The translations under genes were made by a program, and so were the position numbers. DNA of 64,000 nt from Calcarisporiella thermophila CBS 279.70 (lineage: Eukaryota; Fungi; Calcarisporiellomycota): contig NW_027192191.1 of NCBI RefSeq assembly GCF_041956535.1, positions 659,328-723,327 on the forward strand, written 5' to 3'. The notes beneath the pieces are model-generated. The model was not told the origin of the DNA. It saw only the letters and a program-made list of their open reading frames with translations, and searched no databases. Positions within the stretch are counted from its first letter, which is position 1. Every line of letters begins with the position of its first letter. This document shows positions 1 through 64,000 of this stretch, one piece after another.

Positions 1-293
1 TATCGCTCGAACTGCAGGGTGGCTAGTAGTAGCGGCTGTCATATTATTTGGAGCTCGAGATAGAATAGGTTTTAAATAACACATGGCTACAGTGTTATAA
101 TTTACATGTTGATCGTTTATTGTGGTTGCAAAAAGCAACCCTAATCATGCATTTTTCTTTAAAAGTTCAATTAGAAATTATATAGAGTATGATTTAAGCT
201 ATTAAGGTTTTTTGTGGCTCAACAATTTACGCAAACCTTCCATCAAAGCGCTTTAACAATATTTCTGATGTAACAGCATCAATTAAAGAACAT

Positions 294-2210
294 ATGCAAA
301 GCAGACAACCCCATATTAGTCGCCAGCTTGAAGCACTTTCTCTAGATGTGAATAGGCTAGAAGAAGGATTAAATCATCTGAAATTTTTAGCATTTAATTC
401 TGCACCGTCGGGCGATTTAGCGAGCGTAAGAGATTTAGACAGTAACACCAACTCTTCTCTCTCAAACATTGAATCTGAATCGGTGTCAAAACGCACTCAA
501 AAGCATTGTATCGATCGGAACTCCCTCTTCACTGGAGAGAATCTACACTTTCAGTTAAAATTGAGGACTGCAGACGAACTTCGTCGTCTCCTCAGTGCTC
601 ATTTTGCATTCGACAGAAATTCACATCTCTCAGTCCCTTTTCTCGATTTTTCCAAGGATCAAGCGCGAGCCAAATCATTTCGCCCATGTACCTTTTTGAA
701 CTGGCAATCCCCGGAGCTCCTCCAAGACGATTCACTATACCCCTCTCCCAATCGAGGTTTCGCCATCAATCGCAAACTTAAAGACTATATTTTCCACACC
801 TACTTCAGCAACTGTTCCGGATACTTTGTTTATCCAGATAAGCCAGCTTTTCTTGAAAGCTATTATCGTGGAGAAATCGAACCAACATTACTGCACACAG
901 CCATTGCCGATACGGCTCTTCATCTGCTGATGTTTCATGAAGAGTGTCCAATGTTTAGTCAGATTAATAGTATGATCGGGGGGCTGTTATATTATGCGCA
1001 GCGACTTTTAGAGGATGCATTTGACTCCCCTACAATTCAGACTACACTTGCATTTTTGTATATGGAAAATTGTATGAGAAAGCTTTCCCGGTTTGATGAC
1101 TCGTACACGTATCATAAACAGGCAGTTCTTATGGCACTGGCATTGAGATTGGATCGAGATAATCCAAAGGAGCGTGATCGTGTACAGATAGAATTTCGGA
1201 GAAGAGTATGGTTAGTATGGAATGGTTGATGCGTGCTTGTTTTTGACTAGGGGATAGGCTAACTAGAACATATAGGTGTTTACTTTGCGGAAATGAATTG
1301 AAGCTTGCAGGAGTATATGGGAAACCTTGGTTGCTCGATTTGGAGATTATCCACAACTCGCTCGACGCAATTGCAGCTCCAAGTGACGACGATGCCGATA
1401 GAATGTATCTGGTAAGCAATTTCCCATTGTGATTTTTGGCCATTTTAATGTTACAGGTGTGATAATATAGACATGGCTAAAATCAGAAGCAGAGTTTCAC
1501 TACAAGCTCGCGAAATTCTCAGATTTCGACTGGACACAGCAGGACTACTTAATTACGCAGCATCTCATTAGTGTTGCTGCATTTCTGCAACAGAATATTA
1601 GACAGGTGTTTAATATCATTAGCAGGGAGGATATCCATGCCCGGCGAACGATTGGATTGTGCGTTAGGCAGACTTTCTGGGTCGATTGGTGCCATATGTG
1701 GATGCAATTTATCGAGTCAGACGCACCTCCACGGAGAATGGAGACTGAGTTCATGCAGCAGCTGAGAGGCAAGGCCTTTGAAGAGTTTCTAAGGGTAATT
1801 CTCCCTTCATCTGTAATCTCAATGCGCAACTGGACTAGAAAAATTTATGTTGAATATTGCTGTTCCACTAGGGATTGTACAACATAACCTTGTGTTGGCA
1901 AGATGCCATCCGGCTCCAAAATTGGTGCAAGGTATACACGCCTAGTTATATCTTTTGCCATCTATTCAAATTTATTGCACGAACACATCCAAGTCACACC
2001 GCGCGACGATATATTTACGCACAGTTGTCACAAATATACCAGCACATGAAATCTGTTCTGAGGCCCTCGTGCATTGCTGTACAAGTACAGATGACAGACG
2101 TAGCAAATGCTCTCGAGGAGATGCGCCCAATAGTTTTTACTAAAGAAGAGCTGAGAGCTACGAGGTTTAGGCCGATTGCGATAAGAAAGCGGCTCGAACC
2201 ATTAAACTAG
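294..2210 (+). CDS. Fungal-specific transcription factor domain (Fungal_trans/MHR) protein, spliced; the N-terminus may extend upstream
   Basis: Typical motif 'AVLMALALRLDR...IEFRRRVW'. Exons join in frame via GT-AG introns at about 1211-1276, 1412-1470 and 1795-1870. No Zn2Cys6 cluster is seen in the window. Confidence 0.75.
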
Positions 2211-2630
2211 TCATCCCGGCAAGGCATTGTGCCATTCAAGTCTCTCTTAGTACTCAAAAGGCCTGTTTATTATAACTTGTTTTATTTGAAAGACTGTAAA
2301 TGTGTATTTAAACATAATTTTTCAAGGACATCAGCGTTCAAATCGATTCAAGCCCGAAGAGGGTACCTTTAAGAAAAATAACCTTGAATAGTGTGAAAGG
2401 ATGTCGGTGTATAGCATTTTTCATAGGCAGGAAAAAATCGCCTTGAGCCATCTTTTCTTTCCTCAAATAGCTCATTTTTCATAACCGATGTAGTCGGAGG
2501 TTTCAAATAAAGTTTTGCTAATTGGAGCTGTGCTCTCTTGTTATGTATCCAAAAGAATTCAACAGGAAGCATTGGATGACATTAGTCTCGCATCTCTTAC
2601 TATAACCATAGCGCATGGTGAACGCATGCC

Positions 2631-2915
2631 TTGTTAGGTCTCATCAATGAAAGTCATATTTTCCGTATCTGCATTTATCAAATGAGGCGTTTAACGAGCA
2701 GATGCATTCTGTTTCGACCATTTTTATTAAACCACGTGGAGTTTCCAATGAAGAAGCAGATAAGGAATTCAGTTGGAGAAAAAAGGAGATACGTGGATGC
2801 GTATTGGAGAGCATCGATTTCGAACCAGGCACGGTGTAGAATCAATTTACCCAGTCATCTCTTCTGTCAAATGTACAAGTTTATAGCGAGAACACACCCA
2901 AATCATTTAAGTTGA
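2631..2915 (+). pseudogene. Degenerate fragment paralogous to the C-terminus of the upstream transcription factor
   Basis: RCRINLPSHLFCQMYKFIARTHPNH aligns with WCKVYTPSYIFCHLFKFIARTHPSH (ORF 1875-2210). It is truncated by a stop and has no intact gene structure. Confidence 0.7.
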
Positions 2916-3161
2916 GAGCGACTCGAAGCCGAACAACTTTTGCTTTATAAATTTCATGGCAAAAGAAACAAAGTTATCAGTACATCGTACAAGAACAGAA
3001 ATCCTTTACAACAATGCAGAGGAAAACAAAAGCTAAAAAAAATTATAAAAGCCGAATCGCTTGCTTGAAATGTCATAAAATCTATTTAAAATAGGCCCTC
3101 GCAAAAGAAAAGTAGGGGGTATAACTAAGCATAGCCAAGCAGTGAGAATTAGAAAGAAGAA

Positions 3162-6100
3162 TTAAGACGTTATAGAGATAAAACAGATTTCAGTATGATT
3201 TGTCTTCTGGCGTGGGTGGTAGGGTGTCCACGTCTGGGTTTTGACCCCACCGCCGGATGACTTCAAGGATTTTGGTTTGGTTCACTATATCAGGCCACAA
3301 TGATTAGCACACCTGGTATAAAGTTAGTCGATAAGACAAGGAGCATTCCTAACCTGGCTTGTGAAGACAATCCTGCATTCCAGCCTCTAAACAAGTTTGC
3401 TTGGTAGAGCTTTGGACATCTAGCAGCACGCATAATGGAGCTGGGGTTAGTGACAAGCATATCCTCGTCAAAATACTCGAAGCCTTACCAGCCGTCAAAG
3501 CAATAATCGGGACATGCCGCATGCGGGCATTGGAGTACTCCCATTTTCTTATTGCTCTCGCCGCCTCGAACCCATCGAGGTGGGGCATATGGCAGTCCAT
3601 GAGGATTACGGAGATATCGCTTGCCGACCTAAAAAGTGAAGTCAAGCCACAGGTTAATCCATGCATTGATGAGCTAGCCAGAGGGGCCTGGGGCTAAAGC
3701 AAAGCTGCCAAATCTACCTTTGGAACATTTTCACGGCTTCCTCACCGTCATTTGCAAGCAGAATCTTCTCAAACCCATACTTGTGGAGTTGTCGAACCAC
3801 AACTTTCTGCGCTATCGGATTGTCCTCAGCCACCAACACGGTGATGTTGGTGATGTGGGCTAGCTTTTCACTTTTACTCATGCTCTCTTCGAGTCTGAAA
3901 GTGCCCGCATTCTCGGTGTTTGCCGAAGAAGGCAACGCCTTTCGATCATACCCGGATGTCGGGTGGTCAATGTGTGAAAGAGTGGCCAGCTGAGAGGTCA
4001 TGTAGACGGCAGCCATAGCTTCATGCCGCTCCTTTTCTTTCTCCGGGCTCTTGGGATGAAAATTAAGCACCTCTAGGCCCTCTGTCAGTGTGCGCACACG
4101 AGATGCCATCAAGTCCAGGATCAACTGCCGCAGTTTGAATTCCATGGGTGGTCGCTTGATCCGTGTTGCTGTCATCCGATTACCGATGAGCCGCTCGATA
4201 GCCCGGAAATCCTCCAGTTGGCGACACCGCTTTCGCTTCATAGTGTAGGAGCGGGACATGAATAGCAAGCGTATCCGATAGAATCTCGGCTCCTTGACAA
4301 GCTCCTCGACAAGCCGGTGCATTTCCTCAAAGACATTGTAGTCAAGGATCAGTATATGGGGGAGGGCCTCATCGCTCGCCGCTCGGAGAGTTTCTAAGAG
4401 CTTCTGCGTGCTCTCCGGAACATCAAGAGTGAGAGGGAAGAGTTTAGCTTGGTACATGGCGACCTTATTTTGACTTTCTGCCAGCAGCATCACCCGAACC
4501 GGCGGCAAATCTATCATTGGCACTTCAAGGTTGCTATTTTCGGCAATTTCAAGCTTAACCGTGAACCAGAACAAACTTCCTTTGCCCTTGCTGCTCCGCA
4601 CCCCAATATCTCCTTGCATAAGCTGAGTCAGCTCGCGACAAATGCTCAGGCCCAACCCCGTGCCTCCATACATGCGGGTGGTGGAGCCGTCCACCTGTGA
4701 GAATGGTCGGAAGAGGTTCAGCTGCTCCTCGTGAGACATTCCAATGCCCGTGTCTTGGATCTCAAACTTCACAACAATGTGCTTCGAGTCCTTCTCCATC
4801 GGGATGCATCGCACGAAGACCTCCCCGTTATGGGTAAATTTGATCCCATTGCCGACCAAGTTCATGAGGATTTGGCGGAGCCGACCCACGTCACCAATGA
4901 GCACCCGGGGCAACAGTGCGTCCACAAAGCAATTTAGCTCGACATCTTTGTCGTGAGCTAATGAGGAAAGCAGATGGCACACATCGCCCAGTAGTGACAC
5001 AGTCGAGAATGCCGTGTACTCGAGCTTCACCTTCTTGGCCTCCAACTTGCTGTAGTCTAGCAGCGAATCGATAATTCGTAGCAACATGTGGCAAGACTGC
5101 TGACATGTATCGACATACTCGCGCTGGATAGGATCCAGTATGGTGTCGGCCAGCAAATTCACCATGCCCAATACGCCGCTGAAGGGGGTCCTTAGTTCGT
5201 GGCTCATATTAGCCAAGAACTGGCTCTTCATTCTCATGGATTCCAACGCGGCTTCTCGAGTTCTGATCAGCTCCTCGACCATGTTCTTACGATCGGTAAT
5301 ATCCATCACGAAGCCCATCACGTTATGCAGGCTCCCCTCTTCGCTGTTGGGTATTCGCGCCAGCCCGGCCTGAACCCAGACCTTTTTCCCATTAGGCATG
5401 AGGCAGCACTTCTCGTAGGGATTGCATTCGCCCGACCTCTCCATCTCCTTGATGGCATGAATATCGAGCTCGCGATGCTCAGGAATGGTATGGTTTTGCC
5501 ACAGGACTGGGTAATTGTTGATAAGTTCTTCCCTTTTGAGCCCGGTGAGCTTGAAATAGGTTTCATTTGCTTCGTAAATGCTTCCATTTCTATTCGCAAA
5601 GAAGATGCCAGCCAGATTACTCTCGAAGAGCCGACGGAATCGGGATTCGGACTTGATGAGTCTCCCGTAAATTTCCTTGTCTTCCCGGGCCTTCTTTTGG
5701 TCCTCTACATCGGTGCAAGTTCCGATCCAGTGAACAACGCTTTCATCGGCGCTATCAAATATGGGCATGACCCGATAGATATGCCAGCGGTAGATTCCGT
5801 CCTTTCGCTTAATCCTTAGCTCGGTGGTCATGATATTGTAGGCGAGAGAAGGTTCTTTCCAATACTCCAAGAGGCTCTTATGGTCATCGGGGTGGAACAG
5901 AGGTATCCAATTCCAGTCGAGGATTTCCTCTGGCTTCACGCCTGCGTATGTCTCCCACTGTGCATTAGCAAAGGTGAATTTTCCATCCGGGGACGCGGTG
6001 AATACGAGCTGGGGCATAAGCTCGAGCAAAGCACGATATTTTTGCTCCTTACGCTCTGCTTCAGCGCGCGCCACCTGCTCACGCTTCAACATTTCGCTCT

Positions 6101-9100
6101 TGGCCACCGTGGCTTCCTGCAGGGAGACAACAAGTCTGGCGTTCAAGATGGAGATGGCCACCTGGTTGCACAGTATCTCCAACACCTCGATGTGGCGAAT
6201 GGTGAATGCACCGCTATTGCTGGAGTTTTCAAGGTAAAGACAGCCATATATCTCGTTATTATGAAAAATAGGCATGCAGATAACACTCTTGACCCGATTG
6301 GAGATAATGTAAGGGTCTCGTGATATGTTCGGTTCTTTGTATGCATTGGCCGAGCGGAAGGGCAAGAACGTGCGCACCACAAGGCTTGCAATACTTCGTG
6401 GGAAATCACTCGTATTCTCATCGTTCCTCAGGGTATAGCCGCCCGACGCCGACCACTCACTCTTCAAGAAGAGTCTACTGTTCTGCTTGAAAATCATTTT
6501 ACAGAGGGTTGCGCCTGCGTTCTCCGCGGCGATTTGCAACATAGCAGGAATAACAGAGTCCAGCTCGGTCATTTCGCTCATGACCTGGACAGCACGGATC
6601 ACCGAGAAGAAATCAACTTCATCGGTCGAGCCGGCCGTTTCAAAGTGGGTCGAAGAGGTATGGGATAGCGCGGCCTCTCGGTTCGGGCGGTAGAGGAGAT
6701 GTCGGCGCTCTTCGTGGCTCGAGCTGGACCGTAAATCGTTCGGGGTGCGGGAGCTAGCATTCTCGATAGAGTTGGTAGGAAAAGTTGCAGGCAACATGTG
6801 CATCGACGGATAAACCAAATTGGGGTACGCCTCGACAACTTGGCTGATCTTGTTCTTGGCGCCCCATTCCACGTAGAGTTGCAGAGCACTGTTCATAAAT
6901 GAAGAGGCAAAAGCCATTTGGTCATGCGTATAGTGGTGCAATGCCGTCCGTTCAAGTGCAAGAGCCTTGTAAATCAAAACCTGCTGGCGACGCGAAAGAT
7001 CTGTTGCTCGGCTATAGAGCTGTAGGGCTAGGTCAGAGTTTCCTTCCAAGGATGCAATTTCCGCTTCAACCAGGATGGCGTTATCAATGAAGTGAGATGC
7101 CTCCTTTTCGATGAGGGGCTGCAGGAGTGCAAACAGATTCTTGAGCTCCGTCAATAGTGAGTGATATTCGCTCGAATCTTGAAGACCCTGGCTCAGTTTT
7201 TTCCGCAATACACCAGAGAGTGCTAGTGCGTGCATGATCAAAACTCGCATTGCAAGGTAGCTACCGGTGGCTGAGTGAAGTTTGCCATACTCCCTCCCAA
7301 CCGCGATGGCCACTTCATAGTGACCAAGGGTGGTCAGAGTAACCAATTTGTAGGCGTAGTAGGTCACGAGGCGTGTTAGAGGGACAGAGGTTTCCGTGAT
7401 CTGGGACAAATTGCAAGACTTTTGGAATTCCCTCCCATCGAAATCTGCAGATCCATTTTTCATCGTTTCTCCCATTAGGCCGCGTACAGACTGTCGAAGC
7501 GTACAGTAGAGGAACGCATGCGGAAGTACTCCGTGTTGGTGCTCAAGCAGGGAAACACACTTCTTCACCTCATCCAACACTTCTTCCAACGAAATTCGCA
7601 TGCAAAACTTTTGTTGGCATAGTATAATTCCACAAAGACCGCAAGTGGACGGGTCACCACTTCGTAAACTAAGCTCAAAAGCCTCCTGCAGCTTTGCATA
7701 TATTTCGGTCTGTGAATAGCGCATGATGCCCATAGCAGAGTAAAAGAAGCTCATCGCCTTTGCCCGGATTTTATTGCTAGGCTCTAGAGCCGGGATAAGG
7801 GATTCAACTGCGTACTCTCCAATGCGGTAGGCATTGGCATTGTTATGGAGAAGTCCATATCGAAGACAGCATATCGACAGACAAACTAGAGGTGATATGA
7901 TGCTCTCGTTGATCTCACCGGCAGTGAGCGATAAAAGAATTGCTTTACAGTTGACCACAGCAAAGAAAAGTCTATATTGATTAATTTTGGAAATACATTA
8001 GGGCATTATGACAAAATATGGGTATCAATTTTGCACTTACGGATCATGCGTATAAGACATATCTGAGCACACTTCAAAGAGCTTCATGAGTGCAAGCGTT
8101 CTCCTATCAGTCATTCTAGGGAGGTTTGCGATGTTTTCGAGCCCGATACCGTCTAACTTCATGATGATCATGGTGATCATAGGAAAAACTATTGAGAGGG
8201 AGAGAAGGTAGGGAAAAGGAGATCGGTTAATAGGAGCTTAAATAATCGAAGTAAATCGCTGTTATTGATTGCCTCTCCATACCTATTTCCAGAGTTGGAA
8301 ATAAAGGAATAGGATCTTCACCGAAATCGCTCATTGCTTCGTTAAAGCAGTGAGCGGCCTCGAGAGTTCTATCCGTTGTACTGTAAATAAGCACTCGGAG
8401 TATGTAGAGTTCGGCTCTTGCAACAATATCCTCGGCATGCTTGAGCAGCTCCTGAGTAAGATCAAGCGCGTGTGTGTGATTTCCAACCACAAACTCGCAC
8501 TCGGCAATCAGCCGCTTGATCTCCAGTGACTCTTCTCTTACATTTGGGTCCCACGGATTGTCTGGGAGCAATGATTCGGCCGTGCGAAGGTAATCGATTG
8601 CATTCACCACCTCCACATCAACCTGGAACGCACGACGACCAGCCAAAAGATTAAGCTCACGCAATCGTTCCTGAGACGCATACTGGGTGACCCCTTCGCC
8701 CAAGGGAATCGCCTTATTAAGCTGTTGCACCACATCGTAGAGCTGTGCGCGGTCGTCCTGCAACCACTCAAGCAGCTTGGCGCCTATTCTGCCATGCATA
8801 TGCATGCGTTCTTCGGGCTCCATTAGAGAGTAGACCGCGGCCTGGATGCGATCATGATAGAAACGCCAGAAGATCAATGTGTCGCACGGACGATTCACCG
8901 GGTCAGGGCAGTCACCACCAGTGCTATCCATGGTGGTGATGAGACCCTCGCGCACTGCAACGTTGAGCGAATGGATAACATTGACTCTTGCAGGCATAAT
9001 CTCCTCGATCAGCTCGGTGGAGAATGTGCTACCTATACAGGCCGCTGCTTTGACCAACTCGAGAGTAGGTTCCGGAACAACCACCAATTTATCTGCCAGA

Positions 9101-11509
9101 AACTCGGGATCCATGGGGCCGGTGCCTTTGGACTCCACTTCCGCGGGTTTCCACTCAAATCGACGCGTTGTCCAGTTGAACTCGATAAGTCGCTCGCGGT
9201 ATAAACTAGACAGAAACTGCACAATAAAAAAGGGTATACCAAATGTTTTACGCTGGACAATAGTGGCGAGTTCGGTGACTTCTGGGGAGGAACTGGGGAG
9301 ACGCACTGTATCCGCGATAAGGTGGCGTATTGCTTGAAGATCGAGAGCCCCGACGTGAATGTTGTTCACTCGGAAATTTGACTCGAAAATAGCAGGGGAG
9401 AGTTGGATGGATATATTGGAGCGATGCGCAAAAATGATAAGAGTTCGGCGGCCTTTGGCCGTCATCATAGGCGGGGGGGCTGCGAATGGCCGATTACTCG
9501 AGACAATTCCCATGACTTCTTTAGAACCAGGATCAGCCCTAAAATCAAAGATATAGAGCAAAAGAAAAGAGAATTTATATATATGAGTTGGATATTTTTT
9601 GGGGCGCAAAATAAACTCTACCATTGGGCATCGTCAAAAAAAAGGGTTAGCGTTTTCACCTTTGAGATACTGTAAGTGAAAACTTTAATACATCGCAATA
9701 GACGACGCTGGGCTTCATTGACTGGCAAACTCTCTGGTTCAGGCCAATCACTCCCGATCAACATCTCGAGTTCTAAAGGTTTCAGAGTTGAATATCAATA
9801 AAGGGACAGAAATTGTAAGCCATGGAAAATAGGAAAGCCCCACCTGGGAGAACTTCGATGAGAACTCGGCCGTCATTTTGCAGGTGCTCGCACATGACCT
9901 CCCTCACCTCATTGACAACCTCATCGGTATCGGAAAGCACCTGGTGGAGCAGATTTTTGAAGCAGTCGAGGACGGCAGCATAGGGTCTGACGGAGTGCTT
10001 CTCGAACTTTCCCGAAGAGAAATAACCCAGCATTTGAGCTTTTGGTTGGAGTCCGCGAACCAGGGCTGACTTTCCCATTCCTTAATTAACAAAAAAACAA
10101 AAAGCTTTATCATAAGACAAAGTCACTAGGAAGTAATCCGTAAAAGGTCTACAACCTGCTGTTCCCTCCAAAATGACAAGCTCCGAGTTGTTGTTGTTGT
10201 GTACTCGATTCAAAATTTCTTCAAGTGCTCTTAACTCTTTCTTTCGACCATAAACCTTGGTTGGGATGCGAAATATGGAGGATGAGTCGTGAGTTCCAAG
10301 CTCGAGCTCGAAATTAAGATTGTTCGGATCTTCCTGTATCCTCTTCTGGCACAGGCGGAGATCATAGAGCACGCCATGAGCACTTTGGTATCTATATATG
10401 AATCAAATAACATTAGAAAAAACAGAGACAGCAATAGAGCAAACGACAATCTTGGGTTATGCATCGAATGAAGATTACCGATCGGAGCACGACTTTTTAA
10501 GGAGCTTCTGGATGATGCGGTCTAGGATTGGGGGGGCTTCTGGCCGTTTCGAGAGGATGGACGGAGGATTCTTTGCAAGGTGCATATGAAGGATCTCCAT
10601 TTTGCTTGACGAAGTGAATGGCACCTCGCCTGTGAGGGTTTGATAGAGCGTAATACCGAGCGAATATAGATCCGTCCGGTGATCTACTAGGGCATCCGTT
10701 CGACCCGTCTAATGGAGCATTACAGTTAAGTTAACTTACTCTTTTTCAAATCAAGGGCAAGCACAGACCTGCTCCGGAGACACATATTCTATTCTGGATT
10801 CAATGTCCAAGAATGCGCTGCCGCTACACACTGCGGCTTCAATGGACCAACGCATTGAACGACCTAGATCACGCGATCAAGATGAATCAGGTGAGTCATC
10901 AAAGGGACAAGTCGAAAGCTACTCACTGAAATTGAATATTAGCACTCTCTTCGTTTCCGGATCATATAAAATGTTCATAGGTTGGATATTGCAGTGCATG
11001 ACATTTTTCTGATGGATCCAATCGATCGCTTCGCAAAGGTGGATGGCAAAGGTGAAAAATGTGTCTAATGCTAGCCCATTTTGTGGTATGACCTTGTGCA
11101 GCGGAATACTTTGAGGGGGACTTTGTAGTATTACCAGGGAATGATGGTTATCGTCACAGATTAGCTTTACTGGGACCGGAATTGATTCATTATTCGTTCC
11201 GCAATTAAAGAGATTATACATAAACGCGAACTGGCGCTGCTCGCGATAGGTGTCGCCGCGATTTTGATTCTTTTCCTTCACCAGAATATACGACTTCTTA
11301 TCTTCCTTGTTCACTCCCTTCATGATTTGAATGTTGGGAGCGGGCGTCTCCCAAATCTCCTCGACAATATAGGCATCGATCACATCCTCCACCGATGAAA
11401 TATTTTCAACGGGTGCATCGTTTTTGATTATACGCAGAGGCTGGATGTCAACAATGTTGGCAAAGTCTTCGTCGGATTCGAAAAGGCGATCCTCGATTTC
11501 GCCATTCAT
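3162..11509 (-). CDS. Hybrid histidine kinase, group X/Chk1-like: S/T-kinase-like, AAA ATPase, helical region, GAF, 2x PAS, HisKA, HATPase, 2x receiver
   Basis: H-box FLANMSHELRTP; N-box RLRQILMNLVGNGIKFT; G boxes DTGIGM and YGGTGLGLSI; REC VAEDN...ILMDCHMPHLDGFEA...KP; Walker A GTAG|MGKS across an intron; GAF GCLYLEN. The last exon is approximate. Confidence 0.93.
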
Positions 11510-12943
11510 GACTTGAGTATATAAAATCTTACAACCTCAGCAGGGAAATATTATCAATGGCAAATAATCAACTACAATTCAAATCCACATACAGGTTCCC
11601 AAATCTACATCAAACATGCAACGAAGAAAACAAAATGACCGGTCAGTAGACTGAAGACTGAAAAATAAAAAAAGTATATGAAGCGAGTCTCAGGAGTTTA
11701 ACGGAGGAGATCCCGTTCACTCGAATTAGATCTGATTGGCTGCCTTAGTTCAAAACCTCTACTGTCCAAATGCCCGATGGAATAGGGCGAGAAAGGGCCT
11801 GCGTATATCTCCCAGCATTGAATCCCTTATTGAGCCTTAATCACGCAGTGACAACAAATAAGTCGCGCCATGTCCCCGTCGCAACACTAGCGGGGAGCCT
11901 TGGACGGCAAGACTTTGTCCGGCCAAGCTGTTCCGAGCCTCTCATTATTCCGAAGAGACGGATTAGTAAGTCATGATGTTGGGGCCGAGAGCATAAGATG
12001 AAGCAGATACGGTGGAGGTCCATGGCCATCTTCTCAAAGCCCTCTTTCAGAAAGGGTACAAGTTGTCCCTCCTCCCCTTCATTTTTTGCACTATGGTAGC
12101 TGGAAGTGTGGATATGCATGTCTGATCATGCAGTGGGTTACTAATGTAATGAATACGAAAACAATGGCGGCGCGTAGACTTGATTCCAAAACATGACATG
12201 CCCGATTCTATTCACCAGGTTTGGCTGCAGCATTCAACCCAGCTGAGATGTGCCAGTGTGGCAATGTGTCAATCGGGAACAATTCTTCCAATTTGATTCC
12301 CATAAACCACGTAATGAAACGGTTCTAGTTCCACCAGCAGAGTCCAATGGTGGCTTGGTTGAGTGAGCCCAAACAATTGTCTTTCCATCTCAGCCAATGA
12401 GTTACTTTCATTCAAGCTGATCCGACCGCTTCGAATTTTGGTAAATCCTGGTTCGGCATATCCGGCCACTTGGCCGCGTTTTTAAGCACCTATCCACGTA
12501 GATTGGCCCAGCTTTAGCTCAGCGTAATTTATTCTATTTATCACGAACGCATTAGTAATGTCCTGCTCTAGAGAGTGCTCAAAATCGGCTGAACACGAAC
12601 GAGCGTCTCTGATTTATCATTTCAACTGAACTGACTAGGCTTCGAATCCAAGGCGGGGGTGTCGAATGCTGGGGTGTGCGGGGGAAAGGCTGATATCGCT
12701 TCGAATCAAGTTTTTTTAGAGAAACTCTAAGACAGTGCTGATTTAGAGCACTTTAATCCTGTTCCCATAGCGACGATTAATACACAATAATAGCTTCAAT
12801 AGAGAGGTTTATTATATGAAACAATTTTATCTTTATTTTTTTTTTTACTCTTTACAAAATTTAATAGTCTTGCTAAATCCATCCGATTCCTCGACGCATT
12901 ATCGTTCGTCATTATACACGGAGAAATATAATAAATTCAGATC

Positions 12944-15900
12944 TCAAAAATATCCCCATCCAAAGTCAATTTCGCGCAAATCGGTTACTATTCGTTCCAC
13001 TGTTGTCCCTATGCGTTTTGCCATCTCCCTCCTCCGTACGGGCGGCATGCACCATAGAAATTGCCAAATAAGATCGCCATCAAGCACCGCCTTGACCGGG
13101 TTGGAGGCAAGACGCTCGTTCGATTGAAGCAGCCTAGAAGATAGGTTTAAGTTCAAAATTTACCAAATATATCTTATATTTGCCGTTGCTTACCGAAATG
13201 CCTTTGGGTTAAGTCCAGCAGGGTGCTGCAACCCATTCACTAGCTGACCTTGGAGAAGCTGGAGTCGTTTAAAGGATTTTTCAGGGATAGGGGTTATCAG
13301 GCCAAGACTACCATCCAGTGTTCCTAACACACAACATAGAAATTGAGTTGAGGCTCTATTATTTTTAGGCGTAGTACAAGACTCCACACATTACCACATA
13401 GACAAAGATACTGTTTTGGCTGCCCCTCGTCAGTCAATGATCTCTTTGGCAATCTTAAGAATTTCTTGATCGTTGAACCAACATGGAAATCCCCACGGCG
13501 TAAAAGACGCTGGCCACTGATAGATTGTAAATCTGTGAAAGGAAAAATCCAGAAAACGTGAGTAATAAGTTTGGACTCCCCGGAAAAGCGGCATCAGTAC
13601 ATACTCAATGGGGCATATTGGAACAGCTGCAAGTTTTTCTCTGCATCTGACACGGCAAAATAAAGCGATCTATCATCAATCAAGAAATTGGAGCTTACGA
13701 CCTCAAGTGGTCGGAAATCTTTTCCAAGCAAAACAAGTTTGGCAGGCTCCTCCTAGAATTGCAATGGAAATGGTTGAGTTAATTATCCTAGAGTAGCGCG
13801 ATTTCTTTTGGAGGAGAGGAAAGAAGAAGTGAGGGGGAACGTAGAATACATACTTGGAAACCACAGAACCAAATGCTCTTGAAAGCATCGCTTACTAGCA
13901 AAAAGTTCTTCACAGACACCAATTCCGTTACGTGGATTTGTACATCCACAAACGCAACAGGAACCAGATTTTCGTTATCGTCAAAGCTCCGGATGATAAT
14001 CTAGTAACGATATGCAAAGATTAACCAAACGCACTCATGCAGGTCCACCGTGGCCTACTGACCTTAGGCCCTAAACTTGTTGCCAAATATCCCTTGATGT
14101 CACAAATAGCTGAAACAGGCCCGCGGACTTCTTCACTGATAAGTTGCTTGAACTTGTGATTCGTTTGAGGGTTATTGGGTTCAGGCACCACTTCAATAAT
14201 TTCAAAAACATATATCTAAAGTCCAAGCATAAAAATATGAGGTTAAATTCATGAACCAAAATTGGGATGAAGGAGCAATGAGTACATACACATCCACGCA
14301 TGGCTACATCCTCTCCACGGAAGAATCCTGTGCCCACCGCAATAAAATCTTTGCGCCCACTTGCCGTTTGCTTACTCTCGAGGGTAACACACTCCAAACA
14401 GAGACCTTGCTCATATTCTGCAAATTCGTATCTATTGCAAATATGAGTTAGGAAACCGATTCTCAAACATGACAGAATTATAAACCCACCGGTCCACTGT
14501 TTCCCACGTCACCGGGGATACTAGTTCAATCGAGAATCGGTCGAGGGTCGGAGAAAGCCCTTTGTTGGCTTGTCCTACTACCTCGCCGTTATCATCGCGC
14601 TGAATAAACTCTTCAGGTACCGATGAGAGTACCACGTACACCTGCATGGCTGCGTGGTAGACAATGCGGTGCAGTGTGCGTCCAAGGTGGATTTTTTGCA
14701 CTGGCCAGTCAACGTCATATGTGAAATTATTAATGGGAAATTCGGATAAACGGACGATACTCTACAAAATCCATAAACATTAATTCATATTTTATCATGC
14801 CACTTAATAGTGTATCCAGACTTCCTTGCCTTCTTATCTACAAATAGGAAACCATGATGACAGTTAACGTTGTGGAATGAAGTGAAGGCCACCACCTCGC
14901 CCTCGTACCGAGAAAGCATTGGGTGAACCCGCGCCACCGATTTTCCGGAACTCAAAAGCCAAACCGGCTGCCTCCCCTTCACAAATACACCCGTATACCC
15001 GCTTATTCCGCGGAATGGCATCAAATATTTCGCCTTTTTGCGTTTTTGAAGAAAGATGTCTTCCTCCTCTTCATTGTTTTCGGTGCCAACCTCCTTTCCG
15101 GAGTCCATAGCTGCACTACTGTCACCTTTGTGAGATGGATTGTTGGTTGAAATGCCATTGGTGGTAGCGATTGGTTGAGATGCTGTGGTAGATTTGAGCT
15201 CTGAGGGGATATAATCGATGGGAATACGGACAAAGCGCGCTGCAAGGCGGTGGGCGACGGTTTCCTCAATTGAATCAGGAATAAATCGGAATGCTCGATA
15301 GACTGCAACCTCGCCTTCTGGTGTTCGAACCTAGTGTAGCAAGGAAATTAAAAAAAATTAATGAGAATATGAGAAACACTGAAATATAAATTAGACATCT
15401 ACCACTAAATAGGGGTCCATTTTCGTTTTTCCGATATTGGCCAATATAACCTCTAGTTCAACCGCCTGACTCTCTGTTCCAACATTTACACTGCTTTGGA
15501 CATGATGACGAACGGCAACATCGCTGAGAATGTTCGGTAATGTGCCGAAATAGCTCGAACAAAACACTTCTTCCATGTTCGGCAGGCGCAAAATTTCTAA
15601 CGATCTATCCCGTCTGTACATGGCAACATAATAGCGTGTCTCTTTTATTTCGTTCACTCCTGTGGTGTTCTGCATGCTGACGTTGGTCTCATTGAGCTGT
15701 TCCGACATATTGACATCCTCCTCTAATTCCTGGGTAGCCCCAGAATCACCATACAGATCCATGTCAATAGCGTCATCGTCCGCATCAGCTCCGGAAAATT
15801 GGTTTCCTCGGTTTATCCCGGCAGAATAGGCAAGCGGGAGTGAATTCTGAGTTTTGTTCGAAGATCGTGCATCTTTGGCCAGTTGTTGGGTCAGTGAAGA

Positions 15901-18544
15901 AAACTCGCTGATAGTCAGGAAGCGATTCGAAACGTCAGCAAAGATGTTACAGCTGATGACAGGGTTTCCCTAAAGGGGGTGAGAAATTGTATCGTTAACA
16001 CTTTGCAATCTATGAAATATAACCACTGGAAGCTTACTGATTGATTAGATATTTCATCGCCAAAGGTCAAGTCTTTGGTTGCATCGTTCCCTTTTAAAAG
16101 GGTCACCCGCCCATTTTCTGAAGAGATGAGCACATAGGGGTCTACGATGTGCGCAGCAACGATGTGAGTTTGTTCCAAGTTACTAGTAAACGGAATCATT
16201 TGCATCATGTTTCCATCTATAAAGGGGAAATGGGAAGCTGTTAGTCGTTTATATAATCAACGGATAATGCAACACAAGTCGGACCTGCATCCAATAATCG
16301 AATTCCTTCACTATACACCTGCACAATTCGGGTATCATCAAACAGAGTCCCAACTGCAACCGTAGGACCATCTGTATAAAATCCTAGGCGGTCAAGTTCT
16401 TGAAACGATGCTCCGGCAGCAAGAACCTGGCAAAGTAAGATGCATTGAAGTATTAATAAGAGTCGACTTCAGAAAGCATCAATTCAGCCGGATAGATACC
16501 ATGGTAGATTTTGGTTTGCTAACAAATAAATACTCATCGTATCCAATGATCATTTCATCGCTCCGATCTTTCACTTCTTCGATACGCATTCCATCGATCA
16601 GGACATCTTTACGGCAGTGCACCGTCCACACGTCCTCGCACTCAGGTATATCAAAAGTGCCGGTGAGATGTGGCCGAATACTTCGTTGGAAGATGCAGAG
16701 CGATCCGGAGTGGCCATATCCCGAGCACGCAACTAGCTCAACCTCTTCACTGTCGCCATCCTTTTGATCCTAAAAGGTTCAGACATATAAAAACAAGTCC
16801 GAGTAGAGGAGGGTGCAGATGGAATAGGGCTTACATTCTTTTTCGCTACCTTCCCAATCGCCATGTCCGAAATGGGACCCGTATTAAGCAGTCGATCACA
16901 TATTTTAAAATCGAACGTCATTGCTGAAGTGTGGTCGTTTAAGTGCTGATCCACTGTGGATCCATAGAGTTCTAAGTAAAAAATAGGGTAGCTTTTCAGT
17001 GCCAGCTTAAAAAACATAATAGAATAGCCAATTAATATATACCATCATCAAACTCGCCCGTGCTCCGCCTAGGCATCCACGAACGGTCCCCAATTCCATT
17101 TTCTTTCGGTTTGGAACCTATGGGCTGACTCCCGTACTTTACCATCAAAGAATCCCCTAGGCGACTGCCCAAAAAGAACAGTTTCCTATCTGCAAAGGTG
17201 CATGCGCAACTCGGTGCAACTAATCGCTGTGAAAGTTTGCTCAGTTTTAAATTTCTGACTCTGGATCCGTCCATAAGAAACTCCAGGATACAACATGCCC
17301 CATCGCGTGTCACAAGAAGCGAATGTGTTCCATCCAAAAAGACAACCCTACAACCCTCCAGCACTAGTTGGAGTTGATTCGCAGCCTTCGAGTCGATTGG
17401 AAATTGCGTACTTTTATCGGCAAATGAGTTGACAGCCACACCAATGGCACGAGAGGATTGAGAGAGATGAATGAGAGCATCAGCAGTGACCACAAGAAGG
17501 CCACCCACGGGTCTAGGCATAGGGATGATCTGCGTGCAATTGAATGGAAGACGATCTTGGTAGTATATCACAGGGAATACTTTTTTTGTTACATCTAGGG
17601 AAACAATGAGAAGGCAGCATGTATCGCTACGTTCAGAAAGACGGCTGCAGAGTGCAATGGAGTTAGGTGGTGTAATATCAATAAGAATGGGGAGGGGGTC
17701 AACATACCCAGGCCATGTCTGCTGGGGCTCGAATAAAATGGCCAGCGTAGGCTCAAAATAGTCGTATAAAAATGCAGTATCGATCACATTTCGGATGCGC
17801 GGATCAATTTTCTTGGCCTCTAACACAAAACTTGGGTGATATGGCCATTTACTGTAATAAATAGACCGCAATTAAAAAGTGAAAATCAATGCAATATAAG
17901 GAGTCGGTGCTGACCCTGAGTTTTCTTCATCATTCAGAGGCAAAACATCGTCCTGTCGAAATGGTAATACTGCAAAGTAGTCGCCGTAGAATCGTAACAT
18001 TGCACACCGATGTGTTGGGTCCACTCGAATTTCAGGATCCCGACAATATAGAAGCTCACTCTATAGAGAACAAAAATTCTAAGTACCATGCATTGAGTCC
18101 GAATGCAATAGAGCCATACTCTGAAATCTTCTCGCTCATAATAGTGAATAGATATGGTAGTGATACTACTCGTAGAGAGTGACCATTCCAGCAACGACAT
18201 CTACAATTGGAAATTAGAAGGGCATTTTCACAAAAATAACTCCGGTCTAATGATATGCTGACCTTTGCGTCCTTGAAGCTCAGTAATAAACTGTCCAGTC
18301 CCCATTTGCTCGAAGTTATAGTCTTTATTACTCCTATTGATGTGATGTTTCCATGGAGCTTGTATTCCGCTATCAGCTTGAGCATCATGTCCTCCTCTTC
18401 CTCAAAATGATCGACAATCGCATACACCTTCAGCATAGACGTGCACGCTATGATAAGATTTAACGCGTCAGGAGAAGTGAAACGCGCTACCGCTGCATGT
18501 TCAACGACGGTAGGCGAGAAGATCTCTCTGTAGAACGCGGACAT
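12944..18544 (-). CDS. CFT1: Cleavage and polyadenylation specificity factor 160 kDa subunit (CPSF1/Cft1)
   Basis: Multi-exon. Motifs DSLLLSFKDAK, LFFLGSRLGDSL, DRLLNTGPI, IAVGTGFFRGEDVAMRG, HPAGLNPKAFR, and C-terminal LDGDLIWQF...EMAKRIGTT. Confidence 0.93.
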
Positions 18545-18730
18545 CGATAAGCATAGTCCTCTACGGCCAGTGTATGCAATAATAATAGAATGAACTAGGC
18601 TAACCTCGTTGCTTATGAAAAGCAGTCAACTATGCTAAGCCACCACGGATATGCAATAAAAACACTCGAGGGAGGGGGGGGTGAATCCGACTCGATAACA
18701 TCTTTATTGTTCTTAATTGATTGATTAGAG

Positions 18731-19286
18731 ATGGCCTCTCCTCTTCTCTTTTCTGCCCTTCGTCAAAACGTTGCACGCAACGTGCGTTACGCTTCCACCT
18801 CCACCGCCAATTTCGCGGCTGAAAGGAATGCCATCAAGGCTCATGCTGCCGGTAATTTTCTTCATCACAAAAGCATTCTCAGGCAACGTCTCGAGCAATC
18901 CTTTCCATTTTGATAGATGCCGCTGGTCTCTGGCGCAAGATCTCGATCTTTGTCTGCATTCCCGCCACCGTCTTGGCTAGCATTAACTGCTACAACCTTG
19001 CCGTCGCGCACGCCGAGCATATGGCCCATCTCGCTGAAGAGGAGCCAACCGTGTATCCCTACATGAAGTAAGCTTGTCATAGTTTATGATGTTATTCGAG
19101 ATATTCATTAAATATGTTTTATTTTTTTCATCATTTCAAAGGATCCGTAACAAGCAATTCTTCTGGGGAGATGGTGGTGCGTAGTTGTGCTCACTCTGTT
19201 TAAATCCTGTTTATAGTAATAACGATTGCCTTTTATTTATTGTAGATACCTCTCTTTTCCATAACCCGGCTGTAAACAGATATTAG
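18731..19286 (+). CDS. COX13: Cytochrome c oxidase subunit VIa
   Basis: Four exons: presequence, AIKAHAA|DAAGLWRKISIFVCIP, YPYM|RIRNKQFFWGDG|DTSLFHNPAVN. Confidence 0.92.
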
Positions 19287-20385
19287 ACTACATAGAATAT
19301 ATCTCTTAATAGAGTTATATTGTGTTATAATAAATAAACTAGACTATTTAAGTTGTAATTTTCGCCTCCAATGGGCCATCTTGGGGATAAATGTGAAGGT
19401 TTATTTGAGGGAAATGTTAAATATTTTGGAATATAATAATATTAGAAAATATAGACAGAACCGCTAGGCACGGCCAGACAGGCAAACTAGCTCTGTAAGT
19501 GCATTTGCTGGCGTCTTTGTTACCGCAGTCTATAGCAAAAGTCTGGGATTACATAATCGAATTGATCTTTAAAGAAGCACGGGTATTAAAGGCTATCATC
19601 AATACACAGGTATACATTTTATCTGCATTGGGTATAAAGGAAAGATGATGATGCCATAAGGATGAAGCATGCTTGCACCCTAACCAATCCGGGAACTTTG
19701 AGCACCAACACTTTCTCGTTGCATGCCTTATTTCCTTTATAATACCTTCTCATCATTTCAGCAAGCTTTGATCAATATACGCTGGCATACTTGTAAAGAG
19801 AAGATCGCAATAAAAATTAAAATCTTGATATAGACGAAAATAAAAGGGATGCTTTACCTATCTATATCAACGGTCATAGTGCAGCAATGCGGATATCAAT
19901 CTCTATTGGGAATGCAATGGCCACAAATCTGTTAATAAGGTCAACCATTGCTTTATTTAGGGTCGCAGCCATTGAGTGCAAATAAATAGATAGGAAAACT
20001 CTACCCAAACTTTTTCCAGCTTGCTTAAGTCCCCGAACCTGGTAAGGCGGCGGCGCAAGCTGCTCAGTGATCACTAGGTCCCCCATCTATATTTAGTTCA
20101 TGGCTGTTATTTCAGTCCGCGTCAAGCCACGAGTGCACTCGATTAATAAATTGACACCGACAGCAAATTGGATACAAGAACTGAAAGATACCCCTAAGAT
20201 CACTTTTTTTTCCAATTTGTACCCCGCCTTTATTTTTGAATTTCTCCTTCTTGGTCGCTTTTTTTCTTTTACATCCCAATCATTTTTATCATTTCCGGCA
20301 TTTTATTTCAGTTCCCCTTCCATTCATTATAGTAGTTCTCTTCAGAATTAAGGAAAGAAATAATTATAACTGATAAATCACGAAA

Positions 20386-21498
20386 ATGCCTTTGAATCCC
20401 ACAGAGCATTCCGCGAAGAGGAACCCAGTGATGACTAGTCTCAAAATCGCGTTCAAATTCGCCCGCCCAACTCATTCTAATACTTTCGCTAATTCAGTTC
20501 CCAATGTTAAAAAGTGGATGCGCGTCCTATTATCTGCACACTCGCCCGGAGAACCCTCGCATGCTCAGCTATTGCCTCCAGAGATCCTCGTTGAAATCTT
20601 CAAATATCTCTGGAGCACCTTTGATCTACGTGAAGTAAGCCGTGTGTGTCGCTCATGGAGGCCATGTGCGGAAGATGCGATTCGAAGGTTGGCCCTGGAG
20701 CATCCTCTTGCATGTGTGTCGTTACCGGATGCAATAAGGTTTTTTTTTTCGTTACTATAAGCCTTTTGTATGTTCTGAATTGAAAATTTTTGTATAATCG
20801 TGTCCACAGGATATATTTTGGCAGAGGAGCCCTACCAGCATGCCTTCTGCGCTATAATAATGACGTATGGAATCTTGCTGTCCAGTACTGTCGGCAGAAC
20901 CCGGGAACGCACAATGGTAAGAGTGCTCGGGGATATATATAGAACGTGAATTAAGCTTATTGCCTTTTATTCCAATAGCTATATTTCCCTTCAATGCTCC
21001 CGATATTATATACAATCTTCTTTGGCAAATCCTTCACGTTGACTATCAGCTACGAAACATTAGGATTGATAAGGAGAAAAAGATATCGGCCACAGATTTC
21101 ACAAAACTCATAAAGCAAGACCCTAATTATCCCCGGGGGCTTTTTAGTAAACGCGTCCTTAATGTAAGCGTGAAAGTGGAATCCTTTCAACAATTGTCCC
21201 ATTAATTTGTTTTGTTATTTTCTAAAAAAATAAGCAAATTTATGAAGAGATCAAGCGTCGACCTTTACTCACTCATCCTCATCATCGTCCTCTGCCTATC
21301 GTCTCGGACGCCAAAGGCATGCTCAACCTGGAAGACATGGGCAAACCTTTGGTTCATTTTCCTGTTGCAACCATTGGAGAACGCATCCGCAAGAGTTGGC
21401 GCGACCTGATTCTAATGAATTCCCACCATGGGCACGAAAGAAGACGTGTACGATATTTTTGGAGTCGCAGCGGCAATTGGGAGTGGGTGTGGCAATAA
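20386..21498 (+). CDS. F-box protein
   Basis: F-box LPPEILVEIFKYL...LREVSRVCRSW. Downstream exons can be spliced to end WSRSGNWEWVWQ*. Confidence 0.75.
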
Positions 21499-22172
21499 AT
21501 ATACATCGACTGTATTTTATTATCATGTTCTATGCCCTGTTTTTTTTTTATCCACCTTACAGAAATGCATTCATGCCCTCTATTATTCCTACACTATACC
21601 TTAAGCCAGCGTTTTTCTCCTTATCCACCGTTATCCGGAACATCCTATTATTTTATGGGCTCTACGCTATTTTAACTTTTTTTTTTTTGTTTTATGGAAT
21701 GTTTGTTGATTGTTTTATTTTATATATATATACTAATCCTATATCCAAAGCAGATTGGAGAGCACTGGCTCGAAATGGACGAAAAAGACAAAAAATTAAT
21801 TAGTTTGAAACAGGATGGTCGGAGTGTCAATTTTTCCAAGATATGCAACGGACAAACAGCGAGGGCGTGTTGAATTTTCTATCTCGATGTCGGGCGCACC
21901 CAACGTTTTTTGCTGTTGTCATCTTTGATTTCCGTCGCATATTCCATTCCCTACTAGCAATCCTCCACTCCTTTATTATTGGACTCTATAATCGGTCCCT
22001 CCCTACCACTCTTTGATTCACCAAGAACCCATATGCGTGTCTCCTCATTATCTTATTTCGTTGTTAATAAGGAATCCACCGTCGCGATTCTTTGTTAATA
22101 ATCTGTGATTTCAGGATCTGATTATAATACACCCCATCCTAATCTAATTTCCCTTTCCTAAAAACCTTTAAC

Positions 22173-23562
22173 ATGGCACTCTTTGTTTTTCCTCCAATAT
22201 CCCCGCTGATCATCCGCATGTCAGTTCATTCAAAAAGAGATCTAAAAAAAGAGAATGAGACAAAAGCTGACGATAAAGCAGCGCAGAAGCAGGGACACGA
22301 GGAGCACAAGACGGGAAACAACGGACCCGCAACTCCTGTTAATGACAATAGAGGCGATGCCACTAAAAAAGACAGGAACAATCCGGGAGTTCCCCAGCAG
22401 GCAGAGAAGAACACGGCTCTTCCCGGGGGGGGGAGGCGACTCGGCACGGAAACTGGGGGGTCAGCAGAATGTAAGCATGGGAAGAGGACAGGTGCCTACG
22501 ACCTCAAGTAACAATTTGCATGCTCTACCCACTGGTAACAATGCCTTTGTCCCCAACGTGGCCACCCCCACCATGAGTGCAACCACGGATACAATTGCTC
22601 CATCCACTCTTCCCAAAGCGTCCACGGCAGCGCAGACAAAAGCTCCCATTGCCCCGATAATTGGAGGAGTTGCAGCAGGACTTGTGGTGCTGACAGTAGC
22701 CGGGCTCGTGATTCGAAGCAGAATGAAGAAGCGAAAGCAAAAATTGGAAGAGGAAACGGAGTCCGCAGCCCTAATTCCTCCCTCCATAGAGAAACAAACA
22801 GAGTGGAATGCTGTGCCGAAGCAACCTCCGTCCACTGCTCCGGTAGCTCATCCCCTGCCTGCGCCTACCACTTTCGCGCATAATCCTCCGATCATAAAAC
22901 CCATTCCTCCAGCGTCTTCGGGACCTCCCCCATCTCACCACGCGTACACAGAGCCATATACCACGCACGCATATACTTCACCAGAAAAATTCTGCCCTTC
23001 ACTAGAACCTTATAGTGCTGATCCGCCATCCTTACAACCAAATTCGCTTCCACCCCATATCTTCAACAATAGTGGTCCAATCCCATCCCATACTCCAACC
23101 TCCCCTCTGCCAGCTACTCTCCCCATTGCCCCACCGTCGCCAATGCACGTCACGATATATCCCCCTATGCCTTCACCATCCCCAACCTATCACCCTAATC
23201 AGGAGCGAGTGCTATCACCTAGCCAGGCGTCTAACCTGCCTGTTCTACTGCCATCTCCTACCCACGATGCATCATTCCAGGCTACACCGGCCGAACCCTC
23301 GCCTAAACCGAGCGAAAGCTTGGCTGAGGCATCCAGCAGCCCACCACCAAAGGCAGATAAGCCAGACGAAGAATCAAGCTCGCACAATGCTCGCGCCCCT
23401 TCACAGTTTTTCTCCCCCATGATGGATGTGATTTACTCATATGGGGCATCGCGAGAGAGTACAACGCTAAGAACCTCGCCCAACTCGATGTACAGTCCTT
23501 ATGGTGGGATCGTGGTAGAGAATGCAGTGCCGCCGGTGCCGGAAATTCCGAAACAACCATGA
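22173..23562 (+). CDS. Single-pass membrane protein with a Pro-rich cytoplasmic tail; apparently frameshifted at a G9 run
   Basis: Thr-rich stalk, TM IIGGVAAGLVVLTVAGLVI, then the basic stop-transfer RSRMKKRK. The two overlapping ORFs (22173 and 22255) meet at G9, 22425-22433. Confidence 0.65.
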
Positions 23563-23806
23563 ACTGCCCTTGTATCTAGGTTGTTGTAATAAGAATGCTC
23601 ACATCGTCTTGCACCAAGGTTTCTCAGCGCTTGGTGGCCGCCTCACTCCGATTTTTTTATAGTTACCCAAAATAATAAATTTTTCTTTTTCTTTATCTAA
23701 TTGTCATGGAAGGAATGAATCTTACAAGAAAGGTGCCAATAATTTTAAAGAATATGACAATATGTACTGTGCCATGCAGGCGAACCATTCATCGGTATAG
23801 GACAGT

Positions 23807-26182
23807 TTACACGGTAGCCAGCCGCTCGATCGGACCCACGCGAATCGGCTCCTCCACTCTCCGTCTCCGCTCTCTTTCTTTCTCCTCCCGCCGCTTATCC
23901 CGCTCAACTTCCCGCCATGCTTTTCCCGCACCCTCCATCAATCTAGCCAATAGGTTCATGGCTTGTCCCTTTGTAATAGATGCTTTCTCTTGGTCCATAG
24001 AGAGTTTCACCCCCATTCGCTTCAGTGCATCCAATTGTTTTGGGGTGGCCGGCTGGCGCATGTATGAAGATTGCCGTTTCGCAAATTTTGAAGCATGGGC
24101 TCCAATATTGCGCTTCACCCATGTGTCACACCCCTTGATTGCACTCTCTAGCGTGTCGGCTTCAACAGGAATCCTCTGGGGACGATGATAGACGCGAGAT
24201 CCGTCTTTCTTTTGATACCAACGCTTACATCTCGCTCGATAGATTCCATCCTTCTCCTTTTCAAGACGCAAAACACAGCCAACGAGAGAAAGAATGTATG
24301 CGCCATCGCCGACTGAAAGCCAATTAAGTGGTGTGAGATGGTGTAGGTGGTGCGCTCCCGAGCAATCCTCAATGATCTCATAAGGAGATTGGTATTCGGT
24401 TAAAGTGACTCCTATAAATTCTGGGAGCGTATCACTTGAGGGAGCAGTGGGAACTGAAGTATCTGTAGCTGAAATAAAAGTTTCGTCCTTCTCGTCCACC
24501 TCTTCCTCTTCTTTTTCATCGCTTTCTTCCAGCTCTTTCCCCACCATTTCCAAATCCTCACCTAGAAATAACAAATGCAACGAACAGCAGTTAAGATGGC
24601 CTGCTCCAATTATACTAAACTACTCCTATCAAGGAGGTTCAATATCTTACCCTGAAGCTCATCCAACGGGTCCAGCCCCAACAAAGTCGGAACGGTGACC
24701 AAGTCTCTCGAGGTACAAACATCAACAAAATCTAACACCAAACAGTCCTCCTTTCCATTTGCCAGCCTCATTCCACGACCAAGCATTTGTTGAAAGAGCA
24801 CATTGGATTTGGTTGGGCGCGCCATAAGAATACAGTCAATCGTGGGTATATCGGTTCCTTCGGTAAGGATGCCGCAATTGACTAGCACAGGGAATTCCCC
24901 CGTGCGGAAACCATGGAGAAGCTCCTGGCGCTCTGCGGAGGTAGTGCGAGAGGTGATAAGTCGAGCGTCGATTCCGCGGGCACGAAAAGCATTGCAGAGG
25001 TCAAAGGTATGCGCAATATCGGTTGCAAACACCAGCGTAGTTTTTCTTCCCTCTATGTATCAAAATGAAATGTATGAAAATTTGACTCGCGCCCTTAATA
25101 AACTTTTTTCGCATTGCAAACCAGCTAATTTTTGATAGCTTCGCACCACAATCTCGTTTCGAATTGGGGTGTTGACCGCACGCGACAATTCTCCCTCGCG
25201 AAAGTCAGAACGATGTGTGCGGACTTGGGATATATCCGAAGTGGTTTTGATGGTGGTGACTTTGACGTTACAGAGCCTAAGGAAATAGACGATACTAAAT
25301 ACTCGGCGTGTCAAAACATAGAAATAGAGAGTGGAGATGCCATGTACCAGCCCTCAGTGATCATTTGCAAAAAATCGCGATGATAGGCAATGTAATCGAA
25401 AACCTCGCTCAAACGCAAGCCATCATGTCTCCGAATAGTCGCTGAACACCCCCACACGAAAATTCGAGTGTCGGCCGCTGTCGCACCAAAGTGGTCGAGG
25501 ATGCGAAGATAGGACTGGGCGGCGGCATGGTGCGCTTCATCAATGATAATACACTTGAATTCGCTCGGGTTGTATTTGTGGAGTCGTGCAGAATTAGCTC
25601 GGCCAAGGCTTGGGACACTGGCGACGATGACTTCCGCAAGCCCAGTAGCGTGGCGCTTTCCTTGATCGATTTCCACCCACTATTTTAAAGAGATTTTTGT
25701 GAAGATAGAAATAGTAAGAATGCTAACAAATGCACGCTACAAGATCCGGGTTCGCATGCTTTATCTGCCGCATAGCCTGGTCTAATAGCTCTTCTCTATG
25801 TGCCACAACCAGTGTTTTTGTAGCCTCTGGCGACGGTGGAGGAATGCGTGAAATGAGGTTTGAAAATATGACCTATGATAATCGGGTCAGCGTTTTATCT
25901 AATTAAAAGGATGTATGGGAACACAAACTGTTTTTCCGCTCCCTAATAAGCCAGACCATTAATCCATCGCAGAGTTTCCTAATCAACTTGTGAAATAATA
26001 GGCTTACCGACAGGTAGAGACACGATTTGTCTCTTATGCCCGTGTTTATAAGCCTCCAAGCATGCATCCATACATGCTTGCTGGTAAGGGCGTAATCTAC
26101 TTGTATAGCGCCTAAATATAAAGGTATTTCTCTCTAATAGTAAGCACCGGATTATCGGAGATCCGGTTAAAATGCGTTTCAT
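23807..26182 (-). CDS. IRC3: Mitochondrial SF2 DExH helicase, Irc3-like
   Basis: LRPYQ Q-motif, LPVGSGKT, IIIDEAHH, SAT, LTEGTDIPTIDC, ARPTKS..LFQQMLGRGMR; Arg-rich presequence. Confidence 0.88.
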
Positions 26183-27176
26183 GAATTCGAGATTAAGTCT
26201 ATAATATGGAGGTATCCATCTGCCAAAGTGACTGCCAATTTTAATCTATTCAATTGTTCTTGTTAATTGCACAAATTATCCAGTCTTGTTCAATCTGCCA
26301 CCAAAATGATTTCAAGCAAAATTAAATAACGTATTCCTTTTTATAGAGATAAATTGTCAGAATTTCATGATAGAAACGGCTCTTTGCTCGTATTTTGTTA
26401 ATTATATTGTTTTATAGGTAACAATTTTAAGTCGTACGACATATTTTCTACCTTTGCTTCCTGTAATAGGGCAACTTACTCACATCTTTCTCTTGACATT
26501 GGAGTGTACTAGGGAGTAGGCCTTATGATCATAATAAAATAAAATATCGGAGAGAACCAAAGAAATAAGAAAATGGCACGAATTCTCTGATCAAATTTTG
26601 ATTATATCTCCTGCCTATACTCCCGTACACGAAAAAACAGACTAATGGCTAAGCAACTTCAAGATAAATACAAAGAAACCTTATCTAACATCTCAAGAAA
26701 ACGATGCGAGCCGCTTTATTACACCTTTGCTTCTCCTCACTATGCAGCCATATTGAATGCTGCTAACACCCTAAAGTTACATTGGATTTATGCTGTGAAA
26801 AAAAAACAGGATTTGAAGTTATGCTATAGCATAAAACTATCAGGGCTACTTAATATGTCTATCATACAGGAAATCATGGTCTACTCTAACCATCTAAATA
26901 TCTTTTATGTTATTGAGATTTATCTAACACTAGAAGTAGTATATCAACCCAGCATCCTTTGCGCGTCATTTTCGAATCACTTTTGCCATCACATAGTGTC
27001 TAGATAATCATTATATCCGATGATCATTAAAATGAGAAAAATATACAAATGAAGGAGGAAAATAAAATAGAACAAAAAAGATAGTGTTAGACAATCATAA
27101 AAACATAGGCCAAAGCAGTTTTATATACAAAGGTATCAAGCTTGGGATGAAAGAAACTCAAAGACGCTCTCTTCTC

Positions 27177-27938
27177 TCAAGGTGTACAAGTGTAGTCGAA
27201 ATCCACGTTCTCCCCAAAATCACCCACGAACTCTTCCTCCTCCCACGCGAACCCACCCTTTTCTATCCCCGTGTCGGCCCTACTTGTCTCGTCCTCCTCC
27301 CTCAACATCTTGACCCTCTCCGGGCCCAAGGTATGGGCATAGGGCGATCCCGCCCCTGCTTCCTTTTCTTCGGGCATCATTTTCTCGTTTCCCATATAAT
27401 TCTCAACGCGATCTCTCATCACCCGTTCAGCACTTAAAACTAAGGCGTGGAACGACTCCGGATCCAGCGGCTGACCACCTAGCTTCTCAAGCTGCTCCCG
27501 ACATTGGGTGTCACTTCCAGCTATTGAGGAATAGTGGTGCACTGTTCGCAGCACTTGATGGGCAAGCGCATCTACTTCCTCGCTTGTAGCGGTGGAAACG
27601 GGCGGCAGAAGGGAGAGGCGGCAGTGATGGGTCAGATCGGACCAGGACTTTTCGCGACGTTCAGTGAGGCTTTCGAATTTGTCAAAATACGTCGACTTAG
27701 TTGAAGAGACCGTGGGCTGCTCTTCCTCAATGCTCAATTGGATATCTTGAGAAGGCTTGATGTGTACTACTCGGCTTCCGAAATCTCTACCATCGCGAGA
27801 GGTGAAAACAAAGTTGGGATGAAGAGAAGATCAAAGAGAAGGGATTATAGAGCGATACCTTGGGTCGATGTGACCGTAAAGCGATTGGATGTTAACTGGA
27901 TGTTTTTCTCCAGGTGCAGCGGGTTCAACCGTCTCCAT
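27177..27938 (-). CDS. 229-aa protein resembling the Brr2 N-terminal/plug region, with no helicase
   Basis: Exon 27938-27859, GT-AG intron 27858-27787, exon 27786-27177. Splicing gives QSLYGHIDPRDFGSRVVHIKP, a helical region and an acidic tail. Confidence 0.65.
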
Positions 27939-28281
27939 AATGTGAAGATGACTTATACTAAGACAGTGGAAAATATCGTTTTTTTTTTGTGTTGGCCACC
28001 GGCGTTCGCCAGCGGATCTAATTCGATGAAAAACCTAACCTAAAAACTCGGCTTTGCTTTTGACGCCAAAGAAAAAGGCAAAGAGAGGGAGCGAAGCATC
28101 CTTCTCTTCTCCGCAATAGTCGTTAGGGCGCGGCCCCAGAATGCGCTTCTTCTGCTCCGCCTTGGGGAGCGCGCCTCCGACTATTGAGGTGTATACCCCG
28201 CACTTTCTTCGAGTGCCAAGTCTGGATTACCAATGCGCGCCGCCGATGCCTCCAAGGTCCATCTCGTGATGTCAGACAATG

Positions 28282-28292
28282 TGACTCACGTG
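28282..28292. promoter_or_regulatory. Overlapping AP-1/Gcn4 (TGACTCA) and E-box (CACGTG) motifs
   Basis: TGACTCACGTG lies in the divergent intergenic region about 190 bp upstream of the ATG at 28478. Motif match only. Confidence 0.3.
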
Positions 28293-28477
28293 TCAACAAA
28301 CCTTTTTTATCGCTTTTGTTTTATATATTCGAGCCCTAGTATTTACTATTAAAATTTTCCTCCAGAAAAAATAGCCGCCCCCAATTTTTACTTTTATTTT
28401 TTCCGCGCAACCTCTTTTGCTTGCTCGCCTCTTTTCATCGATCCAAACAAGAGCATCAAAACAGCCAAAGCCTCATC

Positions 28478-29107
28478 ATGACTTCCCTCTCTGCCTTCCT
28501 CCTCCTCCTACTACTCACTCTTGCGTCCGCACAGCAGCCCACATTCCCCGCCGACATTCCCTCGTGTGTCAGTTGCCAGCCCAACTATCAAACCTTCAGC
28601 TCATGCGTCAATTCCGGCCAAATCTTCAAGAACTGGCTCGCGGTGGTCACCAATCCATCTGCCGCCGCCAGCGCGCTCCAATGCGCGTGCAACAACAACT
28701 TCGTGCAAAATATCTACCCGCAGTGCGTCGATTGCTTGAACAAGTCGAATCAGCAGTCATTCATGGGCGGCAACAACCCACCGAAAACCAGCGATATTGT
28801 GAACGTGTGCAAAGTCATCGGAATTGCGGTGCAAGACGTAACGAGTGTTGCAGGGGAGGCCGCGACAAAGGGTGAAAATGCCATTACCCAGGTGGTCAAC
28901 CAGGTGACAAGCGTGGTGGGCAATGCCGTGTCCCAGGCCTCTAGCGCCATTTCACGAGCGGCCAGTGCGCCAACCCAACCGAGCACTGCGACCACCAAAA
29001 CAAGCTCCTCCGCAGCAAGGGAGACAGTGACGCAAAAGAAGAACGTGTTTATGATTGTGTGCCTGACCCTCCTCGTCATCTTCTCCTCCGTGCTCGTCTT
29101 CTTCTAG
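28478..29107 (+). CDS. Secreted/GPI-anchored 8-Cys (CFEM-like) cell-surface protein
   Basis: Signal peptide MTSLSAFLLLLLLTLASA, 8 Cys, Ser/Thr/Ala stalk and a hydrophobic C-terminus. Confidence 0.8.
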   Translation: MTSLSAFLLLLLLTLASAQQPTFPADIPSCVSCQPNYQTFSSCVNSGQIFKNWLAVVTNPSAAASALQCACNNNFVQNIYPQCVDCLNKSNQQSFMGGNNPPKTSDIVNVCKVIGIAVQDVTSVAGEAATKGENAITQVVNQVTSVVGNAVSQASSAISRAASAPTQPSTATTKTSSSAARETVTQKKNVFMIVCLTLLVIFSSVLVFF

Positions 29108-29192
29108 GCCAAAATTTAGTTAGAGTATTTATTTTCATTTACGGACATTGATTTGCCTTCCCCCCCCCCCTCCTTCATTTGTTAATTAATTC

Positions 29193-29238
29193 TATTGTTA
29201 TTGCTATTGTTATTGCTATTGTTATTACTATTGCTATT
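29193..29238. repeat. Imperfect (TATTGY)n microsatellite
   Basis: tattgt tattgc tattgt tattgc tattgt tattac tattgc tatt. Confidence 0.85.
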
Positions 29239-29444
29239 TAATCATGACTATTATATATGGCCTTTTTTGTTCGCGATGTGGGTGGCCATCCCCATGATGT
29301 TGTATAACGCGGATGTACAAACGTTGATAAAAGACTTTTATTATTCTTGAAAACATATGGAACCACGCACAAACACCTACCCGAAAATCTGAACTATTGA
29401 CTAGGTTGGTAAAGAAGGGAGAGGGGGGGAACAGAGACAGAAGA

Positions 29445-30471
29445 CTACGCATTGACCGAGATTCCAATACCAAGCTACGCAAATAAAGCCAAGTTCAAAT
29501 AAGATTAGCGGATGGGAGGGAAACGGGAGATTCCCGTGTGGCAAATAGATCGAGCTTACCTTGTGGGCGTTCTCGTTCAGGCGCATCGTGTCGAAGACGC
29601 CGGCCAGAGTGACCTTCACCCCCGGTCGCAGGAGCTGTGTGAAGCTCAACCCAAGGATTCCGGTGTTGTTCACCTTGGCCTTCACATAGGCCCCATTGTC
29701 CAAGAAGTACTTGGCGCCCACCTCAAGCGCCACCGGTAAGCTCTCCTCCTTCTTCGTCGTGTCGTAAACCATGCGGCCGGCCGCCTCAAGATCGGGATTG
29801 ACACGGTGGTGATATGCGGTTGTGAACACATTCAGACCCTGGTTGGCGTGCAACGTCACGGTATAGAAGGGGGCGGCATAGCCCACGGCAGCGCTGTATC
29901 GTGTCACTTTCCCCTCCACTACGTCGTACACAGTCTCCAAGCCTAGAAGGCAGCCTTCCCTTGCGAGGACCGTGTCGGCAGTGACCGTGCGGCTCTTTGT
30001 GATGTCGAAATAGCCACGCGCATGGACGCCGGCTTGTTTAAAGATGACTCCGACACGCCCCGATTTGGCATTGGTTACCGGATGGAAAGAGGAGTTAATG
30101 TCCAATTTCAGCCCCTTGCGGACTAAGGGAGAGAGGGGTTAGAACAGGCGAGAGAGTAAAGGGGGAAACAGAGCCCGCTGCGGCGCAACAATACCATTGT
30201 TTTCCAGCTCAATCTGCCCTGTGATAAGGTTGGAGGTCGTCCATCCTTGGGAAAACGTGACGCCATTCTTGAAGTCGAACCATTTCGCCTTGAGCTCTCC
30301 CTGGATAGTGTCGGCCTTGTTGTCCTTAGTTCCGTTCACTGTGAACGTCATGCCATTTGGCGCGGTGGTGTTCACCTCAAGCTTCACTGTTCCAGCTGGG
30401 AAATCCTTGCTCAGGAGATCTCCAGCCAGCTTGCTGAAGTCGGAATACGCAGTGGGGGTAGGCTGAGCCAT
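29445..30471 (-). CDS. POR1: Mitochondrial porin VDAC
   Basis: PTAYSDFSKLAGDLLSKDF, KAKVNNTGILGL, LRPGVKVTL, HK|LGIGISVNA*; two introns. Confidence 0.95.
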
Positions 30472-31383
30472 TCTCCAATCGTGAATTGCTAGCTAGATGG
30501 AGAATATTAGTATGATGGAATGAATCCCGCAGTCGATCGACTGTGCTGAAGAGCTTGGATGGAATGCTTACTTTATAGATGAGGATGAGAGACACGAAAA
30601 AAAAATGGGAGGGAAAATTAAAAGGCTCGCGATAGGGCGTAAAGGGTGCATGGGTCGTTTCAAACTCCGCGATCAAAGGACGGATATGTGCCTATGGTTC
30701 ACTGGCATGGATGCTTGAGAGGGAGCCGAGCAGCCAGCAGAGAAGTCGGCAAGCGTTCCTATTATTCCGTTGATATGGTTATGACCCAGCTTATTAAAGA
30801 AGCATGCCTCGATGAGAATGGTTTCTGAACTAAATTAAACCGTCTGAAAGTGAATAACTCATGCCCAATCTGTTACCGTGAGAGCAGAGGGGACCTGAAG
30901 AGTCCATAAGACATGCAAATTTAGAGCTGGTTTCCTTTTTCTAGAGCAAGAGCTTTCCTAGCTGCTCGTGGCCATTTGATTTGAAAGCAATTTCTCTCTT
31001 CTCACAATCGAGCCAAAATAAAGCGTGTTTGTGGCAGAATCCATGCCTGTCCACCAGAGAAGGCACGGCATCCACCAGAACCTCCCAATTCAAGTGTATG
31101 CTTGGCGATCATGTATAGTGGCGACAGTAATCATTGGGGATATCTCCCGAATATTCTTAACCCTAAAAGTGCAGTAAAACTCTAAGTAGCCTATATTATT
31201 CCTAAATGATCTAGATTTGGGGGGGGAGATATAAGCAGATTATACAGCAACAAGGTCATGTTACCTACTGAATCATTAATTAGAGGGGCTAAACTTTACT
31301 CATCTGCTTTAACATTACAATAAATACAAAGAATAATCTATAAAAATAAAAATATGGGCTTCAGAAATCCCCTAATCACTTCC

Positions 31384-32351
31384 CTAGGCACCTGTCGTAA
31401 GAAGCAGGCTGTCGTACCCGTAGCTAGAGTAGAAGAAAGAAAGGAAGGAAGATCCGATTATTGACCAAATAGTATCCTCGAGCTATTGGCTCATACTTAC
31501 GCAATGATCCCCTCCATATAACACGCAAAGGCACACCCAGCGGCAACTTGTGACACCGGATGTCCGAATTGCGTGTAGAAGGCAAGGGTGTAGAAGACGA
31601 TCCAGTGGTGGATGTGGAAGGAGACGCGAGGGTGATTTGCCGAGGCACTTTCTTGTGCTTCTCTGGATTCTGCAGCTTGTTCCAAGCTGTCCTCGCTGGA
31701 ATGCCCCCTCGCTCGGCCCCACCCAAAGTACTCCCTGAGCTTCTGCCGAATCCATCCGTGGTTTTGTTCCTCTAGAGCCAGGGCAGCCGCCGCAAAGAGC
31801 AGGGCCGGAATCAGAAGACTGCCCAGATACAGCCCAAGGTACAATGGCCCGCCTCTATATGCGAGATAGATGTGGAAGCCTCCGGCTGCCAATATGATAC
31901 TTAATACACTCCCCGCCAAAATCCACATGGCTGGCGGCCAGTCTCTGATTTGCGGCAGAGAGAATTTAGCCCAAGGGAACTGGGAAACGATGACGTAAAT
32001 AAAAAGCGTAGGGTAGAAGGCAACGACCATGATCCAGCTATTTAATGATCCTAGAATCAGATATTCTGAACGAGGTAGGCTAGCAGCCACTGCTACTCAC
32101 CCAAAGGTCTGCGTGTAGTTGCCGAATACAAAGAGAACGACCCCGTACATGAACGACTTTCGTAGATCCTCAAAGTGTCGGGCTGGCGACTTGTCTGTCC
32201 GCTCCCAGTTGAAGACTGGGGCGAGGCACCAGAAGAGCAGGTAAGGGACAAGGTGCAAGAAGAGGACATAGTACACGTAGACCGAGAGATCAAAAGATGC
32301 GATCCAGGTGAGCGGAGGAATGGAGGAGGGGATGGAGCTGACGGGGGCCAT
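31384..32351 (-). CDS. Uncharacterised multi-pass membrane protein with an HxHH motif
   Basis: Three exons, several hydrophobic helices, C-terminal FHIHHWIVFYTLAFYTQFGHPVSQ...EGIIA|YGYD. Confidence 0.7.
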
Positions 32352-32389
32352 GGGATATGGGTGCGATAATCTATGAAGAGGAGCAGAGG

Positions 32390-32460
32390 AAAATAGGAAG
32401 AAGGAGGAGGAGGAAGAGGAGGAGGAAGCGCAGAAGAAGGAGGCAGAAAAGAGAGGAGGG
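32390..32460. repeat. Purine-rich (GAG/GAA)n tract upstream of the membrane-protein ATG
   Basis: aggaagaaggaggaggaggaagaggaggaggaag... Confidence 0.6.
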
Positions 32461-32841
32461 ACGCAGGAATAAGAAGTGGAGAGGGAAAGTTTAATATTCA
32501 GGTGACGCGAAACTCTGGCTTCATATGTCGATTGACTTTGCAGAGTTCAGAAGAGTACCTATTCAGCTATTAGCGGGAGAGTGTGTAGAGTTTCCGTATA
32601 AAACAGCATGATGGTTTGGCATCCGCAAGCCAGCTTGATTTTCACCACGGCAAGGTTATATTAAGTCTTTCCCCTTCTCCACAGAGACTGGAAAAATTGG
32701 AGCTTTCGGCTCCTAACCCACGGACCAAGCCATCCACTTCTGACTCCGCAATCTTCCAGCGGAATTTCCGTAGAATCGACCAGCGTTGAAAACGAAGCTG
32801 TCCTAGCCGCCATCCTTCCATCCTCTCCGGCGATTCCCGCT

Positions 32842-33613
32842 ATGCATTCCTTTAGTATTGCCATCCTCCCAATCATCCTCCTCTTTACCCCCGCATCGGC
32901 TCTTTATTTTATCCTTGATACCCGATCCCAGACAAAATGCTTCGTTGAACAGGTGCCCAAAGACACTATCGTGTCAGGAAAATTCCAGGTCGAGGAGTGG
33001 AGCGAGGCCGATCAAAAGTTTGTAAATAATGAAAAAATCGGCGTACGGATTACGGTCCAGGTAAACAGCATCTTCAATAGCCTCCCTTCACCACTTTGCA
33101 ATTCTAACCATTGCTCATTACCACTTGGATTCGGTCACGTCGAAATAGGAATTAAAAGAGATGCGGACGGTCCTTAACTTGAAGACGGACTCGACCGGCC
33201 GTTTTGTATTTACCTCCCACGCCGCTGGTGCGCATGAGCTCTGCTTCACAACCAACAACACCTGGTACGGCCATCAGAAGCTTCGCTTCCACCTCGAAGA
33301 CATCTCTCCATCGACCTCGGCTTTCTCCTCTATTTCCGCACCCAAATCCCCCAACTTCGTGACGAAAGAGCAGGATGCGGCCTTGCTGAATCAGATTGCA
33401 ACGCGTGTCCAAGAGCTCAACCAAAGAATCTCCCACATCCGTCGTGAACAGAGCTACCTCCGCGAGCGAGAGGCCTTGTTTAGGGACCGGAGCGAAACCA
33501 CGAATAGCAAGGTGGTATGGTGGAGTGTGTTGCAGGTGGCTGCACTCGTCATCACTTGTCTCGCCCAGCTCAAGGCATTCTACAGCCTGTTTGCCAAGAA
33601 GAAGGTGGTGTGA
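32842..33613 (+). CDS. p24/emp24 (GOLD domain) cargo receptor
   Basis: Signal peptide, KCFVEQVPK, GRFVFTSHAAGAHELCF, REQSYLREREALFRDRSETTNSKV, TM, dilysine FAKKKVV*. Confidence 0.92.
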
Positions 33614-34075
33614 GCGCATGAACTCGTCGATGCTTACTTTCCTCCAGATATCTGCCTTTTTTCCCACCCCCCACCGCCTTTCTTTGCCATCACTCCGTAT
33701 TTATCGTATATGCCCGATGTACATTTAATACCATACAATTAGTTGCAACTCAACAAGAAGAGCGCCCAAACAAAGCTAAAAAAAAGAAGACAAAAGAGCG
33801 TGCAGAAACAATCCTGGAATAAGCAAACCAACAAACATTCAATAAAGAGGGAAATAAGAAAGATGACCTACTATATCCTAAATATTAAAGTAGAAAGTGA
33901 AACAAGAAGTCGAAGAGGCCACAAGTAAATAAATCAATCGAAATAAGTTAGATAGTGTCCATAGTGGCAATATAGCGGGGAGTATGAAAACATTTACAGT
34001 TCAAAAAAAAAGGTGGATAAAGAACAATCTACATGACACAGGTGTAAAACCTTATTCCTCCGAATGAAACGGATG

Positions 34076-35929
34076 CTATCTTTTCAAGAGCCCCCACCGC
34101 ACGAGTATCCGTTCCACCGCCTTCAAGCCCCGGACATTCCCCACCCCTACCACGGTGGGTCGCTTCTCCCCGCTAAACACCCGTCTTGCCACACGCACCA
34201 CATCCTTCTGCCCCACTGCGTCGATTCGGTCGATGGCCTCCTCGACACTCACGTCTCCAAGCAGCAAGAGTTGACGAGCCAGCTCTTCCACTTGAGCCAA
34301 CTTGGACTCAAGTCGCATCAGCAATGCGGACTTTAGGCGCGTCTTTGCGCGGGTAAGCTCTTCCAGAGTGACACCACCCAGCATGGGCGCTTGTGTGGCC
34401 TCGTCTGCGCATGAACGCTCCGCTTCAGGAGGTGAGGTGGCCACGGGATCGCGTGTGAGGAGGAACAGTTCCCGGGCAACCACCTCCACCGCATGTAAAT
34501 TGTGGTCGGTGGCACACACCACCCAGACCCCGATTAGCCCTCCGTCGGAATATGCATGGTGGAAGGCGTGACACGACTCTAGCCAAGAATGCCGCATCAG
34601 GAGGGAGTATAGCCGGGTATGGACTCCTTTGCCCGGCCCGCCTTCAGAGAAAGTGCCGCCGCCTCCCAACATCAGGTGAATGGCGGCGAGCGGATATGCG
34701 TCCGGGTGGGAGGCGGCAGGGGCCTCGAAGGCAATACAGAGGTGAGTGTGGGGTAGATCAGGCTGTGGAATGAGCCGGGTTCCACCCCTGTAGCGAGAAG
34801 CCTTGGGCTTTGGAGAAGGGAGCGGAGAAGGAGCGGCCTGAAGAGCAGACGCCTGCAAGGCCGAGCCGGATTCTTTCCCAAAATACTCGCTGACAAGGGA
34901 CACCAATTCCTCGTGCGGTATTCCTGCCGCGGTGATCACAAGGCGCTCCGGCCGAAACCACTCTTGCATGTATTTTCGCACAACGTCGGGGGTCATTTTG
35001 GACAGGTGACCACCCGTGCACACCATCGAGTTGCCCAGCGCCCCTCCCGGGAAAGCGGTCATGTGCACGATCTCCGGCACTAGCGCCTCCATCGTCATTT
35101 CTGAGAGCTCGTGTGCGATCGCCTCGCGCTGCTCCTCGACCTCTTCCGGGGTGATAAGCGGGTGTTGAACGACATCGGACAGAAGCGCAAGCGTTTGCCG
35201 TATATCCCGCTTGAAAATGGCGGATTGGTACATGATCGATTCCCGGGAAGACGTGCACGTAAAATTGCCTCCAAGCGCCGCAATCTCATCCAGGATCTGC
35301 TCGGTGGTGCGGTGTTTTGTGCTCTGAAGCCATGTTAATACAATTCATTCCACGAAGGAAGAGGAAGAGGAATTCACCTTGAATGCCAGTCGGTCCACGA
35401 TATGGCTTGTTCCCCAGGATTGCTCTGTCTCAAAACGCGAGCCCGCACTCACAAACACTCCGACCGAGGCCATGAGACCCGAAATGTCCGTCTCCATGGT
35501 TGCAATGCGCACTCCATTTTCCAACAGGGTCACCTTCGTCATCCCATCTCTAGACAACTTGGTCTTTTTGGACAACAGCCCTCCAAGCTACATATTATTT
35601 ACATAGGTATAAAAAAGACCTTAGCATTTTGCATTCCCAGTGGGAGGAATCCATGTTTCCACGTTTTTGCAACACACCTTCAATGTTTGATCTCGTCTGC
35701 GAATCCACGAGGGCTGCGAGAGAGACTGCTGCTTCAGTGAGAGAGATCGCTGGAGGATTCGTGGACTAGGTGTGGAAGCGGGAGAGCGTGGGGATTGGGA
35801 GTGGAAGCCAGAGTGGTGGGTCGTAGTGGTCACCGCGGGAGCATTAACTCTTCCAACCGAAGTCAGCACTGTGCCAGGACTGACCCTGGGAGCAGCTAGT
35901 TTGGTGCTAGCCGACTTAGGAAGCAGCAT
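34076..35929 (-). CDS. MAS2: Mitochondrial processing peptidase alpha subunit
   Basis: VTLLENGVRIAT, AGSRFE..GTSHIVDRLAFK (inactive HxxEH variant), Gly-rich loop GGGGTFSEGGPGKG, LKSALLMRLES. Confidence 0.9.
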
Positions 35930-37412
35930 AATGATTCACTTTTAGTCTATGAGTACCCCGCTTTACAATGACATTGAGAAAATGAATAGCATTCCAAAAA
36001 AAAGTTTAGAACAGCTCTCAAGTCTTGGGACTGTGACGAAATAAACCAATTCAATTAGGGATGAGATGATTCATAGCCAAGGCCGAGAATTTCAATTCAT
36101 CAAATTGATCTCATCTGATCCCTCTTAGTAAAATAATAGGCTGGCGTTTTAGGAATGGGTGTGCACAGCCAATTGTAAACCCGCCATGAGGTTACATCGC
36201 TACCAGACTTCCCAACTGTGAACAAGTTTGTTGATGAAATTGAAGTCCAAAAGAGATCCTCTTTTGACCCAATGAAATCTTGGGCCATTATCTGATGGTC
36301 GCCGAAGATTCTTAACGTTCCCAAGTAGCCACACAGCGCTCTCCAAAATATGCGGACGAATCGCGAATCCTTATCGGAGACAATCCCTTGCGGAAGTCTA
36401 TGTAGTCAAAATATCGTGTCGAAAAATATTCTGGCCATGGTTGGAATGGTGGCCGTGGTAGGGGTAAGGTGCATCGTTTTCGTCGCCATCGTCCATTTCA
36501 CTAAGTATTCAACCCGCTCATGGCAGCCGAGTTTTCGTGTTCTCGTGTCTATATGCCTTTAGCGACGTGCTCGATAGTTCCTTTCGTTTCGATTGGTGGT
36601 GGCGGCGGATGGACTCTGCTTGCATATTCTGACAGAGTTTCGTGAAATCGCACTGAGGATATGAATAGCTGGGTGGACCTTGTGTGATTCTGGCAGCTTG
36701 ATTTGTAGGCGACTGGTTATAATTTAATGATAATAAACGCTGCACAGCTATTTGGGAACCAAACTCACGATACTGCATATCGCCTGGTATCAGGCGGGCA
36801 GGCTTAAAGAACAAACCGGACGTTAGAACAAATGCTATGCGCATATGTTTCTTTTCGACAGGATGACTAGGGTGGATGCACAGCAAGCAGTACAAGAATA
36901 TGAAAATTTGGCAAAAAAAGGCCTTAAATACTCAGACGCTCATGTTCAAGCTAGAGAGATGTAAGGAATTGGTTTTTTTGCACTTTGTTTTTCATAACTA
37001 TAAAGCACAAGTGGACTAACGTCTTGCCTCAGGTAGTTATATTTGTAATGTTTACGTTAGTTTCCATAGTGGCCATTTAGCCCCAACGTGCATCGTGTAA
37101 AGAATGAATTTTGAAGTCTATCTATAGTCCTTGGTGTGTAGAGAATATGACCTCACCTGTTAGACCCATTCTTGGTTTGGAATAATCAGAGCTCTGATCC
37201 ATACAGAAATCCGAGAAATATTGGGTAGCGACAAATTTTCCATTGGAAATTTATTTCGTTAAAACTCGTTATCCAAAAGGCAAAATTAAGAAAAATGCAA
37301 AACAAAAAGAAAATGGCAAGGACAAATAGAAAGAGTAAAAACGGTTCAATGTGTAAATACAAGCGAAAGCCCAAGCTCCTAAAAAAGAATTAAAAAGAAA
37401 ATAGTCTCTACT

Positions 37413-39749
37413 TCAATATCGGACCTCTTTGCCGGTTCTCCGCTTTTCTTCTTCTCGGACCTCGAACATGATCTGTACCGCAATGAACAGACACGCTGCC
37501 GACGAGAACAAAAACAGCAGTCCTACACACAACAGAGGGGTTTATATGCATGAGTAGAGGAACACCTCGAGAGGATATCGAAGCCCTCAATACCGTTTAA
37601 GCTCAGGAAAATGCCTCTTAGCATCTCGACCATCCCCTCCAGTCCCACACAGAACCCAACCAGGTTTGCGATCATCATCGTGAGAATATTAAATACAGCG
37701 CCCAGTGCGCACAAATGGCGGTAATGTGGCCAGTCGCCCCACTTCAAGGGAGGAGAACAATGTTAAGTAGAAAATCTGCGAAATAGCAGCATGGCTGTGC
37801 CTTACCTTCTTCTCCGAAAACACCTTTCGTGCGATTACCTCCGGCAACACGAACAGCGAGATCAGCCAGCCCCAAGCCAAAAGCCGTAGGGATATGTCGT
37901 GCCAAAAGGCAACAAAGGTGAACACAAGAACGAGGTTCAAGAGCGCATTTTTGCTTCCGCCCATTGGGATATAAATGTATCTGTCCAGCAAATGGAGATA
38001 GATTGAAGAATAAGCAACCGTGATAACGTTCCAAGTCCACCACACACTACCTAATGACCCATCGGTTATAGCTGCGGTGCCAACTCCTCCAGAACGATAG
38101 CCCTGAATAGTTGTTGCTCATACACCTGAGCATATTCTCTGGGGCGTCGATCCCGTCTGCCATCGCCCAAAGCCGGAAGAAGCGCCAGGGGAGCAACAGT
38201 TTGAGCCAGATGATTTTCAAGTTGAAATAGCCGATCATGCTAAGCTCAAAAGGGCTGTCGCCTTCCCACGCTTTGGTGTCCTTGATAGCCACCACATAAA
38301 AGAAGTGCAGGATCAGCTCCATCACAAACAACACTCCAAAGAAGCGTAGAGCATAAATAAGAGTGTCCTTGACGGTGACCTCGGTTGAGGGGTATCGGAG
38401 CTAGAGAAGGGGTGGGTGGAGTTGGATAGGAAGAGGGATGGGTATTAGGGGGGATGAGGGTCAGAGTGGACAAGATAGATGCCTACCTGTGAAATGTAGT
38501 TATTGAAGGTCAGGATTGGGCCGGCAATGAACAGGGGAATATAGAGAATATAGGCAAGATAGTAGAGATAGTTATAATCGGACTCGTAGCACGGAGCCTC
38601 AATGCGGTCACGTTCATTCAAAGGAGCCCCATTTCGATCATCCTTCTAAGCAAAGAATATGCATCATAAGTGAGATGGGAACCAAAAAGGGGGTGAGAGG
38701 TGACAAATGCCCGATCCACGAGAAACAAACCTCGAACGACTTTGATGAAATTTTAAAAGACCAGTAGTAGTCCATGTTATATGAGATTAATCGAAGCATA
38801 GTAATATTAAACGATATTTGCCAACGCGGCAATAGTCCTTTAAAAGAATCCTATGTAGTCGCAGAAGCGGTTAAAAAAATAAAAAAAACGCCATTATTAG
38901 AGAGGAGTTGACGGGCAACCACTCAAAATCAAACCAACCAAGACAGCAAGGCGTTCATCGATCCAGCCGAATTCATACCCATCATACATTTCATTCAAGA
39001 AGAGAATCCCAACATTGAATATCCATGTCAATACGGGATTTGCAATGCTGCCCTTGAAAACGCGTCCGATTCCGAAGTTAATCGTGAGAATCGCGAGAAT
39101 TTTGAGAAGACTGTTGCCGTGGATGCCATAAATAGCAAGAAGAGAGAGCGTCAGGAATAAATAGGCATTGTAGAGGGGGCGCTGGGGGATTTTGGAAGGG
39201 GCGGGAAGTAAGAATCTTCGGGCTACATGGCTGATGACGAGGTAGGCACTTGCGAAGAGGAGGAGGAGGTGGAAATTATCGCGGAAGTTGGAGTATTGTG
39301 CATCGCTATTGTCCTAGTATGCAATTGAATGAGAAACTAAGTTGCCTAATCAAACGCGATAAACTTTAAAGTTAGCTTACCACTTTGCGATTAAATATCC
39401 ATCCGTCCTGTAGTTTGTGCTTGTATTTCTCATAATTCGGGTGCGATTCTACAGTTGTAACCATCATTAATCCCGTCTCGATCTCTTCGCCCACTTAATC
39501 GAGCAGAGAAGTGTGATGAGTAGTACATACCAACACTCAGGTCATACGTCGTCTTCAGCATGTACGGCACCACGATGACAAACATGACATAGTAGAAGTA
39601 AAATTCTATAAAAGGATGAATATGCAATCATAGTTTTTCCAAATTCAATTGTACAAACCAGGTGTTCTCCATAGCGGGGGATTAATCTTTACTTTGCGCT
39701 CTTGCGATGATGATGGTGGCTGGGTGATGGGCGAATATTTGGTCGCCAT
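37413..39749 (-). CDS. GUP1: MBOAT O-acyltransferase, Gup1 family
   Basis: [63 protein letters not shown]. Confidence 0.92.
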
Positions 39750-40104
39750 CGTATAGAGGTAAATGAGAGGAGGAGAATGACGACTACTATATTAGTATGA
39801 AAATGTCGAGTGAAGACTAGTAGTAGAGAATGGTAGCGTGTGGAAGCTCTCATTTGGTAACCTAGCGAAACCTAAAATCCGTGATTTTTTGCCACCCGAG
39901 GGAGCATCAATGTAACTGGATCCGCATTTCTTGTGATAATTTGAGATGGAGAAAGGCAAAGCAAGCTTGTATACGGTAGTTTGAAAATAAACACGTTTTA
40001 TTCAACATCTTATGATCTGGATTTTATGCTACATATTATGCTACGTATAGATAACTGTCTATACACACACATTGGGCTTATTGTGTTGTCGTCGGTCTGT
40101 TACT

Positions 40105-40472
40105 TCATTGACCTAACTTGCAATATTGGTCCACCTGTTGAACACTGGGATAGTCCTTGGCATGCTTTCCACACGCATTCATACACTGCTCATAAGAGCT
40201 TAGGAAACTGGAGTCGTCACAGAAGCATTTGAAAATATCTTAAGGGAAAAAAAATCAAGCTAGTGAAGTTAACCCGCATGATGCAACTATTTACCCTTGT
40301 ACATCTCTCTGTCATCTTGTTTCTTTACGGCCTCGGGGAAACATTTGCGGACCAGCTGGGATATCCCATGGCAGGTCTCAAACGAACATTCTTCGTCACG
40401 TCGTACGTAGGGCGACCCTTGAACGACTGTGGCAGCCAGAATTACGGCAACAATAAGTGTGCGGAAATTCAT
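40105..40472 (-). CDS. Small secreted Cys-rich protein (about 105 aa, 8 Cys)
   Basis: Signal peptide MNFRTLIVAVILAATVVQG, RR dibasic site, one intron. Exon 2 reads DIFKCFCDDSSFLSSYEQCMNACGKHAKDYPSVQQVDQYCKLGQ*. Confidence 0.8.
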
Positions 40473-42030
40473 TACTAGAGATATCTACTTGATCGTTAGG
40501 ATATGGGTATGAGTTGTTCTGTTTGTTCTTCAAATGATTACGGCTAAATATGTGGTAAGGCGAGCGTGGCTTTATAGCTTTCCCCTCTTGCATATTGTCG
40601 GTGTGTTCAACTATTTCATTTGCTTGCGAGGAAAATTCCGCCCGCATCTCTACTTTTCCACGCCACTGCTCTTTTACCATTTCGATATAGCAGTAGGCGA
40701 CTAAAGATTCTTTTTTTTTTCACTACTGTATTCAACTCTGTCTATTTTTTTTTCTTGGAGTTCAAAGAAAGGTACCGAGGAGGCTATGTTTTTTGCATGT
40801 CATGCGAGTGTTCCCTGAGGGACTGACGAAATCGAGGTCTCTCTGTTTCCATAGAATATTCGTTTCGTGTTTTCGAGAAACTCTTTTAATCATGAGTTCA
40901 TGCGTGCATGGATTAAACGGGAACTTGGCCTTTGACTAAACCTTGGTTAGTAGCCATGACCCTTGGCAGAATTTCTTTCTGCTTGTGGTATAGGTCAGTT
41001 CTCTATTTCTTCAAACAACGCCTTGCGAGGTACCTGCAACTTAGTTATTTTTATCAACTCTACTATAGTAAGTATTTTGATTCATTCGTAACGCTAAAAA
41101 CACACTCTCATCATGAGTCGGTTTCAATTGCGGATTTATTCCTCAAAAAACCTAGGTCTGGGCCAAAAGATTACCTCGAGGCCCGCCTAGGTCAGAGCCG
41201 GCCTATCGCCGTGCTTTCTCGCTTTGTTGACGAAGATGTATTTCCTTTCCCCCTAAAGTAAACAAGCTATACCTTTTCTTTCTCCCTTGAAAAGAAAGAG
41301 GATAGCTCGTTTTTATGGAAGCTTCTCGAACTCACCCCCTTTCCCTATTCAGGGGACAACACAAGCAAACCTCGCCGATGATTCGGGCCAACTCCATTTA
41401 CAAACAATATGGGCCGAAACTTTGGAGAAGAAGAGGGGCTTGCCTACACTCTCTCTGAATCTTCAATAAGCGTGAATGTCTAACACCATGTTCGAGCTTC
41501 GAAACCTTGAGGCTTAGCAGGGAAAAACAAAAGGAGCTGCAAGTGGTTTGATGACCTAAGACTTGAGAAGAGCAGGCAAGCTGCTCCCTGTGTCAGAGGA
41601 AGTGAGGTTGTAATGACCGTGTGAGGAAAGGGGAGGATTTGGGCAAAGGTGCAGAATGCCCTCTCTCTCCTAACCGCTTCGACGCTCGGGGAAACAATCT
41701 GGAGATTCCGCGGGCCAACCATAACGCAAAAGAGGCCGCTCGGCTTCGCTTTAGGAAACGCGGTTGGCTAAGGGTTGGCCCGCGCTGCTTGCTTTATTAG
41801 AGCGACTTCTTTTGCGGTTGAGCCCGGGCGTGCCTGCATCGTGCGTGGAAGCGGATTCTCTTGCAACCAAGGGGAGGGTTTTACCTTCTTCACACCGAAC
41901 CTAAGAAATTTCTTTGCCGCTTTATCGATCACGTTTCGGAAGAGTTGGCGAACGGTTTCCCAATGTGGCAAAGTGCCGAAATAAAAAAAACCCTCAGTCG
42001 TTACGGCAAAACATATGGTCGTTTCTCTTC

Positions 42031-42039
42031 TATATAAAA
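42031..42039 (+). promoter_or_regulatory. TATA box upstream of the small ORF at 42138
   Basis: TATATAAAA about 100 bp upstream of the ATG. Confidence 0.4.
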
Positions 42040-42137
42040 CGCTCCCCGAAGGTGAATTGGCTCCTGGCTTTTTGTTAAGCCTTGAAAGCATTTCCCCTCT
42101 TTCACAAACACAATCACTCTCATTACAAGCCCTAACT

Positions 42138-42432
42138 ATGAACATGGACTTGCCACCGCGCCGTAAAGAGCTAGCTGTGTTCCAGAAGAGTCCAGACAAC
42201 CACCCTCGCAACGACGAGGCTCTTAGGGAAATTAACATGCGATGGGCCGCTGACCATAGCGGGTATATACATTCTTTTCTGTTGTTTCCCTCGCCTTCCT
42301 TCTAAATGTGTGCATGTATGTAGCTTCCCTCCGCGCAACCAAGAGCGCTCGGTTAGCTTTTCTGACGTTGCATTCGTAAGACACTACGACAGTTGTAGCG
42401 GGAGCTACAGTGTACGCATTTCAATACTATAG
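42138..42432 (+). CDS. Putative 77-aa microprotein with an RVxF (PP1-docking) motif
   Basis: Exon 42138-42262, GT-AG intron 42263-42323, exon 42324-42432. Splicing gives ...NQERSVSFSDVAFVRHY... Confidence 0.5.
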
Positions 42433-42751
42433 CGAAAAGGAGGACTGGCCTCCTTGTAGGACTGTTTGGTCTTTCACTCATTTGCATGTTATCCCCGATC
42501 ACTTTGTAGACTACTAGACCATATTGTATATTCTTTCACAACACCCACTCTCCCCGTGTATTTATAGCTTATTGATTGTGACATTAATGCTTCCACTCAT
42601 TGAAGAATGTATTTTATTATATACAATAAGTAAAAGAAAAACAAACGGACCTCTACTGAATACCTAAGAATTTCATTGGAACAATATGCGATAATCACAC
42701 GAAAAAAAAAATTACGAAAGGAAAGAAGGGCTTGAGGGTGTCCCGTGGATT

Positions 42752-44151
42752 TCACTTTTTCTTTTGTTTCATAAGGGCGGTGCACTCGTTGCAATACCAT
42801 GAGCCCTTGGGAGGTGCTTTTAATCCCACGCATGGATAGTGGAACCACTCGATTTCACACTGAGAATGAAAGATTAGTCCCTGAAAACGCTTGGCATCGA
42901 GAAGAGAAAAAAGATAACTCACATTTTCATTATCACATGCAATCATTTCTCCATATGAGACCTGCTCACAATAACAATAGGTGGGTTCGTTGGGATCAAT
43001 AGGCATGTCGGTGGCAAGCGCCCTGTAATCAATATCAAATCGAGTGAATAGGCCATAACGAGAATGGAAAAGAGGCAGCTAAAAAAAGGGGGTAGAAACT
43101 TACGCCTTTCTTGACTTTTCCTTGCTATTATTAACAGAGTAGTTGTCTTTTCGCCCTGACTTGCTACTTGTCGAGGCGAGGGGCTTCGATGATTTGTCTT
43201 TGGAGGTTTTGATGGCTGCACTGCGACCTGTGGTGGGTGGAGGGGTGATGGTATTCTCTTTCAGCTTACGTTCTAATCGTAGAATATATAAATTAGCATC
43301 TGAATCTCGTTGAAGAGATGACAGAAAGGCAGATGAAAGATACGCACTCTTACTAGGGGTCGTATCGGCACCTATAAAATATAAAACAAGAAATAAGAGA
43401 TTGAAAGAAAAACGTAAGCTTCCAGCTTAAAAGGTAAGCATAAAACAATACCGCTTGTACCTCTCTTTTCCCCACGTCTGTCCTTGCCCTCCTTCTTGTC
43501 CTTGCTTTCTTGCTGCATCCTATTGGCGGCAGCGGATAAGCGGCTAAAGCCCATCAGCTGCTCATCTTCAAACTTCTGAATGTCATTGTCCAGTCTCTGA
43601 CAATGCCGATCCACCTATTTCAATGACAGTGATAAGAATTATTAGGCATAAATTACGAGGGCAACCATCAAGAGTGATCTCACAGTATCATAAGTTGATT
43701 TAGATAGAGCCACCTTCTCCTCGCCCCGTTTTAGACTCTCATTTAGCCGATCTGAGAGTCTTCGTAATACTTCTATGCGCTCTTTTGGAGACATGCTTTT
43801 AACATTATCAATGAAATAGATCGCGTCCTTTGCCACCTCTTCCATCATTTCTGTAAAATTAAAACAGAAATTAGGAAACCAATAACGGACGAACCATTCT
43901 CAATTCAAATCTGACCTTGAGCATATCCATCGAGCTCACGCATCAGCGTGAAGTTGCGCTGGAGCTCCAATGGCAACGCTTCAATAGCTAATAGGCAATA
44001 TGGAAATCAAAGGCGAAAATTATAAAATGTTAATTAGGACCAGGAAAGGTTATGGAATGCGGAGAGGACATCAAGGAATATACGCACTATCTACGTAGTC
44101 ATCAAGATAAGTTAAGTAATCGAGCGAGCGATTTGTGGCTGCAGGCTTCAT
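42752..44151 (-). CDS. ING-family PHD finger protein (Yng2/Pho23-like)
   Basis: N-terminal [39 protein letters not shown]; [46 protein letters not shown]. Confidence 0.93.
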
Positions 44152-44319
44152 GGCTATGAGCTATGAGGAAATAAGGAGGAATAGAGAGGGGCTACGGTGT
44201 AAAATTTCTGTTTCTTGTGAAAAGCCACAAGCTGATGTTTAACGGGAACATGAAAAGAAGCCTCCTCCATATTTTCTTCAGTTCTTAGCATTGTTATTTT
44301 TATTTAACGTCTGTAAATA

Positions 44320-45940
44320 ATGGCGAAAATAATTGGAGAGCTTGTCGTAGTCGCCTTGAAAGCGGTGCGTATTCTCTTATTGATAATGATACAGGATGAG
44401 GAGCATTGCAAGGAACATGCGGCATTAGCGCTTTGAATGCTTCCAAGCACTGTGTACGATAAATCGCCTAATCTGAATCTCCGCTCTCTTCATCGAGTAG
44501 AAAAATCTTCCGAATCGAGAGATTATAGGAAAACAAGACCCATACTGTACGTTCCGGATTGGTACGAATGTTCAGCGCACGAAAACAGACAAGCGCGGTG
44601 GACAGAAACCAGGTGGGAATATGAGCCCCCTTATTGAATTGGAGCCAGCCATTTCAGCTAAATTGAATTGCTTCCTTTTTACAGAATGGGATGACCAAGT
44701 GAATTTCAAGCTCAATGAGGGTGAGACAAAGTTGTTCGTGCAAGTGCTCGATGAGGACCGTAACAAGAGCGATTTGATTGGAGAAGCAAACATCGATTTC
44801 TCGCGTGTTTTAAAAGAGGGTGAGCTAGACGATTGGTTCAAGCTTGAATACAATGGCAGATACGCGGGAGAGATCTACATTGAATTCACTTTCTACTCAT
44901 CGGTAAGTTTGGCCCACAGCTCCCTAATTTTATCCTGGCCACTCACGCCACTATACCACTTCGCCAATGCACAGTCTGCCCCCCCTCCGCCTACCGTCGC
45001 TCCTACTCCACCCCCTGTTCCCCATGAGCTGAAAGTTCAGGGCGGTCAAGTGAAGCCTTTGCCCACGCCTCCTCTTCCACAGCGACCGATTGCAACTGGA
45101 AAGCCCTCGCAACCGTCTCATCAGTATGGAAATCAGGCGAACTATCAGCGTCCGCCGGGGCACTCTCCTTCTCCCTCTCAGCAACAGCAGCAACGTCCCC
45201 CTGCCTCTGCACCTGCCAGCTATCTTCCGCCTCCCTCCCAGCGGCCAAATTATCCGATCACCTCTCCACCGCAGAATTCTAATTTGCAACCACGGCCCCC
45301 TTCATCACAGCAGGGCTACCCGCATCCCGCCTATCCTCCACCGTCGCCGCACCAATCACCTTATCCGCCAGCAACCTACCCGCTCTCGAGTTCTGCGCAT
45401 CCTGCTCCCTCCCCCGCTCCTTCCTACAACACGTATCCGCCTACGCCCGTTACGGGAGGCTATTCTCCTCAGCCGCGCCCGAGTACCCCCGTGCCAACCC
45501 CGTCCTTGCTCACACAGCCGCATCGCCCACTCTCCGGGGAGTATCCTCAGCCCTACTCGCCCCAACCACAGGCTTACCCCCCTCCATCCTCTCAAATGCC
45601 CTATCCGCCCTCGACGAATGGGCCGGTCCATTTCCCGGTCCCGAACTCGGGCCATGGCGGGATAAGCTTCCCAGAACCAGGCAGCAGTGGAATGTACCCG
45701 CCCCAACCTCACGGCGGAGGTATATATCCCAACGACCCCCATTGGAACGCAGCACCCTCGCCCGCAGGATTCCACATGCCGGCCCCATACTCTTCAGGGC
45801 CTTCCCCAGCGCCCTACTCTCCGGCACCTGCTCCTGCCCCTTACACGCCTCCTCAACCTTCCTCAGGGTATTCTACTCGCTATCATGGGCCGCCCCCCGC
45901 CCGTGTTCCACGGAGAAAGCTCTCCAAAACAGAGTTGTAG
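44320..45940 (+). CDS. C2-domain protein with a Pro-rich tail (Inn1/Fic1-like)
   Basis: IGELVVVALKA|KNLPNREIIGKQDPYC...KTDKRGGQKP|EWDD...VLDED..DLIG, followed by a long P/Y/S/Q-rich tail. Confidence 0.85.
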
Positions 45941-46240
45941 GGAAGGTGCTTTTGTGTATTCGATAACGGTTTTTTGTGTTCTATTCTATTTTTATCTTTT
46001 TTTTTCTTTATTCTTGGCATGTAAACCGGACTTTAAAGCATTTCCCTCCCACACTCCCCCCCAATTTTTTTTAATCTGTGGAAGTACATGACGTTTTCTT
46101 TTTATCTCTCTATTACTCAATAGATTCCATATCATACTCAAAGGGTCTATTTGCATCATGAAGTACTCTCAAGCGCCTCTACGCTGGTTGTCTGAAGAGA
46201 TCAGGGTGAATTTCGGCGGAAATAAATATTGTAATAGGCT

Positions 46241-47477
46241 TCATCGCTTCTGCTGCATGGTTGCACCGGCCCAAAGCTCGGGTAATACATCCTCCAAGTC
46301 TTTGATGTCTTCGATCTGGAAATGCCCTACGGGGCCTCCCCCTCTCCCCAAGGTTGCCCCTGGTAGAACATGCACAGTGAGCCACCCCAGCCTCATGGCC
46401 GCCTCGATGTTCACTCGGGAATCGTCGACGAATATGCATTTCTTGGGGTCTGTCACGCCAGCCTCCTGCATCGCCTCAAGGTAAAATCGGGTTTCGGGTT
46501 TACAAGGGATCCCTGGACGGGTATAATCACAGTAAGTGATGCCATCGAATAGGTCGTCGATATTAAGCAGTCTGAGAACGCGCTGTGCGTGCTATTATAG
46601 TTTATACATATGGTATTTTAGTCGGAGAAAAATGCACCCCCGATCTCATAAAGTGGAGGAAGTGAATAAAGAAAATTACCGCTAAGCCAGCATTTGTGAA
46701 GATCCATTTCTTCATGTGCAAGCGCTGAAGCATCAAGCGGAGGGCGGGGTCAGGCTTGAGGACCTCTTGGAGGGGCAGAGACCCGTCCACGTGTCTATCT
46801 ATATTTCCAATGGCACGAAGGAGTTATTTCTAAACGCAATAAAGGCAGTGACAGACAGGAGAGCTACCGTAGTCTAAGGGGTCAATTTCTATTAGCGGGA
46901 AAGTAGAAGAAAAAAAAGATCGTGTGAGCATTCTGAAAATACGCCTTAGTTAACAATCCATGAATTACTATGGTTTTTAATTAATCCCTGGATATAGTGA
47001 GAGAATTAATACAGTGATGTGGAAAATATTGAAAAGTGACATTTACTTTGATGGCGAGTCCGTGCTGTATATAGTATCTCTCCATCAGAACCGCGGCCTC
47101 GCCATCCGGAATGCCCAACTTCTTGAAATAGTCTAATATTCTATGTGAGAGTATTAACCATGATTAGTGAGCCAGAAATGAGCAGTGATATTATCCTTGG
47201 TCGCTCACTTTTCTTCCATCATTTTATGAATGTTGGCAGATGGGTGGTAGAGCGTGTTATCGCAATCGAAGAAAAAGACGGGCTGCTCGGCGTCTTCTTG
47301 CGGAGAGGCTGTCGATCGCGCGAGGGCAGCAACCCATTCCTGAACCGACGGAGTCTGTTCCACACGTTTAATGTTGGTCATGAAGGCGTTGCGCTGCTGC
47401 AGAGGAGACGTATATTTGAATGCTAGCTGTAGCGGATGCCGAGAGGGGAGTCGTCGGAGGAATGGCAGAAGATGCAT
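46241..47477 (-). CDS. SDT1: HAD pyrimidine 5'-nucleotidase, Sdt1/Phm8 family
   Basis: FFFDCDNTLY (motif I), WIFTNAG, CKPE, IFVDDSRVNI..A..LGW. Confidence 0.88.
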
Positions 47478-47764
47478 CGAAAATAGTTAAGTAGGGGGGC
47501 AACGAGTTGGACAGGAAATTTAAAACTCATTTCTTAAGGGCGGAGTGCCTTTTTTAGATAGGAATACAGGAGATCTTTCCATGCAGGGTTCGGGGTCCAA
47601 ATAAGAAATCGCTCTACGATAGAAGTTTTATAATGGAAAACGTGGGAGAGGGTGGGAAAGGAGGCGGCGACATGAGGGAAGGAGATATAAAAAGAGAAGA
47701 AATCTAATAAAAGTTCAATACAAGAAGAAGTTTTCGAAATCGTCATTGATACACGACTCTAAAT

Positions 47765-49408
47765 TCACGAACACAAAAACTTGTGGTTTCCATAAAACTC
47801 CAGCATTGGATTCTCGCCGGACCGCGTGCTTGTTCTCTCTAGATCGGCATACCGCTCCAAAAACTCTCTGTGGGTCATGATCTTGATGGTCGAGTCGGCT
47901 TGGGAAGGGCGGCACACCAGATGGTATATGTCGCGCATCAGCTCGAAGTTGGTGGGGAAGAAGATATCGAACCATCCCGGTTGCACCATGTAGGTGGAAC
48001 AGGGCACCATGGTGCGTCGATATCTTGTCTGAACTACGGGCGCATCAACTCCCTGTATTGTGTCAGGGAGCCGGTCAAAATCCGATATTAAAAGACGATG
48101 CTGCGGGAAGTGCTCGCGCAGATTCTCGAGGAACAGAAGCAGTTTCGTGGGCAAAAATTCCGCCTCGGTCATATTAGGTGCAAACGGGAGTTTGGATCGC
48201 AGCCGCCGCATAAACCGGTTATGTAGCACGGGTGTACGGTAGAGGGTTTGGCGGCGAAGGGAAAGGTACCGATGGATAAGGGGGTCGTGGAGCGGCTCGT
48301 AGAATTCATGGTAATCGCCAGACTCGTCAATCGCAACCATGCCTTGGTATGGCGCCTCAGTATCTGCGTCATACCGCAATAAGTCGTGGGCGAAGTTATC
48401 CTTGAGCCACATATGGTGTTAGTCCAGGCGGGGCTTAAGCCAGTACAAATCTAAATAAAGCACTTACAATCACTTCCATGGCCAAAAAGAAACATGGGTC
48501 CGGAACGTATATGTCCCAATCAAATATGGAGCGATTGATGATCTCGACACAATGGTGGCGGTTAAGCACACCACGGATATCATGCCGCGTCGCCTGTCGC
48601 TCTGCGAGTTTCGAGCTAATTTCGATGATTTTGTAACGCGTCCGCTCGTACACTGACGGCTCGTGTCGTTGAATGTAGTCGAGAATGTTAAGCATAAGCG
48701 TACCGTTACCTGCACCAATCTCGTAGATCACCAGGTCACGGTGAGGGTATAGGTTGAGTTTATATTCAGTGACCATATATTTTGCTAATGCGTATCCGTA
48801 CCAAGGCTATATAATTAAGCAAAAATGCACATATATATATATATATATACGTCGATTAGCTCTTAAGTTATCGCAACCACTTTTGAATATGATGGAAACG
48901 GGCATTCAATTACTTTAAAGAGTTCGGTGGGAGTATGCCAAACTTGTCTTGCTATATCATCCGTTTCATCCACATCATCCTCAATTTCTTGATATTTCCT
49001 ACTTAATAATCGCATAAATGCATTATTGTCCCGCAAACCGTTGAAATCGAAATCTGTCTCAGGAGAGAAAATGACCGCTTGTTTCGAGAAATAGCCATAG
49101 TGCGGGTTATAGAGGGAATCGTCGATAAAGTCGCGAACAAGCATTTTAACCTGCGTAGGAGGTGTTTTGAAATGTGCAGCCTGACTTGCCGTGAGTGCAG
49201 GATAATCGATGTTAGTTGATTTCGAAGGGCTCTCAAAATCGATTAGAGAATTCCAGTGCCAGTTAGAAGCCACCACAGGCGTAGTAACGATGCAGCGCTG
49301 GAACAGCATCGGCCGCCGTCGACATGAAGTGAACGCGTTATGCTTTAAAATAGGTAAATGGCGATGGATTGTTGGCGTTACTCTCGCCGTAATTAGGATC
49401 GGCCGCAT
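47765..49408 (-). CDS. NDUFAF7/MidA-family mitochondrial SAM-dependent methyltransferase
   Basis: MLVRDFIDDSLYNPHYGYFSK, VWHTPTELFK, IYEIGAGNGTL, PGWFDIFFPTNF. Confidence 0.9.
48831..48849. repeat. (AT)n microsatellite in an intron
   Basis: atatatatatatatatata. Confidence 0.9.
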
Positions 49409-49588
49409 CTCGGCAAGGAGGATCTGCTTTCGTCGTAAATCGCACGATCAACTGTTTAGTAACTCTCGAAATGACAATCTGGCTACGTCACCTCTAATTG
49501 CACTAAGTTTGCGAATTATTGGGCAATATGGGTCGCGAACTCAGGTTCTCGGCGGTTGACATCTTGACTCAGAGCTTCGCTCTTGAAA

Positions 49589-51108
49589 ATGTGTCGACTT
49601 CTTTTATATAAGGGGAAAGCACCCATTCAGCTGGCACATGTAAGAAGTTTTGAATAATTATGTGTTCTGTGTTCTTGAGTAAAAGAATTCATAATACGCT
49701 TTCTTACATAGCTGTTAACTAAGCCCGCACACTCTATTATTACTCAGTCTTTTGACTCCCGATTGCGCCTTGACAAGCGACGGCCTATCAATGGTGAGAA
49801 TGGGCAATCTTGAGCTATCAATGTTTTATTTTAACTGGGACATATTAACGGGTTTTCATTTTCTTGAATATTGTATTTTAATTCATATTATATTAAAGGC
49901 GACGGATTCGGAGTTGGTAAGTTGACATGAGATACCCCATTGTTCTCATATGCAAGTTTTAACTACTCTTCATAATGTGGTGGTAGGTTGGTACGACACA
50001 AATGCCGAGACTGATGATGAGATTGGCAATTCTCCTTGCATTTTCACATCAGTAACGCCTGCATGGAATAATCAAAATCTTCAACGTCTCTGTGAAAAGA
50101 TTAAATCGCCTCTGGTGTTCGCACATGTGCGTGCGAGCACCGCTACATCTGTTTCGGAGACAAATTGTCATCCCTTCAATTACAATAGACTAATGTTCAT
50201 GCATAATGGCCATATCGCCGAATTCCGCAAGGTATGCATTTGTTTTCGAATATTTTTATTTATATAACTATACCCTTGCTCCTCTTTAGATTAAGAGAAA
50301 GCTTACCGTATCCTTGAGGGACGAGCTCTTTTTGTTTGTGCAAGGCAATACCGACTCTGAGTGGGCTTTTGCTCTGTTCCTCGATCAACTGGAGAATCCG
50401 GGGTCCGATGAGCCTTTTAGCTACGAGGCTCTAAAAGATGCTATGTTGAAGACGATTGCGCTGATTAACAAGTGGTCGGAGGAGGAGAACATCACAGAGG
50501 TATATAGAGCAAAATTTAGGCTATCCTATTGGACACTAATAATTGATTTAAAACGGCATATCAGCCTTCATTGCTAAACTTTGCTGTAACCGACGGATGC
50601 ACCGTTGTATGCACTCGCTACATTAATAGCAGGACGGAGGAAGCTGCTTCTCTTTATTTCTCCTCTGGTACACGGTTCGAAGAGTATAAGCCCGGACGGT
50701 ATCGGATGGTAGTTTAATTTTTTGAGTGCCCATCCAAATCTTATATTGATTTGAATTCAAATTTAGATCAAAGCAGACAAGCGTGAGGATATTGTTGTAG
50801 TCGCATCTGGTATGCTTGCATCTCTCAGCTCTAGGTTTACATGCCACTAATACGCTCACTTGAACCCTGTAGAGCCCCTTACATTTGAAAAGGCCGACTG
50901 GCTTGCCATTCCAACCAACAGCTGTCTCGTAATCACCCCCCGACTCAACGTATTACTCTTCCCCGTGCATGATCAGTTCTCTTCCGAGATGTCCTCTGCC
51001 CCGCGAAGTTCCAAGCTAGCCATGCAAGAAAAGGCACTGGCCAATGGGATAATTGCTTCGCCCTCTTCAATTGATACCATTCCACTCTCTCCCCAAATGC
51101 TTGCATAG
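49589..51108 (+). CDS. DUG3: Class II glutamine amidotransferase Dug3 (glutathione degradation)
   Basis: MCRLLLYKG with the Cys2 nucleophile, NGDGFGVGWY, PAWNN.NL, FAHVRAST, NCHPF, MHNG, GNTDSEWAFALF. Confidence 0.93.
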
Positions 51109-51313
51109 TTTATCCCTCTTCTCTACTTTAATTCCATCGTCCACAATTATATTTGAAGAGCGCGTTTTCCTGTGTTACCCTCATCCTCACTCCCCACTCA
51201 AGACAGCTTTTTCGGATTTGCATTTTATTGGTAATATATAACAATGGATGCCTTTATTTTTCAGAGTCTCTAGGTGATGATATTTGTGATGGCCTCATGA
51301 GTCTAATGACAGT

Positions 51314-54300
51314 TTATACAAAATAAAGCTTCGTCAATTGTTTCATTCGTAGCTTTGTGCGGCATATTGGGCATGTCTCTTGATGCTCGAACCAGCGCAA
51401 CCAACATTCGTAACAACAAACCTATTTCATCAAACAAGCCAAATCGATTTTCGAACTTTGTGCATAATGAAGAGGAGAAAGTCTCAATACTTACGTGGTT
51501 GCACTTGGAAATGAAGGGAGTTTTTAGCGACCCGTGGCAGATAACGCACACTTTTTTATAGAGTTGAAGTAGAAAATTGATCAGTCAATAGGCAAACCAG
51601 CAGAAAAAAATAAAGAAAAGTTGAATCTCTTACTAGGTGCTTTGTCAAATTCTGTCATATTTCCCTCGCGGAATACAGATAGAGGAGGGTCAGCTTGTGT
51701 GAGAGGAACTTCTGAGGTGCGTAGCCGCTTCGAGCTGGGTTCTTCCGCATGAGAATTCTGTGGAGCAAGGCTAGCCTTCATTACCGCTTCTATGAAAAAA
51801 GTTTGTCATGGGTTATTTAGAAAATCCATTCCAAGCAAAATAGATTACCGTGATCGGCTAACACTCTTTCAAAAAGGCCGGCATGCTTACGAGGAACGTA
51901 AGGAGCAAACCCCGCCAGTAATTTTAGGCTCATTATTTCTTCTTTCTCGGCTTCGCTCCTGGCATCCACCTTTGCAAACAAATCAATCATTTTATCCAGC
52001 ATCTCCTCAAAACCTAATTGCTTCGTCTTTGTGTCTTTTAGTAGCTTTTGAAAGACGCTATACTCCTCGGGAGTCAACACAGCCTTTACCCGGTCAATAT
52101 ATGCACGCGCCTCCTGTTTTTGAGCTGTGGGGTATAGTAACGGAGAGTTTGGCGAGGGGCTGGGTGAGGGTGAACGGAATCCATCAAGCACAGCAGAATC
52201 GGTAGGGGGGCGTTGCGGGAGAGCAGGAGGTTTATTTGATGAATTAGGGTTTTCAAATGCGCTCCTGTGCCGGCGGACTGAGTTCGGAAGAGGGGGAAGA
52301 GGAGGGAGTGCTGCCCCATTGGGCCGTTCTGCCTAAAGTAAAGGATACACTCATAAGTGAGACTGTGCGGATACGTAATCTCGATCGATATCCCTTACTT
52401 GATATTCGTGGAGTGCATCCAGCAATGATGCAAGCCGCTTCTTTGCACGAGGTTCATGTGATGCTTCCTCGCCGAAATTTGGCATTGAGTGGTTTCTTTT
52501 TTGCTTGCGGATGCCCCGAAGTCCGTCGTCGTCTTCATCATAGGCAGGCAGGCGAGATTCATTTTCCATCGTAATCTTGACTTCGGTGGATTCCTGAGAA
52601 GGCAAATCTACCAGACTCTTTATAAAGAATAGGTCTAGTTCGACACTATGTTCGGCTTTATCATGCTAAAACTCCTACCTGTGCCTTCTCCATTCGCTTG
52701 AAGAATTTTGTGAGATGGCCCTGTGCTTCTCCAAATTGATTGTATACCTTAACGAATGGCCGTACCCAAACGGGGAGTTGACTTATACTAGCAGCAGAGG
52801 AAAACCTAAAGGGAACAACATAATCGATGTGAAAGAGGCTAAAGTTGTCTTTTAAATAAGCTATTGTTTCTTACCTTTCATCACAGAGCAAAATAGCACC
52901 ATAGTCGTTCTTGTGGCGAATGACTCTTCCAATTGCCTGATTAACCGCCCGCGCTGCCTGCTGTTTGTACCATTCTTGACCAGAGAGTGTCTATTATCTG
53001 GAAACAATTAGGTATATCACCCCAAATAGAAAATTAGCAAGATGCATGATCACTCTACCGTACTTCCAGGTGTGCCCTTGTGGTGCATCTCGTTGAGGTA
53101 TTGTTTTTTCAGAATGACCTACTCAAAGATAGCATCTATTATCTCACTCATCTATCTGATCTTCACAAACCGCAATTTACTTTTGGGTCTCTTGCGGCTG
53201 GATATGGCAGGCCTGTAATCACGACCGCTCGGGCCCTTGAATCTGCAAAGTCTAATCCTTCTGAAACCTTTCCCCGGCACACTGCGAAAAGAACCGCACC
53301 ATTTCGGCCCTTTTCCTCGATAGCCTTATAAAATTCATTCATTATCTGGACTTAAGAACGCGATTAGTCCATCGGGATGCGAAGAGAAAAGTGGTCCTTC
53401 TCACCGAACCAAACTCTTGTTTATTTTTAGATTCGACCACGGGTCGCTTAAAAGACTTGATCCGCTCCCAAATACTTTTCTGTCCGGCTTTGGCCTGGTG
53501 CCAATTTTGCATACACCCTTGTAACACCCCATAGGAGGGGAAGAATACGAGAAGTCCATCAGGAACAATTCTACTAATGTTAACTGCGATGTTTGTTAAA
53601 TGCACTGGTTGAAAGAAAACCCCTGGAAACGTGAGAGACGATACCTAATAGATTTCCGAGGTCTGTCTGATAGTCAGCATTCTCTCGCAAGGTAAATGAG
53701 GAATTCAATTGGCAGCCAGCAGGACCATGTGTAATCACCCCAACAAACGCCTGTTCTGGCTGAATTACGTGAGGATTTTCTAAGCGCACGTTAAAATCGC
53801 TAATAAAGGTTTAAAACTAAGGTCTTAATCTTTATGGCATTATTTATAATACTCATTGGTACAGACATGTGTAATTCGGAGGCTAACGGCCCCAAAGGAG
53901 AAAGTGTCCCGCTAGTAAGAATGATTGATCGAACTTTATTATCTCTATCTTTCATATCCATCATTGCAACGCCAGGACTAAAGCACCAGTAGCTAAGTTT
54001 CTTCTCGACTAATGAAGCAGAAAGAAAATATTCATTATTCATTTGTAGCAATATATAAAGCGGTTTCCATTGTGCACTACCTAGTCTTTTTTTGCTCGGT
54101 TGGGATAAGCTACTATGAGGATGCTTTTCTCTCTGAATGTGAACCTGCATGAAAGCGAGATGATGTAGCCTGGTGGGATTAGCGAGCAAATCTCGCCTAT
54201 AAATTAGTGTATGGAACATACCTTGTAAAATTTGGAAAAAGCCATGTGGCTATTCTCGTGTGCAAATAACGATGGGTTAAACACTTGCTTAAGGGCTGTC

Positions 54301-56061
54301 ATGAATCTGCTCAGTGCTCCTTGGTGGTTCACTTTCCGTCCGAGTAGTTCAGCATCATTAGCGAGAGTAACCATGGCAGCCTCAAGTCCTTTATAGAGGA
54401 ATTCCACCGATTGAAAATTGATGCGTAATCGCTCAAAAAGCTCATATATGAATGCGCCCGGTTTAGTGACTTCTTGTGTAGCAGTTGGAAGTTCAATCCG
54501 ATCAATTTGCTCTTGGAAATTAAGCAACAAAGCTACAATGTAGATCAAATTATTAGAAAAATTAAAAATTCACATTCCTGAAAAATAATCCAATAGTTCA
54601 TTTACCTTTGAGCAGAGCAAAATCATTGGCTCCATAATCACCTTGATATGTTGGTAGAGACGTGATATCAATGCATATCTGGACCTCCTCAACACATTGC
54701 TCTAGATCTGTGTGTCCAATCTCAAAGGATGTTGATTCACCGCAAGAACTCTCCTATTGTTTAAAAGCTTATTAATCCTACTAAAGTAGCATAGGCTTGG
54801 CTTGATAACGTACAAGATTGTGCGCCTCATCAAATATAAGTATAGAGTTACGGATATCAATATTTTGTGCAATTCTTGCTGAAGCATCCACCAAGTAGTT
54901 ATAAGGAAGAAATATGATATCTGCCTTTGATAAATTTTCTCGGGACAAGTAGTATGGGCATGCTCTAATAGAAAGAATAAGAGGAATTAATAATTATTGA
55001 GCAGAGCCAGCGCTAGTGAGTGTTAGTTTTACCTTCGTGTTCTTCCAAATTGAACGAGATCTTCAATGTCCATCACACCATCCTCAATACGAGGATCTGT
55101 CTTCACTTCAACTAGATTACGATTTAGTTAGTAATAGTGCTCAATATCAATATGAACTGCTGGAAAATGTACCGGTTAAATTCAAATAAAATTCGCAGGT
55201 TTTTCGTTGTACCATCTGCCGGCATACTGCTGACCTGGTTGCGTTCGAATTATGCTTCATTACCTTAGAATTTATGCACATTTGGTCTCTTGACCCTAGA
55301 ACACACATCTTTGGCCTTGGATTTATAGAGAATGTGGGTTATAATATGTCTCAAACCATGAGGATATAATGGCCAAATATCAATACCGATATCCGGTGTT
55401 TTTCAATTCTCGGACGGCCTGAGAGAGTTGAGAATGGGTTCTAGAAGCATAGAGAATTTTTGGGGGCTCCCTCGTGAAATCCTCTTTTTATACGAAAATT
55501 AACAATTAGAAATAGCTGCACTTGGAAAAGCTAATGAGATGTTTCATTTTTAACCTAGAGAAGGGTTAGTAGTAACAGACTTGTCAAGTTGTCCCGCCAC
55601 CTCAGAAACGTCAGAGTCCTGCGACTCCAATGCAAGTCGCCTTCTTTGCAGATAAGCTTCTCTCCATGCCAGTGTTGCACATAAAAGGCAAAGTGTCTTT
55701 CCTGTTCCCGTCGGACTCTCCATTAATGCGTTTTCTCCCTATGTGATTTATCAGCGCATATAGGTTAAGGGGAAACGTAAACAGCCAGATCAAATCAATT
55801 CTTACCGCTTGCAGAGCCATAATCACCTTTTCCATGAAATGTTTTTGAACCTGTAAATTGCAAGTATGAGGGATGAGCACAATTTGAAGGAAAGATAGAG
55901 TACATTTGCAATCCTTTACCTCATAGGCTTCGTACGGGAACTGTACCTAGGTAAATTTTTTTCCAATCGAAATGAAAGCATTAGTGATGGAATAAAAATG
56001 TGGCAATTATACAAATCAAATCCACTTCTACCTGTACGCCTCGAATGTTATACTGAGGCAT
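51314..56061 (-). CDS. RTEL1: RTEL1-like Fe-S (XPD/Rad3 family) helicase with a C-terminal RING
   Basis: [91 protein letters not shown]; a harmonin-N-like helical segment; C3HC4 RING. Confidence 0.85.
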
Positions 56062-56113
56062 GGTCCCAGTTCTTATTTAGCATTCGTGATCGCGATTATT
56101 GAACACGAAGAGG

Positions 56114-56119
56114 ACGCGT
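56114..56119. promoter_or_regulatory. MCB-like element ACGCGT upstream of the RTEL1-like gene
   Basis: Exact ACGCGT about 55 bp from the ATG of a DNA-replication/repair gene. Confidence 0.3.
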
Positions 56120-56264
56120 AAAAAGAGTAAAATTTAAGATTAATGATACTATTGAATAGGATATGACTATGTTGTACGAATTATAATATAATTTCTCTTC
56201 GAAATAGGTTAGAGCCAGCTGGCCTCAACCTCGCCCCACTTGTTCCTGAATCAATAAAAAAAAA

Positions 56265-57355
56265 ATGCGGTTGTTGCTGCTCGCATGCTCGCTACTACTC
56301 TCGATAATTTCAGTTTGCTTTGCTTATATTCCGCTTACCGATGATGCACTTCGCACGCTTGTTAATCGCTCCAACATACAGCGGCTCTCTGTCGATAATA
56401 CCCAAGTTAACTCATTTCTATCGCCACTCCTAATTCCACGAGTTTCAGGAACGGAAGGCAATAAGCAAGTGCGTGCTTTCCTTGTCTCTCAGCTACAAAA
56501 TTTGGGGTGGAAAGTTGAGCTTGACCAATTCAATGACACGACCCCAGTTGGTAGAGTCGAATTTGCAAATATTATTGCGACCCTCGGCCAAGGGCAAAAG
56601 CGCCTTATTGTAGCAGCTCACTATGACTCGAAGCCAATGGAAGGCGGCACTTTTATCGGTGCAACTGACTCATCTGTGCCGTGTGCAATCATATTGGATA
56701 TGGCCAGCACGCTCACCGATATTTTGACTAAATCTCCGAAACTCAACGAAACTGCATTACAAATAGTATTCTTTGATGGAGAGGAAGCATTCCTCCAATG
56801 GGATCCGCCTAGAGATGCAATCTATGGCGCACGACACTTGGCTTCCAAATGGGCTGATTCTTCTCAGCTTCAGAACATCAATGCTCTCGTACTACTGGAC
56901 CTACTTGGAGCTGCTCAACCACATATTCCTAGCTTACAGCCCTCCACCGCCAAACTATTTGCCAATATGTCTGCAGTAGAAATTCGTATGCGACAGCTAG
57001 GCTTGCTTGCAGCGCCAGGGCAGAGCAAGTACTTAGTACCCGATTCAATGAATAACATGGCCGGGTCTTCAATCCAAGATGACCACACACCCTTCCTCGA
57101 GAGAGGGGTCCCCATCATGCATTTAATCCCGGTGCCATTTCCTGATACTTGGCACACTTTTCAGGTATGTCTTCCACTTCTTGATCTGACACCTTTATTA
57201 CTTCGTTTTATTGATTTTGACCCCACTAGGATAATGCTCAAAATCTCGACCCTATTGCTATACAAAATTGGGCCGTTCTCCTTCGCGCATTTGTTGCCGA
57301 ATACATGGACCTTGACAATGCGATTGCACCTTTAAATAAACGTGATGAGCTTTAA
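56265..57355 (+). CDS. Glutaminyl-peptide cyclotransferase (M28 family)
   Basis: Signal peptide, AAHYDSK, GATDSSVPCA, FFDGEEAF, LLDLLG, IQDDHTPF, WHT. The spliced last exon ends KRDEL*. Confidence 0.9.
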
Positions 57356-57692
57356 GCAAATACAACGGCCTTGTTATATTTATTTCACCTTGATTTGAGT
57401 TTATATCTTTCGTAGTTACTCTGATATTCCGAAATATATTTAATAAAGAGGCCAATAGAAAACATTTGTTAAACTAACTAAATAAGATCGGTGGTAGCAG
57501 TGGTGTTGCAAGTACACACACATACATATAGAAGTAATTGTACATGAACATAGAAGAGAGAGAAAAATAAGACTACAGAAATCAGCGGGGTAAAATGGGG
57601 ATATTGCAATGGATCGCACCTCCACGTCTTCGATATGATCAGGGCAATCTATTTCAAAATGAACATTAGTTATGTAAGCAATGGAGAGCAGA

Positions 57693-59746
57693 TTAAAAAC
57701 ACTTATACAGTTGATCCAAATCATTTTCGTTTAGCGAAGTGCGACAAAAGGGGCATCTCCCCTGTGTTTTGACTACCGCAGTAAAACAATCGTAGCAAGA
57801 TATCTATAATTCCGACGCAAGATTAATATTCTCAAGAAAAGCATTTAATCTTGGTAAATCGAAAACTTACGTGTAGGCATTTGGAGATGGTTGGTATTCC
57901 ATCCGAAGAAAAGCAAATATCGCAAACTAATTGACCCAAGTTAATACATTTGTGTTCAATTCCCACAGACACTTTCTATTATCTTTGTAAACTTAAATAA
58001 ACTGATAAATTTACCCCACTCCTCCATACACGATGCATTTTTCTTATCATTTGTGTTGATTGAAGGAGACTCGACAATTGAAGGTGTCTCAACGGGTGAC
58101 ACTAGCGAGACCTGGCATCCTGGCAAGATATTTGTGATTGAGTAGAGATGATAAATCCACTCTCTAGCCTCTTCTCGCCTTTCAGTCCGAAAAATGTGCT
58201 AGAAATAAATTATAGATAGTTTTAGAGTAATAAATGGAATGAGATAGGATCAATTCTTACATTTTTACTCGTATTCAAAAAATTGACCAATTTCTCGGTT
58301 ATCACGAATGAAAACCCTCCAAGTACATCTTAAGGAAAATGGAAAATATAACACCTCTTGAGATACAACTGTATACGAAGCTAACAATTACGTACCAATT
58401 TTGCAATTCGGAATAAATAGTGAATGTTTTGGCTCCTGCATGGTGTAAAATCGAGGCGCCTTAAATTCGTAGAAGAAGCCTAAAGGAGTAAGTAGACCGA
58501 TTCTACAATTGGAAATATAAGAAAGGCTCGAGCCATTTCAATAGTATACAAAAAAGCACACCTTGGTTTCATTTTCAGCATCGATTTTTTCTCTAATTCC
58601 CCTGAATATAGAGGAGTAACTGCAAAATGATTTTGATAAGGATATTTAAAATCGTCTACTGTTCGGAGAGGAATGCCTGGGTCAAGAAAGTTAGTTGCGT
58701 TTCGTTCTGCAAAAGTGGTCCACTCTTCACCGGCATTAGAGCGAAGGTCTACAATTGTTGCCGTCTTTTTGGATAGGGCGGTACGAACAGAGCTGATTTG
58801 AGGGATAAACTCGGTCATCCATATTTGTACAATGTCAAAGAGGCGGAGGTAGATATGGATATCAACCTCGGAAAGGTTATGTTGCCAGTTGAGGAGCGAT
58901 TCAATTGTACTGCTCTCTTCGTCCACCAGCCGTTGAAGCTTTCTTTTTATATCTATCAAATACAATTAGCCAATCACATATTAACTATAAATATAGACAC
59001 ATCCTATACCCAGGTTGATAAGACATGGATCATTTTGATAATCTCGTTTTCCCTCGTCTGTATTTAAAGTATGATTAAAACTAGAGATATAATAAAATAA
59101 AGAATGAAGGAGATATTACGAAGTGTCCCTATTTGTGAAATACTACTAGTAAGGTGAAGTATCCTGTTGTAAGTTTGGTGCCGTAGGGTGATCAAATTAT
59201 TGGATATGCTAGTGTCGCGTTGTATAGCAACTATTTTGCTTTCCACAAACAACTAAACATAAAATTTATAAGTACGGTGCATAACGGACAGCCCATTGAT
59301 ACGCAATATATATTGCAGACCTTAAGACGAGTCAATTCCTCGGCACACATTTTCAAACTAACGAGAATCTTGGTATGATGTCTTGACATATCCTCTAAAG
59401 ATTGACTCAGGGTCGTACATAATTCCAATATTCCACCTTGTGGTATAAAATTCGAAGCCATATTTGCAGTAAGTGTCATCTGTTTAATTGAAAGTTGTAA
59501 ATTTTGCACGGTCATCTCATGGGCGTCTGCCTGCACATTAAAATGTTCAATAAAACGTTCGATAAGAACCCTCCAAGTAGCAAGACGATTAATCATTAAA
59601 TCGGCTGGATGTATTTCATTCGTGTCGTTGTTTTCATATGGAGGCTCAAACAAACGTGAGCGATAAATTCGGTCAATATTTTCTCGTTGCTGATTTTGAG
59701 CGAACATAAGATCTTCATCACTATAACGGTTAGAGATGGAAGTCAT
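57693..59746 (-). CDS. Slm1-like BAR-PH protein with a probable C-terminal RING finger
   Basis: RLATWRVLIERFIEHF (Slm1-like BAR start); PH LYSGELEKKS...HIFRTERREEAREWI; terminal exons CDIC...SKCLH|ISCYDC...CPFCR. Confidence 0.7.
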
Positions 59747-61854
59747 TAAGGGTAACTGGTAGCTTGAAGTGAGTGAATAAGAAATTAATGAAGAAATAGC
59801 AGGAGGGTATATCGTAGGATCTACTAAAAAAGGGGGAACTTCTGGCGGTGTTGAGCTAAATTAGAAAAATTATGCTGGTGGCAATATTTATCCAAGTTCT
59901 ATAATTGGAACAACACGTGGCTGAGGTTTCTCTCAGTCTTATTCTCATTGTGGCTAAGGTACTCAATAAACCGAACAAACAGTTGTCGTTAAGAGTAATC
60001 TCTGAGAAAGTAGAATACACATCAATATATTGCTAGATATTGGCTTCACAAAACTAAAACAAAAAATCAAATAATAGTATATCAGCGGAGGATGAATTTT
60101 TTAGATATCATTCCTATTTACAAGCACCTTAATACTCAGCTTTTTAATATTTTGGTGAAAAATCTTTAAAGCTTGGAAAATAGCTATGAAAAATAACTGT
60201 CTCTTTTCTACCTTGTATTAGTATAAAATATTATTGATATACTTTAAGAGATGAAAGATAAGAGAATAAAGAATAACATCTTAATTTCTTTAGTAAGTAT
60301 TTAAGTTAACGTGGCACATCTCTTTTACGCGGACACGAAAATATTTGGTAGGTCTTCATATGCTCACAGTATTACTTGTATACTGTCGAAGAAATTTCCT
60401 AAGTCGGAAATGGTCCGATAAACTCCGGGCACCTTTAGTTGCTAATGATTCTCCAGAGATATTGGTACCAATTTTAAATGAATCATCACGACCTTTTCAA
60501 GTTCGCATAAATTTAAATAAACATTCATTACAAAGATAAATTACTTTATTATATAGCGAGTTACGCATGTGGATCCCAAATTAAAATATTCGTAATATTA
60601 TCCGCATCATTAATAAATATTGTATTGCTTCATTCCATAATACCTAGGTTAATCCACTTCGATCCAACCTGACACATCGTTGCTACTACATATAATATCG
60701 ACATACACTATAATTCGAATTACTCTAATGTAATTATGATAATTAAACTAAAAAAAATCCATAAAAATAGAGATAACTGGTAAAATATTAAATCAATGAA
60801 AAAAATCGGTTTATATACTGCAAAAAATAATAAAGAGTGCTGATTAAAAATGGCCACTGCGTATAATTTACTCGATGTCAATTTTTGCTCCACACACATG
60901 AACTTGCTGAGTTATTTAGGATATAATTTAACGAAAAAATAAGCTATGGTGGGGGAGGAGGACTTTGATGGGATTATTTTTGGATGTAACTACAAGCTAT
61001 AATGGATAATGGTCCGCTTCACTTGGAATGAAGGCGCTCGAATTTAAAAAGTAAACTTCACTGTGTAAAAGCTTTGACCAATCAATTTTTCCAATCCTTC
61101 TGTCTAATTCTTTGCAGAATCAAATTTTAACGATGGTGTTACATTGCCTAACTATATTATTACTTGGAGAAGTAGAATCCAAAAGATATAGTAAATTTGC
61201 AGGATCAGATAGTTTTATTAAAAATACTATTCACCTCGCATTTATGGATAGTTTTGTAAAGAAATATCAATTAAGTGAAAAGACATACTGAGACTCCAAT
61301 ACCTTTATATTATCTATAATTCAATATTGCATATATAAAATCTAAGAATAAAGTTATTATCAAAGTAGTCGCTGAAATAAGAAAATCTGAAACTAATGAA
61401 TACAAAAAGTATGCAATGTTATACGGAAAGTCAGTCTTTTTGTTCTTTGAGATTTTCGTGAATTGGTTTATATTTCTTGAATTCCAAATGTGCAGGTTAT
61501 TTTACCACATTGTAGTTTCTCATATACCTGGCTATGACTCGGTATTGATACTATTTACACTACATGAGAAGAAATATAATTAGCGCACTGATTATACTCT
61601 ATAAATCCCAAAACAAAGTGTAAGTATCCACGAGTATATATCATATTTGTGGGTATACAAAGTTTTTGTTCTAGTGAAAAAAATTATAACTTAAAATGAA
61701 AGATATAAAATAATCTTATGGTATAAGCAAATTATACCATTGATCAAACTTCAATCTTAGACTAGATAGGTAGGTGGAGAGATGATCAATGTTTTCGAGA
61801 ATTTTGAACTAACACTTATTATTGCAATTCCAAGATATAGTTATATATAAAAAT

Positions 61855-64000
61855 ATGCAGTTCACGATAACGAGAACCGAACTCGCTCTGAATTTTTCGT
61901 CAATTGCATGCGCGGTTCTAATGATGATACTTGTTGTTTGGCTTCGATACATGCAACCACAAGTAACAAGGAGCATATCATTTAAGCTCAGTTTTTGGAT
62001 TGGCCTTGCCGATGCACTTTTTCGTAGTTTTTATGTCATTCGTATGGCTACCGATTTTTTAGATGCAATTCTGCCTTATGATATCTGGTTTTGCCGTATT
62101 CTCCTCTGGTCTTTCATTTTCTTTCCTATGTGGTTTTCTTTACTCACAGTCAGCATCGCTTTCGACCTCCAACTCTCAGCTTTCCACAAACACATTAATA
62201 TTGCTCGGTATCAAAAGTGGTATCTTCCGATATCCACTCTTGTCCCATTCATATTGTCAACCCCTTACCTTTTCTATGGCAATGCTTGGTGGGATGAACA
62301 CAAAGTAACTACTGAGTTTTTATTTTATTCCATTATCAACTTAATACGGTTAACGCTAAACTATATTCTAATTTCATAGAAATTTATAAACACAGATTGG
62401 CCCTCTGATGTTAACATAGCTTGGATAGTATTGTTCAACATCGTTGTATTCAGCGGAATTCTCTATTCTTTCACTGTTATTGTTATCTGCGCAAAAATGG
62501 TTTTCCGCATTGTTTTAGATTCAAAGCGGAAAAGGTTTCGACGTACCGACCAAAATCGCAATAGAGACCGCCTTGTGATGATGTCTATAATAAGGCTCCT
62601 AGGGTATCCACTAGTACTCATTGTAATAATGCCATCCGAATGTATACTTACAATTCTCTTTGCGGTTAATGCTCGCTATACGCCGATTGGAGAATCAACG
62701 GCACGAGCAAAAGCGATATTGTCTGGGATGCAAGGTATCCTTAGCTTTATCATTTTTCTCTTCAACCCATCCCTCTCGGCAGCACTTGGAGAATTTTTCT
62801 TCTCAAAAAATCGGAAAAATTCGCACTCTAAATCGCAGAGTATATCAAATGCATCCACAAGATTCCATGGTGCCGATACATTGCTCCATTTGGAATTGGG
62901 AGTAGGGAGAAATTCCGGCATTAGAAGGGACCAACATATAGAAGAGGTGTCTTTAGCTAAGTCTTTTCGACGCGTTAAATTCTTAAATACCAAAGGACAG
63001 CAATGCAGTAATGAACGTTTAACAAAAGATACTAGAGTTCAGTTGCAGAAAAAACCTTCAATTACACTTAAATCCCGTCAGTATAAACCAGTTTTTTCTC
63101 CATCAGACATCCCAGATCAACAGTTCAATAGCAATGGAAACAAATGGATTTTGGGGAGACGATTTTGTGATGCCAAAGGTAAGTTGTGCATCGAATTTTA
63201 TGAATGAAAATAAGTAATTTCAAATTTATAACAGAGATACACTACATTTTGCCAAATGATGAGGAGGAGATAGACCGATTAATTAATTTACATTATTTTC
63301 TTCGGTAAGCGTTCCCGTTCCGACCATTAAAAAAATACCTAAATTCACTAGTACTTTCTTGTATAGACTTATTTTTAATAATTGCAATTTCCTTTCTCCT
63401 GTACAAACTATTTTAAAAAATGGAGCTATGGTACTGGACGTTGGGTAAGTATCTCAATTGAATTGCGCCCAATTGCTTTTCACCTATTGGCTTATATTAG
63501 ATGCGGGCCTGGAGCATGAACAATGGAGATGGCTACAGTGTATCCAAGTAGCCACTTTTACGGAATAGACATATGCGAAATGTATCCATCGCACATTGTC
63601 CCTGAAAACTGTTGGTTTCAAACTGTGAATGTTCTCATAGGTTTACCATTTTCGGATGAAAGCTTCGAATTTATATACATACGACACATGAGTTTAGGGA
63701 TATTTCAAAGAGAATGGCCTGGAGTTCTTGGGGAAATACTTAGAGTATTGAAACCTAAAGGGTACTTAGAAATAGTTGACACAGGTAAGAGCACATCTCA
63801 GGATTGACTAACATTACAATACGCGCTTTATTTTGTAATAATAACACCTAAGCTACTACAGACTATAATATCCAAGGAGAAGGTCCAGCACTTAGGAAGA
63901 TCACAGATGGACGTAAGTACAGATGTATATATCACAATATAAAGAGGTAAATATAGATCACTTTTATTCATTGCAGTTTATAATACATTGTGTGCACGTG
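61855..64000 (+). CDS. 7TM GPCR-like (Git3/cAMP-receptor-like) domain fused to a LaeA/TAM-type SAM methyltransferase; in-frame TGA at 63517; runs off the window
   Basis: Exons 61855-62304, 62380-63178, 63235-63304, 63367-63444, 63501-63784 and further. Seven hydrophobic helices (SIAFD, RLLGYP, QGILSFIIFLFNP), then GRRF..YILPNDEEEIDRL, VLDVGCGPGA*, GID, LPFSDESF, RVLKPKGYLEIVD. Confidence 0.75.

Follow-up and report, generated by a model that had tools for sequence, protein, structure and literature searches.

A Calcarisporiella thermophila gene family that joins a GPCR-like seven-transmembrane domain to a class I methyltransferase, and a probably disabled copy

The window analysed here is a 64,000-nucleotide stretch of the genome of Calcarisporiella thermophila CBS 279.70, a thermophilic fungus. 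Direct reading of the sequence showed that its end carries a seven-exon gene on the + strand, which starts with an ATG at 61855 and has its 3′ end beyond the window. Exon 1 (61855..62304, 150 codons), defined from the open reading frame, its translation and its hydropathy, contains the start ATG and TM1 to TM4 of a seven-transmembrane (7TM) domain and shares 64-74% identity with its counterpart in the paralogs. Intron 1 (62305..62379; gtaact...atag, phase 0) lies within extracellular loop 2; the exons that flank it form a gapless alignment to residues 1-153 and 153-412 of paralog P0001, and the basal paralog P0008 lacks this intron. Exon 2 (62380-63178) then encodes TM5 to TM7, a basic linker and KWILGRRFCDAK, all in one frame: its first part (62380..62790) contains TM5, a strongly basic intracellular loop 3, TM6 (LGYPLVL) and TM7 (FLFNP), its middle (62791..63141) is a basic Ser/Thr-rich linker with neither a stop nor a Met, and its end (63142..63178) encodes the methyltransferase (MT) N-terminal motif KWILGRRFCDAK and the first base of a split codon. 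An earlier note on this DNA had described a receptor frame that runs through a basic linker into the MT motif, and direct reading of exon 2 bears out that continuity.

Intron 2 (63179..63234; gtaagt...acag) is the phase-1 GT-AG intron that had been proposed; its position is shared with the genes of P0008 and of the standalone MT P0023, and were it retained, the frame would stop at 63205-63207. Downstream of it the sequence reads HYILPNDEEEIDRL. Exon 3 (63235..63304), which reads (E)IHYILPNDEEEIDRL and in full (E)IHYILPNDEEEIDRLINLHYFL(R), is 75-100% identical to exon 3 of the paralogs. After intron 3 (63305-63366), exon 4 (63367..63444) closes with ...NFLSPVQTILKNGAMVLDVG, where VLDVG is the start of the SAM-binding motif I, and after intron 4 (63445-63500), exon 5 (63501..63784) reads CGPGA, then a stop, then the Rossmann core through RVLKPKGYLEIVDT; the motifs VLDVG, CGPG and RVLKPKG are present in exons 4 and 5 as claimed, the last of them within exon 5. 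Intron 5 (63785-63861), exon 6 (63862..63912; (D)YNIQGEGPALRKITDG), where the P0023 gene likewise has an exon boundary, and intron 6 (63913-63976) lead to the start of exon 7 (63977..64000), which encodes the MT C-terminal half, runs past the window to a TAA at 3846-3848 of locus L001 (window-equivalent 64345-64347) and is 56-60% identical to exon 7 of the paralogs. The window gene was searched as single exons, and the whole-protein searches and folds reported below are those of paralog proteins; splicing and a fused mRNA of the family genes are predicted from homology and gene models, a search for RNA sequencing runs having listed none.

The stop in exon 5 is an in-frame TGA (63517-63519, + strand) that sits between GCGPGA and TMEMATVYP in the translation and replaces the Trp of GCGPGTW, which is invariant in an alignment of 32 family sequences and is encoded by TGG in five paralogs. 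The receptor frame had been read through the whole MT domain, and this codon was overlooked; both domains do share one frame in the gene structure of the family, but the window copy is cut at 63517. Paralog P0008 terminates on TGA, so TGA is a stop in the C. thermophila genome, and translation of the window copy would accordingly break off downstream of motif I, at codon 472 of 700. A variant code in which TGA is read as Trp is ruled out by the TGA terminator of P0008 and by the TGG of the paralogs at the site, and the one alternative acceptor identified by eye that would bypass the TGA (63535-63536) leads to a stop within four codons. As it reads, the window copy could yield no more than a long-tailed receptor that lacks an MT.

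Several observations bear on the nature of the 7TM part. Hydropathy peaks were found for it in the window gene, and an AF2 model of residues 1-330 of paralog P0009 (pLDDT 84, pTM 0.81 for the 7TM part) has seven long helices and a helix 8, and its extracellular loop 2 forms a beta-hairpin. The top 50 Foldseek matches of this part in the PDB were all class A GPCRs (probability 1.0, E 9e-6 to 4e-5, TM 0.51-0.66), and its structural atlas matches to 7tm_1 clusters had TM values of 0.74-0.80; as modeled, the 7TM part has a class-A-GPCR-like fold. The predicted topology is that of seven TM helices with the N-terminus outside and the C-terminus inside, the K+R counts being 2, 3 and 9 in the predicted inner loops, with the tail also enriched, versus 1, 2 and 3 in the outer loops. 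This distribution of basic residues would place the enzyme on the cytosolic side. Profile searches, which the earlier note had proposed for both halves, matched the MT families, whereas Git3, Dicty_CAR and the other GPCR models stayed below threshold. No curated GPCR family (7tm_1, Dicty_CAR, Git3 and others) rose above the Pfam threshold with the window exons, the best match being 7tm_1 with exon 2 (E 0.095, 12.6 bits; cutoff 30.5); the 7TM part gave no family above threshold in ten family members either, although E values of up to 10 were allowed. The canonical E/DRY of TM3 and NPxxY of TM7 are absent, with only the D, N and P retained: TM3 ends in FDLQLS and TM7 reads FLFNPSLSAAL. The YP (TM6) and NP (TM7) columns are invariant across the family alignment.

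Pfam searches with exon 5 of the window gene returned Methyltransf_11 and Methyltransf_25 (E 1.4e-6), which are class I methyltransferase families; the MT parts of the paralogs matched Methyltransf_25 at E 1e-15 to 1e-17, and the domains matched within the family were Methyltransf_25, _23, _11 and _31. Foldseek matches of the MT model (pLDDT 90.5) were SAM methyltransferases, the best of them 3mgg (E 8e-16), and the structural neighbours included small-molecule and phosphoethanolamine methyltransferases, while a PDB sequence search with the domain returned generic class I methyltransferases only. The Rossmann fold, motif I and the Pfam matches are those of a class I SAM-dependent MT, interrupted after motif I in the window copy. 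The window and its fused and standalone relatives carry the signature GRx(Y/F)...(Y)xLPxDxxExxRL...H upstream of motif I; the W, R, R and F of the MT N-terminal motif are invariant in fused and standalone members, and the motif is also found in Mucoromycota homologues. The MT of the fused family retains all family-invariant residues, and pN in the MT exons is 0.21-0.32 versus a pS of 0.68-0.92. We take the GRx(Y/F)...LPxDxxExxRL signature to be a mark of LaeA-like enzymes; no LaeA-named protein was among the matches of the MT family searches, and the sole full-length matches in Ascomycota were the unnamed methyltransferases P0161 and P0163 (E 1e-42 to 1e-47). The MT part appears to belong to a Mucoromycota clade marked by GRR(F/Y)...LPNDxxExDRL. 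Prediction of a complex between the 7TM and MT domains gave a score of 0.02, which is evidence neither way.

The linker between the two parts comprises 131 aa in the window copy, with 25 K+R and 11 D+E, and is Met-free after TM7. It is correct, as had been claimed, that the MT could not start independently in the receptor frame of this copy, there being no Met between TM7 and the MT motif; however, the Met-free linker is not a feature of the family, because paralogs carry a Met there. The open frame goes beyond what chance would give: by arithmetic from the local base composition, the chance of 131 stop-free linker codons is approximately 1e-4, and the same open frame is found in at least three further diverged paralogs. 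In an alignment of four paralogs, which are saturated at synonymous sites and in which the linker is stop-free, pN (0.32-0.47) is lower than pS (0.55-0.80) in all pairs, dN/dS is 0.35-0.42 where calculable, and SKSQSISNAST, RVKF and VFSPSDIPD form conserved islands. These values indicate that the linker evolves as coding sequence under purifying selection. It is predicted to be disordered after residue 300 of the AF2 model of P0009 (residues 1-330), where pLDDT is below 50.

Approximately 12 loci of the C. thermophila genome share the 7TM-linker-MT arrangement. Homologues with both domains together, the existence of which the earlier note had made a test of its reading, were found in four NCBI models from this species (674-764 aa, each annotated as an "uncharacterized protein"), with the MT Pfam domains at approximately residues 430-560. 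In P0008, one of these four, the initial Met, the 7TM domain, the linker and GRRFCDEQG are encoded within 414 aa of a single exon; in the window and in the paralogs, one exon and one frame carry both TM5 to TM7 and the MT N-terminal motif, and there are paralogs with the exon structure and open exon 2 of the window gene. At several family loci the NCBI models are partial or MT-only (P0004, P0024, P0036 and P0039), which indicates that the annotation pipeline did not always see the fusion. At the family level, the two-domain architecture appears to be a real, inherited gene structure. No fused 7TM-MT homologue was found outside C. thermophila, and so far the fused family seems to be restricted to this species. 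As a gene architecture, the proposed receptor with a built-in MT stands for the family but not for the window copy, which has a nonsense codon at the invariant Trp.

In the MT tree, the fused MTs and P0023 form a clade with 100/100 support; the fused MTs fall on one side of a branch in 92% of bootstrap trees, and P0023 is placed outside all of them with weak support (90/37). This topology supports a single putative fusion event. In the 7TM tree, fused and receptor-only members are interleaved, with six to seven changes needed, suggesting that the MT part was lost repeatedly. The fusion may have arisen once, in an event that linked a 7TM gene at its 3′ end to a P0023-like MT gene at its upstream exons and left all of the downstream MT introns in place; intron positions are common to the fused genes and to the standalone P0023 gene. 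The fused gene would then have expanded by tandem duplication to approximately 12 loci, and repeated loss of the enzyme part would have given rise to the receptor-only paralogs. The window copy would be on this loss path, the codon for the invariant Trp that follows motif I having changed from TGG to TGA.

We consider it likely that the family is built from a 7TM domain and a class I MT with a linker of 110-130 aa between them that is basic, Ser-rich and disordered, that it stems from a single fusion, that the window copy is broken, and that in the intact paralogs the 7TM domain holds the enzyme at the membrane. The most likely working of these paralogs is that the 7TM domain would keep the enzyme at the membrane surface in place of a lipid anchor, with regulation by the state of the receptor or by phosphorylation of the tail possible in addition. 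It is quite conceivable, if somewhat short of probable, that the 7TM domain does nothing else, merely replacing an N-myristoyl anchor and siting the enzyme at a particular membrane, with no sensing. The standalone relatives start with a myristoylation-like MG(N/H/I)xxS that is followed by a long disordered N-terminal region, with MGxxxS-type starts in P0023, P0037, P0062, P0028, P0029 and P0031 from C. thermophila and other Mucoromycota; the linker of the fused proteins is similarly long and flexible, and the small-molecule and phosphoethanolamine MT neighbours are compatible with a substrate at the membrane surface. However, a 7TM GPCR fold would be an expensive anchor, its TM6 and TM7 hallmarks do not vary across the family, and the myristoylation of the standalone relatives is itself predicted from a sequence pattern.

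As regards the window copy, it is probably a decaying gene, unless the TGA base is an assembly error. That the window gene is an intact fusion of 700 codons, and its TGA at 63517 the product of an assembly or sequencing error or else a polymorphism of the strain, seems to us unlikely, although worth serious attention. The TGA is the sole disabling lesion seen in this copy, where GT-AG is kept in six of six introns and the remaining exons are open; a one-base change from TGG to TGA suffices; and exon 5 is not accelerated relative to the outgroup paralogs, the MT exons as a whole being just mildly accelerated. In contrast, protein libraries that include the paralogs lack the window protein, their best match being only 45% identical, as expected if annotators saw a broken frame, and exon 7 is somewhat more diverged than that of the sister copy (pN 0.28-0.32 versus 0.23-0.26). 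Furthermore, gene death is common in the family, since the loci L004 and L006 are clearly broken.

The earlier note had envisaged a one-component route from ligand to methylation; on this reading, a ligand would alter the cytosolic face of the 7TM domain and directly switch the tethered MT, without G proteins. We find this reading doubtful, and likewise think it rather improbable that the intact paralogs are ligand-gated MTs that would turn an outside signal into methylation of a membrane-proximal substrate within one protein at the cytosolic face. To our knowledge, a one-protein route from outside signal to methylation has been described for no GPCR. The GPCR fold, with the beta-hairpin in extracellular loop 2 and helix 8, is consistent with ligand control, as are the retention of all family-invariant residues by the MT and the maintenance of both domains together, under purifying selection, across old paralogs; direct control of the fused catalytic domain is also one model for the oomycete GPCR-bigrams (PMC6033456). 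However, a long linker that is predicted to be disordered suits tethering more than allosteric coupling, receptors have persisted while the MT part was repeatedly lost, and the window copy itself has no MT output. Given the myristoylation-like start of the standalone relatives, a simple membrane anchor is at least as likely as ligand-to-methylation signalling. Least credible of all, and in our view very unlikely, is that two genes have been misread as one, the receptor ending at 63205-63207 by intron retention and the MT starting independently: the NCBI model of the closest paralog (P0039; C32) is MT-only and begins at an ATG of the +1 frame close to where exon 2 ends, but this model omits the invariant HYILPND...DRL exon, an independent start at the +1-frame ATG of the window (63134) is ruled out by a stop in exon 3, W..GRRF lies in the receptor frame and exon at every locus examined, the linker is stop-free in the four synonymously saturated paralogs, and four full-length fused models exist.

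GPCR-enzyme fusions are rare, and the fused enzymes in the described cases are lipid kinases, cyclases, phosphodiesterases and protein kinases. With an MT as output, receptor-enzyme fusions would gain a chemistry new to them, and would gain it in fungi. The only name under which the fused proteins are deposited is "uncharacterized protein", and Pfam does not detect their receptor half. One genome offers a natural experiment that comprises intact fusions, decaying copies, derivatives that are receptors alone and a standalone enzyme whose start resembles that of a lipid-anchored protein, and the contribution of the receptor to the enzyme is therefore directly testable. The window alone is more modest, a probably disabled copy.

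No description of a GPCR-methyltransferase fusion was found in the literature, in agreement with the earlier view that this architecture had not been reported; the nearest system is NHMT. The GPCR-bigrams of oomycetes and other protists join a GPCR to PIPK, INPP, AC, PDE or TKL domains (PMC6033456, PMC5784254). Like the fused family, they carry an N-terminal GPCR-type 7TM domain and a C-terminal, presumably cytosolic, catalytic domain in one polypeptide, they coexist with standalone versions of the same enzyme, and their mode of action is unknown. The fused family differs in that its catalytic partner is a SAM methyltransferase, which is outside the PIPK, INPP, AC, PDE and TKL types (the word "methyltransferase" occurs 0 times in PMC6033456), and in that it has so far been found in one species only, a fungus (Mucoromycota).

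NHMT (AN4663) of Aspergillus nidulans is a 7TM-anchored N-terminal histidine methyltransferase (bioRxiv 10.1101/2022.10.03.510680); like the fused family, it is fungal and has seven TM helices joined to a Rossmann-type SAM methyltransferase domain. Its authors report that the 7TM domain resembles GPCRs in neither structure nor sequence and is confined to Pezizomycotina, and they term the soluble MT part an ectodomain, the protein being located in the ER and acting on secreted LPMOs (bioRxiv 10.1101/2022.10.03.510680). In contrast, the fused family has a class-A-GPCR-like 7TM domain, a predicted cytosolic enzyme and an MT from a different, Mucoromycota-wide clade. As modeled, it would not be of the NHMT type, which combines a non-GPCR 7TM domain, an MT ectodomain and residence in the ER.

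Two further comparisons are with relatives of each half. The standalone Mucoromycota MTs with GRR(Y/F)...LPNDxxExDRL, the group that the earlier note had called LaeA/TAM-like, include P0023 and homologues from Glomeromycotina and Mucorales, to which the fused MT part is 48-65% and 30-40% identical, respectively. They have the same invariant residues, and the P0023 gene has the same intron positions; however, they are approximately 300-450 aa long, up to approximately 580 aa in some Mucorales, no TM helices were seen in those whose sequences were read, and several begin with the myristoylation-like MGxxxS. The receptor-only 7TM paralogs (P0003, P0005, P0012 and others, with P0025 and P0026 of Dimargaris) have a homologous 7TM domain, with 29-50% identity, and the same YP and NP hallmarks. 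They differ from the fused proteins in having no MT part, and they are nested among the fused genes on the 7TM tree, a position that fits secondary loss.

Direct reading of the window gene, which lies on the forward strand and begins at 61855, recovered all of the sequence features described in the earlier note: a seven-helix (7TM) frame, a basic linker free of methionine, a GRRF motif and a phase-1 intron at 63179-63234. The gene has seven exons and runs past the window end. Exon 1 (61855-62304) encodes TM1 to TM4, and exon 2 (62380-63178) encodes TM5 to TM7, followed by a 131-aa linker (25 K+R, 11 D+E, no Met) and then KWILGRRFCDAK, which the phase-1 intron joins to (E)IHYILPNDEEEIDRL at the start of exon 3 (63235-63304). 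Exons 4 (63367-63444), 5 (63501-63784) and 6 (63862-63912) follow; exon 7 starts at 63977 and ends on a TAA 347 bases past the window end (3846-3848 of genomic piece L001). All six introns are GT-AG, and the exons add up to 2103 bases, giving 701 codons with the stop counted. Within the window, which spans G000:C1:659328-723327, the GC content is approximately 0.30 at 60000-62000, upstream of the gene, and 0.38-0.47 farther upstream.

The proposal that this gene encodes a receptor fused to a methyltransferase (MT) held for its architecture and linker frame; however, an overlooked in-frame TGA at 63517-63519 in exon 5 (CGPGA-stop-TMEMATVYP) cuts the frame, so that the product as read ends at codon 471, right after motif I, and lacks the Rossmann core. 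Five paralogs have TGG at this site (GCGPGTW), and the Trp does not vary across 32 aligned sequences from the wider MT family. Because the paralog P0008 itself terminates on TGA, this codon is an ordinary stop in the Calcarisporiella thermophila genome. It is the only lesion found in the gene; exon 5 has no excess divergence, and exon 7 is only mildly more diverged from outgroup paralogs (pN 0.28-0.32) than the sister copy is (0.23-0.26). The TGA is therefore either recent or an assembly error. When the gene model was searched exon by exon, the window protein was missing from the protein libraries in which its paralogs occur, the best match being only 45% identical, which would fit the annotators having met the broken frame too. 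Within its family, the window copy has probably been disabled.

DNA and protein searches of the C. thermophila CBS 279.70 genome (PMC11393059) identified approximately 12 fused loci sharing this order and exon structure, on contigs C1, C4 (two), C10 (three), C15, C17, C25 (three) and C32, together with some 20 receptor-only loci and a few MT-only loci, many of them in tandem clusters. At three family loci (L002, L003 and L007), the exon-2 equivalents are free of stops over 256-264 codons, from TM5 to W..GR(R/K/Q)F and including the linker. Across linker pairs of the paralogs, synonymous sites were saturated (pS 0.55-0.80) and pN (0.32-0.47) was below pS in every pair, with a dN/dS of 0.35-0.42 where calculable; from the local base composition, 131 random codons would lack a stop with a chance of ~1e-4. 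The 7TM half, the linker and the MT half are all under purifying selection.

When exon 2 was searched exhaustively with HMMER against 1.84 billion representatives, three long proteins matched, P0001 (704 aa), P0008 (764 aa) and P0009 (743 aa); a word-indexed search added a fourth fused protein, P0022 (674 aa). All four are C. thermophila proteins labelled "uncharacterized protein", with the 7TM region in front and MT Pfam domains at residues ~430-560; the paralog translations match NCBI proteins with VTP21DRAFT tags exactly. In the P0008 gene, a single exon encodes 414 aa comprising the start Met, seven helices, the linker and KWVLGRRFCDEQG, followed by the same phase-1 intron, and the receptor is therefore tied to the N-terminal motif of the enzyme without any splice inference. 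Taken together, the fused loci, the open linkers, the four fused models and the P0008 exon indicate from sequence that the GPCR-like/MT fusion family is real at the level of gene structure.

Four other models (P0004, P0024, P0036 and P0039) are partial and not fused. P0039, a 260-aa MT-only NCBI model, starts at a +1-frame ATG at the receptor exon end and omits the invariant HYILPND exon; the model is probably a poor one, a mis-annotation. Its locus (L002/L011, G000:C32:1520-4025), whose aligned exons all look intact, is more closely related to the window gene than any other paralog. Two loci are clearly broken: L004 carries a stop codon together with a frameshift, and in L006 TM6 is deleted. 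Tandem clusters at G000:C25:305000-333000, C10:820000-877500 and C4:774000-787000 combine fused, receptor-only and broken copies, which is a birth-and-death pattern.

Profile searches, as suggested in the earlier note, matched the enzyme half to Methyltransf_25, _23, _11 and _31, but the 7TM half to no Pfam family. An AF2 model of P0009:1-330, built from an 18-sequence family alignment, was nevertheless confident (pLDDT 84, pTM 0.81), with seven helices, helix 8 and a beta-hairpin within extracellular loop 2. The best 50 Foldseek PDB matches were all class A GPCRs (probability 1.0, E ~1e-5, TM 0.51-0.66); in the ESM Atlas, TM scores against 7tm_1 clusters were 0.74-0.80, and the nearest clusters by sequence features were fungal "GPCR family 1 profile" and Dicty_CAR. 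YP in TM6 and NP in TM7 are among the invariant positions of the 7TM half, which lacks canonical DRY and NPxxY motifs. The search for homologues with both domains yielded the four C. thermophila proteins, whereas relatives elsewhere, in Dimargaris and one metagenome protein, were receptor only.

The enzyme half belongs to the class I SAM methyltransferases (model pLDDT 90.5), and the structures closest to it are those of small-molecule, peptide and phosphoethanolamine methyltransferases. Its LaeA/TAM-like assignment in the earlier note is putative; no LaeA-named protein was among the matches of the MT family searches. Proteins of its sequence clade, most of them ~300 aa long, occur widely across Glomeromycotina, Mucorales, Endogonales and Umbelopsis, and the fused copies retain every family-invariant MT residue. 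P0008, P0009 and the standalone C. thermophila MT P0023 share a C-terminal extension after the MT fold with a conserved PPQER..L..R.KELR, which is missing from more derived fused paralogs, the window copy included.

In the MT tree, all fused enzymes and P0023 form one clade (support 100/100); 92% of bootstrap trees place the fused enzymes to one side of a branch whose own support is only 90/37. In the 7TM tree, receptor-only and fused genes are interleaved, requiring 6-7 changes, and the window and C32 copies are sisters (99/99). Fused members branch in the same order in both trees (P0009 and P0008 basal, P0022 next, then the rest), and the introns of the P0023 gene coincide in position with window introns 2-6. 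These trees and shared introns together fit a scenario in which a 7TM gene would have fused once with upstream exons from a gene resembling P0023, followed by tandem expansion and repeated loss of the enzyme part. In the window copy, such a loss appears to be under way. The receptor-only P0003 (L005, G000:C25:320977-321926), whose tail diverges directly after TM7 and is followed by no MT exon before the next gene, groups within the fused genes in the 7TM tree and is therefore likely a case of completed MT loss. The basal P0008 gene (L009, G000:C17:32961-34823) has no intron within the 7TM region, where the window gene and the paralogs close to it carry one, in extracellular loop 2. This difference suggests that an intron was gained or lost as the family evolved.

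The N termini of standalone homologues from C. thermophila (P0023, P0037 and P0062) and from Mucorales and Umbelopsis (P0028, P0029 and P0031) read MG(N/H/I)xxS, followed by a long disordered or low-complexity region. This motif resembles an N-myristoylation signal, so membrane association of the ancestral enzyme probably predates the fusion; the motif also suggests that the whole clade may work at a membrane. By the positive-inside rule, the fused enzyme would be cytosolic. Direct ligand gating of the tethered enzyme is possible but unsupported; we favor a reading in which the 7TM domain would replace the putative myristoyl anchor and position the enzyme at the membrane, where receptor state and a conserved Ser/Thr cluster after helix 8 may act as regulators.

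We found no description of a GPCR-methyltransferase fusion in the literature. The NHMT protein of Aspergillus likewise combines 7TM and methyltransferase regions in one protein; however, its authors describe the 7TM fold as non-GPCR, the protein as ER resident and the enzyme as an ectodomain. The oomycete GPCR-bigrams have the same layout as the C. thermophila family but carry other enzymes, methyltransferase being absent from the listed types (PMC6033456). The fused C. thermophila family, with its methyltransferase and a putative role in signalling, is a new variant of receptor-enzyme fusions.
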